A DNA stretch of 64,000 nucleotides from Eledone cirrhosa (lineage: Eukaryota). Of this stretch, positions 1 through 64,000 are shown one piece after another. The translations under genes and the position numbers were made by a program. The stretch is taken from the NCBI GenBank assembly GCA_964016885.1, contig OZ024752.1, positions 33,108,001 through 33,172,000 of the forward strand, read 5' to 3'. The number at the start of each line of letters is the position of its first letter. The stretch's first letter is position 1. The notes beneath the pieces were generated by a model that was not told the origin of the DNA, did no database searches, and worked only from the letters and a program-made list of their open reading frames with translations.

Positions 1-299
1 TACTTCTGTGTCATTATTCGCTTGCACATGCTTGACATTCTAAAAGGACATTCATTTAACGCTATTTCTACAACATTCACTTACTTACACATTTGACCTT
101 ACAAAGAAGACCACATACTAACACAACTTTTATTAATGTTGTATATATTGAAACTTAGTGATCGTCTAGGCATATATTACTGTACAAACACGTACGTTAT
201 TTTTCGCTATACTCATTGATATTTCAACACATGTATTCACAGCAGTTTAACGTGCTATTTAACTATTTCGAATTCCTGCACCAATTCTAGATTTCCAAC

Positions 300-750
300 C
301 ACACCAAGATCAGACTCTTCCAAGTAATAATTCAACCAATCTTGCTATATGGAAGTGAAACATGGACGCTTTCATCCAAACAACAAAAGCACCTTGATGG
401 CACCTACACTCGCCTGCTTCAACGCATTCAGAACATAAGCTGGCGACATCTGACTATAAAAGAAATATAGGCTGGCCTCCCACACATATCTGTCGTTGTA
501 CGTAAACGGAGAGTAAGATTTGCTGGCCACTGCCATCGTGTCAACTATGAGGCTGTGTTCCTATTACTCCTTTTTTGGAAACCACAATCAGTCACTAATA
601 ACAGGGGGCGCGATCTCTCCTACCCCTATATCATCTCCAGAGATTCTGGTATTGAAATCCAGGACTTGGCAACGGCAATGAATGACAGACCCACGTAGAG
701 ATCAATTGTTGAGTCGATTTCGGCTGAGGCCACCGGATGATAATGATGAG
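300..750 (+). mobile_element. Decayed 3' fragment of a second RTE-type LINE family
   Basis: Translates to PILLYGSETWTL...RRVRFAGHCHR..., with stops, and ends in GATGATAATGATGA. Confidence 0.8.
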
Positions 751-1011
751 ATTGAGAAAGGTATACACTTCTAGCGGCACATAGAAAATAAAATAAGATT
801 TATATAAACGATGTATTGCCGTTGTTCTCTAGCATTCTTTTATTTTCAACATTCACGCAAATTTGGAAGAATATCTACATTACTTACTTACTTAATCCCG
901 TAACTCTGGATAAAGTCGCAGAGACCCCGTATTGACATACTGCGTTTCTAGGGCATTTTTTAACCTAACGGAGCAGATCTTCTATGGATGATAAGTAGGA
1001 GGGCCGAGAGG

Positions 1012-1392
1012 GTATATGAGTCTGCTCTCGACTGCACGGACACTTCCCAGGTTTGAGTGGATGTATCAGTCTTCTCGCGACTGCACGGACACTTCCCAGA
1101 GTTGAGTGGATATATCAGTCTTCTCGCGACTGCACGGACACTTCCCAGAGTTGAGTGGATGTATCAGTCTTCTCGCGACTGCATGGACACCTCCCAGGGT
1201 CGAGAGGGCGCATCAGTCTTCTCGCGACTGCGCGGGCACCTCCGAATGTCGAGAGAATGTATCAGTCTTCTCGCGATTGCGCGGGCATCTCCTAGGGTCG
1301 AAAGGTTGAATCAGCCTTCTTGCGACTGCACGGGCACCTCCCAGGGTCGAGAAGGTGTATCAGTTTTCTCGCGACTATACGGGTACCTCCCA
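1012..1392. repeat. 49-bp GC-rich tandem repeat, about 7-8 diverging copies
   Basis: Unit GTATCAGTCTTCTCGCGACTGCACGGACACTTCCCAGAGTTGAGTGGAT. Confidence 0.85.
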
Positions 1393-1562
1393 TTCACTAT
1401 ATTATACCCGGGAGCCTCTACATGGCAATTCGACATACTAGAAATAGGAACCAAATGTCTCTCAAGTCACATCCTTCTGTCTTAAATACATTTGAAAACA
1501 AATTACATCAGTTTGCTGACTTTGCGATAATGCTTTAGCAATAATATTAATGTGTTAATAAA

Positions 1563-2168
1563 GGGCGGTGGATTGGCAGTATCGGTAGAGGGTCGGACGC
1601 CATGGTAGGGCGGTGTATTGGCAGTATCGGTAGAGGGTCGGACGCCATGGTAGGGTGGTGGATTGGCAGTATCGGTAGAGGGTCGGACGCCATGGTAGGG
1701 TGGTGGGTTGGCAGTATCGGTAGAGGGTCGGACGCCATGGTAGGGTGGTGGATTGGCAGTATCGGTAGAGGGTCGGACGCCATGGTAGGGTGGTGGGTTG
1801 GCAGTATCGGTAGAGGGTCGGACGCCATGGTAGGGTGGTGGATTGGCAGTATCGGTAGAGGGTCGGACGCCATGGTAGGGTGGTGGATTGGCAGTATCGG
1901 TAGAGGGTCGGACGCCATGGTAGGGCGGTGTATTGGCAGTATCGGTAGAGGGTCGGACGCCATGGTAGGGTGGTGGATTGGCAGTATCGGTAGAAGGTTG
2001 GACGCCATGGTAGGGTGGTGGATTGAGCATAGAGTTACGTCCCTTTTACGATCTGAGTTCAAATCCAGCCGAGGTTCACTTTGCCTTTCATCCTTACGGG
2101 ATCGATAAAATAAAGTACCAGTAATGTACTGGGATTATTGCTGGCCTTGTGCCTAAAGTAGAAACAAT
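1563..2168 (+). mobile_element. SINE family A copy whose 45-bp head is amplified about 10 times
   Basis: 17-bp target duplication ATTAATGTGTTAATAAA (1546-1562, 2167-2183); B box GAGTTCAAATCC; core GCCTTTCATCCTTACGGGATCGATAAAAT. Confidence 0.9.
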
Positions 2169-2726
2169 TAATGTGTTAATAAATGACAATCATGCCACTA
2201 CTATCGAAGTTTATCCCTAGAGGCAAACTATTGCCAAACAATACTACCAACCATTCCTGTCTGTTAGTGCTTCAATCCTAGACTCAATATTCTATAATAT
2301 ATGCGAATGTCATTACAAAATGTTAATTATTTATATTAATCAAAATATTTTGAGTTTAAAATTAATCTTAAGGCAACATTGAATTTAGGAAGAAATATTT
2401 TAAAATATTAACGTTCACGTGTGTTGCATGGACAATTGGGTTTTCATAAAACCATCTGAATAGAAGTATTTTAAAACATGGTAAAGAAGATTTCATTTCT
2501 CTACAGATTTCACTGACTGGCGAAAACTATCATTAATATTGATTAATATTGATTTTCAAATATAAAGCGTATTGTAGCCCAAAATAAGAATATAATAGCG
2601 TACAGTCAAAAGCAGGGCCGGGCTTTCACCCGGTGAAGCCCAAGGCTACATAAAATTTGAGGCCTTTCTCTTAACAAATTCGGTAATAATTATTATTTTC
2701 TATATTAATGTTAAAGATAAAGAATA

Positions 2727-2776
<50 letters not shown>

Positions 2777-3056
2777 AAACATAAATTATCGAGATTCGCA
2801 TTTCGGCCCACGAAATAGCGAAAAACAACCTCTGAGATGTGCGGCAAGTGCTCAATGATTCAGATGAACCAGAGCTAAAACAAACGTTAAAGGCCAAACA
2901 CACTGAGACGAGGGTTAAACAATCATTCGCATAGCCCCCAAAAAAACGATCAAGTAATTCGGGTATTGAAAATTTACCCGGACCCCTGGAAGGTTGGTAA
3001 AATCCAGTATATGGGTTTCTGCTGCTCCTAAATCAAGTACCGTCCGCTTACATAAA

Positions 3057-3243
3057 TAATTGTTTCTACTTTAGGCACAAGGCCAGCAATAACCAGTGCA
3101 TTACTGGTACTTTTATTTTATCGACCCCGTAAGGATGAAAGGCAAAGTCAACCTCGGCGGGATTTGAACTCAGATCGTAAAGGGACGTAACTATGCTGCA
3201 AAGCATGGCGTCCGACCTTCTACCGATACTGCCAATCCACCGC
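3057..3243 (-). mobile_element. SINE family A (tRNA-like head, Nin/Deu-like core). Other copies near 5104, 6910, 7338, 8005, 8700, 10718, 11060, 13710, 13886, 14195, 14401, 16555, 23567, 23774, 24455, 24659, 30253, 30876, 45407, 49684, 50240, 52260
   Basis: Recurrent about 190-210 bp unit with A/B-box-like motifs; this copy is flanked by CTTACATAAATAAT direct repeats; core assignment from memory. Confidence 0.88.
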
Positions 3244-3501
3244 TTACATAAATAATGTCAAGCTTCTGGTAAGATGATTGAACAAGGAAGCCACTTTCTC
3301 AACAGGTTTTAGTTCAATGTTAATACAAGGACTGACTATTGCTGACCCCACGTGGGGATCGGCAAGGGAGGCAACCCCTATATTAGGCGAATGAATTCAG
3401 TTGTGTATATTTTTGCAAGGATGCAAAAACATCACAAATCGAATAGAGTTCTCAACAGAAGGGTTAAAATTAACATAAGCTATTCATCAGTCAATAGAAT
3501 C

Positions 3502-3585
<84 letters not shown>

Positions 3586-3638
3586 TATTCTTTATCTTTA
3601 ACATTAATATAGAAAATAATAATTATTACCGAATTTGT

Positions 3639-3673
<35 letters not shown>

Positions 3674-3933
3674 GGAAAAGTATGACCCCAACGGCAGAGC
3701 TCAAGCCGTTTCAACGGCTATTTCTATAGCTCTGCCGTCGGGGTCATACTTTTTCCTATTACCCACTCTACTACCCTAAGTATTGAGTACTCTGGTGCCT
3801 TATGATCCACCTGGTTCCTTACTACAACTCCTTCGTTTTATATATATAAATACAAGGTATTAATAATGCATTCAAGAACCTAACAGTTTTATAGTTTTTG
3901 TTATTAAAGGCACGTATTCTCCATTATTAGAAG

Positions 3934-4115
<182 letters not shown>

Positions 4116-5281
4116 GGGGGGGGGCGTGCGTGCCTGTATAAATTACCTTCTATATTTACATATCCAGGGATTATTTTTTTCGAAATACGGAATTACAATC
4201 ATATAAATTTATATCTAACACGCGTAAGTTATATCGTGTTACAGTAGAAATTAACCGTAGAAATCTATACACATACTTCTCTCTATAGTAACTCAAATAC
4301 AGCTCAGTAAACTAAACTTAACTGTTGAAATTTAAGTCTATGCACCATAGATACATTGCAGGGATGGGGACGAGACAGAAATCGTAAATACTTTGATCTA
4401 TATCTCCTCACGCTTCTAATTCGGCCAGTTGAAATATTTCTTTGAGAAAGTTACTACGAACAATATTATGAATTCTACAAGAGATTTTTATCTACGAAGT
4501 ACTTGTCTTCGTGAGCAATCATTTCCCAAAATAAAACAATGTATTGAATTTTAAACATTTTCCATAATTAATCAATAATCTCTTGAAAGATTCGTTAAAA
4601 GATTTCTATTTCCAATTTGACACGGAACGTTGATAAACATCAAAAAGCAGCCACACTGTTCTCATTAAGTATTATGTATTTAAGGTAATCTCCTTAATAA
4701 TTCAGATTCCTTTCGTTTTTTAAATTTTATTTCGTTGTAATTCTCACATTTATTTCTCATGTTTTGTTAAAGAAAAAGACAAAGAAACGATTAAATAACG
4801 AATGTAAGAGAAATGGAGAAGTGAGTGACAGGTTATACACCCCAGTCTAGGCGGTATGTGTTAGCTGCGCTCTGCAGACAAAATGGCGAAGATGTTACCA
4901 CAGAAAAACAGCCAGCGACTCCCGTTGCATCAGCCACTACACATCATGGTACTATTTCTTCAGATGAGATGTATTCTTTCCAATTTTGCGGAGGAAAATG
5001 GCAGTTCGAGGACGTAGAACATGAACGATCTCGACGGTGACCGCACGAAAAGGAAGCGGTTGGTCAAGTCCCGGTATTTGCCTATTTTTCTCTCCCTGTT
5101 ACAGGCGGATGTGTCTGTTTTAGTAGCATAGAGTTACGGCCCTTTACAATATGAGTTCAAATCCCGCCGAGGTTAACTTTGCCTTTCATCCTTATGGGGT
5201 CGATAAAATAAAGTACCAGTAATGTACTGGGATGATTGCTGGCCACTGAAACCTAGTTTCAATTAACAGTTTTATCACCAA

Positions 5282-5938
5282 CTAGCAGTGTATCCCGGCG
5301 TTGCACGGGTAAGAACATTGGTAATAGCACCTCCAATGAGAAACGTTTATTTGTGAGTGTCTGTTACGAAAATATACCGACAGGAAACTTGTTTTATTTG
5401 GAAAAAATTAAGAAGTTGAAAGTACAGTTTAGCTGTCTACATGCATTGTTCATAGAAATATTCTTTTCATACTCATCTGTTTTGGCCTTTTGGTGTAAAT
5501 GTGAAAGAGAAAGTCACAGGTTAAGTTGCAGACGGTTCCAGCGTGATAGCAGATATGTATATGTGTATATATGTGTGTGTGTATATGTATATATATATGT
5601 GTTTATATAAGTATATATGTATATATATATATATGTGCGTGTGTGTGTGTGTGTGAATGTAGCGAAGATAATACGTCAGCAATGACGTGTTCATCAGAAT
5701 GTCGTAATGCAGACAGACATACAGACAGATATTATAAGGGCTCGACGGAGATCGATAACTGGCGCCTAACACCCCTTTAACAACAGAAAATTGAAAAATA
5801 AAAGCTGCAGTTAATATCTTTAGACGGCAAGGAATATATAAATGCAAGTTTGAAGTCAATCGGAGCAGAAATGTGGATTTGTATACACTTCGCAAAAATG
5901 AGGACACACAGACAACTACAGTTTTATATATATATAGA
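5282..5938 (-). mobile_element. Non-autonomous Helitron-like element
   Basis: Minus strand starts TCTATATATATATAAAAC and ends with hairpin CCCGTGCAACGCCGGG followed by CTAG|T. Confidence 0.7.
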
Positions 5939-6480
5939 CTAGCAGAAAGCCACCCGGTGGGCGGTTTTCTGCTAGCAAATCTAGTGTATTTACTGATATT
6001 GTTGAGATTTGGATGAGAAATGTTTTCGGCACCACATGTTCACCGTCTCTCGGTGTGTCTTTTATGCATGTATAAATATATATGTTATCTATACGGTGAA
6101 ATCTTTGAAATAAATATATGTTAAAACGAAAAAGGAGAAAAGGAGATTAGTGACGGAAATATAAACGTTATGATACATAAACGTTATGATATAACGATGG
6201 AAATATATCTTCAAATGGTCCTTGGCATGGTGTCAAGTCAGAACCGCCTCGAACTGGTTACTTCTGGCTTGTGAAAGGTGTCTCTATAGCGATTCCCTCG
6301 GCCTCAGTGACCAAAGTCAGTGGAGAGGGGAAGGTAATGTTTCTATAGCGACAGTGTTTCTCTTGGTAGTACCAAAGTGGAGAAAGGAAGGGGAAGGTAA
6401 TATTTCTGTAGCACCTACATTTGAGTTTTAGGGAAGGACAGACAGACAGACAGACAAACAGAGAAATGCCCATATATTTC

Positions 6481-6541
<61 letters not shown>

Positions 6542-6706
6542 AGATCAAAAGATGGTTAAAGGAGTTCCATGTATTTTATTATGCGCATTTCAAAAACAAA
6601 CATCATCATGCAATAATATTTGTGTTTTCATCAGATAAAACAGGAGAACATGATATGAAGGCTAAAAAACACTTGTGGATAGTGCAGTTTTAAATCAACA
6701 TATGTG

Positions 6707-6771
<65 letters not shown>

Positions 6772-7648
6772 GAAATGTATATATATTTCTTAGAACAAAA
6801 TTATTATTAATGTTTTGCTGTTCATAAAAATTGGAATTGAAAAATTACTTTTGAAATTATTAGTTATTTTACTAATGCTTAGATATGTAAAAATGAAGCA
6901 ATGTTTCTAATAATTGTTTCTACTTTTGGCACAAGGCCAGCAATTACCCAGTACATTACTGGTACTTTATTTTATCGACCCCGTGAGGATGAAAGGCAAA
7001 GTTAACCTCGGCGGTATTTGAACTCAGACCGTAAAGGGACGTAACTCCATGCTATGAAGCATGGTGTCCGACTCTCTACGGATTCTGCCAATCCACCGCC
7101 CTAATGTCTGTACGTAATGAGGGAGTGAGAGGGGAGAGAAAGAAAGGCAGAGGGGAGGAATGTTAGTGTGTTACAAAGAGAAAGAGTGAGAGTGAGAGAA
7201 ACAGACAGACTAAAAGAGAGAGATAGCTGGAGAGAGAGAGAGAGAGAGAGAGATAACAACCACGCGCGCACGTGTTTCCACTGTCGGACAGACAGACAGA
7301 GAAATTGCTGGTTATATATTATAAGGAGATATTAAAGACGTGGATAGTATTAGTATCGGTAGAGCGTCAGACACCATGCTTCCCAGCATATGGCTCTTTA
7401 TGATCTGAGTTCAAATCCCGCCGGGGTTAACTTTGCCTTTCCACCTTACGGGGGTCGATAAAATAAAGTACCAGTAATGGACTGGGATAATTGTTGGCCT
7501 TGTGCCAAAAGTAGAAACAATTATAATAGGTTTACTTTACTAAACCAAACATACTTTATATAGATGTGTTGATTGTAGTCAGAAGTCGCCTTTGTGATTT
7601 CCATTAAGAAAAATAAAACAATACAGAATTATTGTAAACTACATAAAG

Positions 7649-7938
7649 CAGTGGTTTCCAAACGTTTTTTGTTTTTTTTACTCGCGATGTATTTTTGAAA
7701 AAGTAAAATATGTTGGCGCTCTTCGAAAATTTATTCAAAAGAGTTTTTCATAAAAGAGTTTAGCATAACATAGAGTTGAAAGGCTCTACCCCACCCTGTT
7801 CTTCTCTTTGATAGCTATATATGAATTTTCATACGAATTTCAGTTTGTATTTTTCACATCTTAAAACTTAATCTTGGTCTTTTGCACATCTTTTGCACAT
7901 CTAGATACATCTCGCGGCGCTCGGTTTGGGAGCCACTG
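7649..7938. mobile_element. hAT-like MITE
   Basis: Terminal inverted repeats CAGTGGTTTCCAAAC / GTTTGGGAGCCACTG; imperfect 8-bp flanks ACATAAAG / ATATATAG. Confidence 0.55.
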
Positions 7939-9202
7939 ATATATAGAAATAGAGAAGTGAATATTTTCGTTGTTGAATTGTCTTTTTTTTTTAAATCTCT
8001 AATTAATAGTTTCTACTTTAGGTACAAGGCCAGCAATTTGAAGGGGAGTGGAAAGTCGATTAAATCGACCCCAGTTCATTACTGGTGCTTTATTTTATCG
8101 ACTCCGTAAGGATGAAAGGCAGCGCTAACCTCGGCGGGATTTTAACTCAGAACTTAAAAAATCATAACTATGCTGAAAAGCATGATGTCCGCCGCTCTAC
8201 CGATTGTGCCAGTCCACTACTTTTTTTTATTTCTAATTAATCAAAGCGAGATATCGAAACATAGATTGTTGTGCTAATAAGTAATGTCACTTTGGACTGA
8301 TGTGATTAATGCTGAGGTTTCCTTACTGAACAGCGGGCCATTTCTCTTCGATATTATTAAATTATTAAATTTATATGAATAGAGGTAAATTAGCTGTCTA
8401 TATTTATTACTAAAGAAACTATTAATACACGAGTCGATATAAAAAGCGAAATAGTGAACCAGAAGTCGGAACCAATAACGAAGCTATTCTAACACATTTT
8501 TCCAGTTTATTAATTCCTACATTATATTCAGCTATTAATACAATGGAATATCTTGATCAATTTTAGCTTCAAACGATAAGATTGCAATTTCAGCAAAATA
8601 TTATATTCATTTTAAATAATACTAGGGTTGGTTGAAAAGTTCAGTGTTAAATGGAAATTATATTTTAGATATTATAGCCTAGACATTAAATAAATTACAG
8701 CCGACAGATTGACCGAGTCGTTAGAACGTCAGATTGAATGAGTTGCGGTATTCGTTTCGGCTCTCTGAGTTCAAATCCCACCAGCTCTCTGCTCTTTGAG
8801 TTCAAATCCCATCGAAGTCAACTTTGTCTTTTATCCATTCTCAGTCGATAAAAATAGTACCAGTTTAATGCTGGGGGTCAACTCTTACTTTCGGTATCTT
8901 TCTTACTACTACTACTACTATTCTCTCTCTCTATCTATCAATCTCCTTCTCTGGAAGAAATCTACTGTATTTAGACCTCGAGAAGGATGGGCTCCGCCAG
9001 GTTTTAAATGTTCAAGAAACACTGTATGCCACTACGACTCCATCAAGAGTTACGGGACCATATATGCATGCATCATATAAATTAATGATTTTCTTCTTGG
9101 ACTTATTACAGTCACTCACTAGTGACAAGTACATAGTTCCATTCTGTGTGTATTATAGAATATCGACTAGCAGAAAACCACCCGGGGGCGGTTTTCTGCT
9201 AG

Positions 9203-9700
9203 TCTATATATCTAAAACAGAGAATGTCTGTCTGTCAGCTCACTAAAACTTGAGAACCATCCAACCGATTGTTTTCAAACTTTAGACATGTAATACTTAT
9301 GGTCCTGTGAGTGTTTTGAGCAAAAATTATTTCAAATTTTCAATGCCCTACGGACCGCATTAGGCGATTTAGCGTTCTCTCTATATAATTCTTAGTCTTT
9401 CTTTTTAGATAGATACATAGATATAACGTTGCGCCCTTATAATATCTGTCTGTATGTCTGGCTGTCTGCATTACGTCATTATGACGCGCTCAGCGCGATT
9501 CCCTCGGCCTCAGTGACCAAAGTCAGTGGAGAGGGGAAGGTAATGTTTCTGTAGCACGTGTTTTAGCGTCTATTCACTCTCTCTCTCTCCCTCCCGCTAT
9601 CCCCCTCTCGTAGTCTGTCTCTTTCTTTCACTCTCACTCTCTCTCTACGCACGTGTTTCCACTGTCGGACAGACAGACAGAGCAATTGCTGGTTATGTAA
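9203..9700 (+). mobile_element. Helitron-like 5' fragment
   Basis: Starts TCTATATATCTAAAAC..TGTCTGTCTGTC and shares segments with 5690-5740, 6288-6350 and 7265-7315; right boundary uncertain. Confidence 0.5.
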
Positions 9701-9827
9701 ATAAGTAGATTTATTTGGAAGCTTTTCTTAAATGTGCCGAAGAAGTAGGAATCACGCCCAGCTCTAAAAAATTGTAAACTCAGTGCCAGAGTTGTCATGT
9801 TGTGGTCATATTTATAGAAAAATAAGA

Positions 9828-10378
9828 TGATGCTAGAGCTGGGAAATCTTGCATGCACTAATTTTAACTCTTCTTATCAACAACTGCATTGCTTCTTTCC
9901 AGGGACTAAGTTGAAAAATAAACTTTATTTGGTCATTCCATGAGAGTATCTTGGTCAGCCTATGTAGGAGTGATGCTAGAGCTATGAAATCTTGCATGCA
10001 TTAATTTCAACTCTTCTTATTAATAACTGCATTGTTTTTTCCAGGGACTATGTTGAAAAATAAACTTCATTTGGTCATTCCATGAGAGTGTCTTGGTCAG
10101 CCTATGATAGAGTGATGTTAGTGCTGTGAAATCTTGCATGCATTAATTTCAACCAACTCTTCTCATTAATAATTGCATTTTTTTCTTTCCAGGGGCTATG
10201 TTGAAAAATAAACCTCATTTGGTCATTCCATGAGAGTATCTTGATCAGCCTATGAAGGTGTGATGCTAGAAGCTGTGAAATTTTGCGCGCATTAATTTCA
10301 ACTCTTCTTTCCAGGGACTATGTTGAAATATAAACCTCATTTGGTCATTCCATGAGAGCATCTTGGTCAGCCTATGAA
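9828..10378. repeat. About 142-bp tandem repeat, 4 copies
   Basis: Recurring TTTGGTCATTCCATGAGAGTATCTTGGTCAGCCTATG. Confidence 0.85.
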
Positions 10379-12657
10379 CCTTTCAGCCGACCCTCATATA
10401 ACGTCTTCACTCAACATTCCACAACAGCTTCACTCACTATTGTTTTGACAATACCTGGAATGTCATGCTATATTTTTAATTAGGTGTTACAGGTTGTAGT
10501 TATAATTTGAAAAAGTAATCTATTTTAATTAAATTGACAAAAATGTCTAATCTTATTGTCAAAAGTAAATTTTCATTTCTCTTCTGAGGTTTAATTTTTT
10601 TCGCTCCAAGTTCCGTCTATTCGTTATGTTTTCCAAAATCTTCTTTCGAAATACCAGATATTCCACGTGTTATTGAAAATTACAATGAATGAACATTCAA
10701 TATTGTATCTGTTTCCAGGGCGGTGTATTGGCAGTATCAGAGGAAGGTCGGATAACATGTTTTATGGCATAGAGTTACGGCCTTTTACTGTCTGAGTTCT
10801 AATCCTGCCGAGGTTAGCTTTGCCTTTCATCCTTACGAGCTCGATAAAATAAAATACCAGTAATGCACTGGTGTGGATTTAATCGACTTTGCCCTCCCAC
10901 AAAAAATTTTCAGTCTTGTGCCTAAATCAGAAACCAATGGTGTATCTGTTTCTAGAAAACTATACATGAATATAAATGTATTTTTTTCTAAGTACCTCTT
11001 CCTGACTCTAGAATAATTACCCCAAACATTTGAGTTTCTGAATCAATATAGATAGTAAGATGGCGAATTGGCAGAGTCATTACAGCGCCGAATAGAATGT
11101 TTTGCAGTATTCGTTTCGGCTCTCTGAGTTCAAATCCCGCTGAGGTCAACCTTGCCTTTCATCCACTCGAGATCAATAAAACCAGTAGGTTCGATTCTCT
11201 CTCTCTATATATATATAGAGAGAGAGAGATTACAATAATCAAAGTTCAGTTTAAGTCATTTATTTGCTTACAATTGTTTCCTCCAAACCGAGGTTTGGAT
11301 TCTTCGGAGCAACTATTTACCGATCTATAACATACTTGACCTCCTTTTCAACCCAAGAGACACATAAAACATATGCGCATATTGATCAACAGTGGAGTGA
11401 CATTCATCAAATGATATAGCATGGCAATTTACATATAAAGGTTACAGGATAAAAATAAAATAAAAACAAGAATGAAAATAAAGATAAACATGAAGCGTTG
11501 GCAGTCTATGAAGATAAAGCAAGAGGAAAGTTTAGAGTAGTCAGTGTATGAAACAGTCTCACGTGTAGCATGCACGCGTGTCTTATTTATACATGATTAG
11601 AGTGCGTCAGAATGATATTTGCAGGGTCAGGCAGTTGAAGCAGGCAATCGATCTTATTATGTGGGCTGGATTATTAAGTCATTTATTCTCATACATCTGT
11701 ATGATATACAGTCTCGGATGCAGGGAAACACCAAAATATCAAAAACTTTCCACATACTATAAACCTTATTGTATCGTAGGCAAAGCCGTACCACTGTCTT
11801 CGCTCACACCACCAATCACATAATCCATGAGACGCAATATATATAGAGAACACTTGTCTATCGTATAATTCGCGGTGGTTCAGCATATAATCAAGCTATA
11901 AACCGTATCCGGTCGGTTCTTAATTAATAGATCATGCTGTCCAGATTCCGGAAGTGTCTGAAAGACTAAGGGGAATTAATGCGTAAGGGGAGGTAACTAG
12001 CTAGTTATCTTAGTTAAATTATTATCTTAAACTACATTAATGGTGATTCAAATACGTGCCTATCATGTGAAGTTATAACTAATTTCTAGAGTATGTTACC
12101 CATTTATAGGTTAGAGAGTTGTCCATTAAGAAGTACAAGGGTGTATATAATAGGATGACTACCATCCATTAAGGGGTGTCATATCTGAACGTTCTATAAG
12201 AGGAGTCAGACTCTCAAGTCACTGTTCCATGCAAATGTAATATAACAGTAGGACCTGGTATGGTCCCACTATTATATATGCCACCCGGTAGGCTCCGGGT
12301 CATTGCATGTCTGAATCTCCAGTAAATCTTCGGTATGGTCCGGAGATCCAATTTCTCATATAAAGGCACTAGTCTGGTCATCAAGCAATAGACAACCCCC
12401 GTCTCATATAAAAATCAATTAAGTATCACATCTACAAGCCAGAGTGGAGTCTATTAATAGGTACTAAAGGAGTTCACATCAAGATGATTACATATAACTG
12501 CTCTGTAAAACAACTGATGTTATTACATTGAGCTATTTATCTTACTGGTAATAGGATAGTAATTAATGACTATCTTTCACTATTTAGGGTTTGTGTATAT
12601 ATAATATATTACCATTAAAGGTTTTATTGCATACATAACCATAAATAGTACCCTTAA

Positions 12658-12695
<38 letters not shown>

Positions 12696-12822
12696 ACGGC
12701 TATTTCTGGCGTCCAGAAATAGACGTCGAAACGGCTTGAGCTCTGCCGTCGGGATTAAACATTTTCCTATATATATATCACTTCCATTCTCTCACTCTCT
12801 CGATCGATCGATCGATCGATCG

Positions 12823-12894
<72 letters not shown>

Positions 12895-12900
12895 GAAGTG

Positions 12901-12936
<36 letters not shown>

Positions 12937-13146
12937 TGGAAGTGATATATATATATAGGAAAATGTTTAACCCCGACGGCAGAGCTCAAGCCGTTTCGAC
13001 GTCTATTTCTGGACGCCAGAAGTAGCCGTCGAAACGGCTTGAGCTCTGCCGTCGGGGTTAAACATTTTCCTATTACTCACTCTACTACCCTAAGTATTGA
13101 GTAATCTGGTGCGTTATGGTCCATCTGGTTCCTTCGTTATATATAT

Positions 13147-13186
<40 letters not shown>

Positions 13187-13403
13187 GATATTAAACAAAT
13201 GGAGACTATATTTATAAAACCATATTTATTTCGTTATATATATTTCTGGGATATCATATTAAAAATATGGTATGCCTTCCTCAGACAAAATACAATATAT
13301 AAGCTGTTTTATAAATAATTTTGACATACCTTAGAATAATGCAACTTCCGTTTAAAAAGTTGATTTGGTAGTCAAAATTATTTATAAAACAGCTTATATA
13401 TTG

Positions 13404-13469
13404 TATTTTGTCTGAGGAAGGCATACCATATTTTTAATATGATATCCCAGAAATATATATAACGAAATA
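13404..13469 (+). ncRNA. Type I hammerhead motif, family 3; mirror copy 13227-13292 (-)
   Basis: TATTTTGT-CTGAGGA-stem II-GAAA-TATATA-TA-ACGAAATA. Confidence 0.72.
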
Positions 13470-13597
13470 AATATGGTTTTATAAATATAGTCTCCATTTG
13501 TTTAATATCGTAAACCTACTCCAAAAACTGTTGAGTGCTTTTATATCAGTTATAAAATATTTTCTCGTTGTAACCCAACAATTTTAAATAAATCTTT

Positions 13598-13663
<66 letters not shown>

Positions 13664-14775
13664 ATATATATATATATCACTTCCATTCTCTCACTCTCTA
13701 TAATTCTGTGACATAGTTATGGCCCTTTACGTTCAGAATTCAAATCACACCGAGGTTAACTTTGCCTTTCATCATTACGGGGGTCGATAAAATAAAGTAC
13801 CAGTAATGCATTGGGTCCGATTTAATCGACTTTCCCTTCTCCCCCAAAAGTTGTTGGCTTTGTCCCTAAATCAGAAACCATTATTGTGGATTGGTAGGAA
13901 TCGGTAGAGCGCCGGACAACATGCTTGAGTGGCATAGAGTTATGACCCTTTACGTTCACACCGAGGTTAGCTTTGCCTTTCATCCTTACGAGGTCGATAA
14001 AATAAAGTACCAGTAATGCATTGGGGCCGATTTAATCGACTTTCCCTTCACCCCCAAAAATTGTTGGCCTTGTCCCTAAATTAAAAACTATCATTAAATA
14101 TTACCCCTAAACGTTATTAACTTTAATATTTCCAATTTTCCCAAATTATTTAACCTTGATTGCTTAAATGAAATATAATTGTTTCTTGATTGCTTAAATG
14201 AAATATAATTGTTTCTACAAGGCCAGCAATTATACCAGTGCATTACTGGTACTTTATTTTATCGACCCCGTAAGGATGAAAGGTAAAGTTAACCTCGGCG
14301 GGATTTGAACTCAGATTGGAAAGGGCCGTAACTCTATGCGTCAAAGCATGGCGTCCGACCCTCTACCGATACTGCCAATCCACCGCCCTATATATATTTA
14401 AATAATTGTTTCTACTTTAGGCACAAGGCCAGCAATTACCCAGTGCATTACTGGTACTTTATTTTATCGACCCCGTAAGGATGAAAGGCAAAGTTAACCT
14501 CGGCGGGATTTGAACTCAGATCATAAAGGGACGTAATTATGCTGGAAAGCATGGCGTCCGACCCTCTACCGATACTGCCAATCCACCGCCATTGCTTAAA
14601 TGAAATATAATACCTATTAAAAGTTATTTTATTGGGTCATAAAAAATATTTTCATTAACTAATATTAATTATTTTTTCTGTTTAGTTTACTTATCCCTGT
14701 AATTACTTCGTTAATAATTATCTATTATCAGATAATTACAAACTATAAATTAATTAGTAATTGAAAAACACATGC

Positions 14776-14832
<57 letters not shown>

Positions 14833-15036
14833 ATGTGTGTGTGTGTGTGTATGTGTGTGTGTGTGCGTGTGTGTGCGTGTGCGCGTGTGTGTGTGCGTGT
14901 GCGTGTGCGTGTGTGTGTGCGTGTGTGTGTGTGTGTGTGTTAGGTAATTCCGAAGGAAAAGTAAAGGAAAAAAGAGTGCTCTATGTATAGAACAGAGCTA
15001 TCTAATTAGAAAGTGAACAACACAAAATATAACTTA

Positions 15037-15102
15037 TCCATTACCAAAGGTTTCTGGATGCCAGACAATATTAATATACGTCTGGATCGGTCATCAGACA
15101 GA
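15037..15102 (-). ncRNA. Type I hammerhead motif, family 4
   Basis: TCTGT-CTGATGA-(CCAGAC/GTCTGG stem)-GAAA-CC-TTT-GG-TA-ATGGA. Confidence 0.62.
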
Positions 15103-15167
15103 GACGTATATTACCTTTGGTAATAGAGTAGTTATATTTTTTGTTGTTCACTTTCTAATTAAATATT

Positions 15168-15198
<31 letters not shown>

Positions 15199-15419
15199 AT
15201 GTGTGTGTGTGTGTGTGTGTGTATGTGTGTGTGTATGTGTGTGTGCGTGTGTGTGTGTATAAACACTGAGTTAAAAGCTTATATTGAGGGTATGTCACTA
15301 TCTTATACATCATACATTATATTTTATCTAACGAAAGCATACCATAATTCGGTATCCTTGAAATGCGTATAATAAAAAATGTATGTGATGCTATAGTGAT
15401 ATTTTCCATTTATTACTAT

Positions 15420-15473
<54 letters not shown>

Positions 15474-15666
15474 AGTTAATATAAAAAAAATGATGATCAA
15501 CACTAATGTGTTTTTATTGCAAATTGACAATAATTTAGCCAGATAGAAATATTATATTAACTTGTATTTTACTGCTCAGAAATATTTCTTAGAGCTAAAT
15601 AATTGTATTTGACTCCTGAGTGAAAACTCTAAATTATATTATATATATATATATATATATAGATGA

Positions 15667-15715
15667 GATTCTACAGGACTAGAACTGTTTCATTCATTAG
15701 AAATCATCAGGAATC
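15667..15715 (-). ncRNA. Type I hammerhead ribozyme motif, family 1
   Basis: GATTC-CTGATGA-TTTCTAATGAAT-GAAA-CAG-TTCTAGTC-CTG-TA-GAATC: complete core, stems I and III, GUA site; stem II weak. Confidence 0.75.
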
Positions 15716-17312
15716 ACACAGGCGTTTCGTTGGCTCGACCAACTTTTGAACCTCCGTTGAGGGGCGGAAATAACTTATATAAAGAAGAGAGATGGGAGAG
15801 CGACCAGAAGGAGGATAATATATAGTAAAGAAGAAAAATATAGAAGGTAATTTCTAATGAATGAAACAGTTCTAGTCCTGTAGAATCTCATCTATATTAA
15901 AACTGTTATACTCTGCTATGTATTGAGTACCTTACTTACTGTGGTTACCTCCGATTCAACCCGGAATAACGTATATATATATATAATCATTTTTTTATCT
16001 ATTGTTAAGCGTGTAAATTCTTACTTACATGTTGTCACATCCTTTGCTTCAATGTCCTCCCCCTCTCTCTTTATATATTGTAAAGACCAATACTCCAACG
16101 AAGATATAACACAAACAGGCGTTTCGTTGGCTCGACCAACTTTTGAACCTCCGTTGAGGGGCGGAAATAACTTATATAAAGAAGAGAGATGGGAGAGCGA
16201 CCAGAAGGAGGATAATATATAGTAAAGAAGAAAAATATAGAAGGTAATTGTAAATATATGTATATATATATATTTTTTTTTTTACGTCCACTTTTCTCTG
16301 CTTGCAAGGGTGGGATGGGAACTGATTCTGGCTTGATTTCTACAGCTGGATGCCCTTCCTAACACCAACCTCATTTATAGTGAGTGCTGGGTGCTTTTTT
16401 GCCGTGGCACCTACACGACCACTTTGCAGTGGAATGATAGGGACCCCAGTCCTAGCATCTCATTTCTACAACTGAGTAAACTGGAGCAATGTGAAATAAA
16501 GTGTCTTGCTCAAGGAAACAACACATCACCCGGTCTATGGTCTATAACGTAAAAGGCGGCGAATTGGCAAAGTCGTTAGAACGTAGGATAGAATGCTTTA
16601 TGGTATTGGTTCCGGCTCTCTGATTTCGCAGTGCAAATCCCGCTGAGGTCAACTCCGCCCCCCATTCTTCCGAGATCGGTAAAAAAAAGTACCAGTTTAG
16701 TACTGGGGGATTCGATTTTTCCATTCTCTAGAAGAAATCTGCTGTACTCAGCCCTGGAGAGGGATTGGCTCCGATAGGCTTAAAGTGCCCAAGAAACGCG
16801 GTATGTCAATGCGGCGCCTCTACGACTCTATCAGGAGTTACGGGAACATGTATACATACCATAATTTGTGTAAACAAACCGTTGCAGTTATTTTAATTTA
16901 ACAGCTTAAAAATATTTTTTTTTTAATATTTTTTTTTAAATATTTTTTTCAGTTATCATAATGTTCTTGTGATTCTTGAATGTTTTTCTCAATGAAATCC
17001 CCTTCTCCAATTTATTTATGATTTTAATGTGTATTTGTTTTTATACTCAGATCTTACTATATAGGTTTACTCTTTTTTTTTTTTACCATATTCTTCATAT
17101 TTTATTTGTTGAAACACATGTAAGACGAATAAAGCTGTCTTAAATTCCTTCATAATTCCTGTAAACACACACACGCACACATATATATATATATTTGATA
17201 GGACTTCTTTCTTTTTACCATATTCTTCATATTTTATTTGTTGAAACACATGTAAGACGAATAAAGGTATCTTAAATTCCTTCATAATTCCTGTAAACCC
17301 ACACACATATAC

Positions 17313-17351
<39 letters not shown>

Positions 17352-17986
17352 ATAGGATCTTCGTGGTGTATGGGGCAGCGTGAGAAAAACTCCGAGTGAG
17401 TAGTTAACGGTTTATTGTTGGTGTACAGAATATTCAGTATCGGCCATCTCTCATTACTGCATAATCTGCAAACTTTGAGCCCATTAACATATGGTCTGGA
17501 TTGTGCAAGTATGTAAATGGGTCTCAACGATTTGAGATGCCCCCTTGAATATATATATATATATATATAAATCAGGAAAGAAGATTGACATGGTTTGCTA
17601 TACAAAAAAGGTTTTTAATCTCATTGCTGACAATTGTTTCTCTGAACTGGTAGGTCTAGAGATCGCTATTCGCTTGTTTTCACGTTACTCGATCGCCAAT
17701 ACAAAATTATAACCAGTCAGTTCTTCGGAGCATATATATATATATATACAAATGTAATTAGAGAAAGTTTCATTGATTAAGACGAAAGTCATTTCAAATC
17801 ATTGAAAGAGACGTTCTAATAATATGAGTCTTTTATTGGTATGGAAAAAAAATAAAGAAGCAAGAAGAAACTTCTGAATTTTCAGAAATAATGAAAAGAC
17901 ATATAATAAAAGAATGAATGCAACACCTTATAATTCCAATATAAATATAGTATATATGTAGAATATGTATTTATAGAATTCAAAGG

Positions 17987-18059
<73 letters not shown>

Positions 18060-18251
18060 CGAAGGGAATGTGGTAAGGAACCAGGTGGACCATAACGCAC
18101 CAAAGTACTCAATACTTAGGGTAGTAGAGTGGGTAATAGGAACGAGTAGGACCCCGACGGCTGAGCTCAAGCCGTTTCGACGGCTAATTCATTTTAGTCC
18201 AGAATTAGCCGTCGAAACGGCTTGAGCTCAGCCGTCGGGGTCCTACTCGTT

Positions 18252-18297
<46 letters not shown>

Positions 18298-18345
18298 TAC
18301 TAATAATAGAAAGGACGATTTGTTAGGTCTTCATTATATTTATTT

Positions 18346-18430
18346 AGTGACATGCGTTTCGCTATTGATCAGCTCAAGGTACAATCTGTATCGATCTAGC
18401 CCTACACTGAAATCAAAAGCTCATCAGACT
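18346..18430 (-). ncRNA. Type I hammerhead motif, family 5
   Basis: AGT-CTGATGA-GCTTTTGAT..ATCAATAGC-GAAA-CGCATG-TC-ACT; GUC site, short stem I. Confidence 0.65.
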
Positions 18431-18658
18431 TCTGTTATGGTAATATATATATATATAATATATAAGATCAAAAGATGGTTAAAAGAGTTCCATGTATTTT
18501 ATTATGCGCATTTCAAAAACAAATATCATGATGCGATGACATTTGCGTTTTCGTCAGATAAAATAGGGAGACAGGTTAAAAAACACTTGTGAATAGTGCA
18601 GTTTTAAATCAACTTCACTATTCACAAGTGTTTTTTAACCTTCATATCATGTCTCCCT

Positions 18659-18727
18659 ATTTTATCTGACGAAAACACAAATGTCATCTCATGATGATAT
18701 TTATTTTTGAAATGCGCATAATAAAAT
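18659..18727 (+). ncRNA. Type I hammerhead motif, family 2; mirror copy 18496-18564 (-), further copy 6573-6640 (-)
   Basis: ATTTTAT-CTGACGA-long stem II-GAAA-TGCGCA-TA-ATAAAAT. Confidence 0.78.
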
Positions 18728-18850
18728 ACATGGAACTCTTTTAACCATCTTTTGATCTTATATATTATTTATACTCCAGTCCTACAAACTGTAGAGTGCT
18801 ACTTATCCGATATCTGCATTGCTTTATTGTACTACAATAAAACTCACCTC

Positions 18851-18883
<33 letters not shown>

Positions 18884-19722
18884 AATACAAACATACAGTC
18901 TGCTCATTTCCCTTCCTCATTGCTGAGAGTCAGGTTTCATTGGACAATTGCATCAATGCTCATCCAAATGATGCTGTATATATATATGACACACACACAC
19001 ATATATATGTATGTATATATATATATGTGTATGTGTGTGTCTAAATGTATATGTGTGTATAATACATATATATATATATATATCATCATCATCATCATTT
19101 TACGTCCGCTTTTTCCCTGCTTGTAAGGGTGGGACGGGGACTGATTCTGGCTTGATTTCTACAGCTGGATGCCCTTCCTAACACCAACCTCATTTACAGT
19201 GAGTGCTGGGAGCTTTTTTGCCGTGGCACCTCCACAACCACTTTGCAGTGGAATGATAGGGACCCCAGTCCCTATCATCTCATTTCTACAGCTGAGTAAA
19301 CTGGAGCAATGTGAAATAAAGTGTCTTGCTCAAGGAAACAACACATCACCCGGTCTGAGAATTGAACTCACAACCTTTCAATTGCAAGGCCAATGCTCTA
19401 ACCACTAAGCCATGTGCCTCCATATATATATATAAAGCACCCAGCCCACATTGTAAAGTGGACGTGTAGGCGCCACGGTAAAAAAGCACTCAGTACTCAC
19501 TGTAAATGAGGTTGGTGTTAGGAAGGGCATCCAGCTGTAGAAATCAAGCCAGAATCAGTTCCCGTCCCACCCTTGCAAGCAGGGAAAAGTGGACGTAAAA
19601 TGATGATGATGATATATATTTATATATAAGTTTATCCCGGGTTCAATCGGGGGTAACCACAGTAAGTAAGGTACTCAATACAAAGCAGAGTATAAATATT
19701 TAATATAGAAAAGGCTTCTACC

Positions 19723-19773
19723 GGCTTCCTAATGATTTCTCCTGAATGAAACAGTTCTAGTCCTGTAGAAGCC
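19723..19773 (+). ncRNA. Hammerhead family 1 copy with mutated core (CTAATGA)
   Basis: Stem I GGCTTC/GAAGCC, same stem III, G5-to-A change. Confidence 0.6.
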
Positions 19774-20664
19774 TTTTCTATATTAAATATATATATATAT
19801 ATATATATATAACAACTGGACAAAATATAACAGATAATTGAGAGACTACATAGCAGGACAAATCTTGACCAACACTATAAGGACTCAGGAATTTTTAGAA
19901 TTGAAACTATTTATCTGGAAAATAGCACCCAGTCTACCCTGCCAAGTGGTAGGCGTGGGCCATCCAGTGCCAGGTTGTAGGGTATCCAGCAGTAGAAACT
20001 GTGTCAAAATGGAACATATGAACAAGATTCAGTCGCCTGACCTGTCTGTCTAACTTCAGAACATGACAACTCATCTAACCCATGCATGTGAGCTTGGAAA
20101 ATAGTAGTGTGATGATGATAGTGATGATGATAAAGGTGGTAATGAGTATGGTGGTGGTGGTGGTAATGGCACTGGTGATGATGATGATAGTGGTGGTAAT
20201 GGCACTGGTGATGATGATAATGATGATGATGATGATGGTGATGGTGGTGGAGGTGATGATAATGATGATGATATATTTGGAATGGAAGAACTAAAACATC
20301 AATCGATGGCAGAAACTGTAAAGATCATTAAACGAAGATATCTTGTTATATTGGATTATATCCCTTTACATTCTACATTTAAATTCTATACAGGTCAACT
20401 TTGCATGTTTTCCATCCTTCTTGGATTCATATAATAAAATATTAGTCAAGTACTGAGTGGGGTAGGGTGTTATATAATCAATTCTACCCCAGAAGGCAGT
20501 ACCCACACACACTTCCCAGAATGGCGACCATCCAATTACTGAAGCCAGTCCAGTAAAATAATATAACACCAATGAAATGATCCACCAGTTCAACACAACG
20601 TAATGAGACTTTGATTATTCTTCCTTCAAAGAATGAAAGATTATTTATTATATTGGAATTGTAT

Positions 20665-20978
20665 AAACTGTGTATAAGAGGGATAAGTTGTAGTGTGTGG
20701 GAGAGAAGACTGCATTGGTATGGACATGTGATGTGCATGGAGGATGACCGCTGGGTAAAGAAGTGCCAAGAAATCCCAGTAGAAGGAAGACGCAGTAGGG
20801 GAAGACGACGAAAAACATGGACGGAGGTGGTGAGAGCAGACCTCAGATCTCTGAAGCTCACGGAGGAGTTGACAAAGAACCGTGATGAATGGAGAGATGC
20901 TGTCCTGAATAGGACCCGTCCTACCCTTGCAAGCAGGGAAAAGTGGACATAAAATGATGATGGTGATGATGATGATGT
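20665..20978 (+). mobile_element. RTE LINE 3' fragment
   Basis: RRLHWYGHVM..GRRRKTW, then (ATG)n tail. Confidence 0.85.
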
Positions 20979-22491
20979 ATAAATGTTACTTCATTGATTA
21001 GTAAAAAATATATCAATGAGTATACAACTCCTTTTATTTTACATCAGGCAGGGCAAAAGTCACTTCAATACATACCCATATGTCAATAGAATGTGTTAAT
21101 GAAATAGGGAAAACATCAGGTATGCCAAAGTCACTTCCATATATACAGATACCTCAATAGAATGTGGTGATGAAATACTGAAAAGATCAGGCAGGGCAAA
21201 AGTCACTTCCATATATACATATTCTATACATAGGAAACCAATGGCCATCTAAAAAAAAAGAAAAGAAAATCCTGCCAAATCAATGGGTGGCAGTAGTTCC
21301 AGCTGCACGCATCGAAAGACTGGTGTAGTGGTTCTGAGAACAATGCGGCTTTGCAGATGATTAATGCAAAGGCGCTCCCGCTCGAGTTAGAAGAGAACTA
21401 TTGACCTTCAGGAGAAGCAGCGACCCCTGATTGTATTCAGCAACCCAAACAAATAGGAAGTACACCAAATCCAATGCTCCTAGGAGCAGCCCTGGTTCTT
21501 CTTATTTGCGAGTGTAAACTCGGCCAGATTAGATTAGATTAGATTAGATATGCCTCAATAGAATCATCATCATCACCATCATCATCATTTAACATCCATT
21601 TTTCCACACTAGCATGGGTTAGATGAGTTGTCCCATTGTGAGAGAAGTCAGATCAGGTGACCATGTCTTGCTCATACAGAACTGTTTCTGGCTTGGTTTT
21701 CATGGCTGGATGCCTTCCTTTACTACAAACCTGTGTGATAATGAAATTGGGATAAGAGAAAGGTATGGCAAAAGTCACTTCCATACCTACATATATCTCA
21801 ATAGAATATGGTGATGAAATACGGAAAATATGGACTTTATAGTTTATTATATAATATGTTTAATGAGACAGCAGGATTAATATTAAAATTGTAAATCAGT
21901 AATTTTAACTTGAACTTCAAACAACAACAGGAACTCACTCTTTACCAAGAAAAACGGTGAAAGATCATGTTCTGCTTTATCAATGAAATTTACATCGAAA
22001 AAGATTTATTTAACCTCAAGCTGATTCATATATATACTCAAATATAAGCTGAACAATATGTGACCAAAAACATCGATGGTAGAAGCAGGGTTGGTTTTAT
22101 ATTCGGGGTCAATATTTTGACGATTTTCACCAACTTCAAATTCTACGTAAATAAGGTTTTGCTTTTTGCCCATTTTTCAGATATAAAATAGTGGGGTTGG
22201 CTAATATTCATATCTGCTTATAGTCGAGTATATATTGTAGATAGAGAAAACATATAATGGTTCTGATCAGTATCTGCTTACTGGGAAAATTTATAAAATA
22301 TTTTAAAATATAGATTTAAGGAAACTTTCGACCCAGTAAAGCTGAAAACCCAGATATATTGAAGAATTTTCACAGAATTTGCACAGACTTCAAGAATTAT
22401 GATATTCTGGAGACATTAAAGAAGAGAGAATGATATTCAAAAACGGCAGTGAATGAAGCTGCAGTATTGGTATTGAGATTTAATAGAAGAT

Positions 22492-23395
22492 GATACCTCG
22501 GCCCCACATGGCCAAGTATGGCCAGAGATAGGAAGCAGTGGAGGTCAACCAGGGAGGGGTTCCTCTAGATGAATTGATAGATAATACCTTGACCCTATAT
22601 GACCCAGTATGGCTGGAGACAGGAAGCAGTGGAGGTCAACCAGGGAGGGGTTCCTCTAGATGAATTGATAGATAATACCTCGGCCCCACATGGCCAAGTA
22701 TGGCCAGAGATAGGAAGCAGTGGAGGTCAACCAAGGAGGGGTTCCTCTAGATGAATTGATAGATAATACCTTGACCCTATATGACCCAGTATGGCTGGAG
22801 ACAGGAAGCAGTGGAGGTCAACCAGGGAGGGGTTCCTCTAGATGAATTGATAGATAATACCTCGGCCCCACATGGCCAAGTATGGCCAGAGATAGGAAGC
22901 AGTGGAGGTCAACCAGGGAGGGGTGCCTCTAGATGAATTGATAGATAATACCTCGGCCCCACATGGCCAAGTATGGCCAGAGATAGGAAGCAGTGGAGGT
23001 CAACCAGGGAGGGGTTCCTCTAGGAGATGATTTGATAGATAATACCTTGACCATATATGACCCAGTATGGCCAGAGACAGGAAGCAGTGGAGGTCAACCA
23101 GGGAGAGCTTCCTCTAGATGAATTGATAGATAATACCTTGACCCTATATGACCCAGTATGGCTGGAGATAGGAAGCAGTGGAGGTCAACCAGGGAGGGGT
23201 TCCTCTAGATGAATTGATAGATAATACCTTGACCCTATATGACCCAGTATGGCTGGAGGTAGGAAGCAGTGGAGGTCAACCAGGGAGGGGTTCCTCTAGG
23301 AGATGATTTGATAGATAATACCTTGACCCTACATGACCCAGTATGGCCGGAGATAGGAAGCAGTGGAGGTCAACGAGGGAGACAGTTCCTCCAAC
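22492..23395. repeat. 91/94-bp minisatellite, 10 copies in two variants
   Basis: Recurring AGGAAGCAGTGGAGGTCAACCAGGGAGGGGTTCCTCTAG with period 91. Confidence 0.93.
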
Positions 23396-26197
23396 AGGAG
23401 TAAGAAAACCCTAGATTTGGGATGAAAAGACTGGTTATTGAAAAGACTCTGGTATCTCATTGATAGCAGGTCAGAAATAAATACTAATATCAACCAAAGT
23501 CTAAATATATGGGAAGACATACAAGAAAGAGTTGAAACAAAACAGTAAAACAGAAGCCACTGTATATAATTGTTTCTACCTTTGGCACAAGGCCAGCAAT
23601 TATCCCAGCGCATTACTGGTACTTTATTTTATCGACCGCGTAAGGATGAAAGGCAAAGTTAACCCCAGCGGGATTTGAACTCAGAATGGCAAGGGCCATA
23701 ACTCTATGCGTCAAAGCATCGTGTCCGACCCTCTACAGATACTGCCAATCCATAATGTATATATATTATATTTATAATTGTTTCTACTTTAGGCACAAGG
23801 CCAGCAATTATCCCAGTGCGTTACTGGTACTTTATTTTATCGACCCCGTAAGGATGAAAGGCAAAGTCAACCTCGGCGGGATTTGAACTCAGATTGTAAA
23901 GGGATGTAACTATGCTGGAAAGCATGGCGTCCGACCCTCTACTGATACTGCCAATCCACCGCCTTATTATATTTATAATGTATATATAATCTATATATAT
24001 ATTGTATATAATGTATATATAATGCATAAATAATGTATACAATCTACAAGATCCCAGACCTCATTCGCTTAACGAGTGGAGTGGAACTTGTCAAATCGGA
24101 CCAAGGAAACAATATTTCCATTGGTCTTTCCAATTGCTAATACTATTTATCTGTCAGTCGCAAATCCAAGCAGAAGGAGCAACATGAAATAAAATGTCTT
24201 GCTCAAATATATTCCACCAAGCCTTCTGACACTAAGGGGCTTTTGGGACTGAAGCCTCTCCAATAATGAGGAAACTTGTTGAATGATCAGTGATTATTTT
24301 AAAATAATTTATCTCAATATATTTATGCTTTGGTTTTTACATCACTGATTTTCTATTAACTCTAAATATGTTAGTATTATCATGTTTTTAATTTCTTTCT
24401 TGGTCTCGTATTTGTGATAAACAAGTGTGAGTTAATAATAATGGGTTCTACAATGAGTCCAGCAGGGGAGGGGAAAGTCGATTAAATCGAACCTGGTGCT
24501 TTATTTCATCGTCTCCATAAGGATGAAAGGCGAAGCTAACCTCAGCAGGATTTGAACTCAGAACGTAAAGGGCCATAACTCCATGTCCGACAGCTCTACC
24601 AATACTGTCAATCCACCGCCCTGTGAAAACTCCACCGCGTGATTTAATAATAATAATAATAATTGTTTCTACTTTTGGCACAAGGCCAGCAATTACCCAG
24701 TGCATTACTGGTACTTTATTTTATCGACCGCGTAAGGATGAAAGCAAAGTTAACCTCGACAATGATAATAATACACATATATAGTATATATACTTAACCC
24801 CTCCAATCCCAAAACCTGTAATAGAAGCTCTGTCCAATAAATGCATCCAAAGGGCTAGGTAGTGTTAAACAAACAAAAACAAAATGACTATTTTGTAACT
24901 GACAGCTTTTGCCACCACATACCACTGACAGTCAATCTTGATATAGTTTCATTGATGCAACAAAGGGTATGAAAAGCAATAACACTAAAGATGGAGTGAT
25001 GTGACAACTCAAGAAATTTTCTGTCAATGTTTATAGTTTTCCAGTAAAATGATAAGTAAAACCAGGAATTGAATTGGATGAATTTAATGTCATTTACCAG
25101 AAATCTTGGTTGAATGATATTTATGTTATTTAACAATAAATCTTAAGGTTACGATTTTAGCTGATTTTCTTCACTGAAAAACATTCAGGGATGATTCCAA
25201 TAATCTTCATATTAGTTCTGTTTACTAACAAGTTTTAAGGAGATAAATATTATTCACAAACACATTTCGACTCAATATAAGTGTTGTTTCTTTAACAAAC
25301 ATTTCTGTGTTGTTAACCAAAAGTCTTTAATTAATTTTGTCCACTGGAAAATCTCCATTCAGTTCTGTTCCACAGGAAGTATTTTTAACAGGAAGTTAGT
25401 TTTCAACAGGAAGTTATTATTTGTTAACAAATCCTCCATCAGTTAAACTTTATATTTGACAAAACTTCTTTGTCAAAACGAATTCTCAAATAATATTGTT
25501 AAATATAAAATCCTTGAGTAATTTTGTTTCCATGATTATCTTCTCTTATGGTCAGGTCAGGCTTCTGCTTGCTACTGGTACCATGTAACCCACCCAGCAC
25601 AACCTGCTTCATGGTTGAATTGTCATTGACTAAAGCAACTCCCCATCAGACCATGGACTGGTGAGGAGGGTAAGTGGAATCCCAGCAGCACAAAAACCAC
25701 AAAAAGAGATGGATGAACTCCCCAGAGTTAACAGCCACAACTGGCCAAGGGTGGTGAAGACATGACCAAAACCAAAAAACCAGAAAGTGGTGGAAGTCAA
25801 CCAGGGAGAGGTTGCTCTAATGGAAGTGGGAAACCCCTGGATTGGACTGGAATTATTTCCTTTAAATGTTATCGTCTTCGGTAAAGAATTTGGAAGAGAC
25901 TGATAATAATATGATGCTGAACAAGAAAACCTTCATCTTGTGTGCGAAAAAGTGAAAATGAATAGTTCGGTATAGAATTTTAGAAACATCGAACTGTGTC
26001 TTAACAGTAAACAAACCACCATCAGAAGAAAGAATTTGATAAAACGTGCATTAATACCAGTAAAAGACCATCAAATGCAATCAAATTTTATGGAAGTTAA
26101 CCAGCGATATGTACACAGCAATATGAGTGTAATGCAGCAGTGGCGGCAGTGATACAGTTATCGTACATTTTAAAATTAACAAGAATCACTTTCAATG

Positions 26198-26258
26198 TCA
26201 TGATGTGTCTCCAATTTTACGAACATTGAGTGAATAAGTTATTTTTTTCGAAGTCAAT
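26198..26258 (-). CDS. FYCO1: FYCO1-like terminal coding exon (LTSKKITYSLNVRKIGDTS*)
   Basis: CTTTACAG acceptor, phase 2, completes the GOLD end motif SRxxSKKxxY, ends in TGA. Confidence 0.88.
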
Positions 26259-26387
26259 CTGTAAAGAAAAGAAGAGGAATAGTTCATTAGATACAAATCA
26301 AATACCAAATCTTGAAAATACAGAGATAAATGTAATATAAAATAGGAATCTAATATTGTATTTTTGTGGTCTAGTCTTTATCTTACA

Positions 26388-27474
26388 CTAGCATTAAAGC
26401 CCGGCGTTGCTCAGGGTCATTAAGTTACCAAAGTTAGGTTGCACCACCCATTTTATGGCAGCACTTTTTTGTCTGCGAGGCACTGGGTGAATGAATCGCA
26501 GACCTGGAAGCAGGAGCTGCGCCAGCAGTGACAATTGAAGTTTCGCCTATGGATATTATCTCTGTGCAAAAAAGTGTTGAAATTTATTGTTTCACAGTAT
26601 TTGCGCAACACGCGCGTAGACGATGCCAGCCGAACAACAGAGCTGCGATGGAGTTGTTCTGCATGGTTGTCTGTGTGTTTTCTAAATTTAAGACAGTAGG
26701 GAGGGTTGTGATATGAGGGAGAGTTAGCTGTTGTTTCTAGCAGGTTTAGTGACCTCATAGAGGATATGTGTTTTCTAAATTTAAGACAGTAGGGAGTGGT
26801 GTGATATGGGGGAGAGTTAGCTGCTGTTTCTAGCAGGTTTAGTGACCTCATAGAAGATATGTTTTCTAAATTTAAGACAGTAGGGATGGTGTGATATGAG
26901 GGAGAGTTAGCTGCTGTTTCTAGCAGGTTTAGTAACCTCATAGATGATATGTGTTTTCTAAATTTAAGACAGTAGGGAGTGGTGTGATACAGGGGAGAGT
27001 TAGCTGCTGTTTCTAGCAGGTTTAGTGACCTCTTAGAGGATATTATTGTTTATCATTATCTATAAAAAGCAGATTGTTGTTGTTGTTGTTGAAGTGAGTG
27101 TGTGTTTGTATGCATTTGGAAAAGAGGTTTTAAAAAAGATTTATCGCTTGTTGTTGAATAAATGTATCTGTTGCTTTTCGGACAGTATCACCATCAAGCT
27201 TGGAAAGAGAAAGTAGCAGAAAGTATGAAGTTGTATAGATTTTGAATGGTAGTGGAAAGAGTTTAGCAGTTTAAATGACAGAGAAAAATCGTAAAATATT
27301 GAGTTTTATCTATTTTTTTGCGTAATTGTGGGTGAAATTGAAAAAATGAGATGTGCCAAGACGCAATCGAAACTATTTCGAATACTGAATTGTAAATTTC
27401 AATTGAAGAAATTCTATATCATAGATTTCTATAAGAAAGAAGCATGACCACACACTGAGCTTTATAGATTATGA
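26388..27474 (-). mobile_element. Non-autonomous Helitron-like element inserted at A|T in a MITE
   Basis: 5' TC, 3' hairpin CCCTGAGCAACGCCGGG followed by CTAG; joined flanks restore TCTTACA|TAATATC of the MITE family at 39115/44620/51919. Confidence 0.7.
26674..27042. repeat. About 92-bp tandem repeat, 4 copies, inside the Helitron-like element
   Basis: Recurring TTTTCTAAATTTAAGACAGTAGGGA..GAGAGTTAGCTG. Confidence 0.88.
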
Positions 27475-27679
27475 TAATATCTCTTACATAAAATCGAATC
27501 TATGAGATTTTGATGTTATTATTTTGAGAACAATACTTTAACATCAGTATGGGTGGCCAGTTACAGCCAGTTTGAACAAAAAGAGGTGAGAGAACTCTGG
27601 CCGGGTATAGCCAGTTTAAAGAGTGTTAGGAAGAACGCAATGATAAATGTTGATGCAAAATTAACAACCATTTTTATTG

Positions 27680-29961
27680 ATTCTAAATTTATTCTACAAA
27701 CCATCATTCTAAATTTATTCTATAAACCACCATTCTAAATTTATTCTACAAACCACCATTCTAAATTTATTCTATAAACCACAATTCTAAATTTATTCTA
27801 TAAACCACAATTCTAAATTTATTCAATAAACCACTATTCTAAATTTATTCTATAAACCACAATTCTAAATTTATTCTACAAACCACCATTCTAAATTTAT
27901 TCTATAAACCACCATTCTAAATTTATTCTACAAACCACAATTCTAAATTTATTCTACAAACCACTATTCTAAATTTATTCTACAAACCATCATTCTAAAT
28001 TTATTCTACAAACCACCATTCTAAATTTATTCTACAAACCACTATTCTAAATTTATTCTACAAACCACAATTCTAAATTTATTCTACAAACCACTATTCT
28101 AAATTTATTCTACAAACCACAATTCTAAATTTATTCTACAAACCACAATTCTAAATTTATTCTACAAACCACTATTCTAAATTTATTCTACAAACCACAA
28201 TTCTAAATTTATTCTACAAACCACAATTCTAAATTTATTCTACAAACGACAATTCTAAATTTATTCTACAAACCACTATTCTAAATTTATTCTACAAACC
28301 ACAATTCTAAATTTATTCTACAAACCACTATTCTAAATTTATTCTACAAACCACAATTCTAAATTTATTCTACAAACGACAATTCTAAATTTATTCTACA
28401 AACCACTATTCTAAATTTATTCTACAAACCACTATTCTAAATTTATTCTACAAACCATCATTCTAAATTTATTCTACAAACCACTATTCTAAATTTATTC
28501 TACAAACCACTATTCTAAATTTATTCTACAAACCATCATTCTAAATTTATTCTACAAACCACTATTCTAAATTTATTCTACAAACCACAATTCTAAATTT
28601 ATTCTACAAACCACTATTCTAAATTTATTCTACAAACCATCATTCTAAATTTATTCTACAAACCACCATTCTAAATTTATTCTACAAACCACTATTCTAA
28701 ATTTATTCTACAAACCACAATTCTAAATTTATTCTACAAACGACAATTCTAAATTTATTCTACAAACCACTATTCTAAATTTATTCTACAAACCACTATT
28801 CTAAATTTATTCTACAAACCACTATTCTAAATTTATTCTATAAACCACTCTTCTAAATTTATTCTACAACCCACAATTCTAAATGTATTCTATAAACCAC
28901 TATTCTAAATTTATTCTACAAACCACTATTCTAAATTTATTCTACAAACCACTATTCTAAATTTATTCTACAAACCACAATTCTAAATTTATTCTACAAA
29001 CCACTATTCTAAATTTATTCTACAAACCACTATTCTAAATTTATTCTACAAACCACTATTCTAAATTTATTCTACAAACCACTATTCTAAATTTATTCTA
29101 CAAACCACTATTCTAAATTTATTCTACAAACCACTATTCTAAATTTATTCTACAAACCACTATTCTAAATTTATTCTACAAACCACTATTCTAAATTTAT
29201 TCTACAAACCACCATTCTAAATTTATTCTATAAACCACTATTCTAAATTTATTCTATAAACCACTATTCTAAATTTATTCTATAAACCACTATTCTAAAT
29301 TTATTCTACAAACCACTATTCTAAATTTATTCTACAAACCACTATTCTAAATTTATTCTACAAACCACTATTCTAAATTTATTCTACAAACCACTATTCT
29401 AAATTTATTCTACAAACCACTATTCTAAATTTATTCTACAAACCACTATTCTAAATTTATTCTACAAACCACCATTCTAAATTTATTCTATAAACCACTA
29501 TTCTAAATGTATTCTACAACCCACAATTCTAAATGTATTCTATAAACCACTATTCTAAATTTATTCTACAAACCACAATTCTAAATTTATTCTACAAACC
29601 ACTATTCTAAATTTATTCTACAACCCACAATTCTAAATTTATTCTACAAACCACCATTCTAAATTTATTCTACAAACCACAATTCTAAATGTATTCTATA
29701 AACCACTATTCTAAATTTATTCTATAAACCACTATTCTAAATTTATTCTATAAACCACTATTCTAAATTTATTCTACAAACCACAATTCTAAATTTATTC
29801 TACAAACCACTATTCTAAATTTATTCTACAACCCACAATTCTAAATGTATTCTATAAACCACTATTCTAAATTTATTCTACAAACCACAATTCTAAATGT
29901 ATTCTATAAACCACTATTCTAAATTTATTCTACAAACCACCATTCTAAATTTATTCTACAA
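27680..29961. repeat. 26-bp minisatellite, about 88 copies, in the last FYCO1 intron
   Basis: Unit TTCTAAATTTATTCTACAAACCACTA with few variable positions. Confidence 0.98.
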
Positions 29962-30524
29962 TACAAACACCAAACTACAATAAAAACAGGTTTAAATGAT
30001 TAAAAATAAAATCGATCGTTAATTTAACATCACCCAAATAATATAAAATATATTTGATATTAAATAAATGTAATGCAAAATAGGAGCCATGGCCTAGGTG
30101 GGCCCAGCTCCCTTAAAGTGTTAGGAGGAATCAAAGATGGAAACATTTGCTTGATGGGAGTTCTTACTCTCAAGATCCTCCTGTTGTCTGCTTGCCCTGT
30201 TGTGAGTTTCTACCTAATATTTGATATTAAATATTATTCACACACTGAGGGAGGCGGTGGATTGGCAGTATCGGTAGAGGGTCGGATGCCATGCTTTGCA
30301 GCATACAGTTACATCCCTTTATGATCTGAGTTCAAATCCCGCTGAGATTAACTTTGCCTTTCATCCTTACGGGGTCGATAAAATAAAGTACCAGTAATAA
30401 ACTGGTATAATTGCTGGCCTTGTGCCAAAAGTAGAAACAATTAAATATTATTCACACACTGTAAATGTGGTTTGAGTAAGGAAGGGCATCTAGTTGTAGA
30501 AATCTAACCAGAAACAGTTCTATA

Positions 30525-30812
30525 TGAACAAGATGACTTTCGGAAACATTTTTTCATGCTTAGGATTGCTGAAGCATGGAGCAGGCTGCCTGCGTCAGTT
30601 GTTGGCTGCAGAGACACTGCATCCTTTGGGACCCTCATGCTTCCCGAAGTTCGCCAAAGCTGCACCTGATGTCCCCCTTCCATACACATGCACACATGTG
30701 TATATCGTGACTCATGCACTGTTCATTTTCCTGACGTTTGTGCGTTGCCCTGTGTGCTATACATACACTTTTGATGAGTTGTAGTGCACCTGAGCATTGT
30801 ACACACTATTTT
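30525..30812 (+). mobile_element. CR1/L2-like LINE 3' end; a second copy lies at 34267-34640 on minus
   Basis: Encodes an RKHFFxLRxAEAWxxLPASVV-type C-terminal motif plus a shared 3' UTR in both copies. Confidence 0.6.
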
Positions 30813-31720
30813 CATTCATCCTTACGGGGTCGATAAAATAAAGTACCAGTAATGCACTGGGTAATTGCTGGCCTTGGCGGTGGATTGGCAGTATCGGTAG
30901 AGAGTCGGACGCCATGCTTTCCAGCATAGTTACGTCCCTTTATGATCTGAGTTCAAATCCCGCCGAGGTTGACTTTGCCTTTCATCCTTACAGGGTCGAT
31001 AAAATAAAGTACCAGTAATACACTGGGTAATTGCTGGCCTTGTGCCTAAAGTAGAAACAATTATTAAGATACAGTCACTTGATCCAACTTGCCTCGAATG
31101 GGACAACCCGTCTAACCCATGCTAGTGCAGAAAGTGGGCATTAAACAAAGATGATGATCATGATGATGATGATTCTACTATACAACAATCAAACTACAAT
31201 ATTAACAGGTTTAAATGATTAAAAACAAAATCGGTCGTAAATCTTTAGATATTTATTTTATTCCCAATATCAGTTGTCTCCCCTTTGATATCTACCTTAT
31301 TAACAATACTAATCAAAACTTAGATAGACTTGTCTTCTAAGGGAGAGAGATAGAGAGAGACGACTGTTTTCTAATTAACCATTTTTTTTTCCTGCTATTA
31401 TACATCTAGAGGGTAGAAACATACTTTACTAGTATGCTAAAGTGTAAAGGTGCATGGTTTAGTAGTTAGAGAGTTCAGCTCACAATCACAATGCCATGAG
31501 TTTGATGCCCAGCTGTGAGTTGTGACCTTGAGCAAGACACTTTATTTCCTGCTGCTCCAGTCCAATCAGATGGCAAAAATTAGTTGTACCCTTAATATCG
31601 TCATGAAATAATCAGCAATTTTAGTCAATCCCTTAACATTTTTTCATTGATTGAAATAAAGTATTTCATTACAAAACATTGTTTTGAAAGAAGAGGTTTT
31701 TTAAATATAGTTTTAGTTAC

Positions 31721-31893
31721 CTGGAATAACCATTATCAAATATAATTTGATAAATTCCCAAATCTCGAGGTGTTAATTGACCTTTGATGGTTTGTTGATG
31801 GGACTGACATTTTTGGACAGGTATCAATATTTTGTCACTTCCTTCACTTGGAGACGGGTTTTGAGGATTAAATGTCACACCAAATGCAATATC
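31721..31893 (-). CDS. FYCO1: FYCO1-like exon, GOLD domain (DIAFGVTF...GIYQIIFDNGYSR)
   Basis: 173 nt, phase 0-2; DIxFGV and GxYxxxFDNxYS GOLD signatures. Confidence 0.93.
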
Positions 31894-32797
31894 CTGATAA
31901 AAGAAAAATAGAAACATTTGCTGTGATTTTAGTGATTAAGAAAACCTGGTGCACATATTTCGCTGCTATTTCTAGCAGATCACAGTAACCCAATAGCATT
32001 TTCTATTGGCACTAGAAATTCTTTTGCTTTATTTTAAAGAATTTAGATTCAACTATATAAAACACAAACACATATATACATATACATACATACATACATA
32101 TATATATATGATGATCATCATCATCATTTTACGTCCGCTTTTCCCTGCTTGCAAGGGTGGGACGGGAACTGATTCTGGCTTGATTTCTACAGCTGGATGC
32201 CCTTCCTAACACCAACCTCATTTACAGTGAGTGCTGGGTGCTTTTTTGCCGTGGCACCTCCACGACCACTTTCCAGCGGAATGATATCGACCCCCAGTCC
32301 CTATCATCTCATTTCTACAACTGAGTAAACTGGAACAATGTGAAATAAAGTGTCTTGCTCAAGGAAACAACACATTATCCGGTCTGAGAATTGAACTCAC
32401 AACATTTCGATTGCAAGGCCAATGCTCTAACCACTAAGCCATGCGCCTCCTTATATATATATATATACATTTACACATACATACGACCAGTATACACTGT
32501 AAAGTGGTTGGTGATAGGAAGGGCATCCAACCATAGAAAGCTTGCCAAACAAAGTGTTGGGAGGACCATCAGTGGTGTCAATGACATGCCAACCTCTCCT
32601 GTGCACTCGGTAGAACATGAGACCATACATAAATGAGATAACAGACCCCTAGCCTGTCTGAGAGGCCAATAACCCTGCTTCAGTACTGACTTGGTCTATA
32701 AAACCTGTACAAACCTTGCTAGTGGACATTAAAATGACGACAATGAGGAAGATGAAGAACTATATTTGTGTATATATATATATATATGTATATATAT

Positions 32798-32828
<31 letters not shown>

Positions 32829-33010
32829 CACACACATAAATGTGGTTGGTGTTAGGAAGGGCATCCAACTGTAGAAAACCCGCCAGACAGTCCTATGCGA
32901 GCAAGACAACCACTCTTGCCTCAAGTGGGAAAACCCCCGTCCAAACCCATGCAAGCATGGAACACGGACGTTAAACGATGATGATGATGATGATGATGAT
33001 ATATATATAT

Positions 33011-33045
<35 letters not shown>

Positions 33046-33101
33046 CACGCATATACATATATATATATTTATATATATAGATATAGATATATATATATAT
33101 A

Positions 33102-33180
<79 letters not shown>

Positions 33181-33435
33181 ATATACTACATGACAAAAAG
33201 CGCCAGCCCACACTGTGAAGTGGTTGTGTAGGTGTCACTACAAAAAGCATCCATACACTCTATAAATGTGGTTGAAACTGAGTCATAGAAACCAAGTCAA
33301 AACCAGTCCTGTATGAGCAAGTCATGGTCATCAGACCTGGCTTGTCTCTCACAACAGAGAAACTCATTTAACCCATGCTAGTGTGGAAAATGGTCGTAAA
33401 ATGGTGATGGTGATGATGATGATAATGATACTAAC

Positions 33436-33598
33436 CTTAGGATAGGATGTAAACTCCCAGCAGATATCCAGACCAAGTTTGTTTACACAGACAGACACAG
33501 TATAGGAACAACCATATCGTATCCAAATAATTCTTTCTGAATTTATTTCTCCTCGTTCGAGTTCTTCCAAAGATACTGCAATGCCAGTCGGTAATTTT
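33436..33598 (-). CDS. FYCO1: FYCO1-like exon, GOLD domain N-part (KLPTGIAV...LDICWEFTSYPK)
   Basis: 163 nt, phase 2-0; WEFxSxPK GOLD motif; TATAG acceptor and GTTAG donor. Confidence 0.9.
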
Positions 33599-33728
33599 CT
33601 ATAATGTAAATAAATCAAACAAAATAAAACAACCAAATATATGAAATGTTGGCTGTATGATGAGTGTGTATGAAGTGCCATGTTGCTTGGTAGAGCAGCA
33701 TGATAGTGCAACATGGGCAGTGAATGCA

Positions 33729-34081
33729 AAGGACGTGTGTAGACTGGACAGAAATGAGGTAAGCATGCTTTGATGGGTTTGAGAGAAAAACAAAGCTTGG
33801 ATGAAGGACATGTGTAGACTGGACAGAAATGAGGTAAGCATGCTTTGATGGGTTTGAGAGAAAGACAAAGCTTGGATGAAGGACGTGTGTAGACTGGACA
33901 GAAATGAGGTAAGCATGCTTTGATGGGTTTGAGAGAAAGACAAAGCTTGGATGAAGGACGTGTGTAGACTGGACAGAAATGAGGTAAGCATGCTTTGATG
34001 GGTTTGAGAGAAAGACAAAGCTTGGATGAAGGACGTGTGTAGACTGGACAGAAATGAAGTAAGCATGCTTTGATGGGTTTG
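33729..34081. repeat. 75-bp tandem repeat (about 4.7 copies) derived from decayed RTE coding sequence
   Basis: Unit translates to DVCRLDRNEVSML*W, resembling RTE EDLRRLERNEACMLRW. Confidence 0.85.
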
Positions 34082-34860
34082 CAATGTAAATGTGAGAGAA
34101 AGACAAAGCTTGGATGAACTAATTTAATATCCCCCTCTGACCAGAACTCAGGTCTGAGAGTAACTTGATATATTTTACACTTAGCTGCAGAAATGTTATT
34201 TAACCATTTTTTAATAAGTTATTTTATGCTTGATCAACCTAGATATTATTTATTTTAATAACAATAATAATGAAATTATTGTGTACAGTGCTCAGGTGCA
34301 CTACAACTCATCAAAGGTACATGTATAGTACAAAGAATAATGTACAAATATCAGGAAAGTGAAGAGTGTATGAGTCATGATATACATGTGTGCGTGTGTA
34401 TGGAGCAGGGATATCAGGTGTAGTATTGGCGAATCTCAGGAAGCATGGAAGTTTTAAAGGATGCAGTGTCTCGGCAGCTAACAACTGATGCAGGTAGTTT
34501 ATTCCATGCTTCAGCAACTCTAAGCATGAAAAATTATTTCAGAAAGTCATGGGAACTGTGCTGTTTTCTGACTTTGTGGGCATACCCACGTGTGTTAGAC
34601 ACATGGAATTCAAAAAGGTACTCAGGGTTGTTGTTGATCATTCATTTATTTTAAAGCAACATTTGTCATAACATCTTCAGACAATTAGCTAAAGAATTCT
34701 GATTCCTACTACACCAACCTAAGAATTATGGTTTTCTTCATTTCATTTCCACCAATCTCAGAGATTCTACAAAAGGATCATGAGCAATACTTTTCCTTCC
34801 CCTGGTTATTTCATAAAATAATTTTTTTTAATGCAATTAGGTTTTAATAAAGAAAATCAA

Positions 34861-35330
34861 CTTACACTTACATACACTTACACTTATATAACTTACATTT
34901 ATATACACTTACACTTATATATAACTTAGACTTATATATAACTTACAATTATATATACTTACACGTATATATAACTTACACCTGTATATAACTTACTTAT
35001 ATATAACTTACACTTATATATACTTACACTTATATATAACTTACACTAATATATAACTTACACTTATATATAACTTACACTTATATATACTTACACTTAT
35101 ATATACCTTACACCTGTATATAACTTACACTTATATATAACTTACACTAATATATAACTTACACTTATATATAACATACATAACTTACACTTATATATAC
35201 TTACACTTATATATAATTTACACTTATATACACTTACATTATATATACTTTTACACTTTCCTATATACTTACACTTACATATACATACACTTAGATATAC
35301 ATACACTTATATATACATACACTTATATAT
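34861..35330. repeat. Degenerate about 17-bp repeat (CTTACACTTATATATAA)n, interrupted by the RTE
   Basis: The same motif resumes at 38841-38867 after the RTE tail. Confidence 0.85.
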
Positions 35331-38300
35331 ACTGTTCTTCTAGCCCTCAATTTTCCTACCATTATGGATGGATGAGCTGAGAATAAATTTGAGCAACTCT
35401 GAATCAATAGATGAAATATGAATCTGCGAGCTACCAAGCACCCATGTGAAGCCCCAATCCAGAGACCCTTCCCTACGAGTGTTGACAAATGCCCAAAACT
35501 CCGAGTTGGTACCATCAATGTAGGCTCAATGAAAGGAAGAGCAGGAGAAATCGTAGAAATGCTAGAGCGAAAGGAAATTGATGTATGCTGTGTGCAAGAG
35601 ACTAGATGGAGAGGAGAGTCTGCCAGAGTCCTTGTAGGAAAAAGTCGGTGCTACAAATTTTTCTGGGTGGGAAATGACGATGGGATGGGTGGTGTAGGTA
35701 TTCTACTAGCTGACAAGTGGGTAGATAAAGTAATCTCAGTGTACAGGGTAAATGCAAGAATCATTAAACTCAGACTAGTCCTGAATAAAACAATTACCAC
35801 AATAATATCAGCTTACGCACCCCAATTGGGGCTGCCAGACGAACTTAAGGATAGGTTTTACGAGTCCCTAATGCACACTACTGCTCTAACAGACGACAAT
35901 GACTTCCTAATCATCGCAGGAGATTTTAACGGACACGTAGGTAAACACTGCGACGGCTTCAATAGAGTACATGGAGGCCATGGAGTTGGCACAAGAAATG
36001 AGGAAGGATTCAGACTTCTAGAATTCTGCGACGCCAATGACATGTCGATATGTAACACAAACTTTAAAAAACCCGACAACCACCTGATCACCTATAGATC
36101 AGGGGAGCACTCTAGTCAGATAGATTTTATCCTCATCAGAGGACGTGACAGATGGACGGTCGTAAACACAAAAGCCTTCCCTAGTGAGGAATGTACATCC
36201 CAACATAGCTTAGTTGTCAGCGACCTCACAGTCAGAACTAGACGAACCTGGAAACAGAGGCCAACCTGGAGAAGAAAGATCTGGAAGCTGAAAGACCCCT
36301 CAGCCAGTAACAGATTTAAAGATATTTTACTCAACGCCTACGACAGTAAAGAAGAACAGATAGAGACATTCAATATAGAAGAGAACTGGGAGTTCCTAAA
36401 AATTAACTTACTAGAGGCGACGGATGAAGTCTGTGTCTGGAGTAAGACCTCAAGCAGGAGGAGAGTGACTTGGTGGTGGAACAATAAGGTAGATGAGGCA
36501 GTTAAGGCCAAGAGACAGGCATGGAAAGAATGGAAGAACAGGGGGAGTAGGGTACATTACATTGAGACCAAGAGGGAAGCTAGGCGACAAGTATACTTAG
36601 CTAGAAGGGAAGCAGAGGATAGAAAATTCAAGCATGTTTTGCAACGTGAGGACCAGAAACAGGAGGTGTTCAAGATTGCGAGGCAGTGTGTCAGAGAGAG
36701 TTGTGATGTCATTGGAGAGAAGTGTATCAGAATGATAAAGGTGAGCTTGCCCTCACAAGTGCTGAGAAGAAAGATGCATGGAAGAGTCATTATGATAGAT
36801 TACTAAATGAGGAGAATGCATGGGAAGAAGAGACCCTACTCCAAGTAGACCCTATAGAGGGGCCAGCAGTACAAGTCAGCAGTAATGTAGTAAGTAAGGC
36901 AATCAAAGATATGAAGATGGGGAAGGCAACCGGTCCATCGGGTATAGCTGCCGAGATGTTGAGAGCATCTGGGTCTGTAGGTCACACTATAACCACACGT
37001 ATTGTTAACCAGGTAATACTAGGAGGTGTCATACCAAAAAATTGGTGCAGTAGCATCATTGTCAACTGCTACAAAGGTAAAGGTGATGCACTAGATAGAG
37101 GAAACTATAGAGGTATAAAGCTGATGGACCAGGTCATGAAAGTAACAGAAAGAGTTATAGCACAGTTAATTAGGGACCGGGTGAAAATAGACGAGATGCA
37201 ATTTGGGTTTTTACCAGGAAGAGGCACCACTGATGTCCTCTTCCTTGTGAGGCAGCTACAGGAAAAGTACCTAGCTAAAAGTAAGCCACTCTATTTGGCA
37301 TTTGTCGACCTTGAGAAAGCCTTTGACAGAGTTCCACGTGCTGTAATCTGGTGGGCTCTTAGAAAACTAGGAGTAGATGAATGGCTTGTGAAAGCGGTAC
37401 AAGCCATGTATAGGGGAGCAGTCAGCAAAGTTAGGATTAGCAATGAGTATAGCGAGGAATTTAGCGTACAGGTTGGGGTCCACCAGGGCTCTGTTCTTAG
37501 CCCCCTCCTGTTCATCATAGTCCTGCAGGCAATAACGGAGGAGTTTAAGACCGGATGCCCATGGGAACTCCTGTATGCTGATGACCTCGCACTTATAGCT
37601 GAATCTATGGTAGAACTAGAGAATAAATTCCAAACTTGGAAGCAGGGACTAGAAAGAAAGGGTCTCAAAGTCAACATGACAAAGACTAAGGTCCTTGTAA
37701 GTAGACGAGAAAACAGAACCCAGATCCCCTCAGGGAAATGGCCTTGCTCAGAATGTAGGAAAGGTGTAGGTAGGAACTCCATTCTCTGCCCCAAATGCAA
37801 ACAATGGGTACACAAGAGATGTAGTGGGATCTTAGGAAGCTTAATTAAGAATGTAGGCTTCACATGCAGCAGCTGTGCTGGGATAGCAAGCAGCAAACAG
37901 CCACAGGAAACAAGTACCACCAATCTCTGGGAGGGCTCTGTAGAAACAGTAGACAGCTTCTACTACCTAGGTGACCGAATTAGCAGCAGAGGTGGGTGTT
38001 CAGAAAGTACAATAACTAGGGTAAGAACGGGATGGAAGAAGTTTAGGGAACTACTACCACTGCTAGCTGCAAAAGGCTTCTCCCTCAGAATGAAAGGCAG
38101 ACTGTATGATGTGTGTATCCGAACAGCGATGTTGCATGGTAGTGAGACCTGGGCGCTGAAGGTGGAAGACTTACGTAGATTAGAGAGAAACGAAGCCTGC
38201 ATGCTCCGATGGATGTGTAACAGTAATATACGTGAACGACAAAGCATAAATGAATTGAGAGAGACTGAGCATAAGAGGAATCAAATACTGTGTGCAGGAG

Positions 38301-38840
38301 AGGCGGTTGCGCTGGTATGGACATGTGATGCGTATGAAGGATGACAGCTGCATAAAAAGGTGCAGAGCACTAGAAGTTGATGGAAACCGCGGAGTGGGGA
38401 GACCCAAGATGACCTGGGATGAGGTGATAAAAGCCGACCTTACCCAATTACACCTCTCAAAGGCGATGACACACGACCGTGACCTCTGGCGTCACGCAGT
38501 AATACAGAGTACCCGACCTCCCATGGGTACAAGCTGAAGCATATAGACAATATGCCCCCACACCCCCCACCGCAAGGTGGTCGTGGAGGTGCCACAACAA
38601 AAAAGCACCCAGCCCACACTGTAAAGTGGACATGTAGGCGCCACGAAAAAGCACCCAGCACTCACAGTAAATGAGGTTGGTGTTAGGAAGGGCATCCAGC
38701 TGTAGAAATCAAGCCAAGTCAGTTCTTGTATGAGCAAGGCATGGTCAGCCGACCAGACACTGCCCACAACAGGACAACCCGTCTAACCCATGCTAGCGTG
38801 GAAGAACGGACGTAAAATGATGATGATGATGATGATGATG
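35331..38840 (+). mobile_element. Near full-length RTE-clade LINE (APE endonuclease, RT, PHD-like finger) with two frameshifts and an (ATG)n tail
   Basis: APE motifs GTINV, QETRW, GDFNGH, QIDF, SQHS; RT motifs QGSVLSP and YADD; frameshifts near 36729 and 38260 relative to the intact copy at 62097; 5' boundary approximate. Confidence 0.95.
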
Positions 38841-38885
38841 ATACATACACTTACATACTTACACTTAATAAAGAAATGTACTTAC

Positions 38886-39089
38886 ATGTTATCATCACTT
38901 TCAGAAGACTTTGATCTCATTTTGGCAATTTCATCTTCACCGATAACAGCAAACTCTGATGAGTTCTCCGACCAGTTGTGAGTAGCGTCTGTATCAACAA
39001 CTTTGTCAGCAGAGTCTACAGGATCATTTGTGTCATTTTCTGCAACTGCTTCTGTCTTTTCGGTCCCATCTGTAACATCTTCAGATGTC
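38886..39089 (-). CDS. FYCO1: FYCO1-like exon containing the LIR motif (..SSEFAVIGEDEIAKMR..)
   Basis: 204 nt, phase 2-2, canonical sites; FxxI core plus acidic extension between FYVE and GOLD. Confidence 0.88.
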
Positions 39090-39285
39090 CTGCGTCACAA
39101 ATCAAACAAGAATGAATTTCACATAATTATCTCACATAATATCAAATCTACGAGATTTTGATATCATTTATTTTCAGAAGAATACCTTAACATAAGTATG
39201 AACGGCCAGTTACAGCTGGTTTGAACAGAAAGAGGTGAGAGAGTTCCAGCCGAATATGGCCGGTTTAAATGCTAAAGGGTTAATG

Positions 39286-39563
39286 AGTTCCACCCCATTT
39301 GGTCCGATTTAATAAGTTCCACCCCACTTGGTCTGATTTAATAAGTTCCACCCCATTTGGTCTGATTTAATCAGTTCCACCCCACTTGATCTGATTTAAT
39401 AAGTTCCACTCCATTTGGTCTGATTTAATAAGTTCCACCCCACTTGGTCTGATTTAATCAGTTCCACCCCACTTGGTCTGATTTAATCAGTTCCACCCCA
39501 CTTGATCTGATTTAATAAGTTCCACCCCATTTGGTCTGATTTAATCAGTTACACCCCACTTGG
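39286..39563. repeat. 29-bp minisatellite, about 9.5 copies
   Basis: Unit AGTTCCACCCCACTTGGTCTGATTTAATA. Confidence 0.92.
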
Positions 39564-39826
39564 TAAGTGAATGATGTTTGGGATGTTGTCAATTTAGATC
39601 TTTAAAAAAAGAAAATTCTTTTAAAAAATATAGAATACCTTCACCATAGTTTTCCCAAGCATGGCTAATTAGGGGCTTAACAACATATTTATTAAAAAAT
39701 ATAAAAAACAAGAACTAAGTGATATCAAACATAGTCCCTCTACAAAATCAATAACAAAGTGATTGATATGATGTTACAGCTGATAATCTATATTGAAAGA
39801 TTTGTTGTTTATAATCCATAACTTAC

Positions 39827-39947
39827 TTTTCTTCAGCAGAATTTTCACTGGATCCATTCTTTGTTACACCACCAGAAGCAAAGGATAATGAAGAATGGCC
39901 AACTTCAGAATTCTGATCCTGCAAGCTATCCATATCATCTGTATGAT
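39827..39947 (-). CDS. FYCO1: FYCO1-like exon, low-complexity linker (HTDDMDSLQDQNSEVG...SAEEK)
   Basis: 121 nt, phase 1-2, TTCAG acceptor and GTAAGT donor, frame continuous with both neighbours. Confidence 0.85.
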
Positions 39948-40041
39948 CTGAATTCAAGAATATGATAGGTAATAATGAGGTGTTCCAATAATATACATTT
40001 AAACAAATTTTATGAAAATAAAATTAAAAAAACACGACATC

Positions 40042-40212
40042 TGTTATGAAGTTCATCTATCCTCAATATAACTTTGTTTTATTGCATATCTTTCTTTTCT
40101 TACAAATATTATTGTTATATTTCTTCAAGACTAATTACTGTTTTTATATTCTAGATATTGAATAAAAGCTTGGAATTGGAGCTTTAGTTTTGCAATATTA
40201 GAACGCACAACA
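40042..40212 (+). repeat. 5' LTR (171 bp)
   Basis: Appears identical to 43938-44108; TG..CA termini; contains AATAAA. Confidence 0.95.
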
Positions 40213-40324
40213 ATTTTATTCAATATGATATTTGTTACAACTGTTTCGTTCCGAGACTAAACGTTTTGTGGTATTCGTTTCCACCCTTACTCTACCTTCA
40301 AAGCTTGCTACATTCTCAATACCA

Positions 40325-41527
40325 ATGGCTCAATTAAAAATTCCACATCCAACATTCCCAAATGACCCCACATCCGAGCAATGGCGATGGTGGCGGAAGT
40401 GTTTTGTGGATTCCCTACTCATAAACGACATAGTAGAGGACAACCATAAATTGACCTACCTTCGTTCACAAGCTGGGGCCGACCTATTTAGTTTACTCGA
40501 ATCTGCAGAAAACTTCAACGAAGCACTAATCACCCTGGATACTCAATTCTTAGCCCCCAGTTGTATACTCTATGCCAGACATCAACTCCTAACATGCCGC
40601 CAAAAGCAAGAAGAAACCGTCCGAGAGTTTATTAAAAGACTCAACCTTTTATTGGAAAAATGTAACTGTAAAGCCATCACAGCTAAAGACCACAGAGATA
40701 TGTTGATCCTGGATTCACTAGTAGCAGGAGTCCAATCAGACGCTATACGAGCACGTCTCCTAGAGCTGGACGATACTCAAGCAAACCTAAAAGACTGCAT
40801 AGCAATGGCAAATGCAATAGAACTATCCAGTGATTTTACTAAATCATTCAACCTAGACATCTCTCTGAATTCATCAACACTGTCAACTACATCCTCTCAA
40901 GAACCTACCGTAGCAGCTACAAAATCAAAACAACCTCTTCTGAAATACTTGAAAAATGCTAATTCCCAAAGCGAATTTAAATGCTTTTTTTGTGGACTTT
41001 CTAGGCATCCTAGAAATAAATGCCCAGCTAGAAAAGACATATGCTATTCTTGTGGGAAGATCGGCCACTGGCAATCAGTCTGTAAATCTGACTGCCAAAG
41101 CAGTAAGCAAGCAGCCTCACTTATATGTTCATTAAATACCGGCAAACAGTCTAAAGCTATTCTCTGCCCGATAACTATAAAAGACACCACACTAAAGGCC
41201 TTAATCGATCCTAGTTCCACAGATTCATTTATACGTCATAGCATAGCAACTGACTTAAACTTGAGCGTAAAACAAGAAAAACGGGCAATCACACTAGCCG
41301 ACAATAAAATATTAAAGACGACTGGTACTACATCCATACCAATATGTATCTACAGCGAGGAATACTCTGTGAACCTAATCACTGCAAAAAGTCCTGTCGC
41401 AGACGTCATTATCAGAATGGATGTCCTCACCCAGCATAGCTCTATTATTCTCCACCTTGGCGGTGCCTTGGCCTCCCATGAAATTTTCAAATCAACTATG
41501 CTGTACCTTTCCGACAATAGAAGTTAA
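40325..41527 (+). pseudogene. Gypsy gag-protease region
   Basis: Twin zinc knuckles CFFCGLSRHPRNKC and CYSCGKIGHWQSVC; degenerate aspartic protease site ALIDPSS; frame changes before RT. Confidence 0.88.
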
Positions 41528-42723
41528 TCCGCCTCCTGTCTTCCACGATTTAGCCGAGACAAATATCAAGCCAATTGCCACTAAAGGACGTTTCATTAAC
41601 AAGAGAGACGACAATTTTATTAAGTCCGAAATAGCTCGCCTCCTAGAAGCCGGTATCATTGAGGAATCAATTTCACCTTGGCGAGCTCAGTGCTTCATAG
41701 TACACGGAAAGAAACCTCGACTCTTGGTAGACTACTCCCAGACAATTAATAAGTATACACAATTGGATGCCTATCCATCCCTCGACATTGAGGATGTTGT
41801 TAACAAAGTGGCACAGGATAAATATTTTTCAGAATTCGACCTCAAATCAGCATATCACCAAGTACCTTTAAGAAAAATCGACAAACCTCTAGCGGCATTT
41901 CAGGCTAATCACAAACTCTACCAATTCTGCCGCTTACCCTTCGGCGTGACTAACGCTGTACCTGTTTTTCAGAGAATTATGGATCAAGTTATAGAGAAAT
42001 ATAACTTACTCAAAACCTATGGCTATATTGACAACGTCATAGTCACGGGAAATACCAAAGCTGAACATGATAGAAATGTGGAAGCATTCTTAAACGCCGT
42101 GAAGACAGAAAACCTAACTCTTAACTCGGATAAGAGTAAAATCTGCCAAACGAGTATATCTATACTAGGTTATAACATTCAGAACGGAGTAAAGAAACCC
42201 GATAAGGAACGCATCGAAACCCTACTAGACTACCCAATCCCAACAAACAAACAACAACTGAAACGATTCCTTGGATTCCTAGCCTATAATGCTAGGTGGA
42301 TTGCCGATTACTCGAAGAAAATCCAACCACTATTACAAGCTGACTCGTTCCCGCTGAATAAAGTAGCTACAGATGTAATACAAGCCATGAAAGCAGATAT
42401 CTCTAATGCCGCTCTTAGCATTCCTCTTAAAACTGGCCACGCATTGGTAATAGAAACAGATGCGTCTGGCGATGCAATCGGAGCTATACTTTCTCAGAAC
42501 GAACGGCCCGTGGCCTTCCTGTCGAGAACACTTACACCGTCCGAGAAAAGACAATCAACTGTGGAGCGAGAAGCTATGGCTATTATTGAAGCTGTACGGA
42601 GATGGTCGCAATACGTGAAGTGTTTTCATACGATTATACGGACTGACCAAAAATCAGTAGCCTTCATTTTCTCGAGTAATAAATCACGAATCAAAAATGA
42701 TAAAATATCTCGCATCAATTTGA
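41421..42723 (+). pseudogene. Gypsy reverse transcriptase and RNase H
   Basis: SPW, DLKSAYHQV, LPFGVTNA, YIDN, ETDASG and EREAMAI motifs; frameshift near 42712-42735. Confidence 0.92.
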
Positions 42724-42724
42724 G

Positions 42725-43924
42725 CATCAATTTGACATTGACTTCAAACCCGGCTACCTCAACACCCAAGCCAATTGTCTTTCAAGAATCGCTGCAGCTA
42801 TATCGCCACCCTGTGATTTAAAAGTACTCCACGACCAACTAGCACACCCAGGAGTAACTAGATTTTACGATTATATCCGACGCCATAACCTGCCCTTTTC
42901 CATAGACGAAATCCGCGACGTCGTCAAAAACTGCGTATCATGTTTGGAGTGCAAGCCAAAATTCTTCAAGCCTCCATCTGCTAAACTCATTAAGTCAACA
43001 AGGCCGTTCGAACGTCTGTCAATCGATATCGTTGGACCAAAACCAAAATCTTCAAAAGCAGGAAACATATACTTATTGACTGCAGTAGACGAATTCAGCA
43101 GATTCCCTTTTGCTTTCGGTATGCGTGACATCACCTCAAACACTGTCATTAACTGTCTCAAACAAATCTTCTCAATATTCGGAGCTCCCTCATTCATACA
43201 CTCCGATCGAGGAACTCAGTTTCTCTCCAAAGAATTCGATCATTTCTGCTTGTCCAATGGTATATCCCACACGCGCACTTCGCCGTACCATCCACAAGGA
43301 AATGGCCAAAACGAGCGCTACAACGGAGTCCTCTGGAAAGGAATTCAATGCATAATTAACTCGCGCAAACTTAAAGAAACTAAGTGGGAAGATATCATAC
43401 CAGAAGTTCTTGCCTCGCAACGATCACTTCTCTGTACAGCGACTAATGAGACACCCCATAACCGCATATTTAGATTCGATCAAAAGGGTTCCTTAGGATT
43501 TTCCCTACCAGATTGGCTTAGAGTTGGAAACGACGCCTATATTAGAAACTTTATTCGTACAAAGAACGACCCATTAGTGAATAAAGTTATTATCGAACAG
43601 ATGGTGAATGCTAATTTCGCGGTTGTCAGATATCAAAATGGAAGATCTAGTACAGTCTCAGCAGCAGACCTCTCCCCTGGCCCAATTAATTGTCAAAATA
43701 ATGACAATCAATCCATCCAAGAAAACAGTTCGATTAGCAGTCCTGCTGATATGCCGAGACCACTTAACATCGACCACAGTAACGACCTACTCTTAGATGA
43801 AACCGTGATTGATTTAAATCCCATGGCAAATAGCACTAGCATCCTATCGCAAGTTCCTGTTGACCCCGTGAGACGAAGCAATCGTATATGTATAGCCCCC
43901 AAGCGCTATATTGAAGTACAATAA
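42725..43924 (+). pseudogene. Gypsy RNase H end and integrase
   Basis: HHCC region (LHDQLAHPG..CVSCLEC) and DDE core (SIDIVGP, HSDRGTQF, GQNER). Confidence 0.92.
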
Positions 43925-43937
43925 AATCGGCGAAGAA

Positions 43938-44108
43938 TGTTATGAAGTTCATCTATCCTCAATATAACTTTGTTTTATTGCATATCTTTCTTTTCTTACA
44001 AATATTATTGTTATATTTCTTCAAGACTAATTACTGTTTTTATATTCTAGATATTGAATAAAAGCTTGGAATTGGAGCTTTAGTTTTGCAATATTAGAAC
44101 GCACAACA
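43938..44108 (+). repeat. 3' LTR (171 bp)
   Basis: Appears identical to the 5' LTR; preceded by purine-rich AAAATCGGCGAAGAA (putative PPT). Confidence 0.95.
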
Positions 44109-45167
44109 ACATCATATACCAGGTTACAAACATGATCAGAAAATTCTATATATGATAATATATATATATATATATTATGGTTAAATGACATCATAAGGTG
44201 TAGGAGGCTCGCATTAACCAGATGTGTGAAATGAGGAAACATGATGTGTGCAGACGAGTTAGGAGAACAACCATCGTACTGAAGGATGTTCTTGAAGATG
44301 GCACCAGGCTAGAGGCAGGGGAATGCAAATGGCAATGCTGAACAGGGTGAGCTGGAGGAGAAACTTTATCAAGGCACCGGTGATAGATGTATAGAAGAAG
44401 AAGATGGCTAAGTTATGAGTCTTGTTACACCTGTGTAACTCCAGGGAAACAAGACTCACCACTTGGCCACAATAAAAAATATTTGGACTGACTGCTTTAC
44501 AATGAAACAGTATAAATATATAATAAATGACTAAGTTAACTATACTAGCATAAATATAACACACCTAGAAGATCAATACAAAGTTTGTAGATAAAATGTG
44601 GACACAGCCTGAGGCTGTGCATTTACATTACTCTATATTTACTGTTGTATTTTCATGGTAAAGGTTTTACCTCACATAATATCTAACATAATATCGAATC
44701 TATGAGATTTTGATATTATTTATTTTGAGAACAATACTTTCACATCACTATGGGTGGCCAGTTATGGCCGGTTTGAACAAAAAGAGGTGAGAGAATTCTG
44801 GCTGGATACGGCTGGTTTAAATGCTAAAGGGTTAATATCATAACACATTCTTAAATATGGAAAAATCTTCAATAAAGTCAACACTGTTAAACAGAGTAAA
44901 AACATACTGTTTCTTTTTTGCTTATTTGGCCTCCTGATGGCCTTTCCTATTTGATCTTTATATTTTATTAATTTTACCTTATTTTATTTTATCTTATTTT
45001 ATCTTATTTTATTTTTATTTTTTTTATTTTATTTATATATTCACTTGTCTGTGTATATCTTGCCTGTTTTTTTTTATTCTCAACTAGATGAAGTACTAGA
45101 TACTTCGCCTAGTTTGTCATGGCTTACTAGCTCTATGCGGACGTTTAAATTGATTTTTATTACATAC

Positions 45168-45346
45168 CAAACATATCCGAAACGTCACTCGCTGATTCAC
45201 TCCATTTTGTACTGCGTCGATATGACGAACTCTCCGATAATTCTTTGTCTTCTTCTTCACTTTCAACACAAAGAATAGGATTGGCACTATCTTCGCTCTG
45301 TTCTTTCTGAAGCTGGAAACATTTCTCGCAAGCTCTCATTTTCTTA
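45168..45346 (-). CDS. FYCO1: FYCO1-like exon, FYVE C-terminus and acidic linker (KKMRACEKCFQLQKE...SDVSDMF)
   Basis: RAC..C motif supplies the last two FYVE cysteines; 179 nt, phase 2-1, ACAG acceptor and GTATGT donor. Confidence 0.9.
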
Positions 45347-47444
45347 CTGTAAATAAAATAAAATATAATATCATTCTACTATACAATTCAATTTATTATT
45401 ATCAAAGGGCGGGGTATTGTCAGTATCGGTAGAGCGTCAGACACCATGCTTTACAGCATAGAGTTATGGCCCTTTGCGTTCTGAGTTCAAATCCCGCCGA
45501 GGTTAATTTTGCCTTTCATCCTTACGGGGGGGTCGATAAAATAAAGTACCAGTAACGTACTGGGGTCGATTTAATCGACTTTCCCCTCCCACCAAATTAC
45601 TGGCCTTGTGCCTATACTAGAAATCATTATTCCATACAAATAATGCAAGAAAAGAGTCTTTGGAGCAACGTTACTCAGTAGAGTGCGTAGCTCGGAGATC
45701 AGAGAGTAACTTCAGGTAGAGCCAATACTTCTCCGAATTGAGAGATCACAGCTCCGATACTATGGGGCATGTGGTCAGAATGTCTCAGGAAAGAATCACT
45801 GGACAGATTTTACAGCAAAACCAACTAGCAGGAGACCCAGCAAGATGGTTGGATAACATCTATGAGTTCATCTGGTCCTGCTTGGGGATCCAGCTGGATA
45901 AGTTGGAGATGGTTGCTTCTGACAGGACCTACTGGAAGGAGTTTGAAGAATCTGTCCCCCTGACCACCACCACCACCATCCTCTCAGGAATAAGTGAGAG
46001 TAGAACAACAACAAAAAGTAGACTGCAGCCTTATATTGCAGAAACAATAACAATAGCAAAATACAATACATAATTTCAAAGCAAAACTGAATATAGTATT
46101 TATATATAGTAACTAGAACACAATAGTTATATTACAGTAATTATGATACACTAATTAAATACAATAATTAAATAGGGTAATTATGATATAATAATCAAAT
46201 ATAATAATCAAATACAATAATCTATATACACAATAGAATAATTATTTACTGTAATTATATTTACAATATAATACAATAATGATAATACAGTATTTATAAT
46301 AAAATAATTAAATACAGGCATATGTGTCTGACATCTTGAACAAAGTAGTATTTTGTGTGGAATTTGGTAGATTGAAACTGTAGAAGCCCATCATTTATAT
46401 ATATATATCTATATATATATATCATCATCATCATCGTTTAACGTCTATCTTCCATGCTAGCATGGGTTAGTCGGGAATTGTCCCGTTTGAGGCAAGATTG
46501 ATCGGGTGACCGTGTCTGCACTCGTATAGGACTATCTGGCAGGTTTTCTACGGCTGGATGCCCTTCCTAACACCAACCACATTTAGAGTGTAGACTGGGA
46601 GCCTTTTTACCGTGTTACCTACACAACCACTTTACAGCGCGGACAGTGTGTTTTTTTGTGGTGACACCTACACAACCTCTTTAGTTTGGACTCGATGTTG
46701 TGGTACCAACATAACTGGTGGGAGTGGGAGGATGGAGTTGGGGTAGTGAGTGTATATATATATATATATATGAATGTATAAATAATTATTTAAAACATCA
46801 CATTCCAGAAGAGTAGGAATAACCTTTACTACTCTTCTGTGACCATTATATCACGTGTTAATTTCCCCCTCCACCTCTTGAGAGTTTCTCACTTGTTACG
46901 AATATGCCAAGAAACAGTCCACTAACTCAGGGGTCTTTTCATAAGCCTTATTAACCTCACAGCGATGGTGCACTGCAGTTGGGACTTTGAAGAAAAAATA
47001 AGTATATTTTTGTCTATTCATACATTTCATTTTACGTCCGCTTTTCCCTGCTTGCAAGGGTGGGACAGGAACTGATTCTGGCTTGATTTCTACAGCTGGA
47101 TCCCCTTCCTAACACCAACCTCATTTACAGTGAGTGCTGGGTGCTTTTTTGCCGTGGCACCTCCACGTCCACTTTGTAGTGGAATGATATGGACCCCAGT
47201 CCCTATCATCTCATTTCTACAGCTGAGTAAACTGGAGCAATGTGAAATAAAGTGCCTTGCCCAAGGAAACAACACATCACCCGGTCTGAGAATTGAACTC
47301 ACAACCTTTCGATTGCAAGGCCAATGCTCTAACCACTAATTTAGAATTTGATATATATATATTTATAAGTTTATCCTGGGTTCAATCAAAGGTAACCACA
47401 GTAAGTAAGGTACTCAATACATAGCAGAGTATTACTTGGACAGT

Positions 47445-47497
47445 TGGCTTCCTGATGATTTCTCCCGAATGAAACAGTTCTAGTCCTGAAGAAGCCA
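47445..47497 (+). ncRNA. Hammerhead family 1 copy with mutated cleavage triplet
   Basis: Stem I TGGCTTC/GAAGCCA, CTGATGA and GAAA intact, GTA changed to GAA. Confidence 0.6.
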
Positions 47498-47503
47498 TTT
47501 CTA

Positions 47504-47941
47504 TCATCATCATCATCATAATTTTATGTCCGCTGTTCCCTGCTTGCAAGGGTGGGACGGGTCTTATTCAGCACAGCATCTCTCCACTTGTCACGGTCCT
47601 TCGTCATCTCCACCGTGAGCTTCAGCGATCTGAGGTCTGTTCTCACCACCTCCGCCCATGTTTTCCGTGGTCTACCTCTACCACGTCTTCCTTCAACTGG
47701 CATTTCCTGGCACTTCTTTACCCATCAGTCATCCTCCATGCGCATCACATGTCCATACCACCTCAGTCTCCTCTCCCGTACACTACATTCTATCCCTCTC
47801 AGACACAGTTTCTCTCTCAACGCATTCATGCTGGGTCGTTCACGCACATTGACACTGCACATCCAACGGAGCATGCTTGCCTCATTTCTCTCCAGCCGTC
47901 GCATATCCTCTGCAGTTGCTGCCCATGTCTCACTACCATAT
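47504..47941 (-). mobile_element. RTE LINE 3' fragment
   Basis: YGSETWA..RRLRWYGHVMRM on minus, (CAT)n tail at the left end. Confidence 0.85.
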
Positions 47942-48779
47942 ATATTAAATATACATATATATATATATATATATGAGGTATATTTTTCGTGTTTGGAGAC
48001 ATTCGGTTGGTAAAAAACTATCTTTTTTGTATTATTTAATGATTCTGAAGAATTCAATAGAGAGGAATGAAATGCTACTTCCTTCTGTATTTGAAAGAAA
48101 CATTCGTAAATCTATTAAATCATCACCATCATCGTTAATGTAATTAAACCCTAGTTATTTTTATTCTTTTATATAAATACAACGCCACTTATAAGTTTCA
48201 GAAAATTAACCAATATATATATACACATCATCATCATCACCGATTTTACGTCTGTTCTTCCATGCTAGCATGGGTTAGACGGGTTGTCCTGTTGTGGGCA
48301 GTGTCCAGTCGGTTTACCTTGTCTTGCTCATACGGGAACTGATTCTGGCTTGATTTCTAAAGCTGGATGCCCTTCCTAACACCAACCTTATTTACAGTGA
48401 GTCGTGGAGTGAGTGCTGGGTGCTTTTTTTTCCGTGGCACCTACACGTCCACTTTACAATGTGGGCTGGGTGATTTTTTGCCATGGCACCTCCACGACCA
48501 CTTTGCAGTGGAATGATAGGGACCCCAGTCCCTATCATCTCATTTCTACAGCTGAGTAAACTGGAGCAATTTGAAATAAAGTGTCTTGCTCAACAGTCGC
48601 CAGTCGGAGAATTGAACTCACAACCTTTTGATTGCAAGCCCCAATGCTCTAACCACTAAGCCATGCGCCTTCACATATATATATATATATGAAAAGATTC
48701 AGGACCCTGACGGCTGAGCTCCAGCCATTTCGACAGCTAGATCCAAACGATATATATATATATACATATATACATATAT

Positions 48780-49090
48780 GGAGGCACATGGCTTAGTGGT
48801 TAGAGCATTGGCCTTGCAATCGAAAGGTTGTGAGTTCAATTCTCAGACCGGGTGATGTGTTGTTTCCTTGAGCAAGACACTTTACTGGGGTCCCTATCAT
48901 TCCACTGCGAAGTGGTCGTGGAGGTGCCACGGCAAAAAAGCAAAAAAGCACCCAACACTCACTCACTGTAAATGAGGTTGGTGTTAGGAAGGGCTGGATA
49001 GCTGTAGAAATCAAGCCAGAATCAGTTCCCGTCCCACCCTTGGAAGCTGCGAAAAAGCGGACGTAAAATGAAATGATGATGATGATGATG
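48780..49090 (+). mobile_element. SINE family B (tRNA-derived head, RTE-derived tail). Other copies near 16280, 19083, 19436, 32114, 46423, 47028, 48227, 53556, 55034, 57316, 60776
   Basis: Head GGAGGCACATGGCTTAGTGGTTAGAGCA..GAGTTCAATTC, central TCCTTGAGCAAGACAC, 3' part matching the RTE 3' UTR at 38575-38840, (ATG)n tail. Confidence 0.88.
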
Positions 49091-49564
49091 ATACACATCA
49101 TTATCATCATCATCGTCATCATAAACTTTTTGTCATATTAAATTTAGGTTTAATCGATACATATAAGATATATATCGATTATGTTTCTCAATAGAGAGCA
49201 TATATGTTGTTTAAACGATATATTTGCTCGTTTTCCCTAACTGGTCTATGTAGACGAGTGATTGGAATTTTCTATGGAAAGGAGTGATTGGAATTTTCTT
49301 CCCTAACTGGTCTACATAGATCAGTTAGGGAAGAAAATTCCAATCACTCGTTTCCTTTTGTTTTGTCTTGGACTGTTTCAGTTTCACATTTGAAAAGAGG
49401 GTATTAGCTCTGAAATATCATTCTAAAATACACTGGGTAAAACATTACTTTGTTTTTTGTTTTGTTTCATTTGTCATCATTTGCCCTTCGTATTTTTATA
49501 CCACCTTGTACTGGATTTTAAGAAAAGATTATTGGTCTTTTACTAATTAAAAGATATTTCTTAC

Positions 49565-49638
49565 CTGCTGTGTGCTGTCATGATTTGGCGAGTAGTACAA
49601 CTGTGACAATAAATTCCTCCACACAGTCGACAATGGTG
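49565..49638 (-). CDS. FYCO1: FYCO1-like exon, FYVE core (HHCRLCGGIYCHSCTTRQIMTAHSS)
   Basis: Completes the RKHHCR motif across the splice junction; 74 nt, phase 0-2, canonical sites. Confidence 0.93.
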
Positions 49639-50493
49639 CTAAACAATAGAAAAGATAGAGTTTTATTATTCACTATATAATTGATGGATTGGCAGTAATC
49701 GGTAGTGTCGGAGAACATAGTTTGCAGCATAGAGTTATGGCCCTTTATGTTCTAAGTACAAATCCTGCTGAGGTTAACTTTGCCTTTCATCCTTACAAGA
49801 TCAACGAAAGTACCAGTAATACACTGGGGTCGATTTAATCAACTTTCCCCTCCCCCAAAATTGTTGGCCTTGTGCCTAAATCAGAAACCATTATTTAATT
49901 AATATATAGGGGTATAAGATGGGGCTCTACCAGGCTTAAAATGGCCAAGAAATATGATGTCACTACGACACCCCTACAACTCCACCAGGAGTTACGGGTT
50001 TATACATACAATAACAATAGTCTGTATCTCTCTAATAAAGTCAATTATCCTTATACATGCATGCATAGTCCCCTAACTCCTGAGAGAGTTGTATGGGCAG
50101 CATATTGACATACAGCATTTCTGGGGCACTTTTAAATCTGGCAGAGCCCATCTTTTCTCCGGGTCTGAATACAGCAGATTTCTCCCAGAGAGAGGATAAA
50201 GAATGAGAGAATGGAAGTGAGAAAGTGATATAGAGGAAGAATTGACCCCAGTACTTCACTGGTACTTTTTTATCGATCTTGATGGATGAAAGGCAAAGTT
50301 GACCTCAGCAGGATTTGAGAGCAGAGAGCTGAAACCAATACTGCAAAGCATTCTATCTGACATTCTAACGACTTTGCCAATTTGTCACCTTAATTGTCCT
50401 TAAAACAACTCTTTATTATAAAACATCTCCAAAACAGAAATACATTTTCAAAACTGGTAAAAAGTAAATATAGAAGAACAGTTGAAAACTTAC

Positions 50494-50632
50494 TTTCCGT
50501 AAAGTAAATGAAAATACAGCATTACACCCAAGACAGTTGCTAACTTCATTATTTTCCATCCATTTCTTATTTACTTCTAATCTCCGATGATAAGCAAGTT
50601 TATCAGTTTGTTTCCACAGATGATCTTTCTCT
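50494..50632 (-). CDS. FYCO1: FYCO1-like exon, end of coiled coil and start of FYVE (EKDHLWKQTDKL...WMENNEVSNCLGCNAVFSFTLRK)
   Basis: TTTTTCAG acceptor, GTAAGT donor, 139 nt, phase 2-0; KDxLWxxxDxL segment as recalled for FYCO1, followed by the FYVE Wxx(D/N)..CxxC. Confidence 0.92.
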
Positions 50633-51135
50633 CTGAAAAACAACAAATGAAATAAACTGTTTTAACAGTCAGCAAAACCTGCCTTACAAGTAACATTTAT
50701 GAAATTCATAGAAAAATAAGAAAACTCATCGCTAGAACAACTTTTAAAACAACCAGATGCTGTCAGTGACTGCAATGGGCAAAAATGTCTCAGAAGACAG
50801 AGACCAGCGGCCAGCAGTCAACAGAAAGACAATCCATGAGGTGGGTGACAAGCAGATGATAGAATTTTTTTTAAATGTAATTTTTAAAAAATTATATAAT
50901 TTTTTTAAATGCTATAATTTTTTAAATGATGTAATTTTTAAGAATTGATATTTTTTTAAATGATATAATTTTTTTTAAAAAATGATATATCATTTATGAA
51001 ATGATATAATTTTTAAAAGGTGATGTAATATTTTAAATGCTATAATTTTTTAAATGATGTAATTTTTAAAAAATGATATTTTTTTAAATGATATAATTTT
51101 TAAAAAATGATATAATTTTCAAAAAACAACTTTAC

Positions 51136-51242
51136 CGTGTTAATTTAATAACTCTTCTTTTTAAATCCTTCAAGTCCATTTGTAAAATTACTATTTCTTG
51201 GTCTTTTTGTTTTATAAGGTTTATATTCTGAATATGTTCGGC
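51136..51242 (-). CDS. FYCO1: FYCO1-like exon, coiled coil (AEHIQNINLIKQKDQEIVILQMDLKDLKRRVIKLTR)
   Basis: Polypyrimidine-AG acceptor, GTAAAG donor, 107 nt, phase 0-2, matches the next exon. Confidence 0.85.
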
Positions 51243-51918
51243 CTAAAAAGAAAGAAGAAAAAATATATATAAGTTTAAATTAAATATGTATGTGTGTTTA
51301 TCTGTATGTCTGTGTGTATGTGTGTGTGTGCGTGTGTGTGTTGGGGGGGGGGGTATGTGTACATGTGTGTGTTTGTGTGTGTTTGGGAGGGGGGGTCTGT
51401 GTACATGTGTGTGTGTGTATGTGTACATATGTGTGCATGTGCATGTGTGTGTATGTGTGTGTAGTGACAGAAAGAAAATAGATATATAAGTTTGAATTAA
51501 TATGTCTGTCTGTCTGTCTGTCTGTCTGTGTGTGTGTCTGTGTGTGTGTGTGTATGTAATGACAGAAAGAAGAAAATAGATATATAAGCTTAAATTAATA
51601 TGTCTGTCTGTCTTTATGTCTATCTATGTGGGTGTGTCTGTGTGAGTATGTGTGGGTGTATCTATCTGTCTGACTGACTGATCGTATGTGTGTGTATGTG
51701 TATCTGTGTACGTGTGTGTGTGTGTGTGTAGTGACAGAAAGAAGGAAATAGATATATAAGGAAGAATCAACCCCAGTACCAGAACAATATAGGAAAACAA
51801 TATAGGAAAACAATATAGGAAATAGTTGGTTTTTAATAAAACAAGGTCCTATTTTTTTGCCCCCAAAGGACTCTGACCAAAACGTTGGTAGTTATGTATC
51901 ACTATTTCATAACTTATT

Positions 51919-52132
51919 TAACCTTTTAACATTTACATTACTCTATATATATACTATTGTATTTTCATGGTAAAAGCTTTATCTCACATAGTATCGTATC
52001 TATGAGATACTGATATTTATTTTGAGAACAATACCTTAACATCAATATGAGTGACCAGCTACGGCCAGTTTGAACAGAAAGAGGTGAGAGAATTCTGGTC
52101 AGATACAGCTGGTTTAAATGCTAAAGGGTTTA
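51919..52132. mobile_element. piggyBac-like MITE; partial copies near 27480-27620, 39115-39283 and 44620-44835
   Basis: Termini TTAACCTTTTAACATTTA and TAAATGCTAAAGGGTT(T)AA, TTAA context. Confidence 0.55.
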
Positions 52133-54556
52133 ATATGAAAAAGTTTCCAAAGTCTTACCCACTACAACTTCAATAGATATTGCTGTATTTCTATAGGGAG
52201 AGGTTCCTCAATTGGCCCCAGCTAATAAATGCATGCATAGTTATTATTTAATTAATTGTGTAGAGCATCAGACAACATGCTCTGTGGCTTAGAGTTACGT
52301 CTCTTTACATTCTAAGTTCAAATCCTGCTGAGGTTACTTTGCCTTTAATCCTTATGGGGTCAATAAAATAAAGTACAAGTGGTGCACTGGGGGTCGATTT
52401 GATTGACAAAATGTTTGGCCCTGTGCCTAAATCAGAAACCATTGGCAGTATCGGTAGAGGGTCGGACGCCATGCTTTCCAGCATAGTTACGTCCCTTTAC
52501 GATCTGAGTTCAAATCCCGCCGAGGTTGACTTGCACAGCACCATGAATAAGTGTCTTCTAATAAAGTCTTGGGTTCACCAATACTTCATGGGTGGAATTT
52601 GATAGACAGAACCTTTGCAAAAGAGAGAAAGAAGGAGCCAATCTTTAAATTGGATCATTGTAACTATGTTACTATTGGTCTTTCTCAGAACTTCTGGCAG
52701 AAAGTTCTCTGCTTCTCTAGTGAGAAATGGCAGAATTTGAACTTAGAATATACAGAACTGAGACAGATACTGTAAAACATCCTCTTTGACACTTTAACAA
52801 TTCCATTAATCCACTACCCCTGAACTGGTACATTATTTTATGAACAACGAAAGAATGGAAAGCAAAGTTGACCTCAGAGAAGACGTCTATCATGTATGTG
52901 ATTCTGTTTATATTTACACCACTCTATAAACCATTGTTGTGACTGTTTATGTCCTGTGACCTTGTGTTTGAAAGACAAAATAATATAGTACATGGCAGAC
53001 TTTAATATATACTACAGTAAATATGATTGACTAAACCACTGAAAATTCTGCTCCAGTTTAGTTGCAGTCCAATTAACTGTGTGTTTATTTATACACAAGT
53101 TTATAAACTGTCAAATATTAATTTACCAAAATTTACCAATACTTGATTTCAGATTAAACCTTTAGCCAATAATATTCAAAGATTAAATGTTTTTGTGCTT
53201 GTCATTCTTGTTGTTATATACACCAGGTCTAAATATCATTCATGGTGTTTCCCTCATGTAACTTAATGTGTTCATTCTGATGGAGGAATTCATTCATTTC
53301 TCACATCATTGAGTGCTTAGAGACTCCCTCTAATAATTTAACTGGTGTTGCTCTATTGTAGCTTCACCTGTGATGTGATACTTTATATAATTATATATAT
53401 ATATATATATATCATCATCATCACCATTTAACATCCATTTTTCCACGTTAGCATGGGTTAGATGAATTGTCCTGTTGTGAGAACTGCCAGGTGAGGTGAC
53501 CATACAGAACTGATTTGGGCTTGGTTTCTACTGCTGGATGCCCTTCCTAATGCTTATCATCATCATCATCATCATTTTACGTCCGCTTTTCCCTGCTTGC
53601 AAGGGTGGGACGGGAATTGATTCTGGCTTGATTTCTACAGCTGGATGCCCTTCCTAACACCAACCTCATTTACAGTGAGTGCTGAGTGCTTTTTTGCCAT
53701 GGCACCTCCACGACCACTTTGCAGTGGAATGATAGGGAACCCTGTCCTATCATCTCATTTCTACAGCTGAGTATATATATATATATCCATACACAGAGTA
53801 GAGGGAAGTCTTTAGTCTTGTAGTGAACAAGACAATCTCTGTAGTGTTGACACCATGATAAAATGAACCTGTAAAGTTGTTGACAATTCAACCGAGACAA
53901 TACAGGGTAAATAGGACTCTTTAGTTATGTTGAGAATTTGAAAAATTCTCTAGAGTTGGTGTCATAATGAAATGAACCTAATATATTCTATAAAATGGTT
54001 TATGCTAGGAAAAACATCCAGTTCTAGGAACCCTGAATAAGAATTAACTCAAACCATAGCAACAGCCCCAAATCATGCTAGCATGGAAAGTGAATGTAAA
54101 AACACCAACCACTTAACAGTGTGTACTGAGTGCTTTTATTGTGTAGACAACCAGCGCTAGGGAGGCTGTCATGTCCTTGACACAACTAAAACGTCCTTCC
54201 AACCCTTTGTTTGGCAAGCTTTCTACAGTTGGAAGCCATTCCTATCACCAACGACTTTATAATATGTACTGGCTGTTTTTATTGTGTAGATCACAAAAAT
54301 TTGTGAGGTTGTCGCGAATATAATTATTTGAATTAGTAAATAAAAACATTGTTAAATATAGAAATGAGGTTAACAATAGAAGTATACAAGCTGGTTTAAT
54401 GTTAGTTAATAAACCTGTTCTCGGTGAAATATAGTGGATACTAAAGAATTAGTACTTAGTAAAGCTCCCAGGCATTGTCACACATAATAAAAAATGGTGC
54501 AAAGAAAAGCAATCAAACAAACAAAATAAAATCACTTCAACACATTGGAAACTTGC

Positions 54557-54586
54557 CTTGTTTTTCTTTTCATATGTTTGACTTGT
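54557..54586 (-). CDS. FYCO1: FYCO1-like 30-nt micro-exon (TSQTYEKKNK) with GC donor
   Basis: Strong acceptor TTTGTTTCTTTTAG, donor AAG|GCAAGT, phase 0-0, open frame. Confidence 0.6.
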
Positions 54587-55421
54587 CTAAAAGAAACAAA
54601 ACAGTACAAAACAGTACTAAACAAAAGAGATAAATCTATTGAACAATTTATTTGAGATAAACTTCAGTAGGAATTACTGACCCACAAATATAATTTCAGT
54701 TGCCAATTGGATTGTAAAACTGTAATTAATTAAATTTAAAGGTTTACATTAGGTAAAGCACCAAGTGGAGTTAATTAACTGAAAATTTTCTCCACTATTG
54801 ATATCTGGCTGTATTATGACATTCGTAGATGTGTAAATAGACAACAATGGTTTTGATCTTATCGAATTTTGATCTTATCGAATTTTGATATTATCGAATT
54901 TTGATAAGATCTTATTGAGTTTTGATCTTATCGAATTTTGAATTATAAATGTTCTGCTACTATAATTATTCACTCCCGAAGAATGAAGGGTAAAAGAGGC
55001 ATTGAGCCAATGAAAATAGTATAACCTCATATATCATCATCATCAATGTTTTACGTCCATTCTTCCACGCTAGCATGGGTTAGACGGGTTGTCCTGTTGT
55101 GGGCAATGCCAGGTCAGGTGACCATGCCTTGCTCATACGGAAACTGATTCTGGCTTGATTTCTACAGCTGGATGCCCTTCCTAACACCAAACTCATTTAC
55201 AGTAAGTGATGGGTGCTTTTTTCCGTGGTGCCTACACGTCCACTTTACAGTGGAATGATAGGAACCCCAGTCCCTATCATCTCATTTCTACAGCCCAGTA
55301 AACTGGAGCAATGTGAAATAAGGTGTCTTGCTCAAGGAAACAACACATCACCTGGTCCGAGAATTGAACTCACAGCCTTTCGATTGCAAGCCCAATGCTC
55401 TAACCACTGAGCCATGTGCTT

Positions 55422-55601
<180 letters not shown>

Positions 55602-55640
55602 ATAAATAAGAGAGATGGTTTTATTCGTACATCCATATTT

Positions 55641-55703
55641 TATTCGTTATATGTATTTCGAAGTTATATCATAACAGCCTTACATGTTCTCTTCAGACAA
55701 ACA
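55641..55703 (-). ncRNA. Type I hammerhead motif, family 6
   Basis: TGTTTGT-CTGAAGA-GAA..TTC-GAAA-TACATA-TA-ACGAATA, within an inverted repeat beside a long (TA)n. Confidence 0.62.
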
Positions 55704-56568
55704 GACAAATGAGATGTAAAGTTCCATTGATATGTTACCAGGCAGTTATTCGAAATACATATAACAAATTTAATAGGGATGTATGAATAAAATGAATAAA
55801 ACCATCTCTCTTATTTATTGTAATAAAATTCTGGATGAATAAAAAACCTGGAGTGCTTCTCATCTGTTAAAGAATAAGTTGGCAGATTTTTAATCAATCA
55901 ACTTTCTTCAATTGAATAAATACTCACACACATGATGGCTGCCCCCTCATTATCGAGTATGGCCATTGCATGTTATGCTATTATTGATAATTATTAATTA
56001 ATTCCATCGTGCAATGCCTGTGCGTGAAGATATTTTTTAAAGTGAGGAAAGACTGTGCACTGAGCCAATCCCACTCTCTGAGCAACAGTAGCTATAACCC
56101 GAAAGAGAAGAAAAGATCAACATCATCGGTAACTACTGAGCCGCAGGTTTTATATCGGAGTTATCCCAGTTTCCTGAGTTGCCTTCTCCTAGAAGAATGC
56201 TCTGACAAAGGCTAGGGGTCCTTCACTCCCACACAGATACATACATATATAACCCATGCAAGCGTGGAAGATGGACGTTAAACGATGATGATGATGATGA
56301 TGATATGGTGTGTACATATTGAAATGTGCAGCCACTGTGAAAAATGGGTTACAAATGCACTTATCCAATCACACTGCATTGTAGAAAGCTAGGTCCAGGT
56401 AACTTTGTGCAGTTGCACACATTACAAATAGCCGATGGTAAGAACTCTGAGTACAGATTTATGTGATTATATGTTCAAATCTTGTCTCATTTTGAGTATT
56501 GAGAGTACCAGGGTAGCAGTGAATATTTTCCCTCTAGAGCCCTGCTTTAACTATAAACAAAACACATA

Positions 56569-56661
56569 TACATGATGTCCCCCAAAAATGTATACATATT
56601 TTGATTACCTGTACAGGCAATATTTATTAGGATGGTGTATACTTTTTTGGGGAGACCCTAT
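56569..56661. mobile_element. Small Tc1/mariner-like MITE remnant
   Basis: Imperfect inverted ends TCCCCCAAAAATGTATACA / TGTATACTTTTTTGGGGAGA in a TA context. Confidence 0.4.
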
Positions 56662-56803
56662 ATATATATTAATATATATAATAATGTGCTCATATGCAGA
56701 CATACTATAAAATAGCGCATCATTCTTTATATTAACTTTATCTTCCTAGCGCTTTGTAAAAGCCTGAGTGATCAGCTATGTAGACTATATATATGTGTGT
56801 GTA

Positions 56804-56875
<72 letters not shown>

Positions 56876-57132
56876 GCTTACTAAGAATAGTATTGAATTT
56901 CAGTAGGTTATGTGTCATATCTCAAATAAATATATCCAATCACAAAACATGCATAAAATAAAATTTAAAAAGAATACATTTAACATGTTTAACTCATTTT
57001 GAATTTAAAAAAGTATAAAACCAAAGTAAAAACCAAAAATATAACATAAGGTCTAACTAAACCTTGTTTTATCTTCAACTGTTTACAATCATCTTGAAAT
57101 ATCTACGTCCTATTGTTGTAATGTTGAACAAC

Positions 57133-57172
<40 letters not shown>

Positions 57173-57607
57173 CATACATATAATATAGAATATGCATACA
57201 TATATATATATATATATATATATACATACATATACATACATATACATATATATATATATACATATATATATACATATATACATATGCATACATCATTTCG
57301 TTTCATTTTCATTTCGTTTTAAGTCCGCTTTTCCCTGCTTGCAAGGGTGGGACGGGAACTGATTCTGGCTTGATTTCTACAGCTGGATGCCCTTCCTAAC
57401 ACCAACCTCATTTACAGTGAGTGGTGGGTGCTTTTTTGCCATGGCACCTCCACGACCACTTTGCAGTGGAATGATATGGACCCCAGTCCCTATCATCTCA
57501 TTTCTACAGCTGAGTAAACTGGAGCAATGTGAAATAAAGTGTCTTGCTCAAGGTAACAACACATCACCCGGTCTGAGACAATGCTCTAACCACTAAGCCA
57601 TGTGCCT

Positions 57608-57652
<45 letters not shown>

Positions 57653-58519
57653 ATGCATAAATACATATATACACACACACATATATATATATAAACATAA
57701 ATAAATACATACATACACACAAATAAATACATGCATACATACATAAATAAATACATACACATAGATACATAAATACATTACATAAATACATAAAACTAAA
57801 AAAAAGAAATTACTCTTATTAATCTTTTTAAAATACCTAAAGTAGAAGGCACATTGCTTAGTAGTTAGAGAATTGGATTAACAATAGTGAGGGTGTGAGT
57901 TCAATTCCTGGACCAGACGATGCATTATGTCCTTGAGGAAGACACTTTATTTCATGTTGGGTGAACTGGGTGCTTTTTGTTGTATCACCAACACAACCAC
58001 TAACATGTTTTAATGTCCCTCAAACCATGTGAAACCACCCATGGTTCTACATTACAAAGCTATTCATCTAAAAACCCTCCATCACAATGTTATAAGAACC
58101 TCTGTTAAGTTATGCCCCAAACACCAACTAAATAAGGAGAAAGTTAGATATGTATGTTAATAAATCTTTCCAAATTTTTGATTATTTTCAAAATTATTTG
58201 AAAATCTTAAACAGTGCCTTTCATTAGAAATATGGTAATGAAAAGGTTAGAGAAAATAATTAAAATTCAAAAGCTCTTTTGGGGAAAAGGGAGGGAGGGG
58301 ACTTAACTCAATTTTAAACTAAGATTAATAATTGTCTTTCTTTTATATTTATTTTTAACAGAAAAGAGACAACACAATAAAACTAAACAAAACAATAATT
58401 TTACTAAGTAAAAATAATTTTTTTTTAAATCAGGAAAAAATCTTTCTTTTTTTTTTGTTCTATTTTCTTCTTCCACTTTTAGTGCAGTAAAGTGTACATT
58501 TTTAAGTATTTACGCTTAC

Positions 58520-58591
58520 CATTTCATATTTTTCTTGGAGTTGGGTATATTCCTCTTCTGTAGTTTTCATCTCTGCCTGTGTTTTCTCCAG
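58520..58591 (-). CDS. FYCO1: FYCO1-like exon, coiled coil (LEKTQAEMKTTEEEYTQLQEKYEM); most 5' exon found in this window
   Basis: AG acceptor and GTAAG donor, 72 nt, phase 0-0, open frame with coiled-coil composition, joins in frame to downstream exons. Confidence 0.72.
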
Positions 58592-59323
58592 CTAGATTTT
58601 AATTTGTAACTTTTGTTAGTCATTAATAATCAAAAAGCAATCTCACAAAAGCAATTCTAATTTACAGATAAAATATATACTATTAATTTGTTTCCATCTG
58701 CAGTTTAAATCTAAAGAATTTAATTTAAAACGATCATTGGCATAATTCTCTGAACATCTTTAACCTGTTGACTGCTGCATATATTTTACACAGCTACAGT
58801 TGCTGTGCCAGGGTTTTTTTCTTTTTTTCTCAGTAAAATGACTATTTTTTTAAACAAACATTTATTAACAACACATATCTGAATGATTGACAAATGTCAC
58901 ATCAATAAACTAGTAACCCCATCTAGCTTTGAAGATATTAATTGTTGGAAACGAGTTCATAACTTTGAAGTTATGAATTGTTGGAAACGAATTCATATCT
59001 TTGAAGTTATGAACTGTTGGAAAAGAGTTCAAACATGTTAGGATGAGTTATTTCGTCTGTGTCACTGGAATGCATACATGTAAGGATAAGTTATCTCATC
59101 TACGGTACTGAAGAGGTTATGGGCAGATCAACAAGAAACTGAATAATTTGTGTCAGATAGAAACTGATGGATTATTGAAATTCCTTTCAAATAAATAATT
59201 TTCTTGTAGTCTCTTCAATCATTATCCTCAAACAAAAACAACATAAAGTGAATGCTCTAAGTGTAGTGGCACCTGTTATTCAGAGGGGTTATATCTGACC
59301 AATACAAATACCACTGCATAACA

Positions 59324-59805
59324 TCATCATCATCATCATCATTCGTCGACTACTGTCGAGATGATGGATCTCACTCTCATGCCCCAGAATTCCCTGTCCC
59401 CCATCGCCGCCCCCAGGTCCTGTCTACTGATTACAAGTATCTTGGCTCATATATCTCCTCCTCCAAAAAAGATTTTCTAACCAGGAAGGGTATGGCATGG
59501 TCAGCGTGCAATGACATGCACGCCATATGGACATCTCAACTTACCAACAAGCTAAAACTGGAAATATTCCAAGCAACCATTAAGCCCATATTACTTTATG
59601 GATCCGAAACTTGGACACTAACATCACAACTTGAGAGGACATCCCACCTTGTCTAAAATCTATGGCAAACTCCCTCGAGCCTCTGCCCTTCTAAAATCCC
59701 GGAGAGCTCAATTTGCTGGCCACTGTCACCGTGCCAGCTATGAAATCATATCCGCTCTCTTGCTCTGGAACCCTGACTCCAGCCTGACTAGGAGTAGGAA
59801 GCTGT
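59324..59805 (-). mobile_element. RTE-type LINE fragment (same family as 300-750) with a 5' inversion
   Basis: (ATG)n tail and 3' end on minus (59324-59425); upstream body on plus (YKYLGS..YGSETW..FAGHCHR); flanking repeat CACTGCATAACA. Confidence 0.85.
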
Positions 59806-60571
59806 CACTGCATAACACTGTTACAACATTAACATAAGAACACTTTCTATCCCACCAAACATACATACAAATATCACTGCATAACACTGTTACAACATTA
59901 ACATAAGAACACTTTCTATCCCACCAAACATACATACAAATACCACTGCATAACACTGTTACAACATTAACATAAGAACACTTTCTATCCCACCAAACAT
60001 ACATACAAATATCACTGCATAACACTGTTACAACATTAACATAAGAACACTTTCTATCCCACCAAACATACATACAAATATCACTGCATAACACTGTTAC
60101 AACATTAACATAAGAACACTTTCTATCCCACCAAACATACATACAAATACCACTGCATAACACTGTTACAACATTAACATAAGAACACTTTCTATCCCAC
60201 CAAACATACATACAAATATCACTGCATAACACTGTTACAACATTAACATAAGAACACTTTCTATCCCACCAAACATACATACAAATACCACTGCATAACA
60301 CTGTTACAACATTAACATAAGAACACTTTCTATCCCACCAAACATACATACAAATATCACTGCATAACACTGTTACAACATTAACATAAGAACACTTTCT
60401 ATCCCACCAAACATACATACAAATACCACTGCATAACACTGTTACAACATTAACATAAGAACACTTTCTATCCCACCAAACATACATACAAATACCACTG
60501 CATAACACTGTTACAACATTAACATAAGAACACTTTCTATCCCACCAAACATACATACAAATATCACTGCA
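59806..60571. repeat. 69-bp minisatellite, 11 near-identical copies
   Basis: Unit CACTGCATAACACTGTTACAACATTAACATAAGAACACTTTCTATCCCACCAAACATACATACAAATAY. Confidence 0.97.
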
Positions 60572-61798
60572 GAATACTACTACAATAATATTTATGAAAT
60601 ATTATCCATCCAGACAAATATAAAAATCACATAACCACATAATCAACAGCAGTATCAGTAACCTCACAACCCATAAACACTGTCCTGAGATGAAAACCTC
60701 CATTGATAAGTGTAGAAGACAAAGGAAGAAAAACTGTCACACTCTAACTGAATCTATCTAGCTTACCTATGTTGTCATCATCATCATCATTACCGCTTTA
60801 CGTTCATTCTTCCACGCTAGCATGGGTTAGACGGGTTGTCCTGTTGTGGGCAATGCCAGGTCAAGTGACCATGTCTTGCTCATACGGAACTGATTTGGGC
60901 TTGATTTCTACAGCTAGATGCCCTTCCTAACACCAACCTCATTTACAGTAAGTACTGGGTGATTTTTTACTGTGGCGCCTACATGACCACTTTACAGTGT
61001 GGACTGGGTGCTTTTTTACTGTGGCGCCTACATGACCACTTTACTGTGTGGACTGGGTGATTTTCTGTCATGACACCTACACAACCACTTTACAGTGGAA
61101 GTCTATATGCTTGGCTTTACAGTGGAAGTCTATATGCTTGGCTACTAGAATCTACCAATATACAGATGAACCTACTTAGAAACCTGTGGTGGATCAACTG
61201 TAAATTATACCCTACCATCTTTAAAAATGAAGAGCACACTGGGTAATGTTGTCCTTGATACACTATGTCTGATATAAAGATAGATAGGTCACAGCCAGAA
61301 TTGTTGGGATAATGGATTTGCTTGATCCTTGATCAATGATGATCTGCAGCTCAAAAAACAACAGTAACAGATATACAGAAACAGGCTGAACAGATCAATA
61401 AAATATACATCTGAACTACCATGCAACTTTCCATAGTGATAAGAAACTCTCAGGAGGGCTGGACAAGAGAAGAAACTCCTCTAAAGCAAGTGAGTCTCCT
61501 TTAAAAAAGGAGTCAAAACATTTGCTTGATGCAATAGATATAAAGAGACAAATTGAACAGATAAAAAAAATACATGTCTGAACTACCACACAATTTTCCA
61601 TATAATAAACTCCTGCATATGAGAATGTGTAATGTAATCCTCAAATAAAAACTGGCATGGAACTGTAACATAGTACTAGAACCATTGATCAAATCAAGTC
61701 ATTTTTATTACTATATATGGACCTGTTATTTTTATCTAAAGGCATTTTTTCCAATTTCACCCCGCCCGTCCCTTCTATCTATCTTATTTCTCATTGTT

Positions 61799-61834
61799 TC
61801 TTCTGATGAAGGACTAGTGTCCGAAACGTTAAGA
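61799..61834 (+). ncRNA. Minimal type I hammerhead motif, family 7
   Basis: TCTT-CTGATGA-AGGAC-TAGT-GTCC-GAAA-CG-TT-AAGA; palindromic AACGTT in place of stem III. Confidence 0.68.
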
Positions 61835-62096
61835 CCCTCTTCCTGTTATATCAAGCATTAACATAATATATTCCTTCCATATACTGTACCGATTGTGTTG
61901 TTATTTCAGTTTACCTTTTACATACATATGTATACATTATATATATATATATATATATTACTATCTGTCTATCAAATATATCTATCTATCTGTCTATCAA
62001 AATATATATGTGTGTATGTATATATGTGTGTGTATATATATATATATATATATGTATATAAACAGTGTGTATATATATATATATATATATGTATAT

Positions 62097-64000
62097 AAAC
62101 AGGAGGTATTCAAGATTGCGAGGCAGTGTGTCAGAGATAGTTGTGATGTCATTGGAGAGAAGTGTATCCGGAATGATAAAGGTGAGCTTGCCCTCACAAG
62201 TGCTGAGAAGAAAGATGCATGGAAGAGTCATTATGATAGATTACTAAATGAGGAGAATGCATGGGAAGAAGAGACCCTACCCCACGTAGACCCTATAGAG
62301 GGACCAGCAGTACAAGTCAGCGGCAGCGTAGTAAGTAAGGCAATCAGAGATATGAAGATAGGGAAGGCAACCGGTCCATCGGGTATAGCTGCCGAGATGC
62401 TGAAGGCATCTGGGTCTGTAGGTCACACTATAACCACACGTATCGTTAACCAGGTAATACTAGAGGGGGCCATACCAAAAGATTGGTGCAGTAGCATCAT
62501 TGTCAACTGCTACAAAGGTAAAGGCGATGCACTAGATAGAGGAAACTATAGAGGTATAAAGTTGATGGACCAGGTCATGAAAGTAACAGAAAGAGTTATA
62601 GCACAGCTGATTAGGGACCGGGTGAATATAGACGAGATGCAATTTGGGTTTGTACCAGGGAAAGGCACCACTGATGCGCTCTTCCTTGTGAGGCAATTAC
62701 AGGAAAAGTACCTAGCTAAAAGTAAGCCACTCTACTTGGCATTTGTCGACCTTGAGAAAGCCTTTGACAGAGTTCCACGTGCAGTAATCTGGTGGGCTCT
62801 TAGAAAACTAGGAGTAGATGAATGGCTTGTGAAAGCGGTACAAGCCATGTATAGGGGAGCAGTCAGCAAAGTTAGGATTGGCAATGAGTATAGCGAGGAA
62901 TTTAGCGTACAGGTTGGGGTCCACCAGGGCTCTGTTCTTAGCCCTCTCCTGTTCATCATAGTCCTGCAGGCAATAACGGAGGAGTTTAAGACCGGATGCC
63001 CATGGGAACTCCTGTATGCTGATGACCTCGCACTCATAGCTGAATCTATGGTAGAACTAGAGAATAAATTCCAAACCTGGAAGCAGGGACTAGAGAGAAA
63101 GGGCCTCAAAGTCAACATGACAAAGACTAAGGTCCTTATAAGTAGACGAGAAAACAGAACCCAGATCCCCTCAGGGAAATGGCCTTGCTCAGTATGTAGG
63201 AAAGGTGTAGGTAGGAACTCCATTCTTTGCCCCAAATGCAAACAATGGGTACACAAGAGATGTAGCGGGATCTCAGGAAGCTTAATTAAGAATGTAGGAT
63301 TCACATGCAGCAGCTGTGCTGAAACAGCAAGCAAACAGCCACAGGAAACAAGTACCACCAATCTCTGGGAGGGCCCTGTAGAAACAGTAGACAGCTTCTG
63401 CTACCTAGGTGACCGAATTAGCAACGGAGGTGGGTGCTCAGAAAGTACAATAACTAGGGTAAGAACGGGATGGAAGAAGTTTAGGGAACTACTACCACTG
63501 CTAGCTGCAAAAGGCTTCTCCCTCAGAATGAAAGGCAGACTGTATGATGCGTGTATCCGAACAGCGATGTTGCATGGTAGTGAGACCTGGGCGCTGAAGG
63601 TGGAAGACTTACGTAGATTAGAGAGAAACGAAGCCTGCATGCTCCGATGGATGTGTAACAGTAATATACGTGAACGACAAAGCATAAATGAATTGAGAGA
63701 GAGACTGAGCATAAGAGGAATCAAATGCTGCGTGCAGGAGAGGCGGTTACGCTGGTATGGACATGTGATGCGTATGAAGGATGACAGCTGCATAAAAAGG
63801 TGCAGAGCACTAGAAGTTGATGGAAACCGCGGAGTGGGGAGACCCAAGATGACTTGGGATGAGGTGATAAAAGCCGACCTTACCCAACTACACCTCTCAA
63901 AGTCAATGACACACGACCGTGACTTCTGGCGTCACGCAGTAATACAGGGTACCCGACCTCCCATGGGTACATGCTGAAGCATATAAACAATATGCCCCCC
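62097..64000 (+). mobile_element. 5'-truncated young RTE LINE of the same family, RT frame open to 63977, runs off the window
   Basis: Highly similar to 36657 onward; homology begins directly after a (TA)n tract. Confidence 0.95.

Follow-up and report, generated by a model that had tools for sequence, protein, structure and literature searches.

A Ty3/Gypsy element of Eledone cirrhosa with a primer-binding site complementary to its own LTR: probable self-priming, and sister copies carrying spliced host exons

The Ty3/Gypsy retrotransposon at positions 40042-44108 of the window (the whole 64,000-nucleotide stretch of Eledone cirrhosa DNA analyzed here) very probably primes reverse transcription from its own RNA and not from a tRNA. 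With nearly as much assurance we propose that the primer is an LTR RNA segment and that a sizeable share of the priming events uses host transcripts which were likely spliced onto an acceptor in the LTR. Sister copies of the element that carry host exons look like fossils of such an RNA primer, consisting of host exons and the LTR segment, that was copied by plus-strand synthesis.

The element and its LTR complement

The element is 4,067 bp long and young, and its Pfam domains stand in the order gag, protease-RT-RNase H-integrase, which is that of Ty3/Gypsy. In the window copy the polyprotein gene is disrupted and reads in three overlapping frames; several sister copies have open frames of more than 1,200 aa, and thus the family has one long ORF. 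No Pfam chromodomain match was obtained on the integrase frame, and no chromodomain was found among the best 120 homologs. The family, referred to as family A below, is small and young, with at least 41 matches at 94-100% (40 of the 76 candidates were scored) and 65 LTR sites in the 3-Gb host genome.

Table 1. Features of the element, in positions of the window
Feature	Position	Strand	Basis or remark
5' target-site duplication ACATC	40037..40041	+	same 5 bp at 44109-44113
5' LTR, 171 bp, TGTT..AACA	40042..40212	+	identical to 3' LTR; TG..CA ends
3' splice acceptor in LTR	40131..40154	+	CTAAT (branch-point-like) at 40131-40135, pyrimidine tract, AG at 40153-40154
Predicted self-primer segment ATATTGAATAAAA	40155..40167	+	exact PBS complement; covariation; AATAAA (40161-40166) inside
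Remaining R and U5, enclosed as a loop by the primer-PBS duplex	40168..40212	+	fold; short hairpin adjoins primer end
Predicted primer-binding site (PBS) TTTTATTCAATAT	40214..40226	+	one base (A40213) after LTR; without TGG
gag (two Cys/His knuckles) and aspartic protease frame	40325..41527	+	Pfam Retrotrans_gag and PNMA (weak), RVP_2
Reverse transcriptase and RNase H frame	41379..42821	+	Pfam RVT_1 5e-29, RT_RNaseH 3e-24
Integrase frame	42704..43924	+	Pfam Integrase_H2C2, rve 8e-21
Short purine-rich tract before 3' LTR, likely plus-strand primer	43929..43937	+	sequence; function inferred
3' LTR	43938..44108	+	repeats acceptor, primer segment (44051-44063), and poly(A) signal
3' target-site duplication ACATC	44109..44113	+	

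The window also contains two non-LTR retrotransposon copies (35415-38344 and 61833-63977, both on the + strand) with endonuclease and RT, which we take to be RTE-like; both have a PHD-finger-like Cys-rich insert after the RT domain. A 26-bp satellite of 88 copies at 27680-29961 is nearly free of G on the + strand (GC skew -0.95). Further tandem arrays are present at 39280-39564 (29-bp unit), 33729-34081 (75 bp), 59805-60585 (69 bp), and 22488-23381 (91 bp), the 75-bp unit containing a strong splice-donor-like AG/GTAAGC.

An earlier, sequence-only reading of this DNA had stated that no TGG-type PBS follows the 5' LTR and that an exact 13-nt complement of an LTR segment overlapping AATAAA is found in its place. 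Both statements were borne out: after a one-base spacer, TTTTATTCAATAT is the exact reverse complement of ATATTGAATAAAA over 13 nt, and the pairing stops at both ends of this stretch. A match of this length did not arise in any of 1,000 dinucleotide-shuffled LTRs (mean 5.2, maximum 10). The primer-PBS duplex was present in the minimum-energy fold of an RNA beginning at 40155 (z -2.2 to -3.2) and became weaker with a longer 5' leader, with a z-score of -0.3 for an RNA from 40140 and a pair probability of about 0.5 for one that begins with the LTR. A stem beside the primer end was enriched over 25 related families (sum 106, compared with a shuffled mean of 74 and maximum of 91) and was not above chance in the window copy itself (p 0.78). 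Position 40155 is the first base 3' of the splice acceptor used in the traced read-through copies described below, and a transcription start of the element near this base (40153-40157), as the sequence-only reading had proposed, is possible.

Pairing across the clade and placement of the element

Covariation in related families, which the sequence-only reading had named as a check, was found: the layout is kept while the letters differ between families. With LTR ends defined from the LTR pair, a perfect LTR complement of 12-17 nt started 1-2 nt after the LTR in 10 of 11 clade elements, and the remaining one had a single mismatch, whereas none of 10 tRNA-PBS control elements of the same genome had such a complement (4-6 nt only). 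A second family of the genome (family B; approximately 33% gag and 55% RT identity, 194-bp LTR) showed a 12-nt LTR-PBS match with an altered outer pair. As for the other clade loci of the genome, four of the five were without a clear LTR end (L225, L226, L227, and L230), and L228 gave a 12-nt complement.

The same pairing was present in metagenome contigs. Out of 80 loci, 39 were without a gag start and four without upstream DNA, leaving 37 testable loci, and 28 of these gave a complement of 10-18 nt, one of them at a shifted anchor. Inspection of the nine misses by eye showed the same pair with one or two changes or a mutated CA in six, a displaced pair in two, and no upstream arm in one. Twenty-five family representatives, which were chosen from loci passing the scan and are related, so that they do not count as independent, displayed 21 distinct 11-nt cores with TGG in none, and 10 of 600 cross-family pairs reached 10 nt. 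The paired segment is typically AAA-ended and followed by RCCT. Within a family, a compensatory double change was observed between 99%-identical copies, LTR G>T occurring together with PBS C>A.

It could be argued that a host tRNA half or another small RNA of the same sequence serves as the primer and that the LTR match is incidental, as half-tRNA priming is known in some copia lineages, according to PMC6317226, and the host tRNA sample was thin (16 matches, five amino-acid types). This is extremely improbable in view of the 21 different cores, each of which matches its own LTR, and of the compensatory change within a family; among the nine tRNA genes checked, the longest match to the primer was 6 nt. 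The loci L232 and L234 (G000:C1, approximately 243.65-243.68 Mb) are clusters of tRNA-Thr-like genes, with seven and five genes within 3 kb, respectively.

Another explanation limits the duplex to masking the 5' poly(A) signal against early termination, with a tRNA or tRNA fragment priming elsewhere. AATAAA or ATTAAA lies inside the paired segment in 14 of the 25 families, and the partner of the segment occurs only after the 5' LTR, as expected from such a function. The other 11 families pair without any such hexamer, and therefore hiding of the poly(A) signal cannot be the whole function. Moreover, the site sits at the place required of a PBS, 1-2 nt after the terminal CA, no TGG follows the LTR, and it is precisely at the PBS that sense exon-LTR sequence meets antisense U5 in the read-through copies, making the explanation very unlikely.

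In quick trees, the RT-RNase H of the element fell into a clade of its own (SH-aLRT 100), apart from a Mag-type tRNA-primed family (29% RT-RNase H identity), from CsRn1-type families of the same genome, and from elements of a viral collection. The CsRn1-type label is based on an RT motif; several LTRs of these families (L212-L229) end in TAAA or TTTA, not CA, before a TGG tRNA site. The clade lies on a long branch and was placed on the same side of a branch as one Mag-type family with weak support (85). A sister position to four viral-collection elements, which stand in for chromoviruses in place of a named reference, was not rejected (p-AU 0.09), and thus an independent origin of self-priming does not follow. 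Homology searches gave at least 838 proteins at E<=0.001 among the longer candidates, the named ones coming from Trichuris, a woodlouse, moths, a leafhopper, a damselfly, Ciona, and a stingray. Another family of the clade is represented by five near-identical RT fragments at G000:C1, 143.37-143.76 Mb; they are spaced 48-167 kb apart, probably as a segmental tandem array.

The clade appears to be neither Tf1/sushi nor Mag A/B/C proper. The term 'Mag-like', which the sequence-only reading had used, applies only loosely, given the separate RT-RNase H clade; one table in supplement 1 of PMC6238403 files Cigr-1 under 'Mag', without an A/B/C label. We lean towards identifying the clade as Cigr-1, a group of Ciona intestinalis, molluscs, and annelids, by the indirect evidence of the Ciona intestinalis protein, which nests in the clade in the RT-RNase H tree, and of published family counts rather than of a reference sequence; MolGy2 or another clade is possible. 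In supplement 3 of PMC6238403, Cigr-1 comprises seven low-copy families of the published octopus genome beside abundant CsRN1 and Mag AB, and we infer that the Gypsy mix of our host is similar. The accessible parts of PMC6238403 and PMC8556966 make no statement on the primer of Cigr-1. Like Mag A/B/C, the window element has short LTRs, a 5-bp target duplication, and two Cys/His knuckles in gag. Two such knuckles are a Mag trait, and so is, in Mag A/B/C, a tRNA PBS starting with TGG, which is present in the Mag-type family of this genome and absent from the window element. The open frames of approximately 1,200 aa presumably fit the size of Cigr-1.

Copies carrying host exons

A genome-wide pattern search, in which three mismatches were allowed, found 31 LTR-PBS junctions of family A. 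The element continues normally with GA at 22 of them; eight of the remaining nine continue with CT and one with CC, and there was no other continuation. These nine junctions represent eight loci, two being a tandem duplicate. Past the PBS, each locus has a different foreign sequence, in most cases followed by a return to the element, and in four of the loci perfect 5-bp target duplications flank the whole copy.

The origin of the foreign sequences was searched for in six of the eight family-A loci, those of L086 and L088 being too short. With family B included, six of the seven traced donors were antisense host exons ending at a GT splice donor. In four sister copies, the base after the LTR acceptor AG is joined to such exons, whose ends, read antisense, are AAG/gtaggt in L081, AAG/gtaagt in L083, AAG/gtaggt in L084, and TAG/gtaagt in L102. 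The insert of L084 consists of two exons that lie 124 kb apart in the genome, each with ag and gt ends, and that are joined without the intron; L104 of family B likewise contains two spliced exons joined together. The donor of L107 (family B) ends in ATG/gtaaat and is a repeat matched at 93% only. L085 has as its donor a repeat without GT, and genome searches found no donor for L082.

In the genome, the insert of L083 matches its donor best (98%, E 2e-33; next match 6e-16); the donor exon lies 4,650 nt upstream of a solo LTR on the same strand (G000:C2, approximately 26.274-26.279 Mb). Contig sets yielded neither a start site nor a splice joint at this donor, which we count neither for nor against the proposal. 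For L081, L084, and L102, no family LTR was found within 30-50 kb downstream of the donor (12 stretches of 10 kb), and none was found on C5 at all. With no nearby LTR at three of the four family-A GT donors, a partner for splicing in cis is thus visible in one case only. In L083 and L107, families A and B have captured an exon of one and the same dispersed repeat. The repeat has its end at a GT donor and may be a frequent source of first exons. In the metagenome contig L154 (174-260), an LTR end and PBS are followed by a 39-nt hairpin insert and then by a second LTR end and PBS; the insert, read antisense, ends in AAG at the AG position, and the whole is possibly a read-through copy in another host.

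The CT after the PBS was considered as a start site at 40153 or as a trace of the cap, and this was rejected since the donors end at AG/GT. A scan of the element for strong donor motifs found none, so an intron inside the LTR was also rejected. Two further family-B junctions were not counted, L291 being an internal deletion and L292 untraced.

On the minus strand, the order in the read-through copies is host exons, LTR segment, and antisense U5. The antisense strand has no AG at the joint between exon and LTR, and hence this joint cannot come from antisense splicing; splicing of a sense RNA into the LTR acceptor is needed. The second joint, between the LTR segment and antisense U5, needs extension on the PBS. 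The simplest origin of the copies is an unremoved RNA primer that was copied by plus-strand synthesis. The fossil copies put the 3' end of this primer at or before 40167.

We considered whether the copies could be DNA-repair or assembly artefacts, arising by snap-back of an inverted repeat and subsequent capture of cDNA. In favor of this, the copies show rearrangements, and single-stranded DNA could fold at the inverted repeat. The break falls at the same base at all eight loci, however, the donors end at GT, introns have been removed, target duplications bracket whole copies, and a variant of the L082 junction is present in a separate contig set, so that an artefactual origin appears highly unlikely.

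A more serious competitor, to which we assign a substantial though less than even chance, shares the self-priming core and differs on the role of splicing: the element would use plain Tf1-type self-priming from its own start at approximately 40153-40157, and the exon-bearing copies would be by-products of a chimeric exon-LTR RNA acting as the template for the plus-strand end or as an occasional primer. In 22 of the 25 families there is an A 11 nt ahead of the 3' end of the primer, mostly within T-A-G-T, which resembles the initiator motif; the primer of Tf1 is reportedly 11 nt long. The conserved T-A-G-T fits an initiator as well as an acceptor; in most other families the paired segment itself contains the nearby AG, frequently as a poor acceptor. 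Priming from an own capped start would be traceless, which agrees with the 22 normal junctions out of 31, and L085 keeps 2-4 bases of unspliced LTR complement past the PBS. On the other hand, read-through at eight loci of one small family is a large share for an accident, and an unspliced 3'-LTR RNA as template predicts a long complement of U3, whereas the run of U3 complement does not exceed 4 nt in any read-through copy. The chief alternative of this kind has a plus-strand end, terminating in the PBS, anneal to a co-packaged exon-LTR RNA as its template; the same copies would result, and a primer of LTR sequence would still be needed.

The proposal of the sequence-only reading that the element self-primes instead of using a tRNA is supported both by the covariation across families and by the primer read-through copies. 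In the mechanism that we favor, self-priming with frequent use of spliced host transcripts, an RNA containing 40155-40167 would anneal to the PBS, a pairing that is present in the sequence and kept by covariation; the duplex would also hide the 5' copy of AATAAA. A cut just 3' of the paired segment, probably made by the RNase H of the element by analogy with Tf1, would release the primer and provide a 3'-OH, from which minus-strand DNA would be extended. The primer would sometimes be retained and copied by plus-strand synthesis, with the PBS thereby rewritten from the primer in each cycle, and such rewriting would explain the perfect, co-varying match. When host exons are present at the 5' end of the primer, they would be copied as well and strand transfer would go astray, after which integrase would insert the observed structure of LTR, PBS, antisense spliced exons, and rest of the element. 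A stronger version, in which the LTRs act as exon traps, the RNA of the element depends on host splicing into the LTR acceptor, and the spliced exon-LTR RNA, even from a solo LTR elsewhere, is the normal primer, is rather doubtful.

Comparison with known systems and implications

In Tf1 and Tf2 of S. pombe, Tj1 of S. japonicus, and the Tf1/sushi chromoviruses, the PBS complements a segment of the LTR and not a tRNA, as described in PMC4600332 and bioRxiv 2022.12.06.519325. In Tf1, the primer is formed by the 5' end of the transcript. The window element is similar in that the PBS just after the 5' LTR complements its own LTR and no tRNA site is present, and it differs by having no chromodomain and an RT-RNase H of a separate clade. 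Of the three-duplex 'pretzel' described in bioRxiv 2022.12.06.519325, the central duplex is present here; instead of the full structure, a single stem beside the primer is enriched over the 25 families. A DNA copy of the PBS is reportedly kept at the 3' end in about half of the Tf1 cDNA molecules (PMC11042837), which matches the read-through in family A, where the copies in addition show the primer extended at its 5' end by host exons.

Self-priming has also been predicted, from LTR-PBS complementarity of at least 10 nt, for the TAR lineage of plant copia elements and for Tcn1 chromoviruses; these belong to another superfamily or lineage with plant and fungal hosts, and the accessible text of the source (PMC6317226) describes no splice-derived primers. 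The locus L209 of the viral collection is a fungal-type chromovirus among viral contigs, with a chromodomain and a 9-nt LTR complement starting 3 nt after the LTR, both identified by eye. Further background is given in PMC6934838, PMC3601003, PMC2774666, and PMC3670739. A literature search, with most subscription papers and Repbase outside its scope so that an earlier mention is possible, found nothing on self-priming in this clade or on primers made of spliced host exons.

We conclude that the complementarity is real, conserved, and informative about mechanism, and that it very probably represents a variant of Tf1-type self-priming in a non-chromoviral animal clade, with genomic fossils that tie the primer to host splicing. 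The sources available to us describe self-priming in Tf1/sushi chromoviruses and predict it in two plant lineages; the present case very probably extends it to a large clade outside the chromoviruses, with related elements in nematodes, arthropods, a tunicate, and a ray. The exon-bearing copies, in which the sequence of a spliced sense RNA is joined to minus-strand U5 at the PBS, come nearest to direct genomic evidence for such priming. They point to host splicing as a possible source of the primer, perhaps at another locus, and reveal one way in which spliced host exons are carried by LTR elements. If the exon-trap reading is true, the element would be a promoter-independent retrotransposon that can be primed in trans and that moves spliced host exons to new loci.
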